Positions 1-40,958 of a stretch of 40,958 bases of DNA are shown here, one piece after another. The stretch spans positions 1-40,958 of the forward strand of contig JACOVU010000030.1 of NCBI GenBank assembly GCA_016177155.1, in the 5' to 3' direction. The position numbers and the translations under genes were made by a program. Origin of the DNA: Candidatus Omnitrophota bacterium (GTDB lineage: Bacteria > Omnitrophota > Omnitrophia > Omnitrophales > Danuiimicrobiaceae). The notes under the pieces were generated by a model that did no database searches, had not been told where the DNA came from, and saw only the letters and a list, made by a program, of their open reading frames with translations. Each line of letters opens with the position of its first letter. Positions within the stretch are counted from its first letter, which is position 1.

Positions 1-689
1 CTCAGGTAATTTTCGGTAATGCTTTCTCCGATAATTCGATTACTTTTCGCAACACCCTCTGCGCGTGCAACTGCAATTTCAGCGTCCTTCTTTGCTTTTT
101 GAAGCTCAAATTCTTTCTGCAGGGCTTCCTGCTCTGTCTTTAATTTTATCTCAATGCTTTGTGAGAAAGCGAGCGGGAGCCTCACATCCCTCAAGAGAAC
201 GTCCTGAATCATAATCCCGCGCTCATCTAATTTGCTTTTTAGAAAATCAAGGATCTTTTTCCCGATCTCATGCCTTCCCTCTTCGCTATAGAGCGCTTTG
301 ACGGGGTAACCGCTTACGGTATTCCGGATGGATTCACGAACATAAGGCTCAAGAACTGTCACTGCATAGTTTGTCCCGATCGTCTTTCTGACCGACACCG
401 ACTTATCCCTTGGTGTATTGAACAGAATAGAAACATCGAGTTGCGCAATCAGGCCCTCAGAAGATGGAACGGCTGCTGTCTCTTTGAGTTCCTGGGTCTT
501 CACGTTCCAAATCTCAATCCAGGTAAAAAGCGGAATGTAAAGATGCCAGCCTGTGCTGAGCGGCTGATCTTGAATTCTGCCAAAATCGGCTTTCACCCCC
601 GTTTGGCCATCTTCCACCACGGCAACTCCACATCCTGAAACACCAATCAAAATCAACAACACAAACAAAACAGAAATGTACTTGTTCAC
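1..689 (-). CDS. SPFH/band-7 (prohibitin/HflC-like) domain lipoprotein, partial (3' end outside window)
   Basis: Absent from the ORF track because it runs off the window and starts with GTG (cac 687-689). Hand translation of the minus strand gives VNKYISVLFVLLILIGVSGCGVAVVEDGQTGVKADFGRIQDQPL...VLLRDVRLPLAFSQSIEIKLKTEQEALQKEFELQKAKKDAEIAVARAEG. This has a lipobox (VSGC), an SPFH core and a coiled-coil tail. AAGGAG lies 7 nt upstream of the GTG. Confidence 0.8.
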   Translation of the reverse strand, partial: MNKYISVLFVLLILIGVSGCGVAVVEDGQTGVKADFGRIQDQPLSTGWHLYIPLFTWIEIWNVKTQELKETAAVPSSEGLIAQLDVSILFNTPRDKSVSVRKTIGTNYAVTVLEPYVRESIRNTVSGYPVKALYSEEGRHEIGKKILDFLKSKLDERGIMIQDVLLRDVRLPLAFSQSIEIKLKTEQEALQKEFELQKAKKDAEIAVARAEGVAKSNRIIGESITENYL

Positions 690-705
690 AGTTTTTCTCC
701 TTCGT

Positions 706-1110
706 TTATTTATTTTTGATTTCGCTCACAACAAACATTTTCTGGCCAAAAATATGATCATTGGCAAAAATCCGAAACTCATATTGCCCGGGGTGTGGAA
801 ACCTGAGGCCTTTCAAATTAAAAACAAGTTCATGGCTTGAAAGCGGATCGTCAATATGAACGGCTTCGGGCGCTTCGCAATTGGCAACCACCACCTCCGT
901 ATGTAGATCTCCAAGCTCAAGACGAAATCGGTAATCTCCTCTCGCATCGGTGAGCTTAACATAAACACTTAAGGAATGATGGACGGCGGGAAATTGATGG
1001 GCCCCAATGTTCTCGAATATTCCAACTAGACTCTTCTTATTTGTTCCGTGCTCAGTCAACACTTGATCGCAGATGAGCATCGCATTGGTTTTCGGTATCG
1101 GTAAACTCAT
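706..1110 (-). CDS. Hypothetical small soluble protein (DUF-like), paralog of 14721-15110
   Basis: ORF 706-1140. The 1140 start is TTG, and the first ATG (MSLPIPK...) is at 1110. No motif I can name. It lies 16 nt upstream of, and is co-directional with, the SPFH gene. It shares a C(D/R)x...(H/R)(Q/R)FPA pattern with the 14721-15110 product. Confidence 0.55.
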   Translation of the reverse strand: MSLPIPKTNAMLICDQVLTEHGTNKKSLVGIFENIGAHQFPAVHHSLSVYVKLTDARGDYRFRLELGDLHTEVVVANCEAPEAVHIDDPLSSHELVFNLKGLRFPHPGQYEFRIFANDHIFGQKMFVVSEIKNK

Positions 1111-1185
1111 AATGTGGCAGTATACCTTCTTTGCTCGCAAGACTCAACTCTATGTTAGAATCTGTCCGTCTAAAGGGAATTTAGA

Positions 1186-1929
1186 ATGGATACCAACTTG
1201 AAGCACGCTCTGGAAGAACTTAAGAAATCAAAACACATAATCGCTTTCACGGGAGCGGGCATTTCACAAGAGAGCGGCATCCCCACCTTCCGTGGATCGG
1301 GGGGCGGCTTTTGGCGCAATTTTCGACTAGAGGAAGTGGCGACACCTCAAGCCTTCCTAAAAAATCCGAGACTCGTGTGGGATTTTTACCTGGAGCGAAG
1401 AAAGCTCGCCAAAGAAGTTCAGCCGAACGCGGCACACAAAGCCTTTGCAGCCTGGGAGAAAATATTTCCGTTCGTGGGAGTTGTCACCCAAAATATCGAC
1501 GGCCTTCACGAACAAGCAGGAAGTCGGAACATCCAAGAACTTCATGGCAGCCTTTGGCGATCAAAATGTAGCCGCTGCGGGAAGACCGTTCAAGACTTGA
1601 ATCTTACTTACTCAGAACTTCCGCACTGCCGTGACTGTGGTGGGCTCATGCGCCCCGATATCGTATGGTTCGGAGAAGAACTTAATCCAAATACGATCAA
1701 TCAAGCCCTAGAGTGGATGCGAAAAGCCGACCTGATTTTCGTCATTGGCACTTCAGGTGTAGTAGAACCTGCGGCCAGTTTTGTACGCGGTGCGAAACGT
1801 TACGGGGCTTTTATCGCAGAGGTGAATGTTGAAGAAACTGCGTTGACTTATGTTGCTGATCTATTCCTTCGTGGAAAATCGAGTGAAATTTTTTCTAGCC
1901 TTTCAGAAGCCATTACTCAACCAACTTAA
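1186..1929 (+). CDS. cobB: NAD-dependent protein deacylase, Sir2 family (CobB-type)
   Basis: GAGISQESGIPTFRG NAD-binding motif, QNIDGLH catalytic His region, and a Zn ribbon (CSRCG...CRDCGG). Length is 247 aa. Confidence 0.9.
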   Translation: MDTNLKHALEELKKSKHIIAFTGAGISQESGIPTFRGSGGGFWRNFRLEEVATPQAFLKNPRLVWDFYLERRKLAKEVQPNAAHKAFAAWEKIFPFVGVVTQNIDGLHEQAGSRNIQELHGSLWRSKCSRCGKTVQDLNLTYSELPHCRDCGGLMRPDIVWFGEELNPNTINQALEWMRKADLIFVIGTSGVVEPAASFVRGAKRYGAFIAEVNVEETALTYVADLFLRGKSSEIFSSLSEAITQPT

Positions 1930-3085
1930 TTTCTCCGCGTTTCGTTTGTTTCACTTCGAGGAGCGCTTTGTCCGCCAAATCGACGGCGGTAAAAACCTTA
2001 TCAAATTTCTTGGGATCAACCTTAATCGCGCCTACACTGAGTGAAACTTCGAGATTCTTGATGGTTTGAACAATTTTCATATTTCGAATTGCTTCTTGTA
2101 CTTCCTGAATCCGTTTGAGGAATACTTCTTTATCCGCTTTGTCAATAATAATCATAAATTCATCTCCACCGTAACGACCTAGAAAGCTATTGACCCTCAA
2201 TTTTTCCGTTAACGTTTTTGCCACGGCGCGAATGACCTCGTCTCCCATCCGATGGCCAAAAGTATCATTGATTCGCTTGAAATAGTCGATATCTACAATG
2301 GCGAGATAAAAAAATGACCCCTCTTCCCTACAGCGTTTAACTTTGTCGGTCAAGATTTCAAAAAAATATCTGCGGTTATAAATTTTAGTGAGGTCGTCGA
2401 TCTTCGACATCTCATCAGCCCGACGATAGAGGAGTGCAAGTTTCCTGTTCATTTCTTCTAACTTTCGTTCGCTTTCCTTAAGGGTCTCATTCCTCACAAA
2501 ACCATAAAAAAATTCAGATGCATAAAATTTGGTGACCAAAGCCAAATAAACCAAGGTAATCGTCATTAACGTCATCGAGTAAACGTAACCCCCTAAACTC
2601 CAATGGGGGGGATTGGCCAAAGTGGCAATCGTATAAAGAATAAGAGAAGCGCTCCCTACCAAAACATGGTGTCGATAATAAAAGCTGTTGGCAAAAAACC
2701 AAGCCCACATACTTTGAATAATTCCTTCATAATACCGCCCAGAAGCACCTTCGGTTTTGTAAATCACGAAACACAGAAAAGCTACATTAGAGAGCGCTCC
2801 AAGATCAACCAACCAAACGATAGAGCGCTTGAAGCGCTCAAAACGACTCAACACATAAAGACATAAAAACAGAGTGCACGTTAGAATACGCATGATGAGT
2901 AACGACCATTGGTGCTCGGGTGGGAAAATGTTCTGATCAACATAGCTAAAAACCATTAAAAAAACAGATCCAATGGGAACGAGAACGCTCACCCTAAAGT
3001 GCATGATCTTCTGAGTCAGTTCCTGATAAGCAGCTACCACTTTCGGGGAGATCGTTTCTCGATTAAGGCGAGAGGTCTTTGGCAT
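1913..3085 (-). CDS. Membrane-anchored diguanylate cyclase (GGDEF domain)
   Basis: N-terminal half has about 6 hydrophobic helices, followed by a coiled-coil linker. The C-terminal domain has DIDYFKRINDTFGH and RYGGDEFMII (intact GGDEF). Confidence 0.85.
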   Translation of the reverse strand: MPKTSRLNRETISPKVVAAYQELTQKIMHFRVSVLVPIGSVFLMVFSYVDQNIFPPEHQWSLLIMRILTCTLFLCLYVLSRFERFKRSIVWLVDLGALSNVAFLCFVIYKTEGASGRYYEGIIQSMWAWFFANSFYYRHHVLVGSASLILYTIATLANPPHWSLGGYVYSMTLMTITLVYLALVTKFYASEFFYGFVRNETLKESERKLEEMNRKLALLYRRADEMSKIDDLTKIYNRRYFFEILTDKVKRCREEGSFFYLAIVDIDYFKRINDTFGHRMGDEVIRAVAKTLTEKLRVNSFLGRYGGDEFMIIIDKADKEVFLKRIQEVQEAIRNMKIVQTIKNLEVSLSVGAIKVDPKKFDKVFTAVDLADKALLEVKQTKRGEIKLVE

Positions 3086-3214
3086 ATTGTTATACGAGAA
3101 GTCTTACTTCCTCCTCCTTTTTCTTATGACTACATAATTGTACCCCACCCTAACCAGAAAGCAATTTCAAAAAGGAAGAGGTTGGAGAAGCGAATGACGA
3201 ATGAATAATGGAGA

Positions 3215-4129
3215 TTAAGTAGCTTGAGGGAGCGTCATCCAGGGGACTTTCTTAAAACCGCCGCTGAGAAACATGAAAACCAATCGTCTTTTCAATCGAA
3301 GCCAGGGACTTTTCATTCCCCATCTGTAATATTGATGCCGAACTCGATAGGTCAAAAGATCAATCTGGTAAATATGAGGACTGTAACACACTGGGTTTCT
3401 CCCAGTTAAAATTTTAACCGCTTCGCTTGCAGTTAAAGCCCCCACCAGCATTAAGCCAGGGGCAACGCTTGCGGCCCGTCGCGTTTCAAAACTGATCGCC
3501 TTTGGTTTGATATACTTAAGACAAAGCAACGAAGGCGAAAGGCCGAAGCTAAGCGCAAACTTTTTTTCTATCTCAGTCATATCCTCTTGTAAATCAAAAT
3601 AATCTTCGTAACGCATCCCATCGGGCGCAAAGGTAATGACAGAAGCCCCAAACCCTAAAGGGCAAGAGGTAATGGCGGTAAGCTGCTTTTCACGGCTTCT
3701 CTGAAACAGGGTAAGCTTTGCTTCTTGTTCGAAGTAATCAATCCCATCGATCACGAGATCGACGCCATCAAGAAATGCATCTACATTCTCTCTCGTAATG
3801 CGGGATGGAAACACGTCTACTCTTGCCTCAGGATTAATGGACAGAATCCGATCATGAATCACCTCAGTCTTAGGGCGACCCAGAGTATCTTTAAACGCTC
3901 CTGCTTGGCGGTTCACGTTCGAAATCTCAAACGTATCAGGATCGGCAATCTTAAACTGGCCTACGCCGAGACGCGCTAAAGCATCTACTTGATATCCTCC
4001 TGCTCCGCCAAGCCCTGCTACCGCCACGCAAGAAGTTCGCAAACATTCCTGTTCTTCCGCTGAAAGCCAACCGATATTTCGATCAAAAGCTTCTTGGTAA
4101 TTAAAAGGTCGATTTTGGTTTAAGTTCAT
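3215..4129 (-). CDS. ThiF/MoeB/HesA-family E1-like adenylyltransferase
   Basis: VAVAGLGGAGGY nucleotide-binding loop, then DPDTFEISNVNRQ. The ATG at 4129 (MNLNQ) is preferred over 4159 because AAGGAGG lies 5 nt upstream. It overlaps the upstream gene by 29 nt. I see no rhodanese domain and no obvious ubiquitin-like or peptide partner nearby. Confidence 0.8.
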   Translation of the reverse strand: MNLNQNRPFNYQEAFDRNIGWLSAEEQECLRTSCVAVAGLGGAGGYQVDALARLGVGQFKIADPDTFEISNVNRQAGAFKDTLGRPKTEVIHDRILSINPEARVDVFPSRITRENVDAFLDGVDLVIDGIDYFEQEAKLTLFQRSREKQLTAITSCPLGFGASVITFAPDGMRYEDYFDLQEDMTEIEKKFALSFGLSPSLLCLKYIKPKAISFETRRAASVAPGLMLVGALTASEAVKILTGRNPVCYSPHIYQIDLLTYRVRHQYYRWGMKSPWLRLKRRLVFMFLSGGFKKVPWMTLPQAT

Positions 4130-4964
4130 CTGCCCCTCCTTGATCAGAAAAAATGTCATGACTCGATTGTAAGTAACTTTGAAGAATAAAGAGATCCTCG
4201 TCTGGCAGTGGTTTTGCTTCTTCGAAAAGGCGTTTCAGAATTTGCATATCCCAATGGGCAGGCTTTGTTCGGAATAAATTTGGATTGGATTCCTTTAAAA
4301 AAAATGTTTGGACTGCCTGATTCTTAAAACGAGGATCACAAAAGTGAGGAATATCCAAATGCATTGGAATCGCTGGATGCGAACGCACGATAGAATAAGC
4401 TTTGACGGTTCCAATTGGCTGAAACGTTAAGGAGCGATAAAGAAGCTCATGTTTGGGATGAATGGTAATGACAAGATCCGTCACGCCAGCGAAACGCGCA
4501 TAGTTAAATAAAAATCGGAAAAGATTAAAAATCGTTCCGATTTTGGTCGTATGCTTTCCAGCACTTCTTTTTCCGCTGATTCCCTTGCGTGAACTCGCAA
4601 GCAAACTAATTTCTGCAAGATGCCGTCCTTCCGATCGAATCGCGTTGATTTCATCTCGAAACAAAGTTTCCATCGGAAGTCCACAGGAAGAATCTAAGAT
4701 GACAGATGCCGTACCGAAAACTTGAGACATGTTCCGGTCTAAGAAAAGAAAGGTCCGTGATTCCGGCAACAAACAAAAATAAGTGTAATGTATCTTTGAA
4801 AACTTTTCGTTACAATATCCACGAGACAGATATTCTTGATAAACCAACTGATAAGCTTCCCTGAGTTCTTCAAAGCTTTGCGCAATTCGACAATCAAAGA
4901 GTTCAGGTTGAATAACAGTTTTCAAACAGATTTTGTCAGCAAATGATTGAGACTCGGGGATCAT
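4101..4964 (-). CDS. GNAT-fold N-acyltransferase, FeeM / N-acyl amino acid synthase-like (autoinducer-synthase-like fold)
   Basis: Pattern LREAYQLVYQEYLSRGY ... FGTASVILDSSCGLPMETLF ... HLAEISLLASS resembles long-chain N-acyl amino acid synthase and OlsB-like acyltransferases. This is recognised from memory only. The track start at 4973 is GTG inside a repeat arm. ATG at 4964 is more likely. Confidence 0.5.
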   Translation of the reverse strand: MIPESQSFADKICLKTVIQPELFDCRIAQSFEELREAYQLVYQEYLSRGYCNEKFSKIHYTYFCLLPESRTFLFLDRNMSQVFGTASVILDSSCGLPMETLFRDEINAIRSEGRHLAEISLLASSRKGISGKRSAGKHTTKIGTIFNLFRFLFNYARFAGVTDLVITIHPKHELLYRSLTFQPIGTVKAYSIVRSHPAIPMHLDIPHFCDPRFKNQAVQTFFLKESNPNLFRTKPAHWDMQILKRLFEEAKPLPDEDLFILQSYLQSSHDIFSDQGGADELKPKSTF

Positions 4965-5092
4965 CCCAACCACCTGCTTTTCTGCCGTTTCACAGGGTCA
5001 TATTTCGAAAGAAACGGCAGGATTTCCTTCCCAAATAAAAGAGCGCTTGGTCTTAAGTCAACGCGCTCTTGTAAAGCAGGTGGTGGGATCAT
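4961..5092. repeat. Stop-to-start inverted-repeat intergenic element, copy A (subfamily CCACCTGCTT)
   Basis: Arms are tcATCCCAACCACCTGCTTT (4961-4980) and AAAGCAGGTGGTGGGATca (5073-5091). Two internal hairpins: ctgccgtttc/gaaacggcag and aagagcgc/gcgctctt. TCAT occurs at both ends on the plus strand, which is ATGA on the gene strand. Confidence 0.85.
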
Positions 5093-5122
5093 ATTTAGAG
5101 CATTTTCCTCTCAGCACTACGT

Positions 5123-5524
5123 TCAACACGGATCTATATTGACTAACTGCTCAGGTTTTACCCCGCTTAACAAACGTGAAACCCCCTCTAAGAGTCTTTC
5201 AAAATTGAGGGGTTTGCTGTAGAGAACATATTGCCCCGCTGAATTTTGTTTTTGAGAATGTTCTTCAATGAGGGCGGTCACAAAAATGACAGGAACTTTA
5301 GCGTCAAACCTAGCCTCTAAAAGGTCGTGGTAAATTTCGGTTCCCAATTTACCATTAAGCCAAATGTCTAAAATGATAAGGTCAGGCTTGAAAGCAAGAG
5401 CTTTTTCCCAAAACTGACTTCCATTGCTGGCTATTTCCACTTCGAATCCGTGCTTCGAAAGTTTAAATTTGAGCAAGGTAAGAATCGATGCTTCGTCGTC
5501 AACCACAAGAATTTTTTTCTTCAC
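5123..5524 (-). CDS. Stand-alone response regulator receiver (CheY-like)
   Basis: ILVVDDE, the phospho-acceptor context LIILDIWL, and a conserved K region (LYSKP). No output domain. GTG start at 5524. Confidence 0.85.
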   Translation of the reverse strand: MKKKILVVDDEASILTLLKFKLSKHGFEVEIASNGSQFWEKALAFKPDLIILDIWLNGKLGTEIYHDLLEARFDAKVPVIFVTALIEEHSQKQNSAGQYVLYSKPLNFERLLEGVSRLLSGVKPEQLVNIDPC

Positions 5525-5540
5525 ATTTCATTATATAAAG

Positions 5541-5555
5541 GCAAGTGGTGTGCCA
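5541..5555 (-). promoter_or_regulatory. Sigma-54 (-24/-12) promoter
   Basis: The minus strand reads TGGCACaccacTTGC, an exact match to TGGCAC-N5-TTGC. It sits 17 nt upstream of the receiver gene start and downstream of the gene for a sigma-54 activator. Confidence 0.65.
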
Positions 5556-5698
5556 CAGTTGTCAAAAATGCTTGAAAACTTTTTTCATAGGGAACGAGAT
5601 ACGTAACGCGGGGGTGAGCAGATGATTGCGCTAGAGTAATGTCAGAAAAATCGGACAACCTTGTCAGAATGTCTCGCGAGGAACTGACAGATAGAAAT

Positions 5699-7063
5699 CT
5701 AGACGATCTTTGCGTATTTCTTAATCTTGCGGTAAAAGGTATCGCGGCTAATCTGAAGAAGTTTGCAGGCTCTACTCACATTTCCACCTGCTTCTTCGAG
5801 CACTTTCTCCAAAAGCACTTTTTCTGTTTCGCCAATTACCTTTTCCCTGTGTTCTTCATAGCGCGTACCGTCATCGGCAGGAAGTAAAGAGGAAAAGATT
5901 TCGAGGGAATCAACGTCCGCTCCGGTAATAACGTGATGATTTCCTTTAATCAACATAAGCCGTTCGACAAAGTTCTCTAACTCGCGAACGTTGCCAGGCC
6001 AATCATATTCTATAAGCTTTTTAAGGGCGGCGTGTTCGAACCGAAGCTCTTCTTTTTGGTGGTGGTGTTTCCTGATAAAATACTGCAAGAGAGAGGGAAT
6101 GTCTTCTTGTCGTTCCCGAAGGGGTGGAATGCGAATCGGAAACACATTGATCCGAAAGTAAAGGTCTTCGCGAAATTTCCCTTGGCCAACCAATTTTTTC
6201 AAATCGCGGTGAGTCGCCACGATAAAACGAGCATTGATCGGAATGACTCCGTTTCCTCCAACGCGTTCAATTTCCCGTTCTTGAAGTACCCGAACTAACT
6301 TAACCTGAAGAGACGCTGACAAATCACCGATCTCATCTAAGAAAATGGTCCCTCCATGCGCCTGCTCAAACTTTCCAATTTTCCTTGCAATGGCTCCCGT
6401 AAACGCGCCCTTTTCATGGCCAAAAAGTTCGCTCTCAAGTAAATGTTCTGGGATTGCACCGCAATTAACCGCGACAAAAGGACCTTCCTTTCCGAGTCCA
6501 TTAAAATGAACGGCCCGAGCAACGAGTTCCTTGCCCGTTCCGCTTTCGCCTTCAATTAAAACATTGGCGTCGCTTTTCGCTGCAATATCAACCCCTTGAA
6601 AAACTTTTTGCATCGCCCGGCCTTTACCAACAATGCTTTTGTACTTATACTTATCCCCTAACTCCCTTTTCAAAGTTGAAACTTCTTCTCGAAGGCGGAC
6701 GTGATCAAACACATGCTTTACCTTTGCGTCCAATTCAGGAAAGGCCAAGGGTTTCTCAATGAAATCATAGGCACCCAACTTCATACAATCGACCGCCAGT
6801 TTCACATCTGCATGGGCACTAATCATCATCACTTGGGTTTCTGGGGCAATTCTCTGTAACTCCCTGAGAACCTCAACACCACTCATGTCGGGCAAACGAA
6901 TATCTAGTAGTACGAGACGGGACCGATGGATTCGCACAAAATCGATCGCGCCCCCACCTCGAAATACGCAATGAGTTGAATAGCCTCGCTTTTTGAGATG
7001 GAAATCAATCAGGTTGGAAATTTTCTTATCGTCGTCAACGACAAGAATGATATCGTCGTTCAT
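5699..7063 (-). CDS. Sigma-54-dependent response regulator (NtrC family: receiver, AAA+ and Fis-type HTH domains)
   Basis: Receiver domain (VVDDD ... [11 protein letters not shown]). AAA+ domain with GESGTGKE Walker A and the GAFTGA sigma-54 contact loop. C-terminal HTH ([19 protein letters not shown]). The ATG at 7063 overlaps the kinase TGA by 1 nt. The track start is at 7084. Confidence 0.9.
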
Positions 7064-10029
7064 CAGGCATTCGTTGTAACCCAAGGCGAGTCTTTGGTCG
7101 TCTCCGATGGAGTGCCTTGTGGAAGAAAAACGGTAAAGGTAGAACCGCTGCCCTCTTGGCTTCTGATCCGCACATCGCCTTGGTGCGCTGCAACAATCCG
7201 CTTCACCAACGTGAGGCCAAGTCCTGTACTTTCTTCGTCTTCGGCTCCTACCTTTTCAATATGTTGAAATGGCTCAAAGATGCGGGCTAGATCTTCTTTT
7301 TTAATTCCAATTCCTGTATCTTGAACGTTGATTTGAACGCCAGTTTCATAATTTCTTGCATAAACCTTGATCTTGCCTCCTTTGAGGGTGTACTTAATGG
7401 CGTTGCTGACAAGATTATCCATCACTTCCCGCACTTTATCTGCATCACAGTAGATCTCTTTTAAATGGATATCCGTCTCAATGTCTAAAGTAAGGCCTTT
7501 TTTGTTTGCTTGGGGCTTAAAAATTAAAACTTCTTCTCGGAGAAGATCTCCCAAATTGGTCAATTCTTTATCCATTTTAACCTGGCCAGATTCAATCTTG
7601 GAAATATCAAGAAGCTCATTGAGCAAGCGATGCAAACGATCGGTAGACTCCTTCACGTAACCCAGAAATTCCTTCTGCTTCTCATTAATGGGGCCTACTT
7701 CATCTTGCAAAACTGCTTCCACATATCCCTTAATCGAAGTCAGCGGAGTTCGAAGCTCATGAGAAGCGGCCGAAATGAAATGCGATTTCATGGCGTCCAG
7801 CTCTCTCAACTGCTGGTTGGCTTTTTTAAGCTCTCGAGAGGAGTGATCTAACTCCTCGTTAGAACGCGCGAGGTCTTGGACGGCGTCTTTAAGTTTTTCT
7901 TCCACTTCCTTACTCTTCGTAATATCCACCCCTGTCGCAATGATGTGAACCACGGTGCCGTGGCGACTGAGTAATACGGTATTCGACCATGCAATAACAC
8001 GCTGGCTTTTATCTTTCGCAACCCAATGACTCTCATAATTAGTAGGAAATTGTCCCGCTAAAAGTCTGGCAAAAATCACCTTTATCTTTTCCACTTCTTC
8101 AGCCACTAAAAAGAGGTCCCAAAATTTTTCTCCTCTGACTTCATCTGCTTTGTAACCGCTCGTCTGTTCACAAGCACGATTGAATCGGGCAACCCGCCCC
8201 TCCGTATCAAGAATCATCACCAGTGCACTCGCCGTATCCAAAACAGCGGAAACGAAATTTCGTTCCTGATTCAAGGCTTCCGCCACTTGTTTTGATTCGG
8301 TAATGTTCACCATAACACCCCTGAGTTTCGTGGCCTCGCCATTTTCAACTACAACCGTCACCATATCCCGAAGCCAAATCGTTTGACCGTCTGTTGTAAT
8401 CATACGGTATTCAAATTGATTCGCTTCCTTTTTCTGAGCTACTTGAGCACGGAACGCAACCGCTGCTTCACGGTCTCCTCCATGAATATGATCCTGCCAG
8501 AAAGTTGGCTCTTGAAACCAAGTCTCGACAGGATAACCCAGGATTCGTTCGGTTTGCTGGCTGATAAAAGAAAACCTCGAGGCGGCAAGATCAAATTCCC
8601 AAACAATACCGTCGATCGAATTGACGAGGGTCAAGAAATTCTCCTGAGTTTTCCTTAAGAACTCTTCCCGCTTCTTAATCGTATCCAACTCGCTTTTTAA
8701 CGCTTCGCTTAATTGTGTAATCTCCTTGGTTCTTTCGCGAATTCTTTTTTCCACCTGCTCATGGACCTCGCGAAGCGCCTCTTCAGCGCGCTTCCGCTGA
8801 ACCACGGAACCCAATTGGGTCGTTACGGTCGTCACTAAATCAACGAGTCGTTTATCCTGAGATTTGGAATTACTGAGCAGAAAAACCACCACGGCCAACA
8901 CTTGGCCATCCACCACCATGGGAACCCCTAAAGCGGCCTTCACCCCAGCTTCTTGTGCGATTTGGATGGGGAAGAAACTTGCTTCTGAAATAAGCGAAAC
9001 GTCGTCAATCCATTCCGCTTCTTTAGAAATCCATACCCGACCTGGAAGTCCTAAGTTTGGCGGGAATCGAAGTTCGCGACTAATCCTGTGAAATTCTTCA
9101 AATTGGTCTCGTCCATACCAGGAAGGACCACATTCTAAAACTTTTCCATCCGAACGCGGAATCCAAACCTCACCATAGTCCCATCCTGCAACCTCGCAAA
9201 TCTTACGGATGGCGATTTCAAGCGCCGAATGAAAATCCGCCGTCTTCCCAAGATCCTGCATAATCATTGGAATGAGGCGAAGCTGCTCTTCCGCTCGTCT
9301 CTGTTCGGTAATATCTTGTCCATGGATGAGAATTCCATTCACATGGGGATAACGAAGCAAATTCCTCACAGAAATTTTGAGAACCCGCCATGAACCGTCT
9401 TGATGACGAAATCTCAAATCAAAGGTTTGGAACTCGACCGTTTCTCGGCGGCGGGAAATCAACTCTTTTGCTTTAGAAACGTCGTTCGGATGGATCAATC
9501 CCGTAAGGTTCCCGCCAATGAGCGACCCTTGTCGATAGCCGAGAGTGCGTTCAAGCGAAGGCCCCATAAAGCGGAATTTTCCTTGCCCGTCCAAAATAAT
9601 AAGAAGCTCTGAACTTCCTTCCATTAAGGTTTGGAAATAGGTTTCTTTTTCTTCAAGGCTGGCGCGTACTTTATCACGCTCTGTAACGCGACTCTCAATC
9701 AGCTTAGGAATAAACCACCAGAGAGCACTGATGGCGAAGAGAGCCGAAATGGCAGCCACAACTTTGACAATTCCTTCAAGGATATAAACTCGATGCCAAG
9801 GAGCTAAAAACCTGAAGACATGAATCACCCCTCCTAAAATGCAAAAGAGGGCAAAAGACACCAATACCCAACGAAACTTTAAGTCCTTTTGAGTTCTCAG
9901 ATAGTAAAAGAGGACGACGGGAACCAAAAAATAAGCGAAAGCAATGAGTAGATCAGTCGCGGCATGAACCCACAACATCTCAGGGAAAGATGAGAACGAA
10001 TGATCAAAAAAAGATTTCAGCATGGTCAT
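7063..10029 (-). CDS. Multi-sensor histidine kinase (membrane N-terminus, PAS, GAF, two PAS, HisKA, HATPase_c)
   Basis: N-terminal hydrophobic helices. PAS-like and GAF-like blocks are separated by coiled coils. H-box SHELRTPLTSI. N and G boxes (DNLVSNAIKYT, DTGIGI, GLGLTLVKRIV). Confidence 0.9.
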   Translation of the reverse strand: MTMLKSFFDHSFSSFPEMLWVHAATDLLIAFAYFLVPVVLFYYLRTQKDLKFRWVLVSFALFCILGGVIHVFRFLAPWHRVYILEGIVKVVAAISALFAISALWWFIPKLIESRVTERDKVRASLEEKETYFQTLMEGSSELLIILDGQGKFRFMGPSLERTLGYRQGSLIGGNLTGLIHPNDVSKAKELISRRRETVEFQTFDLRFRHQDGSWRVLKISVRNLLRYPHVNGILIHGQDITEQRRAEEQLRLIPMIMQDLGKTADFHSALEIAIRKICEVAGWDYGEVWIPRSDGKVLECGPSWYGRDQFEEFHRISRELRFPPNLGLPGRVWISKEAEWIDDVSLISEASFFPIQIAQEAGVKAALGVPMVVDGQVLAVVVFLLSNSKSQDKRLVDLVTTVTTQLGSVVQRKRAEEALREVHEQVEKRIRERTKEITQLSEALKSELDTIKKREEFLRKTQENFLTLVNSIDGIVWEFDLAASRFSFISQQTERILGYPVETWFQEPTFWQDHIHGGDREAAVAFRAQVAQKKEANQFEYRMITTDGQTIWLRDMVTVVVENGEATKLRGVMVNITESKQVAEALNQERNFVSAVLDTASALVMILDTEGRVARFNRACEQTSGYKADEVRGEKFWDLFLVAEEVEKIKVIFARLLAGQFPTNYESHWVAKDKSQRVIAWSNTVLLSRHGTVVHIIATGVDITKSKEVEEKLKDAVQDLARSNEELDHSSRELKKANQQLRELDAMKSHFISAASHELRTPLTSIKGYVEAVLQDEVGPINEKQKEFLGYVKESTDRLHRLLNELLDISKIESGQVKMDKELTNLGDLLREEVLIFKPQANKKGLTLDIETDIHLKEIYCDADKVREVMDNLVSNAIKYTLKGGKIKVYARNYETGVQINVQDTGIGIKKEDLARIFEPFQHIEKVGAEDEESTGLGLTLVKRIVAAHQGDVRIRSQEGSGSTFTVFLPQGTPSETTKDSPWVTTNA

Positions 10030-10115
10030 TCTCCGATCTTGGTTTCGCTGGCTCTTAACATAAGGGAGGGTATTGTAGCACTTTTTCTAAAAGAGGGAAT
10101 AAATTTCACGGAGAA

Positions 10116-10643
10116 TCAATCCGCCTTTTGGGAGAAAAGAGGCTTAAACTGGCCGTAGCCTTCCTTTTCCAAATCCTTCGCGGGGATAAACCGAAGCGCA
10201 GCGGAATTAATGCAGTAACGTTTTCCCATCGGATGAGGTCCGTCATCAAACACATGGCCCAAATGGCAGCTCGCTCCTTTGCTCCGAACCTCGGTTCGTT
10301 CCATCCCAAGTTTACGATCTTCTCGCTCCATCACATTCTCGGGCATGAGAGGTTTCGTAAATGATGGCCACCCTGTTCCCGAATCAAATTTGTCCAGAGA
10401 GCTGAACAAAGGCTCACCCGTAACGACATCGACATAAATCCCAGGTTCTTTGTTGTTCCAAAATTCGTTCTGAAAAGCAGGCTCTGTCCCTTCTTCCTGC
10501 GTCACGTGGTACTGGAGGGGGGTAAGTTTAGCTTTGAGTTCTTGTTTTAACGACTTTTTCTCTGACACGAGAGTTCCTCCTTGAGCGAAACCGAATCCCA
10601 TTACCCCATACCATAGAAACAGGATGATTAGGAATTTTATCAT
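10116..10643 (-). CDS. msrB: Peptide-methionine (R)-S-oxide reductase MsrB with signal peptide
   Basis: GTGWPSF and RYCINSAAL catalytic motifs. N-terminal hydrophobic signal. The start overlaps the addB stop in an ATGA. Confidence 0.9.
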
Positions 10644-13600
10644 ACCTTAGGTGTTTTCGCTTTTTCTTTATCTTCTTCTTCAATTTCGCGGTAGATGTGT
10701 TCTAACCGCCACTTTTCGATTCGGCAAACGGCAGAATAAGGACAATAGGGTACGCAATCTCTTGGGCGAACAGGAATTTTGATCTGTTCAATTGCTTCAA
10801 CGAATCTTTCTGCAAACGACACCGAACGCTCGAGACAAGACTCAAATTCTTTCTCGTCTAAGGAAACGCCTTTTCGAGTGCTGACACCCGCTTGTTTCAA
10901 ATGATCCCGATGATGAAACCCGCTTGACTTAGCTGTCGCGAGCGAATAAAGGTGGCCCCCCAAAGGCAAAAGTCCCAGCTTTTCCCGTACTGCAATTAAA
11001 TAAAGCGGCAGTTGAAGTGCTGTGCCGTTAGCCAGTGAATGAAATTGAAACGGTTTTCCTGTCTTGTAATCAATGACGAGCGCAAATCGCTCATGAGGAT
11101 CAAGATCGATTCGGTCTATTTTCCCGCGAAACACCATCGTTCGACGAACCCCTTTTAAAACTAAATCCCGAAATTCATATTCAAAATATCGCGGAATAAG
11201 CCCTGCAATCGGCGGTTTTCCTTCTAGGAGCTCAACCTTTAAGATTTGAACAATCCATTCCTCCATTTTTTTTCGTTCAAGTTCAATCTTGTAATAACGA
11301 TCTCCCTGAAGAGGCTCTTCCTGCCAGAGTTCCCTAAGCCTCTGCAAAGCATGGGCCACCGCTTCTTCAAAACGAGGAGGCCGTTTTCGTTCCCCTTTCC
11401 AACGGAAAAAATCTTCCAAGGTATCATGAAGGATCGTTCCCCGCCGTCTAATGTCGACTCCTTCTGCTTGAGACTCTAACTGAAGAACCCGGTTTGAGAA
11501 ATAACGGTAAGGACATTCAGCATATTCTTCAATGGGGGTAGGACTCCACATCCCTTTCTTGGGAAGAAAACTAGGTTTTATGCGTTCATCTATAATCATC
11601 CCTTCAATGGGCTCAAGCAACCGCTGAATAAGTGATTGAAAGCGTGGGACTGTTATTAAATGATTGTACAGAGCGAGGCTCACACGATCTTCACGATGAT
11701 CCCATCTGCCCCAAAGACCGAAAACCACATGGTTTTCCGCTTCTTCCCTGATGGCGACTTCATCCCAGGATGGAAGAATGTCTGTGATCGGCTGTTCTTT
11801 AACCGCAATCTCGCCCTTGAACAGTGCACGTACTTCATCCACATAGAAGGAAGGAAGTGCTTCCTTCCCCTCCAAATTGAAACGAGGATAAGTAAGAATC
11901 AAGTGCTCACTGGCACGGGTAACTGCCATGTAGAAAAGAAATCTCTCAAGCGCCTGGCGCGGAAGCCGTTCCTTCAAGACTTCCCCGTGTTCATTGAGCG
12001 TGCGACGTTCCAAGTCTGAAAAAATGGGATCTTCCCTGATCTGCACAGGAAATTGTTTCTCAAGCAGCCCCGCTAGGAAAACGACTTTGTATTCCTTCTG
12101 CCGCGCGAGGGACACGTTATAAATCTGGATTCTATTCTTATCACGACTGTGAACCGAATAAAGATCCACCTCCATCAATGCAAGAAGTTCGCGGATGAAA
12201 TCCTTCGTGTCTGTAACGTGCCACGTTCGAGTTTTTGTCCTCACCTCATCCAAAAGGAGGAGAATTCGCCTGGCTGCCTCCCGATCCATCCGGATTTTTT
12301 CTCCCATCGAATCTGGAAAATCGAGAAGCCCAAAATGACTCATCACTTTTTTTGCCCAGGAAGCAAAAACCTCAGCCGATCGAATCTTAAGAAACTCATC
12401 TTCAAAGCGAGCGATCTCTTGGAATACTTGGGATTCAGGGAAACTTTCAAGCCAGTACGTTCGATCTCGAAATACACCCTTTTCAAGCGCGCGGAGTTCC
12501 AGTTCGCAAACAAGTTCATAATCCCGACGGACATAACTCGACTTCAAAAAATTGAACATATCTTCACGCGTCCAATCGCTCAGAAGAATTTTGAGAAAAC
12601 TGGAAAATGTGGAGGCAAGTGGACTTGTTCTCAAGCGGAATCGCTCATGAATTTCATAAGGAATCCCGAATTTCCGAAATACGCTCTGCAAGGTAGGAAG
12701 ATAAGGATCAGTCGTTCGAAATAAAACCGCAATATCGCTAAAATGATAATCATGAGCCCTTACCAAACGTTTGATTTCGCGAGCAATCATTTCCATCTCA
12801 CCTAAAAACCCTGTGGCTTCAAAAATCTGAATGGCGGAACTGGAGGCAATCTGACCGATCCTTCCTTCCTTAAAAATATTTTTCTCAAGATGCGAGAGCG
12901 CTTGATTCTGAGCCCGATGGTTTTTCCCATCGATCCATTGTTTCACAAATCCCATATCCTCAAGAGCTGACTGAGTTTCAGAAACAATTTGAAAAAGAGA
13001 ACTCCTCATCGGATCTTGATCTAGAGTCAGCGTGATCACCACTTGGTCTGAATGTCTGGTGAGGAACTCGATAAAGGCGAGTTGCAGCTTCGAAAAATCA
13101 GAAAATCCATCGATCCAAACGGCTTTAAGCTCGGGTGCCTGAAACTCTCCTCGACTCAAACCGGCGTCAAGTAGCTCGAGAGAATCACGCTGGTCAATGA
13201 GGTTTCTTTTCCTAAGCTCTCCGTCGTAAGCTTTATAAATGTGGACGAGATCGTCATATTTAAATGCAAACTCGGGAAAACGTTTCTTAAGCTCTTCCAG
13301 CTTTCTTTCAAATTCACTAGGACGAACTAGATATTCTTTAAGTTCAATGATCATCCGCCCCGCGAGTTCGAGGAATCCAGAAGTTTGAAGTCCCCTCTTA
13401 AAATAGTTGAACTCCAACTTTGAAAATACTTCTTTCAAAATCAAAAGGCGCGTGACATCGGTCGCATAGTCCAGACCGCCGAGCTTTAGAAATTCGCGCA
13501 GCGCTCGGTCAAAAGTGGTGATGCGCCTTTGGAAGAATCCTGGCAATCCACGTCTTAAAATCAAATCAATGGTTCGTGCACGATGTTCAGCGGTAGGAAG

Positions 13601-13768
13601 GATAAAAAGGAGATCGTCTCGTAACTCTGGGAACTGTCCCTGGGGACTGTCCCTGGGGACTGTCCCCCATTTTAAGGCTTCTTCAAAAGCTTCGGTACAA
13701 GCCTCCGTCTTCCCGCAACCTGCAGGACCTGCAAGAAGAATAAGGTTTGGTTTCGAGTTTTGAATCAC
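10640..13768 (-). CDS. addB: AddB/RexB-like helicase-nuclease subunit (Walker A N-terminus, C-terminal PD-(D/E)XK nuclease with Fe-S cysteines)
   Basis: [11 protein letters not shown] near the N-terminus. The C-terminus has ECPYRYF ... GKIDRID ... DYKTG ... [11 protein letters not shown], the four-Cys iron-staple pattern of AddB. A GTG at 13768 forms a GTGA overlap with the queD stop. The track start is at 13807. Confidence 0.75.
13627..13665. repeat. 13-bp tandem repeat x3 inside addB
   Basis: ctgggaactgtcc / ctggggactgtcc / ctggggactgtcc. The total of 39 bp keeps the frame and encodes part of [15 protein letters not shown]. Confidence 0.9.
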
Positions 13769-14169
13769 GTTCCGCGGTAGGTTGCAAATGAACTTTCGGT
13801 TTCCCAAAGCGTGACGCGCATGACGGGAAGTTTTTGAGATCTTGTGTAATCAAAAATAAGCCTGGCGATTGATTCAGCCGTTGGATTTTCATCCATCACA
13901 TAGAAACGCTCTTTTTTCTCCTTAAGAAGCGGAATTAAGGGATCGTCCTTTCTGAGGAGCATCGTATGGTCCAGCGTTCGATCGATCCAATCTTTAATAG
14001 CATTCTTAATTTCCGAGAAATCGACCACCATTCCCCGGCCATCCAGCTTTTCACGTTCGAGCTCAACTTCCACTTTTCCGTTGTGACCGTGGAGGTACTT
14101 ACACGGCCCATCATAATTCATAAGACGGTGGCCATAGCAGAAATAGATCTCTTTGGTGACGGTATACAT
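13765..14169 (-). CDS. queD: 6-carboxytetrahydropterin synthase / 6-pyruvoyl-tetrahydropterin synthase family
   Basis: CYGHRL ... HGHN Zn and catalytic motifs. Length of 134 aa is typical of QueD/PTPS. Confidence 0.85.
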   Translation of the reverse strand: MYTVTKEIYFCYGHRLMNYDGPCKYLHGHNGKVEVELEREKLDGRGMVVDFSEIKNAIKDWIDRTLDHTMLLRKDDPLIPLLKEKKERFYVMDENPTAESIARLIFDYTRSQKLPVMRVTLWETESSFATYRGT

Positions 14170-14170
14170 C

Positions 14171-14587
14171 TTAATCGTTTCGCTTCAAACGGGGCGTGAG
14201 TGTCGTGGTGCTCGTGAATAATGGATTGTGTTGAGAGAGCTGAACATCATTGGAAAAAGTGGGCGACTGATTGAGTCCGTAACCTGTTCTCGCGTTATAA
14301 GCTCCGTTCCAACCCAGGCGTTCTGAGTTTAAACGGCCGGGAATCGGAATGTTCTGTTGAAGGCTTGCTCCGCTTACTCCAGCATTCAGAGAAGGTCCGC
14401 TTCCGAATTGAGTGGAATAGCTGGGTGCAGATTGATGAAGGGCTCCTTGGGGATTCCCCTGCGCCAATTGGGTAAGAGCGCCTGTGCCCCTCTTGGCCCA
14501 CTCGTCATAAGCCTCGGCAAACACAGAGTGCGGCATGGTAAAAAGGTAGGCAATGGTAAGAACAGCAAAGCCGAAATTCTTGATCAT
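14171..14587 (-). CDS. Secreted low-complexity hypothetical protein
   Basis: Signal peptide (MIKNFGFAVLTIAYLFTMPHSVFA), then a Gly/Ser/Asn/Gln-rich sequence. It ends 1 nt before the queD start. Confidence 0.5.
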   Translation of the reverse strand: MIKNFGFAVLTIAYLFTMPHSVFAEAYDEWAKRGTGALTQLAQGNPQGALHQSAPSYSTQFGSGPSLNAGVSGASLQQNIPIPGRLNSERLGWNGAYNARTGYGLNQSPTFSNDVQLSQHNPLFTSTTTLTPRLKRND

Positions 14588-14720
14588 ACGTTCACCGGTA
14601 CGTGATTCTAGGGTACAGGAAATTATGAAAAGTTACAAGAGGTTACTCCGTAACTGAAGTGAGAAATTTCCCTTTTAAAAAAGAGATTTATCCATACTAT
14701 ATACGATACAGATCGTACCT

Positions 14721-15110
14721 ATGGCGGATCAAACCCAATTACTTCAATTCCTGGTTTGCAGGGACTTTCGTGAGGAAAAGCAGGATTTCTTCACTGCCGA
14801 ATCCGTCCACAGTAATATCTATGTCCATCGCTTCCCCGCCACCCTGAAAAACTTTTATGTGGTCACTTGCTGGCGAAAGGACGAAAAATTTCATAAGGAA
14901 GTGATCGAATTTGAAACAGCTTATGGAGAAGTGATCCGAACCGCCCATACGGATATCGAGCCCATTAGTGATAGCGTCCTTTTTCGCTGGCACAAACATC
15001 CCTTTCCAGAGGATTTTAAAATTAAAGAGTCAACCACGCTCACGGTTCGGGTTTATCTCGACAACCAACCCCGGTTTGAATCCTATCTCCTCATCGAAAA
15101 GAAGAGTTAA
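14721..15110 (+). CDS. Hypothetical small soluble protein, paralog of 706-1110
   Basis: 129-aa ORF with a matching layout: (I/V)C(D/R) near the N-terminus, H(Q/R)FPA, and an alternating beta-like C-terminal half ending in an FP(H/E) segment. Confidence 0.55.
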   Translation: MADQTQLLQFLVCRDFREEKQDFFTAESVHSNIYVHRFPATLKNFYVVTCWRKDEKFHKEVIEFETAYGEVIRTAHTDIEPISDSVLFRWHKHPFPEDFKIKESTTLTVRVYLDNQPRFESYLLIEKKS

Positions 15111-15154
15111 GCTGACTTGTCTCTTAAGGAATTTCCCGATATACTGTGCCTCTT

Positions 15155-16558
15155 ATGGCCAGGACTTTGTTCGAAAAAATTTGGGATCGACATGTCGTCA
15201 CCATCTTACCGGACGGAACGGTACTGCTCTACATTGACCGTCATTTAGTCCATGAAGTAACCAGCCCTCAAGCATTTGAAGGACTTCGCCTTGCTCGCAC
15301 CAAGGTCAGGCGGCCTGAACTGACATTCGCCACCATGGATCACAATGTTCCCACGGATGATCGTATGAACATTAAAGACCCGATCTCAAAAGCCCAAATC
15401 GAAGCGCTTGCCGAAAATGCGCGCGAGTTCGGAATTACGCTCTACGACCTAAAGAGTGATCAACAAGGTATTGTCCACATCATTGGACCAGAACTTGGGA
15501 TTACCCTCCCTGGGACAACCATCGTCTGTGGCGACTCACACACCTCAACGCATGGAGCATTCGGAACGCTCGCCTTTGGAATCGGTACTTCTGAGGTAGA
15601 ACACGTTCTTGCCACTCAGTGTCTTCGCCAAAAGAAACCTAAAACCTTCAAGGTTGAATTCAAAGGAAAGCTCAAACCTTGGGTCGCCGCTAAAGACATG
15701 ATTTTAAAATTAATCGGTGCGATCGGCACTGCTGGCGGGACGGGCTATGTTTTGGAATATGGCGGTGAAGCGATTGGGCCGCTTTCCATGGAAGCGCGCA
15801 TGACGGTTTGCAACATGTCGATTGAAGCGGGCGCTCGTGCGGGAATGATTGCGCCCGACGATACGACGTTTCAATACATTGCAAGTGGAAACCGACCCTT
15901 TGCGCCAAAAGGCAAAGCGTTTGATGAATCCGTGGCATTTTGGAAAACGCTTCCGACAGACCCCGACGCAAAGTATGACCGCGAACTTACCATTGATGCT
16001 TCTCTAATCACGCCTCAAGTCACTTGGGGAACAAATCCAGGCATGGTGATGGACGTTACGGGCCGCATTCCAGAACCGGACCAAGTTCCAGGTTATAGCC
16101 GAAAGGATGTGGAACAAGCGCTCAGCTATATGGGCTTAAAGCCAGGAACTCCGATTACGGAAATTAAAATTGATACGGTTTTTATCGGAAGCTGCACGAA
16201 CGCTCGAATCGAAGATTTGAGAACGGCTGCAAAAATTTTTAAAGGCCGGAAAGTTGCGCCTCGTGTACGGGTTCTTGTTGTACCCGGTTCACAACAAGTT
16301 AAAAAACAAGCGGAATCTGAAGGTCTCGACAAAATTTTTAAATCGGCAGGAGCTGAGTGGCGTGAATCAGGTTGCAGCATGTGCCTCGGAATGAATCCCG
16401 ATCAACTGAAACCGGGGGAACGTTCAGCGTCTACCTCAAACCGCAATTTTGAAGGTCGTCAAGGAAAAGGCGGACGCACACATCTCGTCAGCCCCGAAAT
16501 GGCCGCTGCTGCAGCCGTTACCGGTCATTTTGTAGACATCAGGAGCTTGCCCCGTTAG
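15155..16558 (+). CDS. leuC: 3-isopropylmalate dehydratase large subunit
   Basis: [14 protein letters not shown]-terminus. Aconitase-family Fe-S cysteines ([19 protein letters not shown]). The track start at 15146 is GTG, and the ATG is at 15155. Confidence 0.95.
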
Positions 16559-16670
16559 AGATAACAATTCACTGGGAGAACCTTATGAAACACAATAAAA
16601 ATAATAATCATTGCACTAGTTATCTAGATGATACGGAAACGCTGCGAGCGTTTCCTATCTCTAACGGGGC
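16549..16670. repeat. 15-bp perfect inverted repeat bracketing the leuC-leuD spacer
   Basis: gccccgttagagata (16549-16563) pairs with tatctctaacggggc (16656-16670). There is an inner hairpin ggaaacgc/gcgtttcc (16634-16654). An 18-nt direct copy ttgccccgttagagataa recurs at 28279-28296. Confidence 0.85.
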
Positions 16671-16683
16671 GGAGGCAATTTAA

Positions 16684-17316
16684 ATGGAAGTGTTTAAAAG
16701 TCATCGAGGAATTATGGTCACACTCGACCGCGCGAATGTCGATACGGACCAAATTATTCCAAAGCAATTCCTCAAATCAATTCAGCGAACTGGCTTTGAG
16801 AAAAATCTCTTCCACGATTGGCGCTATCTTTCTGACGGAAAACCAAATCCTGATTTTCCGCTCAATCAGGAACGTTTTAAGAAAGCTTCTATTTTGGTAG
16901 CGCGTAATAACTTCGGCTGCGGTTCAAGCCGCGAACATGCCGTTTGGGCCATCCAACAATATGGCTTTAAGGCAGTCTTCGCACCTCGCGCCGAACGCAA
17001 CGGAACGAGCATCCCTGCCTTTGCAGATATTTTCCGAAACAACAGCACGAAAAACGGGCTTCTCACTGTGGAATTAAAAGAGGCGGAGGTGGAAGAAATC
17101 TTTCAAATGGTGGACCGTTACACAGGTCTTGAGGCAACGGTTGATTTAGAACGCCAGCGCGTGACGCTTCATTTACCTGAGGAAATTTCATTTCATTTCG
17201 AAATTGATCCTTCCGTCAAAGAACACTTGGTCCGCGGCTTAGACGAAATCCGACAAACCTTGCAATTGGAACAGAACATCAAAGCTTTCGAAGACCGTCA
17301 CAATACTCAAAGGTAA
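16684..17316 (+). CDS. leuD: 3-isopropylmalate dehydratase small subunit
   Basis: VDTDQIIPKQFLK and GCGSSREHA motifs. Confidence 0.95.
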   Translation: MEVFKSHRGIMVTLDRANVDTDQIIPKQFLKSIQRTGFEKNLFHDWRYLSDGKPNPDFPLNQERFKKASILVARNNFGCGSSREHAVWAIQQYGFKAVFAPRAERNGTSIPAFADIFRNNSTKNGLLTVELKEAEVEEIFQMVDRYTGLEATVDLERQRVTLHLPEEISFHFEIDPSVKEHLVRGLDEIRQTLQLEQNIKAFEDRHNTQR

Positions 17317-17362
17317 AAGCCCGTTCGCCTAAGAGCCCTGGCGAGCGTTCGCGAGTCATCCA

Positions 17363-17761
17363 TCAAGTCAGAAAAGGAGTGACGCGTTGATAAAGCGGCG
17401 GACCAAGAATGATGAATCCGATGACAACTGCTCCCACGCACGCAATTAAAACTGCAGCAGCAGCAATGTCTTTGGCGCGCTTCACAATGCGAGAGTAGCG
17501 CTGGCCTATTACCAAATCGGCCATAATTTCAAGAACCGTGTTAAATGCTTCTGCCGCCCAAACGAGTGCGATGGCAACAATGATAAGCGCCCAACCCGGA
17601 CGATCGATATCAAGCCACCAAGCAAAATCGAGCGCAAGAATGGTCGCGAAGGCATGTACCCAAGCGTTGTGCTCTGTGAAGAGCATGTCTCGAAACCCTG
17701 CAAAGCCACGTTTAATGCTTTCAAACCGAGATCGAATCGAGAACCGTTGTTTTCCTTTCAT
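17363..17761 (-). CDS. dgkA: Diacylglycerol/undecaprenol kinase family (prokaryotic DAGK)
   Basis: 132 aa with three TM helices and AEAFNTVLEIMAD (E..NT.IE signature). Confidence 0.85.
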   Translation of the reverse strand: MKGKQRFSIRSRFESIKRGFAGFRDMLFTEHNAWVHAFATILALDFAWWLDIDRPGWALIIVAIALVWAAEAFNTVLEIMADLVIGQRYSRIVKRAKDIAAAAVLIACVGAVVIGFIILGPPLYQRVTPFLT

Positions 17762-17871
17762 CCCCCACCACTTTCGATATCACCCGTTGAGTTATAAATA
17801 TAACGTTTGTTTTCAATCAACCGTACGAACATTAGCATCAACCTTATTTTTAGAAAGTGGTGGGGGATCAT
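17758..17871. repeat. Stop-to-start inverted-repeat intergenic element, copy B (subfamily CCACTTTC)
   Basis: ATCCCCCACCACTTTC (17760-17775) has a perfect 16-nt complement, GAAAGTGGTGGGGGAT (17854-17869). On the gene strand it runs from the ATGA holding the arsC-like TGA stop to the ATGA holding the dgkA ATG. Confidence 0.9.
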
Positions 17872-18233
17872 AAGATTTCTTTAAGCCGCTCGGCGGGACG
17901 GGCGAGGATTGCTTTCGTGCCCTTTTCGACAATCGGACGTTGAATTAAATCAGGATGCTTGACCATCAAATCAACGAGCTCATCTTCGGTTAACTTTTTT
18001 TCCGAAAGTTTGAGCTCGGCATAAATCGGCTCTTTCTTGCGTAGAAGCTCATCCGCTCGAATTCCTATTTTTTTAAGCAGCTCTTTCAATTTAGCTTTCG
18101 GAATCGCGTCGATATAATAATTGACGGCTTCAAAATCCACACCGCTTTCCTTGAGTGCCGCATAAACTTCACGGCAGGTCGTACACGTCGGTTTCTGATA
18201 AACAGTAATTTTAGACATGATTATTCCCTCCAC
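17868..18233 (-). CDS. ArsC/Spx-family protein (thioredoxin-fold, single CxxC-like N-terminal Cys region)
   Basis: ITVYQKPTCTTCREV N-terminus and a length of 121 aa are typical of the ArsC/YffB/Spx family. Confidence 0.75.
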   Translation of the reverse strand: MEGIIMSKITVYQKPTCTTCREVYAALKESGVDFEAVNYYIDAIPKAKLKELLKKIGIRADELLRKKEPIYAELKLSEKKLTEDELVDLMVKHPDLIQRPIVEKGTKAILARPAERLKEIL

Positions 18234-18772
18234 TTAATGGAACAACCCAAGGAAGGGTGTTGTTTCCCCGAAATAGGTTTCCCCGCAACTAAATTTTGAA
18301 TCGCCTCCCAAAGCTCTCTACGCTTCACCTTCCCAGGTTCTTTCCAATTGTCATCAAGCCTTCCGTGATAAACCAGCTCATGTTTTGAATTGAACAAATA
18401 AAGATCGGGTGTGCATTGAGCTCGAAACTCGCGCGCCACTTCTTGAGTTTCATCCACGAGATATGGGAAAGAGATTCCCCATTCCTTGATTTTTTCTCTC
18501 ATGCGCTCAGGCTGGTCTTCGGGGTAACCAGGATGAATGTTGGGATTGATTCCCACCGTACTAACGCCGAGTTTCCCAGCTTCTTTGGCAAGCTCAATCA
18601 GTCTTGGCCAAACGGCTTGCGCGTAAGGACAATGATTACACGTAAAGGCGACTAAAAGTCCTTTCGGTCCAAAGGCTTGATCGCTTTGATAGGTTTTGCC
18701 GTTCGAGTCTTTCAGTTCAAAACTAGGCATTTTTGTGCCGAGCGCAACCGTAATTGATTCAACTAAGGCCAT
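18221..18772 (-). CDS. Thioredoxin-fold thiol-disulfide oxidoreductase (AhpC/TSA-like)
   Basis: FTCNHCPY CxxC motif in a roughly 180-aa thioredoxin-like layout. Confidence 0.8.
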   Translation of the reverse strand: MALVESITVALGTKMPSFELKDSNGKTYQSDQAFGPKGLLVAFTCNHCPYAQAVWPRLIELAKEAGKLGVSTVGINPNIHPGYPEDQPERMREKIKEWGISFPYLVDETQEVAREFRAQCTPDLYLFNSKHELVYHGRLDDNWKEPGKVKRRELWEAIQNLVAGKPISGKQHPSLGCSIKWRE

Positions 18773-19118
18773 GTGATTCGTCTCCCGTTTTTCTGAATTC
18801 CAGCTTTGGAATAAACTTGTAATTCTCTTCGAAACAAGATTTCAGGTCCAAAATTAACTTCGCTACGTTCAGACCCAACGCATGCGGTAAATACTGACTC
18901 AAATAGCACGATGATGTTTGGTAAAGCTTTCGAGCACCACTCAAATTTTTTCTTTTCAAATGATGCAAAGCAACAGCTGCTTGGATCAAACCTTTGTACA
19001 AATTCTTATACTCGTCTTGCGTCTTGAGCCACAAATCTTCTAACACTTCATGGCATTCATAAAACGCTTCTTCATTAAAGAGTCCGATTCCTCTTTCGAA
19101 TCTCTCATCGACAGGCAT
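18759..19118 (-). CDS. DUF309-family protein
   Basis: FNEEAFYECHEVLEDLW matches the H-E-x-x-E-x-x-W signature I associate with DUF309. Confidence 0.65.
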   Translation of the reverse strand: MPVDERFERGIGLFNEEAFYECHEVLEDLWLKTQDEYKNLYKGLIQAAVALHHLKRKNLSGARKLYQTSSCYLSQYLPHALGLNVAKLILDLKSCFEENYKFIPKLEFRKTGDESHGLS

Positions 19119-19608
19119 TGGTCACAGGTTGACTGTGGAATACAACATCATAGTTGATCAATTTCCCATCCTGATAAACAAATTTCCCAGAAAAAAACCG
19201 TCCTTCATCCAACCACTTGAGAAAAATGGGGTCTCCTTCCCAAAGTGGAAGTTTTGAAACTTGGTCGTCTTCAATCCACTCAAGCTTTCCCTCGGGCGAA
19301 TCTGTTTGTAGGGGCAATTCATGAATTGCCCCTACAAATTCCGTGGCTACATAGACATAAACATACCAATCCTCTTCATCTTTAAACGCAGGAAAAGCCA
19401 AAATTCCCCGAAGCGATGGATTCTGAATCGTAAGTCCAGATTCTTCCTTCACTTCCCGAATCACGCACTCCTCTGGCGTCTCGCCTAAACGGATTTTACC
19501 GCCGAGGCCGTTCCATTTTCCCCCATGAATATCGCCTGCTCTTTTATTTCGATTCATCATCAGAGTTTTATTGTCTTTCTTGATATAACAGAGGGTGGCA
19601 AGTTTCAT
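19105..19608 (-). CDS. Nudix hydrolase (MutT-like)
   Basis: Nudix box GGKIRLGETPEECVIREVKEESGL. The track ORF extends to 19770, but that extension reads through repeat DNA. The real start, MKLATLCYI, is the ATG at 19608. Confidence 0.85.
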   Translation of the reverse strand: MKLATLCYIKKDNKTLMMNRNKRAGDIHGGKWNGLGGKIRLGETPEECVIREVKEESGLTIQNPSLRGILAFPAFKDEEDWYVYVYVATEFVGAIHELPLQTDSPEGKLEWIEDDQVSKLPLWEGDPIFLKWLDEGRFFSGKFVYQDGKLINYDVVFHSQPVTNACR

Positions 19609-19798
19609 CCCCCACCACTTTCGTTGGAAGAACTTGAATCTGTCATTGTCCGCCAAAAATCGGACGGATCCGTCCTCTGGCGGACGAGGAGGCCGTCGGC
19701 CGACGAAGCAATCCCAAAGATTGCTTCCCGCCGAAGGCGAGGCTCGCCAAAGGCGGCGCTTCGCTCGCAATGACGTGCAGGAAAGTGGTGGGGGATCA
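19605..19798. repeat. Stop-to-start inverted-repeat intergenic element, copy C, carrying a nested second repeat
   Basis: Same 16-nt arms as copy B (19607-19622 and 19781-19796). The interior contains cgtcattgcgagcgaagcg... and gattgcttcgtcggccgacggcctcctcg units related to the repeat at 39722-39823. Confidence 0.9.
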
Positions 19799-20629
19799 AC
19801 TTTTTACCGCCTTTTTCTCGCGATCCGTGATTAAGAAATTTAAGATCAAAATTCCAGAAAAAAACAAAACCCAAGCGAGAAACCCGCGCCGCGCATCCGC
19901 TTCGAGACCAAAAAGGTAAGCATTGGAAGAGTCTAACGCATACATCATCTTCATCTTTCGGAAGAATACCTTTGCGAAAACAAGTCCGGAATGAATCCCA
20001 ATGGGAAGAAAAAGAGTTCCAGACTTGAGATACGCCATGCATAAAAGAACATTCAAGCTAAAAAGGCCTCCGGCAAGCATCATTTGGCGGGGTTCGGTCA
20101 AAAAACTTAACGGATGCGCCAAATCATGAAAGACGACAAAAATGAGTCCCGTAGCCGTAACAGCAATCCATTTGGGAAGGTCTTTCAGCATCGTTTGAAG
20201 AAAAAACCCGCGGAATAGAATTTCTTCCGTGAGCGCGATCGCAAAAGCACTGAAAGCAACCAAAAACGCGGTCACGATCCTCTCAAGCCCGGGTCGATAC
20301 TTAAATTCCACAACACCAAACACACCCATCAAAACCGAATATCCGACGAAGGCAATGACGCCTGCCGTCCAACCTTTTAAAACGGTGACGTACCAACCCG
20401 AATAAGGCTTCAAACCAAGCGAGAGAAAACTCTCCCGATTCACATATTTTTGGAACATGAATACGTTGAACACAAAAAGGAGGTAAAAAGTCGCCTGCCC
20501 GATTCCATGATGCAAAAGTAGGCCGGGATCTTTTTGGAAAACAAACTGGATGATGAAATGAAGAAGGGTTAAAACGCTAGCAAAGACAAGAATAAACGCC
20601 GTGATCTTAAAGAAAGCCTTCATAAGCAC
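19796..20629 (-). CDS. CPBP-family intramembrane glutamic endopeptidase (CAAX protease-like)
   Basis: Polytopic protein with EEILFRG and FHDLAH motifs. Confidence 0.8.
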   Translation of the reverse strand: MLMKAFFKITAFILVFASVLTLLHFIIQFVFQKDPGLLLHHGIGQATFYLLFVFNVFMFQKYVNRESFLSLGLKPYSGWYVTVLKGWTAGVIAFVGYSVLMGVFGVVEFKYRPGLERIVTAFLVAFSAFAIALTEEILFRGFFLQTMLKDLPKWIAVTATGLIFVVFHDLAHPLSFLTEPRQMMLAGGLFSLNVLLCMAYLKSGTLFLPIGIHSGLVFAKVFFRKMKMMYALDSSNAYLFGLEADARRGFLAWVLFFSGILILNFLITDREKKAVKS

Positions 20630-20694
20630 GCAATTATATACTTAAAACCTTCTCTGAGGAACAAAAATGGAAGGCTCAATCAGGTGCTTTGATC

Positions 20695-21114
20695 TTACTT
20701 TTCCAGGTATTTTTTAAATTCCTCGATGTGAGTTTGTTCTTCAAAAATGATTTGCTCAAGGAGGACGCGGAGAGCTATGTCTTGAGCCGTCTCTTTATGA
20801 TGTTTTTTGTATTCTCGGAGGGCTTCTTCCTCTGACTCAAGATCTTCTTTGAGCATTTCCTCAAGCGTTTGTTCTCCGGGCTCGAAAATCTGCGAAACAC
20901 TGACTGTGGGGTGACCGCCTAAAGCAGTGACTTTTTCTCCCAACCTGATCGCATGATCCATCGACTCTTGAACCTGTTTGCGAAAGAAACCGACCAAATG
21001 GCCTCGGCTGGGCCCCATTACAATAAAAGAGTGATGGAGGTAACGAACAATTTGGGTAAGTTCTCGTTCTAAATCTTTATTGAGGTGCTGAATCAAAGTT
21101 TTAAGGTTAGCCAT
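20695..21114 (-). CDS. Bacterioferritin-like / ferritin-like four-helix-bundle protein
   Basis: LNKDLERELTQIVRYLHH ... ESMDHAIRL ... LESEEEAL ... EEQTHIEE gives the spacing of di-iron ligands seen in Bfr-type proteins. Confidence 0.7.
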   Translation of the reverse strand: MANLKTLIQHLNKDLERELTQIVRYLHHSFIVMGPSRGHLVGFFRKQVQESMDHAIRLGEKVTALGGHPTVSVSQIFEPGEQTLEEMLKEDLESEEEALREYKKHHKETAQDIALRVLLEQIIFEEQTHIEEFKKYLEK

Positions 21115-21179
21115 TTTTTTCCTCCAAATTCGTTGTATCCCAAGCTGAATCTAGGTTTGTTAAGCTCTTCTCCTACCTA

Positions 21180-22115
21180 TTAAAACTCAATCCCGACGTT
21201 AAATCGAGCTAAATTATCACTCGAACGAGTAAGTCCAATTCCAAATCCAAGGTTGAACATAACGTGTTCTCTCATGTGAATCATGACACTTGGTTGAACA
21301 TAATGTTCCTGCCGCGAAGGCTCTAAACCAAAATCTTTCGTATCTCCAAAAGCGCCGGTCAATTCAAGAGCAACACTTGCCAGTGAAAAGAACGGACGAT
21401 GATGAGATGAAAGATGAGAATGTTCTCCATGTTCTTCGTGATGAGTATGGAATTGATAGGAGACTCCCGTGGTATAGCCAAAGGCGGTCACTCCGTCACT
21501 GGTATCTGTTTCGTTGATCCAGTTAAAGGCAACATTCCAATGCTTGAGAAAATCTTGAGATAAGATCACCCGAGTTTCGATAATTCGTTCTCGATTGACT
21601 TCTGAGCTTTCAGGATGAGTCGTCTCTGCTGAATCCTCATACGGCGGCCTCACCCAGCCGCTCACTTCCATCTTATAGCGAGTCTCAGGGTCCAGGTCTT
21701 CATATTCGACATAAACCATAGGATTCAGGGGGACTTCTTGTTTGAAGAGGCGGTATCTTGCCTCATAACGGAATCCCGTAAATTTGGTGTCCTTTTTTCC
21801 GACATCCTCAAACCATTCCGTCATAAATTCCAAAGCCAGTTGGCTAAAAGGAGCATATTCCACCTCCACCATATGAGAAAAATAATTGCGTTCACCTTCT
21901 TCATGATGGGGTTTTGATGGAAAGGTGAAATCATTCATGACCATCACTTCCAATTCTCTTCTTTTGATGTGATGCGAATAGGTTGTAAGATACCCACCAT
22001 CTGCAAAACAGATGGAAGTGAGAAATACAAGACCCATGAAGCTTGCAACGAGGGTCTTTAATCGCAACCAAAACGTTTGCTTAATCGTTTTCCTTTTCCC
22101 CAACCAAATACTCAT
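21180..22115 (-). CDS. Putative outer-membrane beta-barrel protein with His-rich loop
   Basis: Signal peptide ending SICFA. Alternating beta-strand pattern. C-terminal ...NVGIEF (terminal Phe). His-rich stretch HTHHEEHGEHSHLSSHHR. The ATG at 22115 has AAGGAG 8 nt upstream. Confidence 0.55.
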   Translation of the reverse strand: MSIWLGKRKTIKQTFWLRLKTLVASFMGLVFLTSICFADGGYLTTYSHHIKRRELEVMVMNDFTFPSKPHHEEGERNYFSHMVEVEYAPFSQLALEFMTEWFEDVGKKDTKFTGFRYEARYRLFKQEVPLNPMVYVEYEDLDPETRYKMEVSGWVRPPYEDSAETTHPESSEVNRERIIETRVILSQDFLKHWNVAFNWINETDTSDGVTAFGYTTGVSYQFHTHHEEHGEHSHLSSHHRPFFSLASVALELTGAFGDTKDFGLEPSRQEHYVQPSVMIHMREHVMFNLGFGIGLTRSSDNLARFNVGIEF

Positions 22116-22240
22116 GATAAACTCTCCTTTCAGCCAAAGACCTTGCAAAACAAGATCATCAGGTTGTTGTCTCTGGCTGGGTGAATGTGCTGCCTGGCTG
22201 GAAATTTGTGTTGAGATCCCTTGGGATCTTTAAATATTTC

Positions 22241-23071
22241 TCACGCCGTTTTTACCGGCACTGCCTGTTTCTGCTTTAAGAACAAAGGAATGGCAATTAA
22301 ATAAGCCCCGTAAGCTACCACTTCAAGAAGGGATGGGTTTCCATTGTAACCAAATAAAGCTTTCGCAAACGCACCAAGGCCTACTTTTTCATTAAAGATA
22401 TGGTTGATATCCCAAACGTGTTCAATCATTGCGGGAACCCAACCGATCTCTTGGAGCTCATGAATCCCATAAGCCAGAAGTCCTGCTGCAATCAATAAGA
22501 GCAAGAAGCCCGTGGCGCGGAAAAAAGGCCGAAGAGGAACCCGTTTTCCTAAAATAAAAATCCCTATCGCAATCAACGCGGCAAGTAAAAACCCTGAGGA
22601 ACCGCCTAAAAGGGATACCGCTCCAGAATTTTGTGAAGCGACCGCAAGCAAAAACAAAACCGTTTCTGCACCTTCCCGAAATACAGAAAGAAACGGAAGG
22701 GACACAATGGCAATAAACTCCCCTCGAGTCACCGCTTCTTCCACTTGGGTTTCCAGTTCCGATTTGATGTACCTTCCTTGCCGATCCATCCAAAAAATCA
22801 TATAGGTGAGAATGACGCACGCAGCAATGGAAATTGTTCCTTCAATAATCGTTTGGAATTTGCCTTGCAATTTATCCGTCGCCCCTAATAAAACAGTCCC
22901 AACAAGAATACTTACAACGACAGCTGAAATACTACTCCACATGACATGAGAAAAATAACGTTTCTGATTTAGACGGACGAGCGCAGTCAAAATAATGGCA
23001 ACGATCAGACTCGCTTCCAGAGTTTCACGGAACACAATTAAAAAAGTGGCCGCTATCGTCCCCTCACTCAT
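22241..23071 (-). CDS. FTR1/EfeU-family high-affinity iron permease
   Basis: Seven TM segments with two R-E-x-x-E motifs (FRETLEA and FREGAET). Confidence 0.85.
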   Translation of the reverse strand: MSEGTIAATFLIVFRETLEASLIVAIILTALVRLNQKRYFSHVMWSSISAVVVSILVGTVLLGATDKLQGKFQTIIEGTISIAACVILTYMIFWMDRQGRYIKSELETQVEEAVTRGEFIAIVSLPFLSVFREGAETVLFLLAVASQNSGAVSLLGGSSGFLLAALIAIGIFILGKRVPLRPFFRATGFLLLLIAAGLLAYGIHELQEIGWVPAMIEHVWDINHIFNEKVGLGAFAKALFGYNGNPSLLEVVAYGAYLIAIPLFLKQKQAVPVKTA

Positions 23072-23680
23072 CTATTGATTCTCCTCTACCAATAGAAACC
23101 TGACTGGAATTTTAATCCAAGATGAAAACGACATCGCTCCTACTCGTGCGGGAAGGAATTGCCATGTTTTAATCGTCTTAAACGCAGACTCATCTAAAAT
23201 TTTATAACCTGAGCTTTTTTCGATTCCGATCTCGCCAACCGTCCCGTCAGAATTCACAAGCACTTTAAGAAATACAATTCCCTCCCAACCCTGCTCACGT
23301 GCATAATTGGGATAGAGAGGCGCGGGATTCTTAAAATAAGCGGGCTTCGCTTCGGTAAGAGCACCCTTCACGGGAGGAACATAAATTGGCTTCCTCAATT
23401 TTTTCTCTTCAAGCTCCTCTTTTTTTTCTTTCACAACCTCGGGAGCTTGAACGGCAGGCTCTTTAACCGAAATAATTTCTTCCGGGATCTGCTCTTTTTC
23501 TTCCTTGACCTCACGTTCGTTCACAATCACCACTTCCATACTGCTTGGAGCTTGCTCTACTGCATATTGAGGCGAAGGTGAAAAAAAACTTCCTGCTCCG
23601 ATCAAAGCCATGTGCCCTAAAAAAGAACCCGCTAAAATAGAACCAAAGACATGTTGTTTGTAAGAAAATGGGAGTTTCAC
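23072..23680 (-). CDS. tonB: TonB energy transducer
   Basis: N-terminal anchor, Glu/Lys/Pro-rich spacer, and C-terminal YPNYAREQGWEGIVFLKVLVNSDGTV TonB-C domain. GTG start overlaps the exbD stop (GTGA). Confidence 0.8.
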   Translation of the reverse strand: MKLPFSYKQHVFGSILAGSFLGHMALIGAGSFFSPSPQYAVEQAPSSMEVVIVNEREVKEEKEQIPEEIISVKEPAVQAPEVVKEKKEELEEKKLRKPIYVPPVKGALTEAKPAYFKNPAPLYPNYAREQGWEGIVFLKVLVNSDGTVGEIGIEKSSGYKILDESAFKTIKTWQFLPARVGAMSFSSWIKIPVRFLLVEENQ

Positions 23681-24075
23681 CTTGTTTCCTCGTGAACAAT
23701 ATTGACTTGCTTCGCGCCTGCTTGGCGGGCAAAATCCATTACCTGAACAAAATACTTATAGGGCATTTCTTTATCGCCCCGAATGTGAACGGATTTCTTG
23801 GAATCCTGGGAAATCCTTCGTTCCAATTGTGTTTTGAGATCGGCCATCTGAACTTGAACTCGATTCACAAACACGTTCCCCGCTTGATCAATACTGACCA
23901 CAATGTGCTGAGGAACTTTAGAATCGTGAATGGTCGCCCTGGGAAGGCTGAGTTTCAAAGCGGGATTTAGGAAAGAAGAACTCAACATGAAAAAAATGAG
24001 GAGCTGAAACACAACGTCAATCAACGGAGCGAGATCAAGGCTCAAACTTGGACGTTTCGGACGCAAAAATTCCAT
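23677..24075 (-). CDS. exbD: ExbD/TolR biopolymer transport protein
   Basis: LAPLIDVVFQLLIFFM N-terminal helix and a periplasmic domain. Length 132 aa. Confidence 0.9.
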   Translation of the reverse strand: MEFLRPKRPSLSLDLAPLIDVVFQLLIFFMLSSSFLNPALKLSLPRATIHDSKVPQHIVVSIDQAGNVFVNRVQVQMADLKTQLERRISQDSKKSVHIRGDKEMPYKYFVQVMDFARQAGAKQVNIVHEETR

Positions 24076-24758
24076 TAGGATATCACCTTCATCGCTTCTT
24101 GGGTCGCTTCCGCATCAGAAGATTTGAAATCTTTAGAGGACTCTTTCCCAAAAAATTCGTCCAGCTCTGAAATGATAAATTGCATCCTCCGCGCAATTCG
24201 ATCCGCTTCACTTTCAAACGCATGAAAAGCTGCCATACAAGGAATCGCGATGAAAAGTCCAAAAACGGTGGTAATCAAAGCTTCCCAAATTCCTGCCGCC
24301 AAATCGCTCGGTTGGACCTGTCCCCCCAAAAGTTCGATTTGATGGAAGGCGGTCACCAAACCGGTCACCGTTCCAAAAAGTCCAAGAAGCGGGGCAATAT
24401 GAGTGACTGCAGCAAGAGCGCGAAGACGCGTTTCAACTTTCTCAAGTGCCAGAGAGCCTTCGCGCTTCAAAATCTCGTTTCGAAGGGAATCATTACGAAG
24501 ATTCTTTAAGTAATGCTCCGCAATTCTTGGAACAGGGTTGGGATGTTTGCGGCACAAAGCAGAAGCTTCTTTAATTTTTCTTTTCGAAATCAACTGTTTC
24601 AAATGTTCGGAGAACGTTTCATAGCTGAAACGTAAGCGCCAGAAATAATAAGACCGCTCTACGATAATCGCTATGCCAATGACGGAACAGACCAAAAGCG
24701 GCCACATGGCGAAGCCACCTTTGAGAAACAGTTGAATTAAACTTTGATCCCAAAACAT
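24075..24758 (-). CDS. exbB: ExbB/TolQ/MotA proton-channel protein
   Basis: Three TM helices with the conserved APLLGLFGTVTGL ... TTVFGL pattern. Confidence 0.9.
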   Translation of the reverse strand: MFWDQSLIQLFLKGGFAMWPLLVCSVIGIAIIVERSYYFWRLRFSYETFSEHLKQLISKRKIKEASALCRKHPNPVPRIAEHYLKNLRNDSLRNEILKREGSLALEKVETRLRALAAVTHIAPLLGLFGTVTGLVTAFHQIELLGGQVQPSDLAAGIWEALITTVFGLFIAIPCMAAFHAFESEADRIARRMQFIISELDEFFGKESSKDFKSSDAEATQEAMKVIS

Positions 24759-24763
24759 ATTAT

Positions 24764-27001
24764 TTAATAAACTCCTGCGGCTGAAGCGGTTTGCTCTACT
24801 CCAATCTGCTTATTCGACGGCGTTCCCAAACTTACCTTCACTCCGCCGAAAAAATTTCTCGGATAAGCAGGATCGATCCCATCGCTACGAATCCGAGCAG
24901 TATAATTTTCGTTGAATAAATTATTGATCCCCGCAAAAATGGAGAGATCAAATATCTTGGCCACATCTTTAAGGATCACAACCTCGCCCGTCAAATCCCA
25001 TACGGAATAATAAGGAATGTAGCGATTCGCCGTATGCGCATCGTCTGCAAAGTGGTCGTCCACCAAAGTCGTCAAAAGGCTCAGCTTAATGCGGTCATTC
25101 CGATTGTAATTCGTCCCAAATTTAACCGTAAACTGCGGCGCATATTGTGGCGTCCGCCCTTCGGTTGGCCCATTTCGAAAATCGGCATTGAGCAGTGTAA
25201 TCGTAAAAAATTCAGAGATAGAACCGATTCGATTGGCATATTCAGAATGGTTGAGAAAATCAAAAGCTTTCACAAAATCGGCTTCTCCGTAAAATTCTAA
25301 CCCTTGGTGGAAGGAATCGCCCAAATTTTTGACTTCATTTGCGATCGTTCCAATTTGATCGTTGAAACTCAAAATAAAGTAGCTCACATCCCAAGCTAAA
25401 AAGTCGACAGGCTTCCCACGTAAACCAGCATCATACTGCCAAGCCGTTCCTTCGGTCAAATCTTCGTTGGCAACTTGATTCGTTCCTGTTGGTACTGCTT
25501 GGGTAAAAATTTTGGGGCGGTACGATTGGGAAATATTGGTATACGATTCTATTCCTTTTACAATCTCATACGCAATTCCACCGCCAAAAAGAGGCGCGAA
25601 ATCGAAAGTGGTTTCATCTGCCAACGGAACTGCTGTTTTATCCAAATTCAATTTCTCATTCAGGTGTTGCCAAATATGTTCCAATCGAACACCGGGTGTG
25701 ATCGTCAGCTTCCCAAAACGGAAAATGTTTTCAAGGAACACCGAGAAATACCAGGTATCGCGGTCAGATTTTTTTCTCAAATTCCCTGAATCAGCAGCAC
25801 GAGTCGTTCCCCGCTGGTCTTCCCTGGGAGAATGCGACATAAACGTGTGAGTCCCAACGCTCACGGTGTGAGTTTGTCCGAGCAGTTCATAATCATGACG
25901 AAGGCGTTCTTCAAAACCCAAGTTGTAGAAATCTTGTTCCTCAATATCGTTGGTCGTCGAATTTGCACCCGTTGGCAGAGTACCGAAACCTCCACCACGC
26001 TGGCGCTTGCTATAACGGCGGTAACGACCGCCATAAATCAAGAGATCCAGTTGGGTATCTTCTGAAAACTCATGTTCATATTTAACCGTCCCGTAATAAC
26101 GTTCCAATCTAAAGCGATCGAAGAAACGGGTGGTTACGGTATTATCATTCTCTAAAAGCGCGGCGGTCAATCCTCCGGGCTCACCGTGTTCTTCATGATA
26201 TTCATCGTACGTCATCGTCAAACGAGAATGACCGGTCTGATTTAAAACTGCTTTCATGCCGCTCGAGATCACTTGGAAGTCACTATTGTGGTCGCGAAAG
26301 CCTTCACCCTGCCGTTCATGAAAATAACCGTAATAACCAAGCGGCCCGACCGTGCCCGCCGCTGATTCGTAAGTAGAAAAATAATCGAAACTTCCAAACA
26401 CATTTTCCGCATGCGTAACCAGTTTTCGATCCGTGACGGGATCTTTAGTCACAAAATTGAGCGCGCCGCCAGGCTGCGGTCCGTACATCAAAGCTGCGCC
26501 TCCTCGAATGAATTCGATGTTCTCAATGGTTTGTTGCGGCGGCACGTAGTAAGACTCTGGATAACCAAACATATCCGCATGAATGGGAACTCCGTCTTTC
26601 ATGACCTGGGTAAATTGGGCTCGATGGGGTTCAAGCCCGCGATATCCAACACTAAAAAGGGGCGTTGTTTCCTCGCTCACTAATAAACCAGGTGTTTTAA
26701 CGAACGCCTGACGAAAATTGTTGTTGGTGTTGGCGGGAAGCTCCTTTAAATCAATATTCGAAGTCTTTTTTCCCGCATTGATTCTTGTTCCTTGAACGTC
26801 AGGAAGAAAAATTTCCTTTTCTTCTGGCTTTACTGCTTTGACTTGAACTTCCTTCAAGGTAGTGGTCTGAACCTTTTCTTTCTCTTCAGTGGCACCTTGA
26901 GCCGTTTCATTAACTGTAAAACCGACGGTAAAATGGCTCATGAAACAAACGAGCACCAAAACCATCATTTTTAAACCCAGCGCTAAACTCCTTAATCTCA
27001 T
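24764..27001 (-). CDS. TonB-dependent outer-membrane receptor (iron/haem-type)
   Basis: Signal peptide after M28 of the track ORF (ATG at 27001, AAGGAG upstream). Plug domain (EVQVKA ... IEFIRGGAALMYG). Long beta-barrel ending in an aromatic residue (Y). Confidence 0.9.
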   Translation of the reverse strand: MRLRSLALGLKMMVLVLVCFMSHFTVGFTVNETAQGATEEKEKVQTTTLKEVQVKAVKPEEKEIFLPDVQGTRINAGKKTSNIDLKELPANTNNNFRQAFVKTPGLLVSEETTPLFSVGYRGLEPHRAQFTQVMKDGVPIHADMFGYPESYYVPPQQTIENIEFIRGGAALMYGPQPGGALNFVTKDPVTDRKLVTHAENVFGSFDYFSTYESAAGTVGPLGYYGYFHERQGEGFRDHNSDFQVISSGMKAVLNQTGHSRLTMTYDEYHEEHGEPGGLTAALLENDNTVTTRFFDRFRLERYYGTVKYEHEFSEDTQLDLLIYGGRYRRYSKRQRGGGFGTLPTGANSTTNDIEEQDFYNLGFEERLRHDYELLGQTHTVSVGTHTFMSHSPREDQRGTTRAADSGNLRKKSDRDTWYFSVFLENIFRFGKLTITPGVRLEHIWQHLNEKLNLDKTAVPLADETTFDFAPLFGGGIAYEIVKGIESYTNISQSYRPKIFTQAVPTGTNQVANEDLTEGTAWQYDAGLRGKPVDFLAWDVSYFILSFNDQIGTIANEVKNLGDSFHQGLEFYGEADFVKAFDFLNHSEYANRIGSISEFFTITLLNADFRNGPTEGRTPQYAPQFTVKFGTNYNRNDRIKLSLLTTLVDDHFADDAHTANRYIPYYSVWDLTGEVVILKDVAKIFDLSIFAGINNLFNENYTARIRSDGIDPAYPRNFFGGVKVSLGTPSNKQIGVEQTASAAGVY

Positions 27002-27096
27002 TTTGTAGCACTCCTTTCCCTTTTTGTGATGCCTTGAGATTTTGTTTCGATTGGCTGGGTACTCGATTGGCCATATGCCCATCCCTAGCTTAAGAA

Positions 27097-27258
27097 TTAC
27101 TTATTCAAAATTAATTTTCCTGCCTTGGTAATTAAAAGACGGTACTGATCGCGGGCATGTTCAATGATCACTTCCCGCCTACCTTCAAAAAGCTCCTCGG
27201 AACGAATGACGCGTTTATCGGAAGATTCCGCTCTCCTTTCGGAAGAAGAAGTGCTCAT
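27097..27258 (-). CDS. hemP: HemP/HmuP-family small hemin-uptake protein
   Basis: The C-terminal IRSEELFEGRREVIIEHARDQYRLLITKAGKLILNK matches the HemP signature. The track ORF runs to 27351, but that part is repeat copy D. The ATG at 27258 gives 53 aa. Confidence 0.7.
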   Translation of the reverse strand: MSTSSSERRAESSDKRVIRSEELFEGRREVIIEHARDQYRLLITKAGKLILNK

Positions 27259-27351
27259 CCCAACTACCTGCTTTCCCGCCGCAGGCGGATTATTTTCATC
27301 TTGTGAAACAAATAATTGGCCCTCCGGACCAAAAGCAGGTGGTGGGATCAT
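27255..27351. repeat. Stop-to-start inverted-repeat intergenic element, copy D (degenerate)
   Basis: Arms are tcATCCCAACTACCTGCTTT (27255-27274) and AAAGCAGGTGGTGGGATca (27332-27350). Inner hairpin ccgcc-gca-ggcgg. On the gene strand it spans the fur TGA to the hemP ATG. Confidence 0.8.
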
Positions 27352-27782
27352 TGACAGTCTTTACAAGTTCCAAATAATCGATGATCGTGAAAGGTGAGTT
27401 TGAAACTGTATTCAGAACAAACTTTTTGCTGAAGCTTCTCAATTTCTTCACACTGAAACTCGATAATCTTTCCACATTTCACACAAATCATGTGGTCGTG
27501 ATGCCCTTTAGTTCCAATGCTCTCGAAAAAATCCCGCTTCCCCGCTCCTGCCGACTTTTGAATCACACCACTTTCCAACAGTAGCGGAAGGGTTCGATAG
27601 ACCGTATCGCGGGAGACGCGAGCTCCTTTTTTCCGAAATCGGTCATAAAGGCTGTCCGCGTCAAAGTGGTGTTTCAGATGGGTTGCTTCTTCAAAGATAA
27701 GTTTCCGTTCGAGGGTATATTTAAAACCTCTACCTTCCAGTAATTCCTGAAACTGCTCTTCTTTGGCTTTCAGCTTTTCCAT
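27348..27782 (-). CDS. fur: Fur-family metalloregulator
   Basis: Winged-helix N-terminus, HHDHMICVKCGKIIEF and C-terminal CKDC metal sites. It heads the iron-uptake gene string. Confidence 0.9.
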   Translation of the reverse strand: MEKLKAKEEQFQELLEGRGFKYTLERKLIFEEATHLKHHFDADSLYDRFRKKGARVSRDTVYRTLPLLLESGVIQKSAGAGKRDFFESIGTKGHHDHMICVKCGKIIEFQCEEIEKLQQKVCSEYSFKLTFHDHRLFGTCKDCQ

Positions 27783-27822
27783 GAGGCCTTTTTATCTGTT
27801 GTATCGCACTATATCAGATTTA

Positions 27823-27853
27823 ATCCTAATTAAGATTAAATCTTAATTAGGAT
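27823..27853. promoter_or_regulatory. 31-bp perfect AT-rich palindrome (candidate Fur-family operator)
   Basis: ATCCTAATTAAGATT-A-AATCTTAATTAGGAT. It sits immediately downstream of a candidate fur promoter and about 40 nt upstream of the fur ATG. Confidence 0.6.
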
Positions 27854-27856
27854 GAT

Positions 27857-27884
27857 ATCTTATTTAATTTATAAAAACTGTCAA
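27857..27884 (-). promoter_or_regulatory. Sigma-70-type promoter candidate for fur
   Basis: Minus strand reads TTGACA (27884-27879), 16 nt, then TAAGAT (27862-27857). Confidence 0.5.
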
Positions 27885-28032
27885 GTGGTTTTTCAGACAA
27901 AACGCAGAGGAAGGCCAACTAAACTTTCCTACCCATTTTAATAAGTGGGCGCTTTCTCCTTATAGCTCCCGGCGTTCTCTTGTAATCAAAACTGCCATGG
28001 GTTAACCTTATAATAGCTTTGGATTTGTATCG

Positions 28033-28224
28033 CTGATTGACAAGGAACGATAAGAGCAAACCTGATCGAAAGATAGGGACGTCCTACTTCGCTTAGTCCT
28101 TAACGGCTAAGCTTCGTAGGACTCTTCGAAGCTGTGCCGACAAGGACACAGCGAAGGAGAGCAAAGCCGTGCGCCTAAAGCCAAAGGGGCTAAGGTAGGC
28201 AGGTTGCCGAATCTCCTGTCAGTA
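28033..28224 (+). ncRNA. GEMM-I-like cyclic-dinucleotide riboswitch candidate with an ~80-nt two-hairpin insertion
   Basis: ACGAUAAGAGCAAACCUGAUCGAAAGAUAGGGAC (28047-28080) and GCAAAGCCGUGCGCCUAAAGCCAAAGGGGCUAAGGUAGGCAGGUUGCCGAAUC (28161-28213) align block for block with my memory of the V. cholerae Vc2 aptamer (ACGCACAGGGCAAACC..CGAAAG..GGGACGCAAAGCC..CCUAAACC..GGUAGGUAGCGGGGUUACCGA). It is followed by an intrinsic terminator and lies upstream of pilin-like genes. Confidence 0.65.
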
Positions 28225-28248
28225 GAAAAATCTGACGAATGGATGTGC

Positions 28249-28280
28249 GGCCTATCTTTTTTGATAGGCCATTTTTATTT
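28249..28280 (+). terminator. Intrinsic terminator (riboswitch expression platform)
   Basis: ggcctatc-tttttt-gataggcc followed by atttttattt. It ends 35 nt before the first pilin-like ATG. Confidence 0.75.
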
Positions 28281-28314
28281 GCCCCGTTAGAGATAAGTGA
28301 ACGACGGAGAAAAC

Positions 28315-28707
28315 ATGATTAAAGAAAAAAGCATTTTGGGGTTCACATTAATAGAAATTATGTTGGGGATTTCTCTCTTCGTCTTGGCTCTTTTTCCTCT
28401 CCTTTCGGTACTGGGCCAATCCCTTTCATTCGGGACTTATGCTAACAACCGTGCGATCGCCATGAATGAGGCAAGGCGGGTGATGGAAGATGTCAGGCGT
28501 GTAGCAGATACCAGCAGCCTGGCAAACGTGGTCAGTCTCTCTTACACGGGAACAGCTTTACCCGGAGAGATCATCTCCATCACAGATCTCTCAGACAATC
28601 CGCTCACAAACAATGCAAATCCTTTACCACTTCAAGTGACCGTGAATTGGACTGAGAAATCAAGAACGGTCCAATATCGAGTTGTAACGATGGTGACCGA
28701 ACGATGA
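28315..28707 (+). CDS. Prepilin-type N-terminal cleavage/methylation domain protein (pseudopilin / minor pilin)
   Basis: SILGFTLIEIMLGISLFVL class-III signal motif. GGAGA lies 5 nt upstream of the ATG at 28315. The track start at 28297 is GTG. Confidence 0.8.
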   Translation: MIKEKSILGFTLIEIMLGISLFVLALFPLLSVLGQSLSFGTYANNRAIAMNEARRVMEDVRRVADTSSLANVVSLSYTGTALPGEIISITDLSDNPLTNNANPLPLQVTVNWTEKSRTVQYRVVTMVTER

Positions 28708-29231
28708 AAAATAGAAAAATAAAAAACAATTCGGGCTTAACACTTCTAGAAATGATGGTCGGAAGTGCCTTGCTCGCTCTTTTTTCTGTCTTTCTCGTGA
28801 ATTTTGTCATGACCACCCAAAAGGCTTGGATGATTGAACACACAGCTGTCCCGATACGTAATGATGCGAAGCGCTCTCTTGAAGTGATGGTCAAAGAATT
28901 TCGCGAAGGAGATCCGTCCGCTTATGGAGGTGTCTCGATCTCTGGGAGCGCTCCTTCACAAACGATTGTCTTTAGCGTTCCACGTGAAGTGAATCAAAGT
29001 TCAATTTTATCGTACCGAGCCGTTACCTTCACACATGACGCAACCCAGAAATATATAACGCGCACGACGGATGGAACAACCACCATCGTCGCGCAAAACA
29101 TTGACTCGCTTCTTTTTTCATACTCGTCATCTGATCAAATTGTGACAGCAACGGTGGGAACAAGTAAGGCCACACCAGAAGGCACGACGCTGCAAACGAC
29201 GTTGAGCGCGCAGGCGAGACTCAGGAATTAA
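28704..29231 (+). CDS. Prepilin-type N-terminal cleavage/methylation domain protein (pseudopilin / minor pilin)
   Basis: NSGLTLLEMMVGSALLALF motif. ATGA overlap with the preceding gene. Confidence 0.8.
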   Translation: MKNRKIKNNSGLTLLEMMVGSALLALFSVFLVNFVMTTQKAWMIEHTAVPIRNDAKRSLEVMVKEFREGDPSAYGGVSISGSAPSQTIVFSVPREVNQSSILSYRAVTFTHDATQKYITRTTDGTTTIVAQNIDSLLFSYSSSDQIVTATVGTSKATPEGTTLQTTLSAQARLRN

Positions 29232-29245
29232 GGAGGTATCAAAAC

Positions 29246-30259
29246 ATGAACCTATTTTTCAATTTGAACAATCGAAAAGGAATGATGCTGATTTGGTTTT
29301 ATTTACTGATCGGTGTATTGGTCATTACAGGAGGTAGCCTCTATAGCCTTGCGTTTCAAGAGTCTCGTCTCATTGCCATGGATCAGGCGCGCGACAAAGC
29401 ATTTTATGTTGCCGAAGGAGGTTTGGATAGAAAACTGGCCGAAATTCGCTCGGGAAGCATGAGTGCGGTTTACGGTTCGCTCGGCATTGGCAGTTACGCA
29501 GCAAGTTATGACAGCACGACTAAGAAAATTACAGCTCAAGGAACTGTAAATGGTATCACTAAAACCATTATTGCTGTAGTTTCAAAAACGATCCCGCCCG
29601 GGGCAAAGGCGGCGATTACCTCGGAAGGCGACATGAGTTTTAACGGAAACATTACAGTAGACGGTCGAGACCACGATGCAAGCGGTAACTTAACAGGCGA
29701 CCCTGGTACTTATGGTGCGTCGAGCGGTGGAACGGTCACTCAAAGTGGGAGTTCGGATATCGGCGGAAATGGAATCGCGCCCTCAAGCCCTGCTAATCCT
29801 GCGACGATTCAACAAGGCTCGAGTAACCCTTTTAATAGCCCCGAAGAACTGCTTGGAGTTCCCTCTGGAAGTCTGGATCAGTACAAAACAGCCACTCCGC
29901 CATCGACCCCTTTCAATGGTATTGTCTACTACACCGGAGATTCGTGGATCGCACCTGACTTGGGAACTGAAAGCAATCCCAGCACAGGAATCTTGATTGT
30001 CCATAATGCCACGGGCGATGCCCTCCTCAAAAATATCCATGGCTACTTCAAAGGAATTATCATCGCCGACGACATTGTGCACATTAACGGAAATGCTACG
30101 ATCATCGGAGGGGTCATCGCCAAAACCTCAACCGGTACGACCGGGGATGGATCAGCGGAAGTTCTATATAGCTCGTCAGTTTTGGAAGATCTTCCTGCCG
30201 GAAATTATACAACCGTATCTTGGGAAGACACGCAAAATCCGTCGTATACCTATTTATGA
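29246..30259 (+). CDS. PilX-N-like pilus-associated protein with Gly/Ser/Thr-rich repetitive C-terminal domain
   Basis: N-terminal hydrophobic helix followed by LAFQESRLIAMDQARDKAFYVAEGGLD (PilX N-terminal-like). The C-terminal half has GxIIxxD/GN repeats suggesting a beta-helix. Confidence 0.6.
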   Translation: MNLFFNLNNRKGMMLIWFYLLIGVLVITGGSLYSLAFQESRLIAMDQARDKAFYVAEGGLDRKLAEIRSGSMSAVYGSLGIGSYAASYDSTTKKITAQGTVNGITKTIIAVVSKTIPPGAKAAITSEGDMSFNGNITVDGRDHDASGNLTGDPGTYGASSGGTVTQSGSSDIGGNGIAPSSPANPATIQQGSSNPFNSPEELLGVPSGSLDQYKTATPPSTPFNGIVYYTGDSWIAPDLGTESNPSTGILIVHNATGDALLKNIHGYFKGIIIADDIVHINGNATIIGGVIAKTSTGTTGDGSAEVLYSSSVLEDLPAGNYTTVSWEDTQNPSYTYL

Positions 30260-30361
30260 TCCCAACCACCTGCTTGTCCCCCGTATGGGGGAATCTCTTT
30301 AGAGATACAAGAGCGCACCCACTCCTGGAAGTGCGCTCTTGCCAAGCAGGTGGTGGGATGA
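30256..30361. repeat. Stop-to-start inverted-repeat intergenic element, copy E
   Basis: atgATCCCAACCACCTGCTTG (30256-30276) and CAAGCAGGTGGTGGGATga (30343-30361). Internal hairpins ccccc-gta-tggggg and aagagcgc/gcgctctt. ATGA at both ends on the plus strand. Confidence 0.9.
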
Positions 30362-31224
30362 TCCGAATCGTTGCGTTAACCGTTGCGATACTACTGCTCG
30401 GCGGTTCGCCGAAAGCCCTGAGCACAAATGATTCTTCTTCTAAAAAACCAATCGAAATTCTGAGCAATCGCCTCGAAAGCGTCCAGAAACGCCTTGAGGC
30501 CGCCCGGCAAATCAAGCTCGACGAAAATCCAAAGATCATGCCGGATTTAATCCGAATGGTCCGAGACCCTGATGATTCAATCGTGATTCGCAGTCAAGTC
30601 ATCGAACTCCTGATTGCTTCGAGCGATCCTTGGATTTGGTCGGAACTCAAAAATATGCTCGGCGTTTCCTCCCTTTCACAAGAAACCAAACGATTGGCAG
30701 TTTATGCGCTTTATAAGAAAAACTCCAAGGAGGCAATGCCGCTTTTAGTACGGAGCGCCCAAAATCCAAGAGAGTCAGCGGAATTAAGAACGACGGCACT
30801 TTCTTATCTTAGCCAAATCGATGGGAATTACCCCTCTTTCTTTTGGAGAAATTTATTGAAAAGCAAAGAACATCCCGTCCCCGTCCGTATTGCCGCCATG
30901 AACGGGATGGAAACGCTCGGAATTCTCAAGGCAGAAGGAGCGCTCTTTTCCCAAATGCTTCAAGACCCGAATGAACCTGTGGAACTTCGAAAATCCATTA
31001 TTCTAACTGCGGGACGGGTATTCACACCGAACGAATTCCAAACTGAAATAATCGGAATTATTGCAAACTCTAAAAACGCTTCAGAAATCAGGCGTTTTGC
31101 GATCGATAATCTAGCCAATTTTGCGGACCGATCCCTCGTGCCTCAGCTAGAAGGAATTGCAGCGAAAGAAAAAGACCCGGCCGTCCTCCAAGAATTAAGT
31201 ACCTTGATTAAAAAGTTCTCTTGA
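30358..31224 (+). CDS. Secreted HEAT/PBS-lyase-like repeat protein
   Basis: The start MIRIVALTVAILLLGG (signal peptide) is the ATG supplied at the end of repeat copy E. It is followed by repeated helical units with (V/L)R..A...L spacing. The track ORF start at 30220 reads through the repeat. Confidence 0.65.
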   Translation: MIRIVALTVAILLLGGSPKALSTNDSSSKKPIEILSNRLESVQKRLEAARQIKLDENPKIMPDLIRMVRDPDDSIVIRSQVIELLIASSDPWIWSELKNMLGVSSLSQETKRLAVYALYKKNSKEAMPLLVRSAQNPRESAELRTTALSYLSQIDGNYPSFFWRNLLKSKEHPVPVRIAAMNGMETLGILKAEGALFSQMLQDPNEPVELRKSIILTAGRVFTPNEFQTEIIGIIANSKNASEIRRFAIDNLANFADRSLVPQLEGIAAKEKDPAVLQELSTLIKKFS

Positions 31225-31248
31225 AGTAATCTTCCCTAAAATAGTGTT

Positions 31249-31905
31249 ATGCTGATGAAGAAGAAAATTGCTGTTCTTACAAGCGGCGGCTTAGATAGCA
31301 CCATTTTGACCGCTCATCTTTTAAAACAAGGCTGGACCGTCAAACCCCTCTACAACCAAAGCGGACATCGGTGGGAACAAATGGAACTCTTTTGGCTCAA
31401 GCGATTGCTGAAAGCTCTGGCTACAAAAACATTAAAGCCATTGACAGTACTTTCTGTCCCAACCCTTGACTTATACAAAAATCACTGGAGCATGACTGGT
31501 AAAAAGATCCCGGGATCAAAATCTCATGACCAAGAAGTTTACCTCCCTGGCAAAAATCTCTTACTGATTGCAAAAGCTTCGGTTTTCTGCGCACTCCAAA
31601 AAATTCCCTATCTGGCCTTAGCACCACTTAAAACCAATCCCTTTGCCGATGCGCGGAGATCTTTCTTTAAGAATCTGGAACGCGCCTGTTCCGAAGGGCT
31701 CGACTTTAGGTTCAAAATCCTTACGCCTTTCCTCAGTCGATCCAAGCGCGAGGTGATGAAACTTGGCCGCATGCTTCCACTTCATCTTACCTTTTCATGT
31801 CTTGCCCCAAAGAGATTTCGCCATTGCGGCAAATGCAATAAATGCGCAGAACGAAAACGCGCCTTCCGAAAGGCGGGCATTCAAGACAAAACGTCTTATG
31901 CCTAA
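31249..31905 (+). CDS. queC: QueC-family PP-loop ATPase (7-cyano-7-deazaguanine synthase-like, divergent)
   Basis: VLTSGGLDST PP-loop, YLPGKNLLL, and a C-terminal SC...HCGKCNKCAERKRAF Zn-cysteine cluster. The middle region is divergent from E. coli QueC as I remember it. Confidence 0.7.
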   Translation: MLMKKKIAVLTSGGLDSTILTAHLLKQGWTVKPLYNQSGHRWEQMELFWLKRLLKALATKTLKPLTVLSVPTLDLYKNHWSMTGKKIPGSKSHDQEVYLPGKNLLLIAKASVFCALQKIPYLALAPLKTNPFADARRSFFKNLERACSEGLDFRFKILTPFLSRSKREVMKLGRMLPLHLTFSCLAPKRFRHCGKCNKCAERKRAFRKAGIQDKTSYA

Positions 31906-31910
31906 TAAAG

Positions 31911-31945
31911 AAAAACCCCCGCTCCTTACAGAACGGGGGTTTTCT
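31911..31945. terminator. Bidirectional intrinsic terminator
   Basis: aaaaacccccg-ctccttacagaa-cgggggttttct lies between the convergent queC-like and csp genes. Confidence 0.8.
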
Positions 31946-31959
31946 AATAAGCAACAAAC

Positions 31960-32163
31960 TTAACGTTTAGAAACGTTTGCAGCTTGGTCGCCTTTAGGTC
32001 CGCGGACCACGTCAAATTGAACGTGATCTCCATCGTTTAGGCTTTTGAAACCTTCACCTTGAATAGCAGTGTGATGTACAAACACATCTTTTCCACCGTT
32101 TTCGGGAGTGATAAATCCAAAACCTTTGGCGTTATCGAACCACTTTACAGTACCTTGTGCCAT
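31960..32163 (-). CDS. cspA: Cold-shock protein (CspA family)
   Basis: [15 protein letters not shown] (RNP1) and VFVHHTAI (RNP2). Length 67 aa. Confidence 0.95.
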
Positions 32164-32303
32164 GTTAAACTCCTTTCTTAGGAAGCAAAGGAGGCTTTCG
32201 GAAAATAAATAAGCCGTAAGCTCACGTTAATGAAGCTTACGGCCTTAACCACTTTATTCGTCCTGACCCTCGAACTTTACTTCAAATTAACAATCGCGGA
32301 ATC

Positions 32304-32331
32304 ATAATACAAGATTAAATCAGAAAGTCAA
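32304..32331 (-). promoter_or_regulatory. Sigma-70 promoter candidate with long 5' UTR for csp
   Basis: Minus strand reads TTGACT, 16 nt, then TATTAT. A leader of about 130 nt contains the hairpin ggccgtaagct.../...agcttacggc, as is typical for cspA-type genes. Confidence 0.6.
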
Positions 32332-32346
32332 CACGTATTTAAAAAC

Positions 32347-33828
32347 TCAAGGAAGATTGGTTGAACCCATTAAATACTCATCCATCGAACGGGCGCAACC
32401 TCGACCCTCATTGATGGCCCAAACCACAAGACTTTGACCTCGGCGCATATCACCTGCAGCGAACACACCTTTCACACTCGTTGCGTACTTGCCGTATTCG
32501 GCCTTTGCATTGGAACGTTCGTCGCGCTCAACACCCAGCTGGCCAAGCACGGTATCCTCAGGGCCTAAAAATCCCATCGCAAGAAGTGCCAATTGAGTAG
32601 GAATTACTTTTTCAGAACCTGGAACCTCCTTTGGCGTGAATCTACCCTTTTCGTCTTTCTGCCACTCAATTTTGATCAGATGAGCTTCCCTAACAAAACC
32701 TTTTTCATCACCCACGAACTTCTTGACGGTGCAAAGATATTGGCGCGGGTCATTCCCAAAAACTACTTTCGCCTCCTCCTGACCATAATCGAGTCGATAC
32801 ACCTTGGGCCATTGGGGCCACGGGTTATCAGGTGCGCGCTCCAGCGGAGGCTGCGGTAAGATTTCAAGTTGAACGAGACTCCGACATTTGTGCCTCATGC
32901 TGGTCGCAACACAGTCCGTCCCCGTATCTCCACCGCCAATCACGAGAACATCTTTTCCTTGAGCAGAAACAAACTTGCCGTTCTCCTTTCCGTCCAGTAG
33001 TGTTCTGGTATTGGCCGTGAGAAACTCGACAGCAAACATAATGCCTTTCAAGGTGCGACCTTCCACTTGAAGGTCGCGTGGTTTCGTCGCACCGCCACAA
33101 AGTACCGCCGCGTCAAATTCTTTGAGGAGCCTGTCGGCAGGATAATCCTTACCTACCTCTGTATTCGTAACAAATTTAACGCCCTCTTGAGCCATCAGAT
33201 CCACGCGTCGCTCTACAATTTTCTTATCTAGATGAGGGTTCGGAATCCCATACATGAGAAGGCCACCGATTCGGTCAGCTCGCTCAAATACAGTAACGAG
33301 ATGTCCTGCTCGATTGAGTTGTGCCGCACAAGCAAGTCCCGCAGGACCCGATCCCACAACCGCAACTTTCTTCCCTGTTCGCTTTGCAGGCGGTTCTGGA
33401 ACGATCCAGCCTTCTTCAAAACCACGATCGACAATGGCACATTCAATCGATTTGATTGTAACCGGCGGCTCATTAATTCCAAGAACGCAAGAACCTTCAC
33501 AAGGGGCAGGACAAATGCGGCCGGTAAATTCAGGGAAATTATTCGTTTTGTGAAGACGCTCTAAAGCCTCACGCCAAAGACCCCGGTAAACGAGATCGTT
33601 CCATTCAGGAATTAAATTGTTAATGGGACAACCCAAGGCCATCCCTGCCAATAGTGTTCCCGTATGGCAAAATGGAATCCCGCAATCCATACAACGTGCC
33701 CCTTGATCCTTAAGCTTTTGCTCAGGCATGTGGAGATGAAATTCATCCCAATCGCCAATCCGCTCAAGCGGCGGACGGTCTTGAGGTAGTTCCCTCGGAA
33801 TTTCTTTAAATCCAGTTGGTTTTCCCAT
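32347..33828 (-). CDS. gltD: Glutamate synthase (NADPH) small subunit
   Basis: N-terminal Fe-S cysteines ([18 protein letters not shown]) and [16 protein letters not shown] loops. Confidence 0.95.
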
Positions 33829-33849
33829 GAATCTGACTCCGGACGAGGC

Positions 33850-36800
33850 TTAGTTACCGCCGACGCGAGACAAATCGCGTGCATTCTCTTCAAAGGCGGC
33901 CATAATCGCTTCTTCTCCACTAAGCCCTGCGCTCTTGACTCGTTCGAGCGCCTGGAGCACTCGGTTGTAATCTTTGGGCAGGACTTTCACAAATTTAGGA
34001 ATCATTTCTTCCCAGAGATTGAGCACCTGCTGACCACGTTTGCTGGCCGTGTATTTCACATGGCGCTCAATCATCTGATGAACTTCTTCAATTTCTTCTC
34101 GCTGTTCCAATTTGACGAGATCCACCATCTGCTTATTGCAGCGCACGGGAAAATCACCGGCTGTATCGAGCACATAAGCAACACCGCCCGACATGCCCGC
34201 CGCAAAATTTCGGCCCGTATGTCCCAATACCACCACGCACCCACCGGTCATGTATTCACATCCGTGATCTCCCACCGCTTCCACCACCGCTTTGACACCG
34301 CTATTGCGTACCGAGAAACGTTCACCCGTCATTCCGCGAACATAAGCCTCACCACTCGTAGCCCCATAAAAGGCCACGTTTCCAATCAGGATATTTTCTT
34401 CGGGGACAAAGGTCGAACCTTTTGGGGGATAGACAATGATTGTTCCACCTGAAAGACCTTTTCCGAAGTAATCGTTCGCATCTCCTTCCAGTTCAAGCGT
34501 CATTCCGCGCGGCACAAAAGCGCCAAAACTCTGCCCTGCAGAGCCCTCAAATTTTAGATGAATTGTATCTTCCGGAAGACCCTTTCCGCCGTGACGACGC
34601 GTCAATTCACTTCCCACAATTGTTCCAACTACCCGATTTACATTTTTAATCGGAACGGCCGCTCGCACTTTTTCACCGCGTTCCAGCGCGGGCGCGCACA
34701 ATTTAAGAAGCGTGGTATTGTCGAGCGCTTTATCCAAACCATGATCTTGCGGAATTTGGCAATAGCGTCCTATTTCAGGACCCGCCTTGGGTTGGTAAAG
34801 AATAGCTGAAAAATCAAGCCCCTTTGTTTTCCAATGGTCCACTGCTTTTTTCGGATCAAGCCTGTCCGTACGTCCAATCATTTCATTTAAGGTACGAAAT
34901 CCGAGCTGAGCCATTAGTTCGCGCGCTTCTTGGGCGATGAAACGCATAAAATTAACCGCGTGTTCGGGATCGCCCGTAAATTTCTTCCTGAGTTCCGGAT
35001 CTTGCGTGGCAACACCCACAGGACAGGTGTTCAAGTGACAGACACGCATCATAATGCAACCTAACGCAACGAGTGGAGCAGTTGCAAAACCGAATTCTTC
35101 AGCCCCCAAAAGGGCCGCAATCACCACATCCCGGCCTGTTTTTAATTGGCCATCCGTTTCAACTGCGATTCGGCTTCGTAAATTATTGAGCACAAGCGTC
35201 TGATGCGTTTCGGCAAGCCCAAGCTCCCAGGGAATTCCTGCATGCTTGATGCTGGATTGAGGTGATGCCCCTGTTCCGCCGTCATAGCCCGAAATGAGCA
35301 CCACATCCGCATGAGCCTTCGCAACTCCAGCAGCGATCGTTCCAACACCGACTTCGGCAACCAATTTCACACTAATCCGAGCGTGATGATTTGCATTCTT
35401 AAGATCGTGAATGAGCTCCGCCAAATCTTCAATCGAATAAATATCGTGGTGGGGCGGCGGTGAAATGAGTCCAACTCCTGGCGTTGAAAGACGAACTTTG
35501 GCAATCCAAGGATAGACCTTTTGTCCAGGCAGCTGGCCGCCTTCCCCTGGTTTTGCGCCTTGCGCCATTTTAATTTGAAGTTCTTTCGCCATGACCAGAT
35601 ATTGGCTCGTCACCCCAAAACGGCCTGACGCGACTTGCTTAATCGCACTGTTACGGGAATCACCGTTCGATTCAGGCGTGTAGCGGGCAGGATCTTCACC
35701 GCCTTCACCGGTATTGCTTTTCCCGCCGAGCCGATTCATCGCGATCGCAAGGGCTTCATGCGCTTCTTGGCTGATTGAACCGTAGGACATCGCGCCTGTC
35801 TTGAAACGTTTGACAATCGTTTCAACAGGTTCGACTTCTTCGATGGGAATTGGTTTCGCACGAGGTTTGAATTCAAGCAAACTCCTCAGCGTGCAATAAT
35901 TTTTCGATTGGTCATCCACTGCTTTCGAATATTCTTTGAAGACTTTATAATTATTGGTCCGGACCGCAAGCTGAAGCTTGTGCACCGTTTCAGGATTAAA
36001 AAGATGAAATTCACCGTCTTTTCTCCATTGATACTGGCCTCCCGGATCAAGGGCGCGTCCATTTGCCGAACGATCGGGAAAAGCAAGCTGATGACGCTTC
36101 GCGATTTCCTCCGCAAGCTCGTCAATTCCGATTCCACCTACGCGTGAGGCGGTCCACGTAAAGTATCGATCGATGACCTCTTTATTCAGGCCCAGGGCTT
36201 CAAAAATTTGAGCGCCGCGATAACTTTGAATGGTGGAAATTCCCATTTTCGACATCGTTTTAACGACACCCTTTGCCACGGCTTTGGCGTAATTCTTAAC
36301 GGCGGTTTTATGATCCATATCTTTCAAGATTCCTTGGCGGATCATGTCATCCAAAGTTTCAAAGGCAAGATAGGGATTCACCGCTCCAAGCCCGTAACCA
36401 ATGAGGAGCGCAAAATGATGGACTTCGCGCGGCTCGCCCGACTCTAGCACAAGGCCCACTTTGGTACGCGTTCCTTCTCGAATCAAATGATGGTGAAGAC
36501 CCGAAACCGCAAGGAGCGCAGGAATCGAGGCATGATCTTTGTCCACACCCCGATCGGAAAGCACAATGATGTTAACACTTTTCTTAATGGCGGCACTCGC
36601 CGCTTCAAACATTTTATCAAGCGCTTCCCGAAGCGCTTTCCCCCCACCCCGTACGGGATAAAGAATGGAAAGCGTCACCGATTTAAAATCGGGGTGATTC
36701 ACATGGCGGAGCTTTTCAAATTCTTCGTTCGTCAGAATCGGGCTTTTGAGTTTAATTTGGCGCGAGCTCTTCGGCTCTGGTTCGAGCAGATTCCGTTCAG

Positions 36801-38448
36801 GCCCAATGGTGGTTTCGGTTGAGGTAATAATCTCCTCACGAATACAGTCGATCGGAGGATTGGTCACTTGGGCAAAGAGCTGTTTGAAATAATTGTAAAG
36901 AAGCTGAGGCCGATTAGAGAGGACGGCAAGCGGCGTATCCGTCCCCATCGAACCCACAGGTTCAACGCCATCTTTCCCCATCGGAGCCATAATGATTCTG
37001 AGATCTTCAAAGGTATAACCAAAGGCTTGCTGGCGCGCGAGCACCGTTTTATGATCAGGTTCGTGAACATGAGGTGCTTCAGGAAGCTCTTCAAGTTTCA
37101 CTAAATTTTCGCTCAGCCATGCGCGGTAAGGTTGAGCGCTCGCCATTTTGTGTTTGAGCTCTTCATCCGCCACAATGCGGCCCTCTTCCGTATCAATCAG
37201 AAACATGCGACCCGGTTGAAGCCTTCCTTTTTGGAGAATCCGCTCAGGGGCAATCTCAAGCACTCCCACTTCAGATGCCATCACCACCAAATCATCTTTA
37301 GTCACGTAATAACGAGAGGGTCTCAGACCATTTCGGTCGAGCACTGCTCCGATCTTGGCGCCATCGGTAAAGGCGATCGAGGCAGGTCCATCCCAAGGTT
37401 CCATCAAACAACTATGAAACTCGTAAAAAGCTTTTTTCTCATCGCTCATCGACTCGTGATTGGACCAAGGTTCTGGAATCATCATCATGACCGCATGCGG
37501 AAGCGAACGCCCGCCCAAGACGAGAAATTCAAGGCAGTTATCAAACATGGCCGAGTCACTTCCCTCTTGGTCAATGACGGGAAGAATCTTTTTCATGTCA
37601 TCTTTGAAAAGATCGGAGGCGCAGTGAGCTTGCCTGGCATGCATCCAATTCACATTACCGCGAAGCGTATTAATTTCACCGTTATGCGCAATGTAACGGT
37701 ACGGATGTGCGCGTTCCCAACTTGGAAATGTATTTGTGCTAAAACGCGAATGAACCAGCGCAAGCGCCGTTTCGATAGCGGGATTTGAGAGATCGGGATA
37801 AAAAGGCTCAACTTGCTCAGACATGAGCATGCCCTTGTAGACCAAAGTTTTATGGGAAAGACTCAAGATATAAAAATAATTTCCGCCTTTCACTGTTCCT
37901 GAATGGCGAATTTGACTTTCAGCGCGGCGGCGAATGACATAGAGTTTCCGTTCAAATGCCATGTCATCGCGAAGCTTGGAACTGCGGCCGATAAAAGCTT
38001 GTCTCACAAAAGGTTCTGCAGCCTTTGCCGTATTGCCAAGCGAGTTGTTATTCGTAGGAACGCTGCGCCAACCTAAAAAGTGCTGGCCTTCTTCCTTGAC
38101 AATTTGCTCAAAAATTTTCTCGGCCTCTTTGCGTTCCTCAGCCTTAGGGGAAAGATAAATCATCCCAACGCCATATTCCTTTGGGCCGGGAAGCGAGACT
38201 TTTCCTTTCGCAAGCACTTCCTTTAGAAAAGTATGCGGGGTTTGAAGTAAAATTCCAGCGCCGTCACCCGTATTGGCTTCGCATCCGCAAGCGCCGCGGT
38301 GTCTCAAATTGAGAAGGACGGTAAGCGCCTGCTCCACAATCTTGTGGGATTTCCGGCCCTTAACATCCACGACGAACCCGACCCCGCAGGCATCGTGCTC
38401 ATACCAAGGATCGTACAAACCCTGTTTCCCAATTTTTCGTTCGCTCAT
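33850..38448 (-). CDS. gltB: Glutamate synthase large subunit
   Basis: 1532 aa. Has the Ntn amidotransferase start (HDACGVGFV), an FMN/3Fe-4S central domain and a C-terminal GXGXG beta-helix domain. Confidence 0.97.
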
Positions 38449-38451
38449 GCT

Positions 38452-39669
38452 TTAATCCTTTAAACTCAAACCTGCGCGTTCAACAATCCTATAAATCACT
38501 TCCTCAATCACCCGATTCGGAGTGGACGCTCCTGCTGTCACCCCAATCTTCACTTTGCCCGCAGGCAGCCAATCTCGTGTCACAACCACCTCAGTCTTGT
38601 GAGCCGGTTTGTGGCGAATTTCATCCCGCGAAATAATTTCCCCAGCGTCCCGCACATGGTAGGCGGGACAAAACTCGGATGAAATCTCACATAAGTGGCC
38701 CGTATTGCTCGAATTGTAACCTCCTACCACAATCATGAGGTCCACTTTTGAACGAGCGAGCTTTAAGATCGCGTCCTGGCGATCCTGGGTGGCGCTGCAA
38801 ATCGTATCAAAATGCCTAAAATGCTTGGGAAGCTCGGTTTCTCCGTAACGCTCCCGCATTGCGTTCTGGACCATCTCGGCAATCTCAAGCGAATCGCTCG
38901 AAAGCATGGTCGTCTGATTGGCGCAACCGACGCGTTCTAAATCACGTGCGGGGTTAAACCCGGGAGACGCTGTTTTTTGAAATTCTTTGAGAAGTTCTTC
39001 CGAACCTACTTTCCCTAAAATAAAATCACAAATCTTCCGAGCTTGTTCCTTATCCCGCACCACGAGAAACTTTCCGCCCGGATACTGGGTGACGCGTGAA
39101 CTGGTCGCTTGTGTTTCTTCATGATCAAACTTGCCGTGAATGATCGCGGTAAAACCATCCTGCGCATACCGCTCCACCCGCCGCCACACGGCCACCACCG
39201 AACCGCAAGTGGTGTCAACCAAAACCGCACCTTTTGATTTTAAAATTTCAAGTTCTTCGGCCATGGTTCCAAAGGCAGGAATTAAAACAACATCCTCTTT
39301 CTGAATTTCGTCAAAAGCATGTTTCCCTTCCGTCTTCAAACTTCCATTTTGCCTCGCCTCGAGAAATTTGATTCCAAGTTCCTGGAGTTTCGTATTGACT
39401 CTGGGATTGTGAATAATCTCGCTCGTGAGGTAAATGGTTCGGTCCGGGAAACGCTTCCGCGTTTCATAGGCCAGATCCACCGCGCGGTCCACGCCATAAC
39501 AAAATCCGAATTCCTCGGCAAGACAAAACGTAAGGCATCCTACCTGAAGTTCATAGTTGGAAGTTTTGATGCGCTCAATTAAAGAGCTATGATAACTTTC
39601 CTGAAGAAGCGGAAGGATTTCCTGCTTGAGTCCGAATCCCCGTCTAATCACTGTTTCATGAGTTTCCAT
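38452..39669 (-). CDS. ispH: 4-hydroxy-3-methylbut-2-enyl diphosphate reductase (long form)
   Basis: FCYGVDRAV, the conserved Cys positions (TTCGSV, ICSATQ), and the GGYNSSNT motif. Confidence 0.9.
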   Translation of the reverse strand: METHETVIRRGFGLKQEILPLLQESYHSSLIERIKTSNYELQVGCLTFCLAEEFGFCYGVDRAVDLAYETRKRFPDRTIYLTSEIIHNPRVNTKLQELGIKFLEARQNGSLKTEGKHAFDEIQKEDVVLIPAFGTMAEELEILKSKGAVLVDTTCGSVVAVWRRVERYAQDGFTAIIHGKFDHEETQATSSRVTQYPGGKFLVVRDKEQARKICDFILGKVGSEELLKEFQKTASPGFNPARDLERVGCANQTTMLSSDSLEIAEMVQNAMRERYGETELPKHFRHFDTICSATQDRQDAILKLARSKVDLMIVVGGYNSSNTGHLCEISSEFCPAYHVRDAGEIISRDEIRHKPAHKTEVVVTRDWLPAGKVKIGVTAGASTPNRVIEEVIYRIVERAGLSLKD

Positions 39670-39721
39670 AAAGTTTATTAGTATACTGAAATTCCGATTT
39701 AAAGTCTATTAACGGCCTCTG

Positions 39722-39823
39722 GACGTCATTACGAGGAGGCTGAAGGCCGACGAAGCGATCCCGTGAAAATGGGGACAGATTATAATCTGTCCCCATTTTC
39801 TGGAACGCACCCTCGCAATGACG
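39722..39823. repeat. Composite intergenic repeat: cgtcattRcgagg inverted ends around a 36-bp perfect palindrome
   Basis: cgtcattacgagg (39724-39736) versus cctcgcaatgacg (39811-39823). The perfect palindrome is gaaaatggggacagatta|taatctgtccccattttc (39765-39800). It is related to units nested in copy C (19640-19775). Confidence 0.85.
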
Positions 39824-39848
39824 ATTTTACATAACCTATTGTGTTATA

Positions 39849-40958
39849 CTACTTTAGGAGAAGAGGGCTGAAAATGACGGCAAGACTCAAGAAGGCAAAA
39901 AATCCGACCACATCGGTGACGGTCGTTAAGATAATATTAGAAGATTGAGCAGGATCGCGTCCGAACGCTTTCATCAGGATGGGAATTCCAGCTCCAGAAA
40001 CCCCCGCGGACACCATATTCACCACCATCGCAAGACCGATCACGACCCCCAAGTAAACATTTTTCCCGAGAAACCATGCGGCAAGGGCGGCAACAATTCC
40101 AACCACAATTCCATTCATCAAACCTAGGAATCCCTCCCTAAAAATTACTTTGCGTGCCATGCGTGGCTCAACTTCTCTTAAGACCAAACCGCGAATCACA
40201 ACCGCAAGCGACTGCGCTCCTGCGTTTCCACCTTGCGAAGCAACGATCGGAAGAAAAACAGCGAGAATGGTTAACTTTGCAATCACATCTTCAAAGAGTG
40301 AAATGACAAAGGAGGCGAGAAATGCCGTCGCCAAATTAATATTAAGCCACGGAAGCCTTTTCTTGATTGAAAAAGTGATGGGTGAAAAAACATGTTCATC
40401 GCCGCCCGCGCCAAACATCTTTTGAATATCTTCAGTCGCTTCCTCCTGCGCAGAGGTAATCAATTCATCGGTTCGGATCGTTCCCAATAAGTGACCGTTT
40501 TTGTCTACGACGGGAACGGAAATGAAAGGACGGTTGCTGAGTTGGCGAATCACTTCCTCGCGGTCCATCGTAGCTTCCACGCGAAACACATCAGGAATCA
40601 TGACGGAAGAAAGCGGCTGGTTCTCAGTCGCAAAAATAAGTTCCCGCATATTTAGAACGCCGGTCAGACGATTTTCAGCATCTGTCACATAAATATAATT
40701 GATTGGAGCGCGCTTCTGAGCCAAAGACCTGAGCTTCTGAATCGCTTCCCCCACGTTCATGCGTTCATGAAAGGCATAAACGATGGGAGTCATGATTCTC
40801 CCGGCCGTATCCGTGGGATAGGTAATTAATTTTCGAATCTGATCCGTTTGAGCAGGATCAATGCGCTCAAGAAGTTTTTCGCGATCCTCTTGGCGTTGGA
40901 TGCATAAAACTACCTCAGCGGCACGTGTGACTGCCATCTTCCCAAAAATTTCTGCGGC
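39849..40958 (-). CDS. mgtE: Magnesium transporter MgtE, partial (5' end outside window)
   Basis: CBS pair region followed by the MgtE membrane domain (FLPIVASQGGNAGAQS ... ILTTVTDVVGF). The frame stays open upstream of the track ATG to the window edge. Confidence 0.9.
   Translation of the reverse strand, partial: AAEIFGKMAVTRAAEVVLCIQRQEDREKLLERIDPAQTDQIRKLITYPTDTAGRIMTPIVYAFHERMNVGEAIQKLRSLAQKRAPINYIYVTDAENRLTGVLNMRELIFATENQPLSSVMIPDVFRVEATMDREEVIRQLSNRPFISVPVVDKNGHLLGTIRTDELITSAQEEATEDIQKMFGAGGDEHVFSPITFSIKKRLPWLNINLATAFLASFVISLFEDVIAKLTILAVFLPIVASQGGNAGAQSLAVVIRGLVLREVEPRMARKVIFREGFLGLMNGIVVGIVAALAAWFLGKNVYLGVVIGLAMVVNMVSAGVSGAGIPILMKAFGRDPAQSSNIILTTVTDVVGFFAFLSLAVIFSPLLLK

Follow-up and report, generated by a model that had tools for sequence, protein, structure and literature searches.

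In an Omnitrophota genome, the gene of a putative N-acyl amino acid synthase starts at the edge of an inverted repeat that is bracketed on both sides by the same short sequence, which raises the question of whether these flanks belong to the element or to the host DNA that it has entered. The initial annotation of the locus had argued for a duplicated host target, based on three related copies whose flanks appeared to follow the direction of the surrounding genes. Here, we have analyzed the repeat in the window, by which we refer to the whole stretch of 40,958 nucleotides under study, in the complete assembly it belongs to and in related genomes.

Anatomy of the repeat at the acyltransferase start codon

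Reading the window sequence at the respective coordinates locates TCAT at positions 4961-4964 and a second TCAT at 5089-5092. The direct repeat described in the initial annotation is thus real, although its duplicated part is shorter than the proposed tetranucleotide and comprises the three nucleotides TCA, which correspond to TGA on the gene strand, while the T and A next to them constitute the ends of the element itself. The repeat delimited by these ends, termed copy A (Table 1), terminates in inverted repeats of the form T-CCC(A)ACCACC...GGTGGTGGG-A, whose arms of about 16 nt pair with one bulged A. On the plus strand, the left arm reads CCCAACCACCTGCTT from position 4965 and the right arm AAGCAGGTGGTGGG up to position 5087, with the extra A residing in the left arm. 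The general layout, which copy A has in common with longer relatives carrying a GIY-YIG gene, can be described as arm-H1-(gene)-H1-H2-arm, where H1 and H2 refer to inner hairpins.

On the gene strand, the original start codon is found at 5092..5090, while the rebuilt ATG at 4964..4962 is composed of the last base of the element and the start-proximal copy of TGA, and is directly preceded by the Shine-Dalgarno (SD)-like arm AAAGCAGGTGGTTGGGA. As previously recognized, this rebuilt ATG opens the acyltransferase gene, which encodes a FeeM-like protein of 287 residues when counted from this codon. When predicted by a mechanical ORF scan, the gene is extended as far as a GTG (4973) within the repeat arm (4965-4973). 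On the opposite side, the receiver gene does not end in the repeat, in line with the initial description, but its stop codon at 5125..5123 is separated from the left-hand ATGA (5092..5089) by 30 nt instead of 28. The closest homologues of the neighboring NtrC-type gene, with 59-65% identity, are found in groundwater MAGs of Candidatus Omnitrophota.

The RNA of copy A, read from the gene (minus) strand, is predicted to fold with -59.4 kcal/mol (z = -6.6 compared to shuffled sequences) into a 17-bp outer helix that surrounds both inner hairpins and buries the rebuilt start region. Neither a promoter nor a terminator was identified in a scan of copy A, and the repeat is covered by no Rfam family. 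Elsewhere in the window, at 28140-28211, Rfam reports a match to the c-di-GMP-I riboswitch with 41.4 bits.

Four further copies (B-E) are contained in the window. The plus-strand left arms of D and E carry the same extra A as the one of A, and the earlier assignment of all three to a single intrinsic orientation is thus upheld, as is the inner stem shared by A and E beside their right arms (5039-5070 in A and 30309-30340 in E, with halves at 30309-30316 and 30333-30340). In this common plus-strand orientation, A and D are sense to minus-strand genes and flanked by TCA...TCA, while E is antisense to plus-strand genes and flanked by TGA...TGA. A and E therefore combine the same plus-strand orientation with opposite gene strands.

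Table 1. Features of copy A, other copies of the repeat in the window and copies with coding capacity in the same genome. Positions refer to the window except for the last two rows.
Feature	Position	Strand	Description
Copy A	4964..5088	-	125 nt, first T to last A; non-coding; sense to host gene
Target duplication, start-proximal	4961..4963	-	TCA on plus, TGA on gene strand; also through-frame stop codon
Target duplication, upstream	5089..5091	-	TGA on gene strand
Terminal inverted repeat arm with extra A	4964..4980	.	T-CCCAACCACCTGCTTT on plus; SD-like arm AAAGCAGGTGGTTGGGA on gene strand
Other terminal inverted repeat arm	5073..5088	.	AAAGCAGGTGGTGGG-A on plus; C-rich and anti-SD-like on gene strand
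Inner hairpin H1	5039..5070	.	aagagcgc 5039-5046 / gcgctctt 5063-5070
Inner hairpin H2	4982..5020	.	ctgccgtttc ... gaaacggcag; adjoins start-proximal arm
Through-frame of copy A	4961..5092	-	43 codons, MIPPPALQERVDLRPSALLFGKEILPFLSKYDPVKRQKSRWLG followed by stop; old ATG to TGA (4963..4961) overlapping rebuilt ATG (ATGA)
Host gene downstream of copy A	4101..4964	-	FeeM-like N-acyl amino acid synthase, PF21926, E = 4e-33
Host gene upstream of copy A	5123..5524	-	Single-domain response-regulator receiver, PF00072
Copy B	17761..17867	.	CCCCCACCACTTTC subfamily; TCA flanks
Copy C	19608..19795	.	CCCCCACCACTTTC subfamily; 188 nt; TCA flanks
Copy D	27258..27347	-	90 nt; subfamily other than that of A; TCA at 27255-27257 and 27348-27350
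Copy E	30260..30358	-	99 nt; TGA at 30257-30259 and 30359-30361; antisense to plus-strand host genes
Coding copy	C78:9935-10254		Carries GIY-YIG gene
Coding copy	C70 ~13907-14235		Carries GIY-YIG gene

Polarity of the flanks and orientation of the element

A scan of the whole 1.38-Mb assembly, which consists of 147 contigs and represents an 86% complete genome, has identified at least 71 complete copies with lengths of 47-320 nt, each of which starts with T-CCC and finishes with GGG-A. Since another 83 matches of the arm motif were found outside complete copies, many of them by chance and a number at contig ends, the true copy count is probably higher. The triplets on both sides of the element are identical in 67 of the 71 copies (TGA 29, TCA 29, TTA 5, TAA 3, TGG 1), with TGA/TCA accounting for 58 and TAA/TTA for eight cases, and none of the 71 shows mixed TGA/TCA flanks. 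Chance does not account for this agreement or for the strong RNA fold of copy A. In five other genomes we found 27 further copies, with TGA flanks in 25.

Several copies deviate from the common arrangement. The copy flanked by TGG...TGG is located at an ATGG start codon (C131:2193-2297), which is still rebuilt, the third target base not being strictly A. Tandem copies of different subfamilies with one TGA between them are found at C124:3051-3256, at C69:10325-10518 and at a locus of the genome G003 (L040:706-962), the ATGA rebuilt by one copy being itself a target for the next. The eight copies with TAA/TTA flanks, including those at C15:4515, C85:4205, C115:1987, C115:30014, C128:1327, C99:1338 and C105:938, are not placed at start codons. 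Their rebuilt pre-insertion sites contain TATAAT in five of eight cases (four of them as TGnTATAAT) and GATAAT in two more, with the duplicated TAA forming the middle of a hexamer that is rebuilt by the first T of the element. Judged by these motifs, they look like a second target class consisting of -10 promoter boxes.

The initial annotation had suggested comparing the flanks with the strand of the host genes across the genome. In this comparison, the longest ORFs to either side served to call the gene strand, independently of the flank. We found all 43 flank calls with TGA to coincide with plus-strand genes and 47 of 51 with TCA to coincide with minus-strand genes, and the flanks thus track the orientation of the host genes as had been claimed. 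The base preceding the duplication (A 51, G 6, T 2, C 0) mirrors the usage of start codons and the base following it shows a different distribution (A 30, T 17, G 7, C 5), which argues against a symmetric DNA motif. Of 58 TGA-flanked copies, 51 have a rebuilt ATG that begins an ORF of 75 codons or more, and in about 35 an ORF of this minimum length ends at the left TGA. About 90% of TGA-flanked copies are located at start codons, whereas the estimated 480 eligible starts and 3,522 other intergenic TGA/TCA sites would predict about 12%. The targets retained in this genome are almost always a TGA whose preceding base begins a start codon, (A/G/T)TGA, frequently within an ATGA stop/start overlap, an association that may reflect either targeting or selective retention.

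The orientation of the element relative to the gene allows a distinction between mechanisms, since a duplication originating from a staggered cut permits insertion either way round, whereas a strand-specific single-strand insertion would lock the orientation. Orienting copies by alignment to their coding parents was dropped, as the self-complementary inner hairpins left 75 of 83 copies ambiguous. We have thus relied on the position of the AAGAGCGC hairpin (H1), in copies from this genome and the 27 copies from five others, and on similarity clusters. Hairpin-marked copies comprise 16 in sense and 15 in antisense orientation, which becomes 15:15 once the single coding copy is left out. The similarity clusters hold both orientations with no inconsistent links, at ratios of 11:4, 8:1, 4:1, 2:2 and 2:1. 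The extra A, which is found on the arm away from H1 in 12 of 14 asymmetric hairpin-marked copies, can equally be used as orientation marker. The intrinsic orientation relative to the gene is close to random except in two biased subfamilies (8:1 and 7:1), while copies with coding capacity are always sense (5/5).

Related genomes provide a view on the sites prior to insertion. At the start of rplX, this genome contains the sequence GTTTGATCA-TGA-element-TGA-AACTTAAAAAAGG, and the equivalent site in the sister genome G002, GTTTGAACATGAAGCTTAAGAAAGG (in the region GTTTGAACATGAAGC), is empty with one TGA. The adk/map junction is a plain ATGA overlap with no element in four sister genomes, while in G003 an element of a different subfamily sits in the same ATGA. 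The presence of a single TGA at the empty sister sites implies that the triplet was duplicated on insertion. This evidence was drawn from copies in ribosomal operons in place of copy A, for which no orthologous empty site was found in genomes of the genus, the family or in closer Omnitrophota genomes: within genus and family, identity to the best homologues of the acyltransferase is limited to 35-45% and their contexts differ, and closer Omnitrophota genomes with the NtrC-receiver pair contain no adjacent FeeM gene. With the near-even distribution of orientations and the single-TGA empty sites, the central claim of the initial annotation holds: the flanks are a duplicated host target and not the ends of the element. 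We thus favor the staggered-cut duplication of host DNA over a strand-specific single-strand insertion.

Latter mechanism would apply if the tetranucleotide flanks were owned by the element and served as fixed cleavage sites of an HUH/Y1 single-strand element of the IS200/IS605 or REP/RAYT type, which inserts without duplication. The repeats are rich in hairpins, the genome encodes one Y1_Tnp/RAYT-like protein (C16) and an empty site with a single TGA would equally fit an insertion 3' of TGA. However, such elements hold a fixed orientation to their target motif, which conflicts with the observed ratio of 16:15 relative to TGA; mixed flanks are absent from all copies, the ends are true inverted repeats in place of asymmetric subterminal hairpins and the Y1 gene is devoid of flanking repeat arms. 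Since neither a fixed orientation without duplication nor a repeat-flanked Y1 gene was found, an assignment to the IS200/IS605, PATE or REP-RAYT systems appears very improbable. The Y1 gene itself (C16 ~1100-1700, minus strand) is a single-copy gene encoding a protein of about 200 residues with HxH and YYEH motifs. Very improbable as well is the proposal that the polarity of the flanks would track the direction of replication and match the genes only through their co-orientation with it. Strand-biased insertion is known for IS200/IS605 and the assembly is fragmented, but the base before TGA matches start-codon usage, the rebuilt ATG opens a gene, and in copies A, D and E, located within 26 kb of one contig, the polarity switches exactly with the local gene strand. 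A similarly slim chance is left for the repeats being immobile and acting as vertically inherited or convergent intergenic regulatory hairpins, either as SD-masking attenuators or RNA stabilizers. Such a role would suit arms that mimic an anti-SD/SD pair, a buried start codon and a location at gene junctions, yet orthologous junctions in sister genomes lack the repeat and contain one TGA, the same ATGA in G003 holds another subfamily, near-identical copies are found beside unrelated genes, many contigs break within copies, and tandem and nested copies exist.

The explanation that we consider very likely to be correct as a whole is a mobile element that duplicates TGA at start codons, with copy A being a non-coding, MITE-like derivative of such a small element. 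Its ends, the terminal inverted repeats of about 16 nt with the sequences T-CCC(A)CCACC... and ...GGTGG(T)GGG-A, would enter a staggered target of three nucleotides, which becomes duplicated. Since TGA, asymmetric at its middle base only, would be part of the host DNA and the ends of the element are symmetric, the flank would read TGA on the sense strand of the gene and TCA on the opposite strand, irrespective of the way round in which the element has landed. The left copy of TGA would preserve the old start codon, together with the upstream stop codon if there is one, whereas the last A of the element together with the right copy would rebuild an ATG with the SD-like GGAGG/AGGTGG of the arm just upstream.

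Open frames through the element and its nuclease-encoding relatives

Translation might begin at the old ATG and follow an open frame across the hairpin as far as the TGA overlapping with the new ATG, where ribosomes would terminate and then re-initiate on the host gene, which in case of copy A encodes the FeeM-like acyltransferase. In 45 of 71 copies, the length of the element leaves a remainder of two when divided by three (p = 4e-7), and in 37 of the 39 TGA-flanked copies of this length class the through-frame is open, compared to 5 and 6 of 39 for the other two frames. After inversion of the element, the same frame is open in 18 of 39 copies, and in 21% of cases if interiors are shuffled. 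In both orientation classes, the used frame is kept open while the unused one decays; in copy A, the frame is open either way round. It is from these statistics that we infer translation of the through-frame, and its overlap with the rebuilt ATG suggests translational coupling. Since the outer helix buries the new start region, coupling would be the likeliest route to the expression of the host gene. Other lengths are accommodated differently: the lengths of copies D and E are divisible by three and their frames are open, which places the old ATG in frame with the host protein; in E, the left TGA provides the stop codon of the upstream gene, and reading proceeds in phase into the gene downstream.

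In two longer copies of this genome, with 320-329 nt, the same arms enclose a GIY-YIG gene (PF01541, E = 8.5e-15). Three more were found in other genomes, resulting in a total of five coding copies. In all five, the gene is located between the two arms, the halves of H1 bracket the gene and its frame ends in the right-hand TGA. In four, the host start codon (ATG or GTG) serves as the beginning of the frame, whereas the copy in G012 has a degenerate left junction. Pairwise dN/dS values of 0.12-0.30 indicate that the gene is under purifying selection, and the closest solved structure to its product is the UPF0213/Slx1-like protein BH0048 (1zg2, E = 4e-10). This gene of about 108 codons is the only cargo seen in the family, and the whole-assembly scan detected no copy with these arms that is longer than about 330 nt. 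The layout of copy A corresponds exactly to that of a coding element minus its gene. Directly before the GIY-YIG copy on C70, a gene of about 190 codons for a membrane-like protein (C70:13323-13906) begins with ATGATGATCCCACTACC and ends with ...GGTGGGATGA, and its left-arm-like start and right-arm-like end may be remnants of older insertions that were fused to the gene.

Whether the encoded protein is responsible for the movement of the family is a separate question. It is conceivable, and we put it forward as a tentative proposal, that the small GIY-YIG nuclease of the approximately 320-nt relatives mobilizes the non-coding copies in trans. GIY-YIG nucleases are not known to catalyze transposition. 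As small GIY-YIG genes are present in 33 of 41 relatives and common across the whole order, their co-occurrence with the repeat is not discriminating. A more speculative version would view the coding copies as complete autonomous transposons, whose sole gene, encoding the nuclease of about 108 residues, lacks its own start and stop codons: it would borrow start codon and ribosome-binding site from the host at the left junction and end in the duplicated TGA, which hands the ribosomes back, while the non-coding copies, copy A among them, would have arisen by deletion and be moved in trans. In this version, the landing of non-coding copies in either orientation may be a consequence of symmetric ends and a symmetric TNA target. 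Alternatively, a conventional DDE transposase might act in trans, with the GIY-YIG gene being passenger cargo or serving another role. Inverted repeats combined with a target duplication are the classic signature of DDE enzymes, the IS5/IS1031 and PIF/Harbinger groups typically duplicate a TNA target of 3 nt and, with the assembly being just 86% complete, a conventional DDE, IS110 or IS630-type transposase, none of which was detected, may have been missed. Still, we regard this explanation as rather unlikely, given that six transposase families (PF01609, PF13359, PF13586, PF00665, PF13358 and PF01548) have no match in this 86% complete genome, that no copy with these arms exceeds about 330 nt and that the only cargo seen is a GIY-YIG gene under purifying selection. 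If the GIY-YIG protein is the mobilizing enzyme, it would establish a novel transposition system of very small size, directed at a defined target of 3 nt, and if the coding copies are autonomous transposons, they would constitute a new mechanistic class, among the smallest known, that survives by translational transparency.

Relation to known mobile elements

The described features illustrate how a mobile element could fill a compact 1.4-Mb genome without killing genes, by hitting start codons that are rebuilt and kept open to ribosomes. About one in ten of the estimated 480 start codons of the NTGA type is occupied. Annotation has to recognize the element, as it will otherwise miscall both start codons and short leader frames at such junctions. 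No published description of this repeat family was found in a literature search.

The target duplication relates the family to the IS5 family (IS1031 group) and to PIF/Harbinger elements, in which short terminal inverted repeats accompany a TNA target duplication of 3 nt. The flanks described here conform to this pattern (TGA/TCA in 58 and TAA/TTA in eight copies, with TGG as one exception), but the families DDE_Tnp_1, DDE_Tnp_1_2 and DDE_Tnp_4 have no match in the 86% complete genome, and a specificity for start codons and a through-frame are not known from those families.

As in bacterial MITEs such as Correia/NEMIS of Neisseria, ERIC and RUP, the copies are non-coding, numerous, dispersed and, at 47-191 nt, too small for a transposase gene, with inverted repeats, a short duplication of fixed length (3 nt), strongly folding transcripts and sites at gene junctions where they are able to affect expression. 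Conversely, TGA at start codons is duplicated instead of TA, the ends rebuild start and stop codons and an open frame is kept. A parent insertion sequence with the same ends and a recognized transposase was not found in the 86% complete genome; the longer relatives encode only the nuclease of about 108 residues and no DDE transposase. A review of MITEs in prokaryotes from 2024 makes no mention of start codons (PMC10969869).

Rickettsia palindromic elements (RPE) are palindromic mobile repeats that are tolerated by in-frame translation with host genes (PMC10969869). The resemblance is restricted to this tolerance through translation, with copies D and E adding about 31-34 in-frame N-terminal residues if translated, whereas RPE insert inside coding sequences. 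We know of no report of start-codon targeting, TGA duplication or an ending in a stop/start overlap in RPE, nor of a nuclease-carrying parent.

A different parallel is offered by the Ssn nucleases and their NTS/SRM hairpin repeats (Chenal et al., 2025; PMC11893778). Both systems place a single-domain GIY-YIG gene between copies of a hairpin repeat that also occurs dispersed in the genome (PMC11893778), an arrangement found here in all five long copies, and the repeat core has a TCCC...GGGA flavor. The motif itself is not shared, with the NTS consensus finding 0 and the dRS3 pattern ATTCCC-N8-GGGAAT two matches in this genome. Ssn proteins belong to cd10448, whereas the closest solved structure to the protein described here is the UPF0213/Slx1-like BH0048, and NTS are hairpins of about 30 nt, which were not described there as start-codon insertions flanked by duplications. 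Moreover, Ssn was described to modulate transformation and not to move the repeats (PMC11893778). Taken together, the repeat behaves like a MITE, from which it differs in its TGA/start-codon target, its self-rebuilding ends, its maintained through-frame and a parent that carries only a nuclease.

Follow-up and report, generated by a model that had tools for sequence, protein, structure and literature searches.

The stretch of DNA analysed here ('the window', 40,958 nucleotides in all) carries, on its plus strand, a putative regulated operon (28315-31224; defined by open reading frames, their translation, Pfam and NCBIfam) that encodes two prepilin-type proteins of 130 and 175 amino acids, a 337-residue protein of no assigned family and a 334-residue HEAT-repeat protein, and that is followed at 31249 by queC. 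The first gene product displays the motif GFTLIE at its N-terminus and the second matches N_methyl/TIGR02532 above cut-off; these prepilin-type N-termini confirm the pilin-like character that a preliminary description of this DNA had ascribed to the downstream genes. The same gene order is found in L025, which belongs to an Omnitrophota MAG and carries an orthologous operon (E=1e-44), and in the contigs of P0003, P0004, P0006 and P0007. Long intergenic regions lie upstream of the operon in the contigs of P0003, P0004 and P0007. Ahead of the window's own leader, a putative -10 box (TATAAT, 28009-28014, plus strand) may mark the leader promoter, without a good -35 element beside it; a consensus scan of the plus strand found no full sigma-70 site.

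Two halves of a GEMM-I aptamer

The region that precedes the operon (28038-28280, plus strand) appears to be a genuine class-I cyclic-dinucleotide (GEMM-I, Rfam RF01051) leader, with an aptamer that is present in two halves. Both halves had been recognized in the preliminary description, and RF01051 matches at both places, aligning the locus only as two fragments: the 3' half (28140-28211) scores 41.4 bits against a gathering score of 35, in a match that covers this half alone and includes a surrogate 5' end, while the true 5' half (28045-28096) scores separately, with 16.1 bits over model positions 1-38 (P2 and its GAAA loop). Nearly every conserved letter is matched within 28161-28211. A sequence profile built from 61 canonical aptamers likewise detects the intact locus as two fragments (19.8 and 10.8 bits). 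In silico removal of positions 28081-28160 converts these fragments into a single, full-length profile match of 45.7 bits (E=5e-14), as compared to at most 27.9 bits for other 80-nt deletions and at most 5.5 bits for shuffled sequences. The fold of the leader has a z-score of -5.5 relative to shuffled sequence, and was equalled by none of 200 shuffles.

The core of the aptamer is complete, comprising P1, a 2-bp stem, an AAA/GAC internal loop, P2 with a GAAA loop, GCAAAGC, P3 with its tetraloop receptor, and GCCGA. Its 5' part (28056-28080, plus strand), as assigned from the partial RF01051 match and from alignment to the R1 model described below, begins with the equivalents of G21-C22 (28056-57) and continues through the AAA side of the internal loop (28058-60) and a P2 hairpin capped by a GAAA tetraloop (28061-28077, plus strand, with G28064 bulged) to the GAC strand (28078-80). 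Its 3' part (28161-28211, plus strand), which corresponds to the 41.4-bit match, consists of the equivalents of G45-C46 (28161-62), the AAA run of J2/3 (in which 28163 corresponds to A47), P3, which carries CCUAAAG and CUAAGG as the halves of the tetraloop receptor (28165-28205, plus strand), and GCCGAA on the same strand, with the C92 equivalent at approximately 28207; the A47 and C92 assignments follow our own Vc2 numbering together with PMC6140456. The P2 hairpin that defines the class (a 2-bp stem, AAA/GAC loop, 6-bp stem and GNRA loop) is therefore found at 28056-28080 plus 28161-28162, the 3' strand of its internal loop being broken by the insert, and the J2/3 segment and P3 start (GCAAAGCC), P3 with its tetraloop receptor and the UGCCGA 3' core are all found at 28161-28211. 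Read directly from the sequence, P1 is formed by UGACAAGGAACG (28038-28049, plus strand) and the complementary CGAAUCUCCUGUCA (28208-28221, plus strand). Its equivalents in other leaders differ in sequence (GUUGAAA/UUUCAAC in L025, GUGAAA/UUUCAC in L003, CAUUUGAA/UUUAAAUG in L086 and GUCA/UGAC in L109).

The two-hairpin insert

The halves are separated by 80 nt (28081-28160) that lie exactly between GGGAC and GCAAAGC, and the earlier reading of this segment, as an insert between GGGAC and GCAAAGCC that folds as two hairpins, is borne out. Hairpin 1 (28081-28122, plus strand) has stems of 7 and 6 bp on either side of a UUC/UUC 3x3 internal loop and is capped by a 10-nt loop, with a computed energy of -21.0 kcal/mol. 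Hairpin 2 (28123-28160, plus strand; -18.2 kcal/mol) is built likewise, with stems of 5-6 and 6 bp around a GAA/GAA 3x3 internal loop and with a GACAA-type cap; the register at the junction is ambiguous by 1 nt, in that C28122 may pair with G28161 rather than with G28081. In sequence, hairpin 2 is nearly identical to that of L109. The locus thus has the features of a junction-insert subclass: an insert between the GAC strand and G45-C46, two hairpins, and linkers of 0 nt. In Vc2 numbering the insertion point would be between C44 and G45, which is predicted to turn the P2 internal loop into a four-way junction situated two base pairs from the ligand pocket.

Orthologous leaders vary at this position. 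L025 carries a 48-nt, two-hairpin insert at the same junction, and L003, the closest protein-level ortholog among those with DNA, has a canonical GEMM-I leader (62.5 bits) with the same terminator and without a junction insert. The only independent contig of the exact locus, L001, begins inside the insert, at window position 28150, and L002 is cut inside or after the insert.

Scans of metagenomes and genomes, using patterns with fixed flanks (GANAANRGCAAAC ... GGAC ... GCAAAGC) and an insert length of 55-85 nt, identified at least 54 aptamers that are interrupted by an insert at this junction. Among the matches listed, two flush hairpins are formed by 49 of 54 inserts, as compared to 17% of shuffled sequences, and in 46 of 50 no nucleotide separates the two hairpins; the median folding z-score of the listed inserts is -5.2, a value inflated by the folding-energy cut-off with which the 54-member set was filtered. 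The insertion point and the flush architecture are constant across the 54 listed aptamers, whereas their insert sequences are unrelated. The subtype to which the window belongs is distinguished by a UNC/UUC loop in hairpin 1 and a GNA/GAA loop in hairpin 2, each flanked by GC pairs; other subtypes (for example L025, L100 and L102) have plain hairpins.

Covariation was assessed within the window's subtype, in a set of ten possibly interrelated sequences for which the structure was derived from the same sequences. In this set, 95.3% of cells are paired and 19 of 30 base pairs display compensatory changes, with a covariation score of 0.579 as compared to 0.189 for shuffles (none of 500 reached 0.579) and at most 0.125 for slid controls. 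Both hairpins contribute: the helices of hairpin 1 are 93% and 96% paired and those of hairpin 2 are 98% and 96% paired across the ten relatives, with compensatory changes at 7 of 11 pairs in each. A covariance model (R1) built from nine relatives, with the window excluded, matches the window at 28049-28167, over the full length of the model (positions 1-120), with 93.3 bits and E=1.1e-25; when applied to all loci, it ranks the window among the subtype members (at least 93 bits), with other insert types at 45-72 bits. A family-wide covariation analysis by means of the CM alignment A3 was discarded as unusable, palindromic minus-strand shadows and canonical aptamers having been mixed into it.

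Taken at the level of sequence and predicted structure, the two-hairpin module appears to be a conserved, covarying feature of a widespread GEMM-I subclass rather than damage, and to represent a novel structural form of an established riboswitch class. The split at this junction seems to be common in environmental bacteria and mostly missed by the standard Rfam model: the RF01051 gathering score recovers 4 of 20 insert-bearing loci tested and misses the other 16. The preliminary description had called extra helices at this junction unfamiliar. This impression agrees with the literature searched in full text, in which (within its partial coverage) no description of a GEMM-I junction insert was found. 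The insert nevertheless recurs and covaries, and is not peculiar to this locus.

A simple geometric scheme may account for this architecture. With 0-nt linkers throughout, the hairpins adjoin one another and the core on either side, and could thus stack end to end. The strand would then enter and exit the module at adjacent points, much as it would at a nick, and the geometry of the canonical core would hardly be disturbed. Two hairpins, rather than one, may recur precisely because a stacked pair would leave that geometry nearly intact. An insert this close to the pocket putatively plays a structural role, although it might instead lower or abolish binding.

Probable terminator output and the ligand

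An intrinsic terminator (28249-28280, plus strand) was found by a terminator scan at the position given in the preliminary description, and consists of a GGCCUAUC/GAUAGGCC stem with a U6 loop, followed by AUUUUUAUUU. The stem comprises 8 bp (28249-28270, followed by ATTTTTATTT) and the hairpin has a folding energy of -13.6 kcal/mol; near-identical terminators are present in the orthologous leaders of L025 and L003. Folding of the 3' leader also yields a small hairpin, GUCAG-N9-CUGAC (28218-28236, plus strand), that overlaps the last 4 nt of P1. Gene control would presumably be exerted through the terminator. No usable anti-terminator was found in the linker, where candidate pairings reach -4 to -7 kcal/mol as compared to the -13.6 kcal/mol of the terminator hairpin. 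The best duplexes of the terminator 5' arm with upstream sequence (-17 to -19 kcal/mol) involve strands of P2, P3 or the insert; in the window, L025 and L086 they do not surpass the duplexes of shuffled sequences, and in L003 they do so only marginally, and for the window approximately 27-30% of shuffles reach an equal aptamer-terminator complementarity. Because complements of the terminator 5' arm lie only inside the aptamer, with none in the linker, we lean weakly towards an 'OFF' polarity, in which the ligand-folded aptamer would let the terminator form.

In our view, the 5' leader of the pilin-like operon (28038-28280) is probably a functional riboswitch of GEMM-I fold, with a conserved two-hairpin insert and a terminator as its output. 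This assignment would place the pilin-like operon of this organism under cyclic-dinucleotide control.

The identity of the dinucleotide is a separate question, and turns in part on a single nucleotide. The equivalent of position 20 (G20 in Vc2, A14 in Gs1761) is found at 28055 (plus strand), where RF01051 model position 11 (a G) aligns to an A, as had been proposed from manual alignment. A28055 is the last J1/2 nucleotide, directly 5' of the first P2 pair; A14 of Gs1761 occupies the same place, as the last J1/2 nucleotide before P2 (PMC6274999, PMC6140456). The locus therefore has A28055 rather than the canonical c-di-GMP-I G20 that contacts the ligand's alpha guanine, and shares the GEMM-Ib-type A with L003, L025, L086 and L109. 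Thus, although its fold appears to be that of GEMM-I, it would not be a canonical, c-di-GMP-specific member, A20 being the known GEMM-Ib-type substitution. Among the matches listed, 48 of 54 insert-bearing aptamers have G20, and the insert and A20 are therefore independent. A single narrow search pattern returned 61 distinct canonical A20 aptamers from many phyla.

The effect of A20 in characterized RNAs is variable. The mutant Vc2 G20A and a natural RNA, Cbe 1-2, accept either ligand, with c-di-GMP bound via a protonated adenine, and Gs1761 is reported to be selective (PMC6140456); an A-variant from Desulfobacca gained affinity for cGAMP while losing little for c-di-GMP (PMC9481103). A20 alone can accordingly yield RNAs that range from bispecific to selective (PMC6140456, PMC9481103). 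By analogy to these RNAs, A20 would permit binding of 3'3'-cGAMP, without proving selectivity. We infer that the ligand is a 3'3' cyclic dinucleotide, that 3'3'-cGAMP should be accepted by the RNA, with c-di-GMP probably remaining a ligand as well, and that the physiological ligand would depend on the dinucleotides made by the host. The suggestion of the preliminary description, that A20 is the change reported to shift Geobacter GEMM-Ib RNAs towards 3'3'-cGAMP, holds to the extent that A20 is found in cGAMP riboswitches; it does not establish specificity, A20 RNAs also being able to bind c-di-GMP.

A stronger version of this suggestion would make the RNA a GEMM-Ib-type sensor, with 3'3'-cGAMP as its physiological ligand and an insert that is irrelevant to specificity. 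Its appeal lies in the presence of A20 in the window and its closest relatives (L003, L025 and L109), in the occurrence of the same change in cGAMP riboswitches (PMC6140456), in the gain of cGAMP affinity by an A-variant outside Geobacter (PMC9481103), and in the control of Geobacter pilus-assembly genes by GEMM-Ib RNAs (PMC6456294). However, Vc2 G20A and Cbe 1-2 also bind c-di-GMP, A20 aptamers occur widely across phyla in which cGAMP signalling is not known, and the gene content of the window does not favour it. Hypr GGDEF enzymes have a Ser (Ser348) in place of the canonical Asp (PMC6456294). The sole GGDEF protein in the 41-kb window (1913-3085, minus strand; GHRMGDEV ... GGDEF) has an Asp at the Ser348-equivalent position, 26 residues before GGDEF, and is thus of the diguanylate cyclase type. 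The cGAMP synthase that the preliminary description had thought worth seeking did not appear: Pfam scans of ORFs from the window, which represents a small part of a genome, revealed neither a Hypr-GGDEF nor a DncV-like gene. We therefore regard a dedicated cGAMP sensor as possible but doubtful.

Possible roles of the insert and comparison with known systems

The preferred reading, a functional GEMM-I-fold riboswitch with a structural insert, leaves room for further roles of the module. It might be an acquired functional domain, in which the UNC/UUC and GNA/GAA loops and the GNRA cap make a tertiary contact, or serve as a binding site, and thereby retune affinity, kinetics or specificity or add a second input; we consider this unlikely, and if true it would make the RNA a distinct riboswitch subclass, more than a decorated GEMM-I.

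We judge it quite improbable that the module is a regulatory add-on, either giving a protein or small molecule a second point of input or acting as a bistable gate on assembly of the aptamer halves. The retention by the subtype of its two 3x3 internal loops (UNC/UUC in hairpin 1 and GNA/GAA in hairpin 2), at the same height and with mutually complementary outer positions, would suit such a role, as would a hairpin 2 cap that is usually of GNRA type. Against it, covariation is absent from the loop-loop pairs, whose middle positions are mismatched in 5 and in 3 of the 10 sequences; the hairpin 1 loop of L121 is fully Watson-Crick paired, the L025, L100 and L102 subtypes have plain hairpins, and the insert matches no other Rfam family. 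UUC-GAA pairing between the two hairpins, in which the outer positions are always complementary, was set aside, the data speaking neither for nor against it. For a bistable element, the window's own insert is slightly more stable in silico as a single long hairpin (-41.6 kcal/mol) than as two hairpins (-39.6 kcal/mol), and a near-equality of the two folds, to within 1-2 kcal/mol, is found only in the window and L086. The balance is not conserved, however: 6 of 10 subtype members disfavour the long form by 7.6-34 kcal/mol, and covariation contradicts it (columns 39 and 114 fail to pair in 7 of 10 sequences, and columns 73 and 82 in 8 of 10), such that bistability was rejected as a family trait.

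It is very unlikely that a once-canonical aptamer was disrupted here by a selfish palindromic element, or by an error of assembly, to leave a dead riboswitch: the insert is indeed an imperfect inverted repeat (36-nt arms, 78% complementary), L003 lacks it and the contig L001 starts within it, but the same insertion point and flush hairpins recur in at least 54 aptamers with unrelated insert sequences, compensatory changes are found in both hairpins, and the core nucleotides, P1 and terminator are all intact. A second copy of the insert, as might betray a mobile or repeat element, is absent from the window.

GEMM-I is among the best-studied of riboswitch folds: its structure has been solved by crystallography, and it has served in biosensors and in the engineering of specificity. 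In the available descriptions, the base of P2 is a fixed 2-bp stem and a 3-nt internal loop stacking on the ligand, and the architecture described here is therefore unexpected. The repeated insertion of two helices as a flush pair bears on which sites of the fold are geometrically free, and offers structural biologists a natural four-way-junction GEMM-I to solve and compare. Because RF01051 misses most insert-bearing RNAs, cyclic-dinucleotide regulons are likely to be under-annotated in Omnitrophota, Planctomycetota and other metagenomic lineages; a dedicated covariance model would recover the missed aptamers.

With the c-di-GMP-I riboswitches (RF01051, exemplified by Vibrio cholerae Vc2), the leader shares AANNGCAAAC, the P2 hairpin with its GNRA loop and GGGAC on the 5' side, and GCAAAGCC, P3 with a tetraloop receptor of the 11-nt type, UGCCGA and the P1 helix on the 3' side, as well as its 5'-leader position and the presence of an intrinsic terminator; pilus genes count among the classic targets of GEMM-I (PMC1950547). 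It differs in having A rather than G at position 20, and at the base of P2: the published helix (there called P1) has 2- and 6-bp stems with a 3-nt internal loop between them (PMC1950547), whereas here 80 nt forming two hairpins occupy the 3' strand of that loop and would create a four-way junction. With the GEMM-Ib 3'3'-cGAMP riboswitches (Geobacter Gs1761), it shares an A where the alpha base of the ligand is read, the GEMM-I fold and pilus-type genes. In contrast to those systems, no Hypr-GGDEF was seen in the 41-kb window, the nearest named ortholog of the operon is in a Candidatus Omnitrophota MAG and not in Geobacter, and the known GEMM-Ib members are without a junction insert, judging by their descriptions in the literature searched. 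Finally, peripheral aptamer extensions (such as the long P3 of L003 and L109) resemble the insert in that extra helices are tolerated while the core is kept, and in being gained and lost between related leaders. Such extensions, however, lengthen the tip of an existing hairpin, far from the pocket, whereas the insert appears to introduce new helices, as a flush hairpin pair, at an internal junction 2 bp from the ligand.

An interrupted aptamer and its relatives

The sole Rfam family matched across the 41-kb window is RF01051 (c-di-GMP-I), at 28140-28211 with 41.4 bits (gathering score 35 bits); this match covers only the 3' half of the aptamer, with an improvised 5' end. A permissive scan of 27980-28320 returns a second, separate match (28045-28096, 16.1 bits), which spans model positions 1-38 and takes in AAGAGCAAACC, the GAAA-capped P2 hairpin and GGGACG. 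Both halves of a GEMM-I aptamer are therefore recognisable, set apart by 28081-28160, as the preliminary description of the locus had proposed; its account of the sequence of 28033-28280 was also found to agree. Against a sequence profile built from 61 distinct canonical aptamers collected in the analysis, the intact locus gave two fragments (19.8 and 10.8 bits), whereas removal of 28081-28160, the deletion suggested in that description, restored a single full-length match (45.7 bits, E=5e-14 in a small search); no other 80-nt deletion scored above 27.9 bits, and none of 200 shuffles above 5.5 bits. The leader folds with a z-score of -5.5 relative to shuffled sequence, and neither strand has an ORF of at least 50 aa overlapping the riboswitch element.

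Nine other loci (L086, L105, L109, L113, L121, L126, L141, L171 and L176) share the window's insert design. In this subtype each hairpin consists of two stems separated by a 3x3 loop, the inner stem being GC-closed. The first hairpin (28081-28122 in the window) combines an outer stem of 6-7 bp with a UNC/UUC internal loop and a variable terminal loop; in the second (28123-28160) the outer stem is 5-6 bp, the internal loop is GNA/GAA and the cap is usually GNRA. In a MAFFT alignment of the ten sequences, with the two hairpins and P2 as the structure, 95.3% of cells are paired and 19 of 30 pairs show compensatory changes, with three to four covarying pairs in each of the four insert helices. The covariation score of 0.579 compares with 0.189 for column shuffles (none of 500 reached the observed value) and with at most 0.125 when partners were slid by 1-3 columns. 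The window's own in silico optimum is a single long hairpin (-41.6 versus -39.6 kcal/mol for two hairpins), but as the fold of the subtype it was rejected: its pair 39-114 is unpaired in 7 of the ten sequences, and its pair 73-82 in 8.

When a covariance model was made from these nine relatives, with the window left out, it matched the window over its full model length (28049-28167, 93.3 bits, E=1.1e-25). When all loci were searched, the window ranked with its subtype, while other two-hairpin types scored 45-72 bits and canonical aptamers at most 36. The closest RNA relative among the matches listed is L109, a metagenome contig whose second hairpin is almost identical; its P3 carries a long extension, and downstream lies a TadE-like gene. 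The insert-bearing model also matches the minus strand at 36-58 bits (window 28082-28178, L086, L126, L176 and others), because the two-hairpin module is nearly palindromic; automated searches for this subclass will thus yield antisense shadow matches.

Leaders of orthologous genes differ at the same junction. That of L003, whose pilin is 52% identical to the window's, is a canonical, uninterrupted GEMM-I aptamer (62.5 bits, A at position 20 in Vc2 numbering); it lacks a junction insert, its P3 is extended by 79 nt at the tip, and its terminator is near-identical to that of the window (GCGGCCUAU...AUAGGCCGUUUUUAUUU). L025, from a Candidatus Omnitrophota MAG and with an orthologous operon (337-aa protein 32% identical, E=1e-44; pilin 27% identical), has the same terminator and, at the identical junction, a 48-nt insert of two similar hairpins. 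P1 is kept in every leader with differing sequence (UGACA-GGA/UCC-UGUCA in the window, GUUGAAA/UUUCAAC in L025, GUGAAA/UUUCAC in L003). Hairpin extensions of about 80-115 nt occur at the P3 tip of L003 (2020-2100) and of L109 (3960-4075), the latter carrying the junction insert as well; large insertions have been gained and lost at two different sites in closely related leaders. TTGACA stands just 5' of the aptamer in the window (28037-28042), where it forms the outer part of P1 (UGACA/UGUCA), and in L003 (1956-1961), where it has no 3' partner; it lies too near the aptamer to serve as a -35 box. Upstream of the L025 riboswitch, a GCCGGUUUGCC-type repeat run (4331-4421, plus strand) forms a long hairpin, and a weak microRNA-family match there was dismissed as spurious.

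Recurrence and geometry of the insert

A scan of one genome per GTDB species, using the A20-type 5' flank as the pattern, returned 96 loci; roughly two in three are genuine aptamers, and these come from many phyla. In 64 of the aptamers, representing 61 distinct sequences, nothing separates GGAC from GCAAA, and a junction insert is present in two, L025 (48 nt) and L086 (82 nt, from a Planctomycetales MAG), beside which the window, with 80 nt, is a third case; no intermediate, single-hairpin-length junction inserts were found among the 96. A JGI metagenome scan, in which position 20 could be either G or A and the junction could hold 55-85 nt, gave at least 120 rows, from which chance matches and canonical aptamers merely having GCAAAGC further downstream were left out; loci that were kept had to have a P2 stem and to fold with an energy lower than -18 kcal/mol. 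The two scans together provide at least 54 distinct insert-bearing aptamers, including the window, L025 and L086. Among the matches listed, the minimum-energy fold of 49 of 54 inserts is exactly two hairpins spanning the whole insert (17% for dinucleotide shuffles), so that the pair of hairpins first noticed at the GGGAC junction of the window represents a recurrent design. In the same listed matches the two hairpins abut with a 0-nt linker in 46 of 50, nothing is unpaired before the first in 49 of 50 or after the second in 45 of 50, and the median folding z-score is -5.2, a value inflated by the filter. The inserts fall into several unrelated sequence types among the matches listed, with architecture conserved and sequence not.

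The insert interrupts the internal loop of P2 on its 3' strand, at the C44/G45 step (Vc2 numbering), two base pairs away from the nucleotides between which the ligand is sandwiched; in the Geobacter RNA Gs1761, P2 is given as C15-G40 and J2/3 as A41, and both G40 and A41 contact the ligand (PMC6274999). General RNA junction geometry suggests why the hairpins come in pairs. Two hairpins without linkers to each other or to their flanks could stack coaxially, which would place the entering and leaving strands side by side, as at a helix nick, and let the remainder of the junction stay in place; one hairpin alone would push the C44-G45 step apart by one helix width. The flush boundaries, and the lack of single-hairpin-sized inserts in the unbiased genome scan, fit this rationale. 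The module itself may be a neutral addition, may stabilise the 2-bp stem or may act as a functional domain.

Ligand, expression platform and regulated genes

A28055 aligns to model position G11, immediately 5' of the first P2 pair, which corresponds to G20 in Vc2 and A14 in Gs1761 (PMC6140456; PMC6274999). The adenine reported at the specificity position was thus correctly aligned, but the selectivity for 3'3'-cGAMP drawn from it is insecure: the G20A mutant of Vc2 binds both dinucleotides, and natural A-variants span a range with the selective Gs1761 at one end and the bispecific Cbe 1-2 at the other, because protonated adenine forms a pair with the guanine of the ligand (PMC6140456). A Desulfobacca A-variant likewise gained cGAMP affinity with little loss of c-di-GMP affinity (PMC9481103). 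A20 aptamers are common well beyond Geobacter in the GTDB-species scan, and 48 G20 and 6 A20 forms among the listed insert-bearing aptamers indicate that insert and A20 are independent traits. The sole GGDEF protein in the window, membrane-anchored (1913-3085, minus strand), carries the signature GHRMGDEV...GGDEF; 26 residues ahead of the GGDEF aspartate it has Asp, where Hypr cGAMP synthases have Ser348 (PMC6456294). By these residues it is of the diguanylate cyclase rather than the Hypr type, and since it is a canonical Asp-type protein the host probably makes c-di-GMP. A Sir2-family gene adjoins it, and the nearby stretch 5123-10029 encodes a sigma-54 two-component system whose histidine kinase is of the PAS/GAF type.

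The strong intrinsic terminator noted after the aptamer was recovered by a consensus scan as an 8-bp stem (28249-28270) followed by ATTTTTATTT, starting 27 nt after P1. No anti-terminator with statistical support was found in the leader: the best partners of the terminator 5' arm (the P2 3' strand AGAUAGG, and the 5' strand of P3 combined with the 3' strand of the second hairpin) pair no better than shuffled sequence, and linker pairing to the arm amounts to only -4 to -7 kcal/mol. The GEMM-I class includes both ON and OFF polarities. For L086 and L003 the arm matches P3 or P2-J2/3 cleanly over 9-13 bp, which would give OFF logic, the ligand-locked aptamer freeing the terminator; Geobacter GEMM-Ib switches are ON switches (PMC6456294). 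For the window, the reading leans weakly towards OFF.

Downstream on the plus strand lie genes for a 130-aa protein (N-terminus MIKEKSILGFTLIEIM), a 175-aa protein above the cut-offs for the prepilin N-terminal domain (Pfam N_methyl 21.8 versus 21.2; TIGR02532 18.9 versus 16.3), a 337-aa protein without family assignment, and a HEAT-repeat protein. The pseudopilins of the preliminary description are borne out as far as that domain in the second gene; matches of the downstream proteins to the minor pilins GspI, PilV and ComGE are sub-threshold and N-terminal only, so that 'pilin-like' is the honest label. The 130-aa protein has only eight relatives in 5.8 billion clusters, all metagenomic; where their neighbours are known, gene order is conserved, with a long intergenic stretch of 470-580 nt upstream. 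Upstream and divergent are fur (27348-27782, minus strand), hemP, a TonB-dependent receptor, exbB/exbD, tonB, an FTR1 permease and ferritin. Between fur and the leader lies a perfect AT-rich palindrome with 14-bp arms (ATCCTAATTAAGATTAAATCTTAATTAGGAT, 27823-27853); flagged by the terminator scan, it more closely resembles an operator, possibly a Fur-type box, that would serve the fur/iron-uptake side or both promoters.

Genes after insert-bearing riboswitches are, among the matches listed, as diverse as for GEMM-I in general, and include pilin-like, TadE-like, putative GH1 beta-glucosidase, small conserved-family, and membrane or secreted proteins. In L123, L166, L192, L201 and L216 the first ORF encodes a small conserved protein (84-100 aa) with the motif HRV..L.R...D.LDKLGKDA.F..G.K. 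Another insert subtype (L106, L114, L185, L213 and L215) reads GUCCCGG...CCGGGAC and then CCCGGG...CCCGGG; the genes that follow (N-terminus FPKDFLWGAATSAHQVEGN) look like family-1 glycoside hydrolases; if so, the target would be unusual for a cyclic-dinucleotide riboswitch.

Comparison with described GEMM-I RNAs

The riboswitch belongs to the GEMM-I class, of which pili are a classic regulon (PMC1950547). In the original description the internal loop at the insert site is fixed at 3 nt (PMC1950547), whereas the window carries a two-hairpin insert at that loop. No description of extra helices there was found in the literature searched, whose coverage was partial; they recur in at least 54 aptamers. 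Rfam 15 has no model for the junction insert, and only 4 of 20 insert-bearing loci reach the RF01051 gathering score (36.6-38.7 bits), L025 and L086 falling below it. The insert-bearing aptamer is accordingly rated a new structural variant of GEMM-I, and the locus is less an odd single case possibly sensing cGAMP than a doorway to a widespread, under-annotated subclass.
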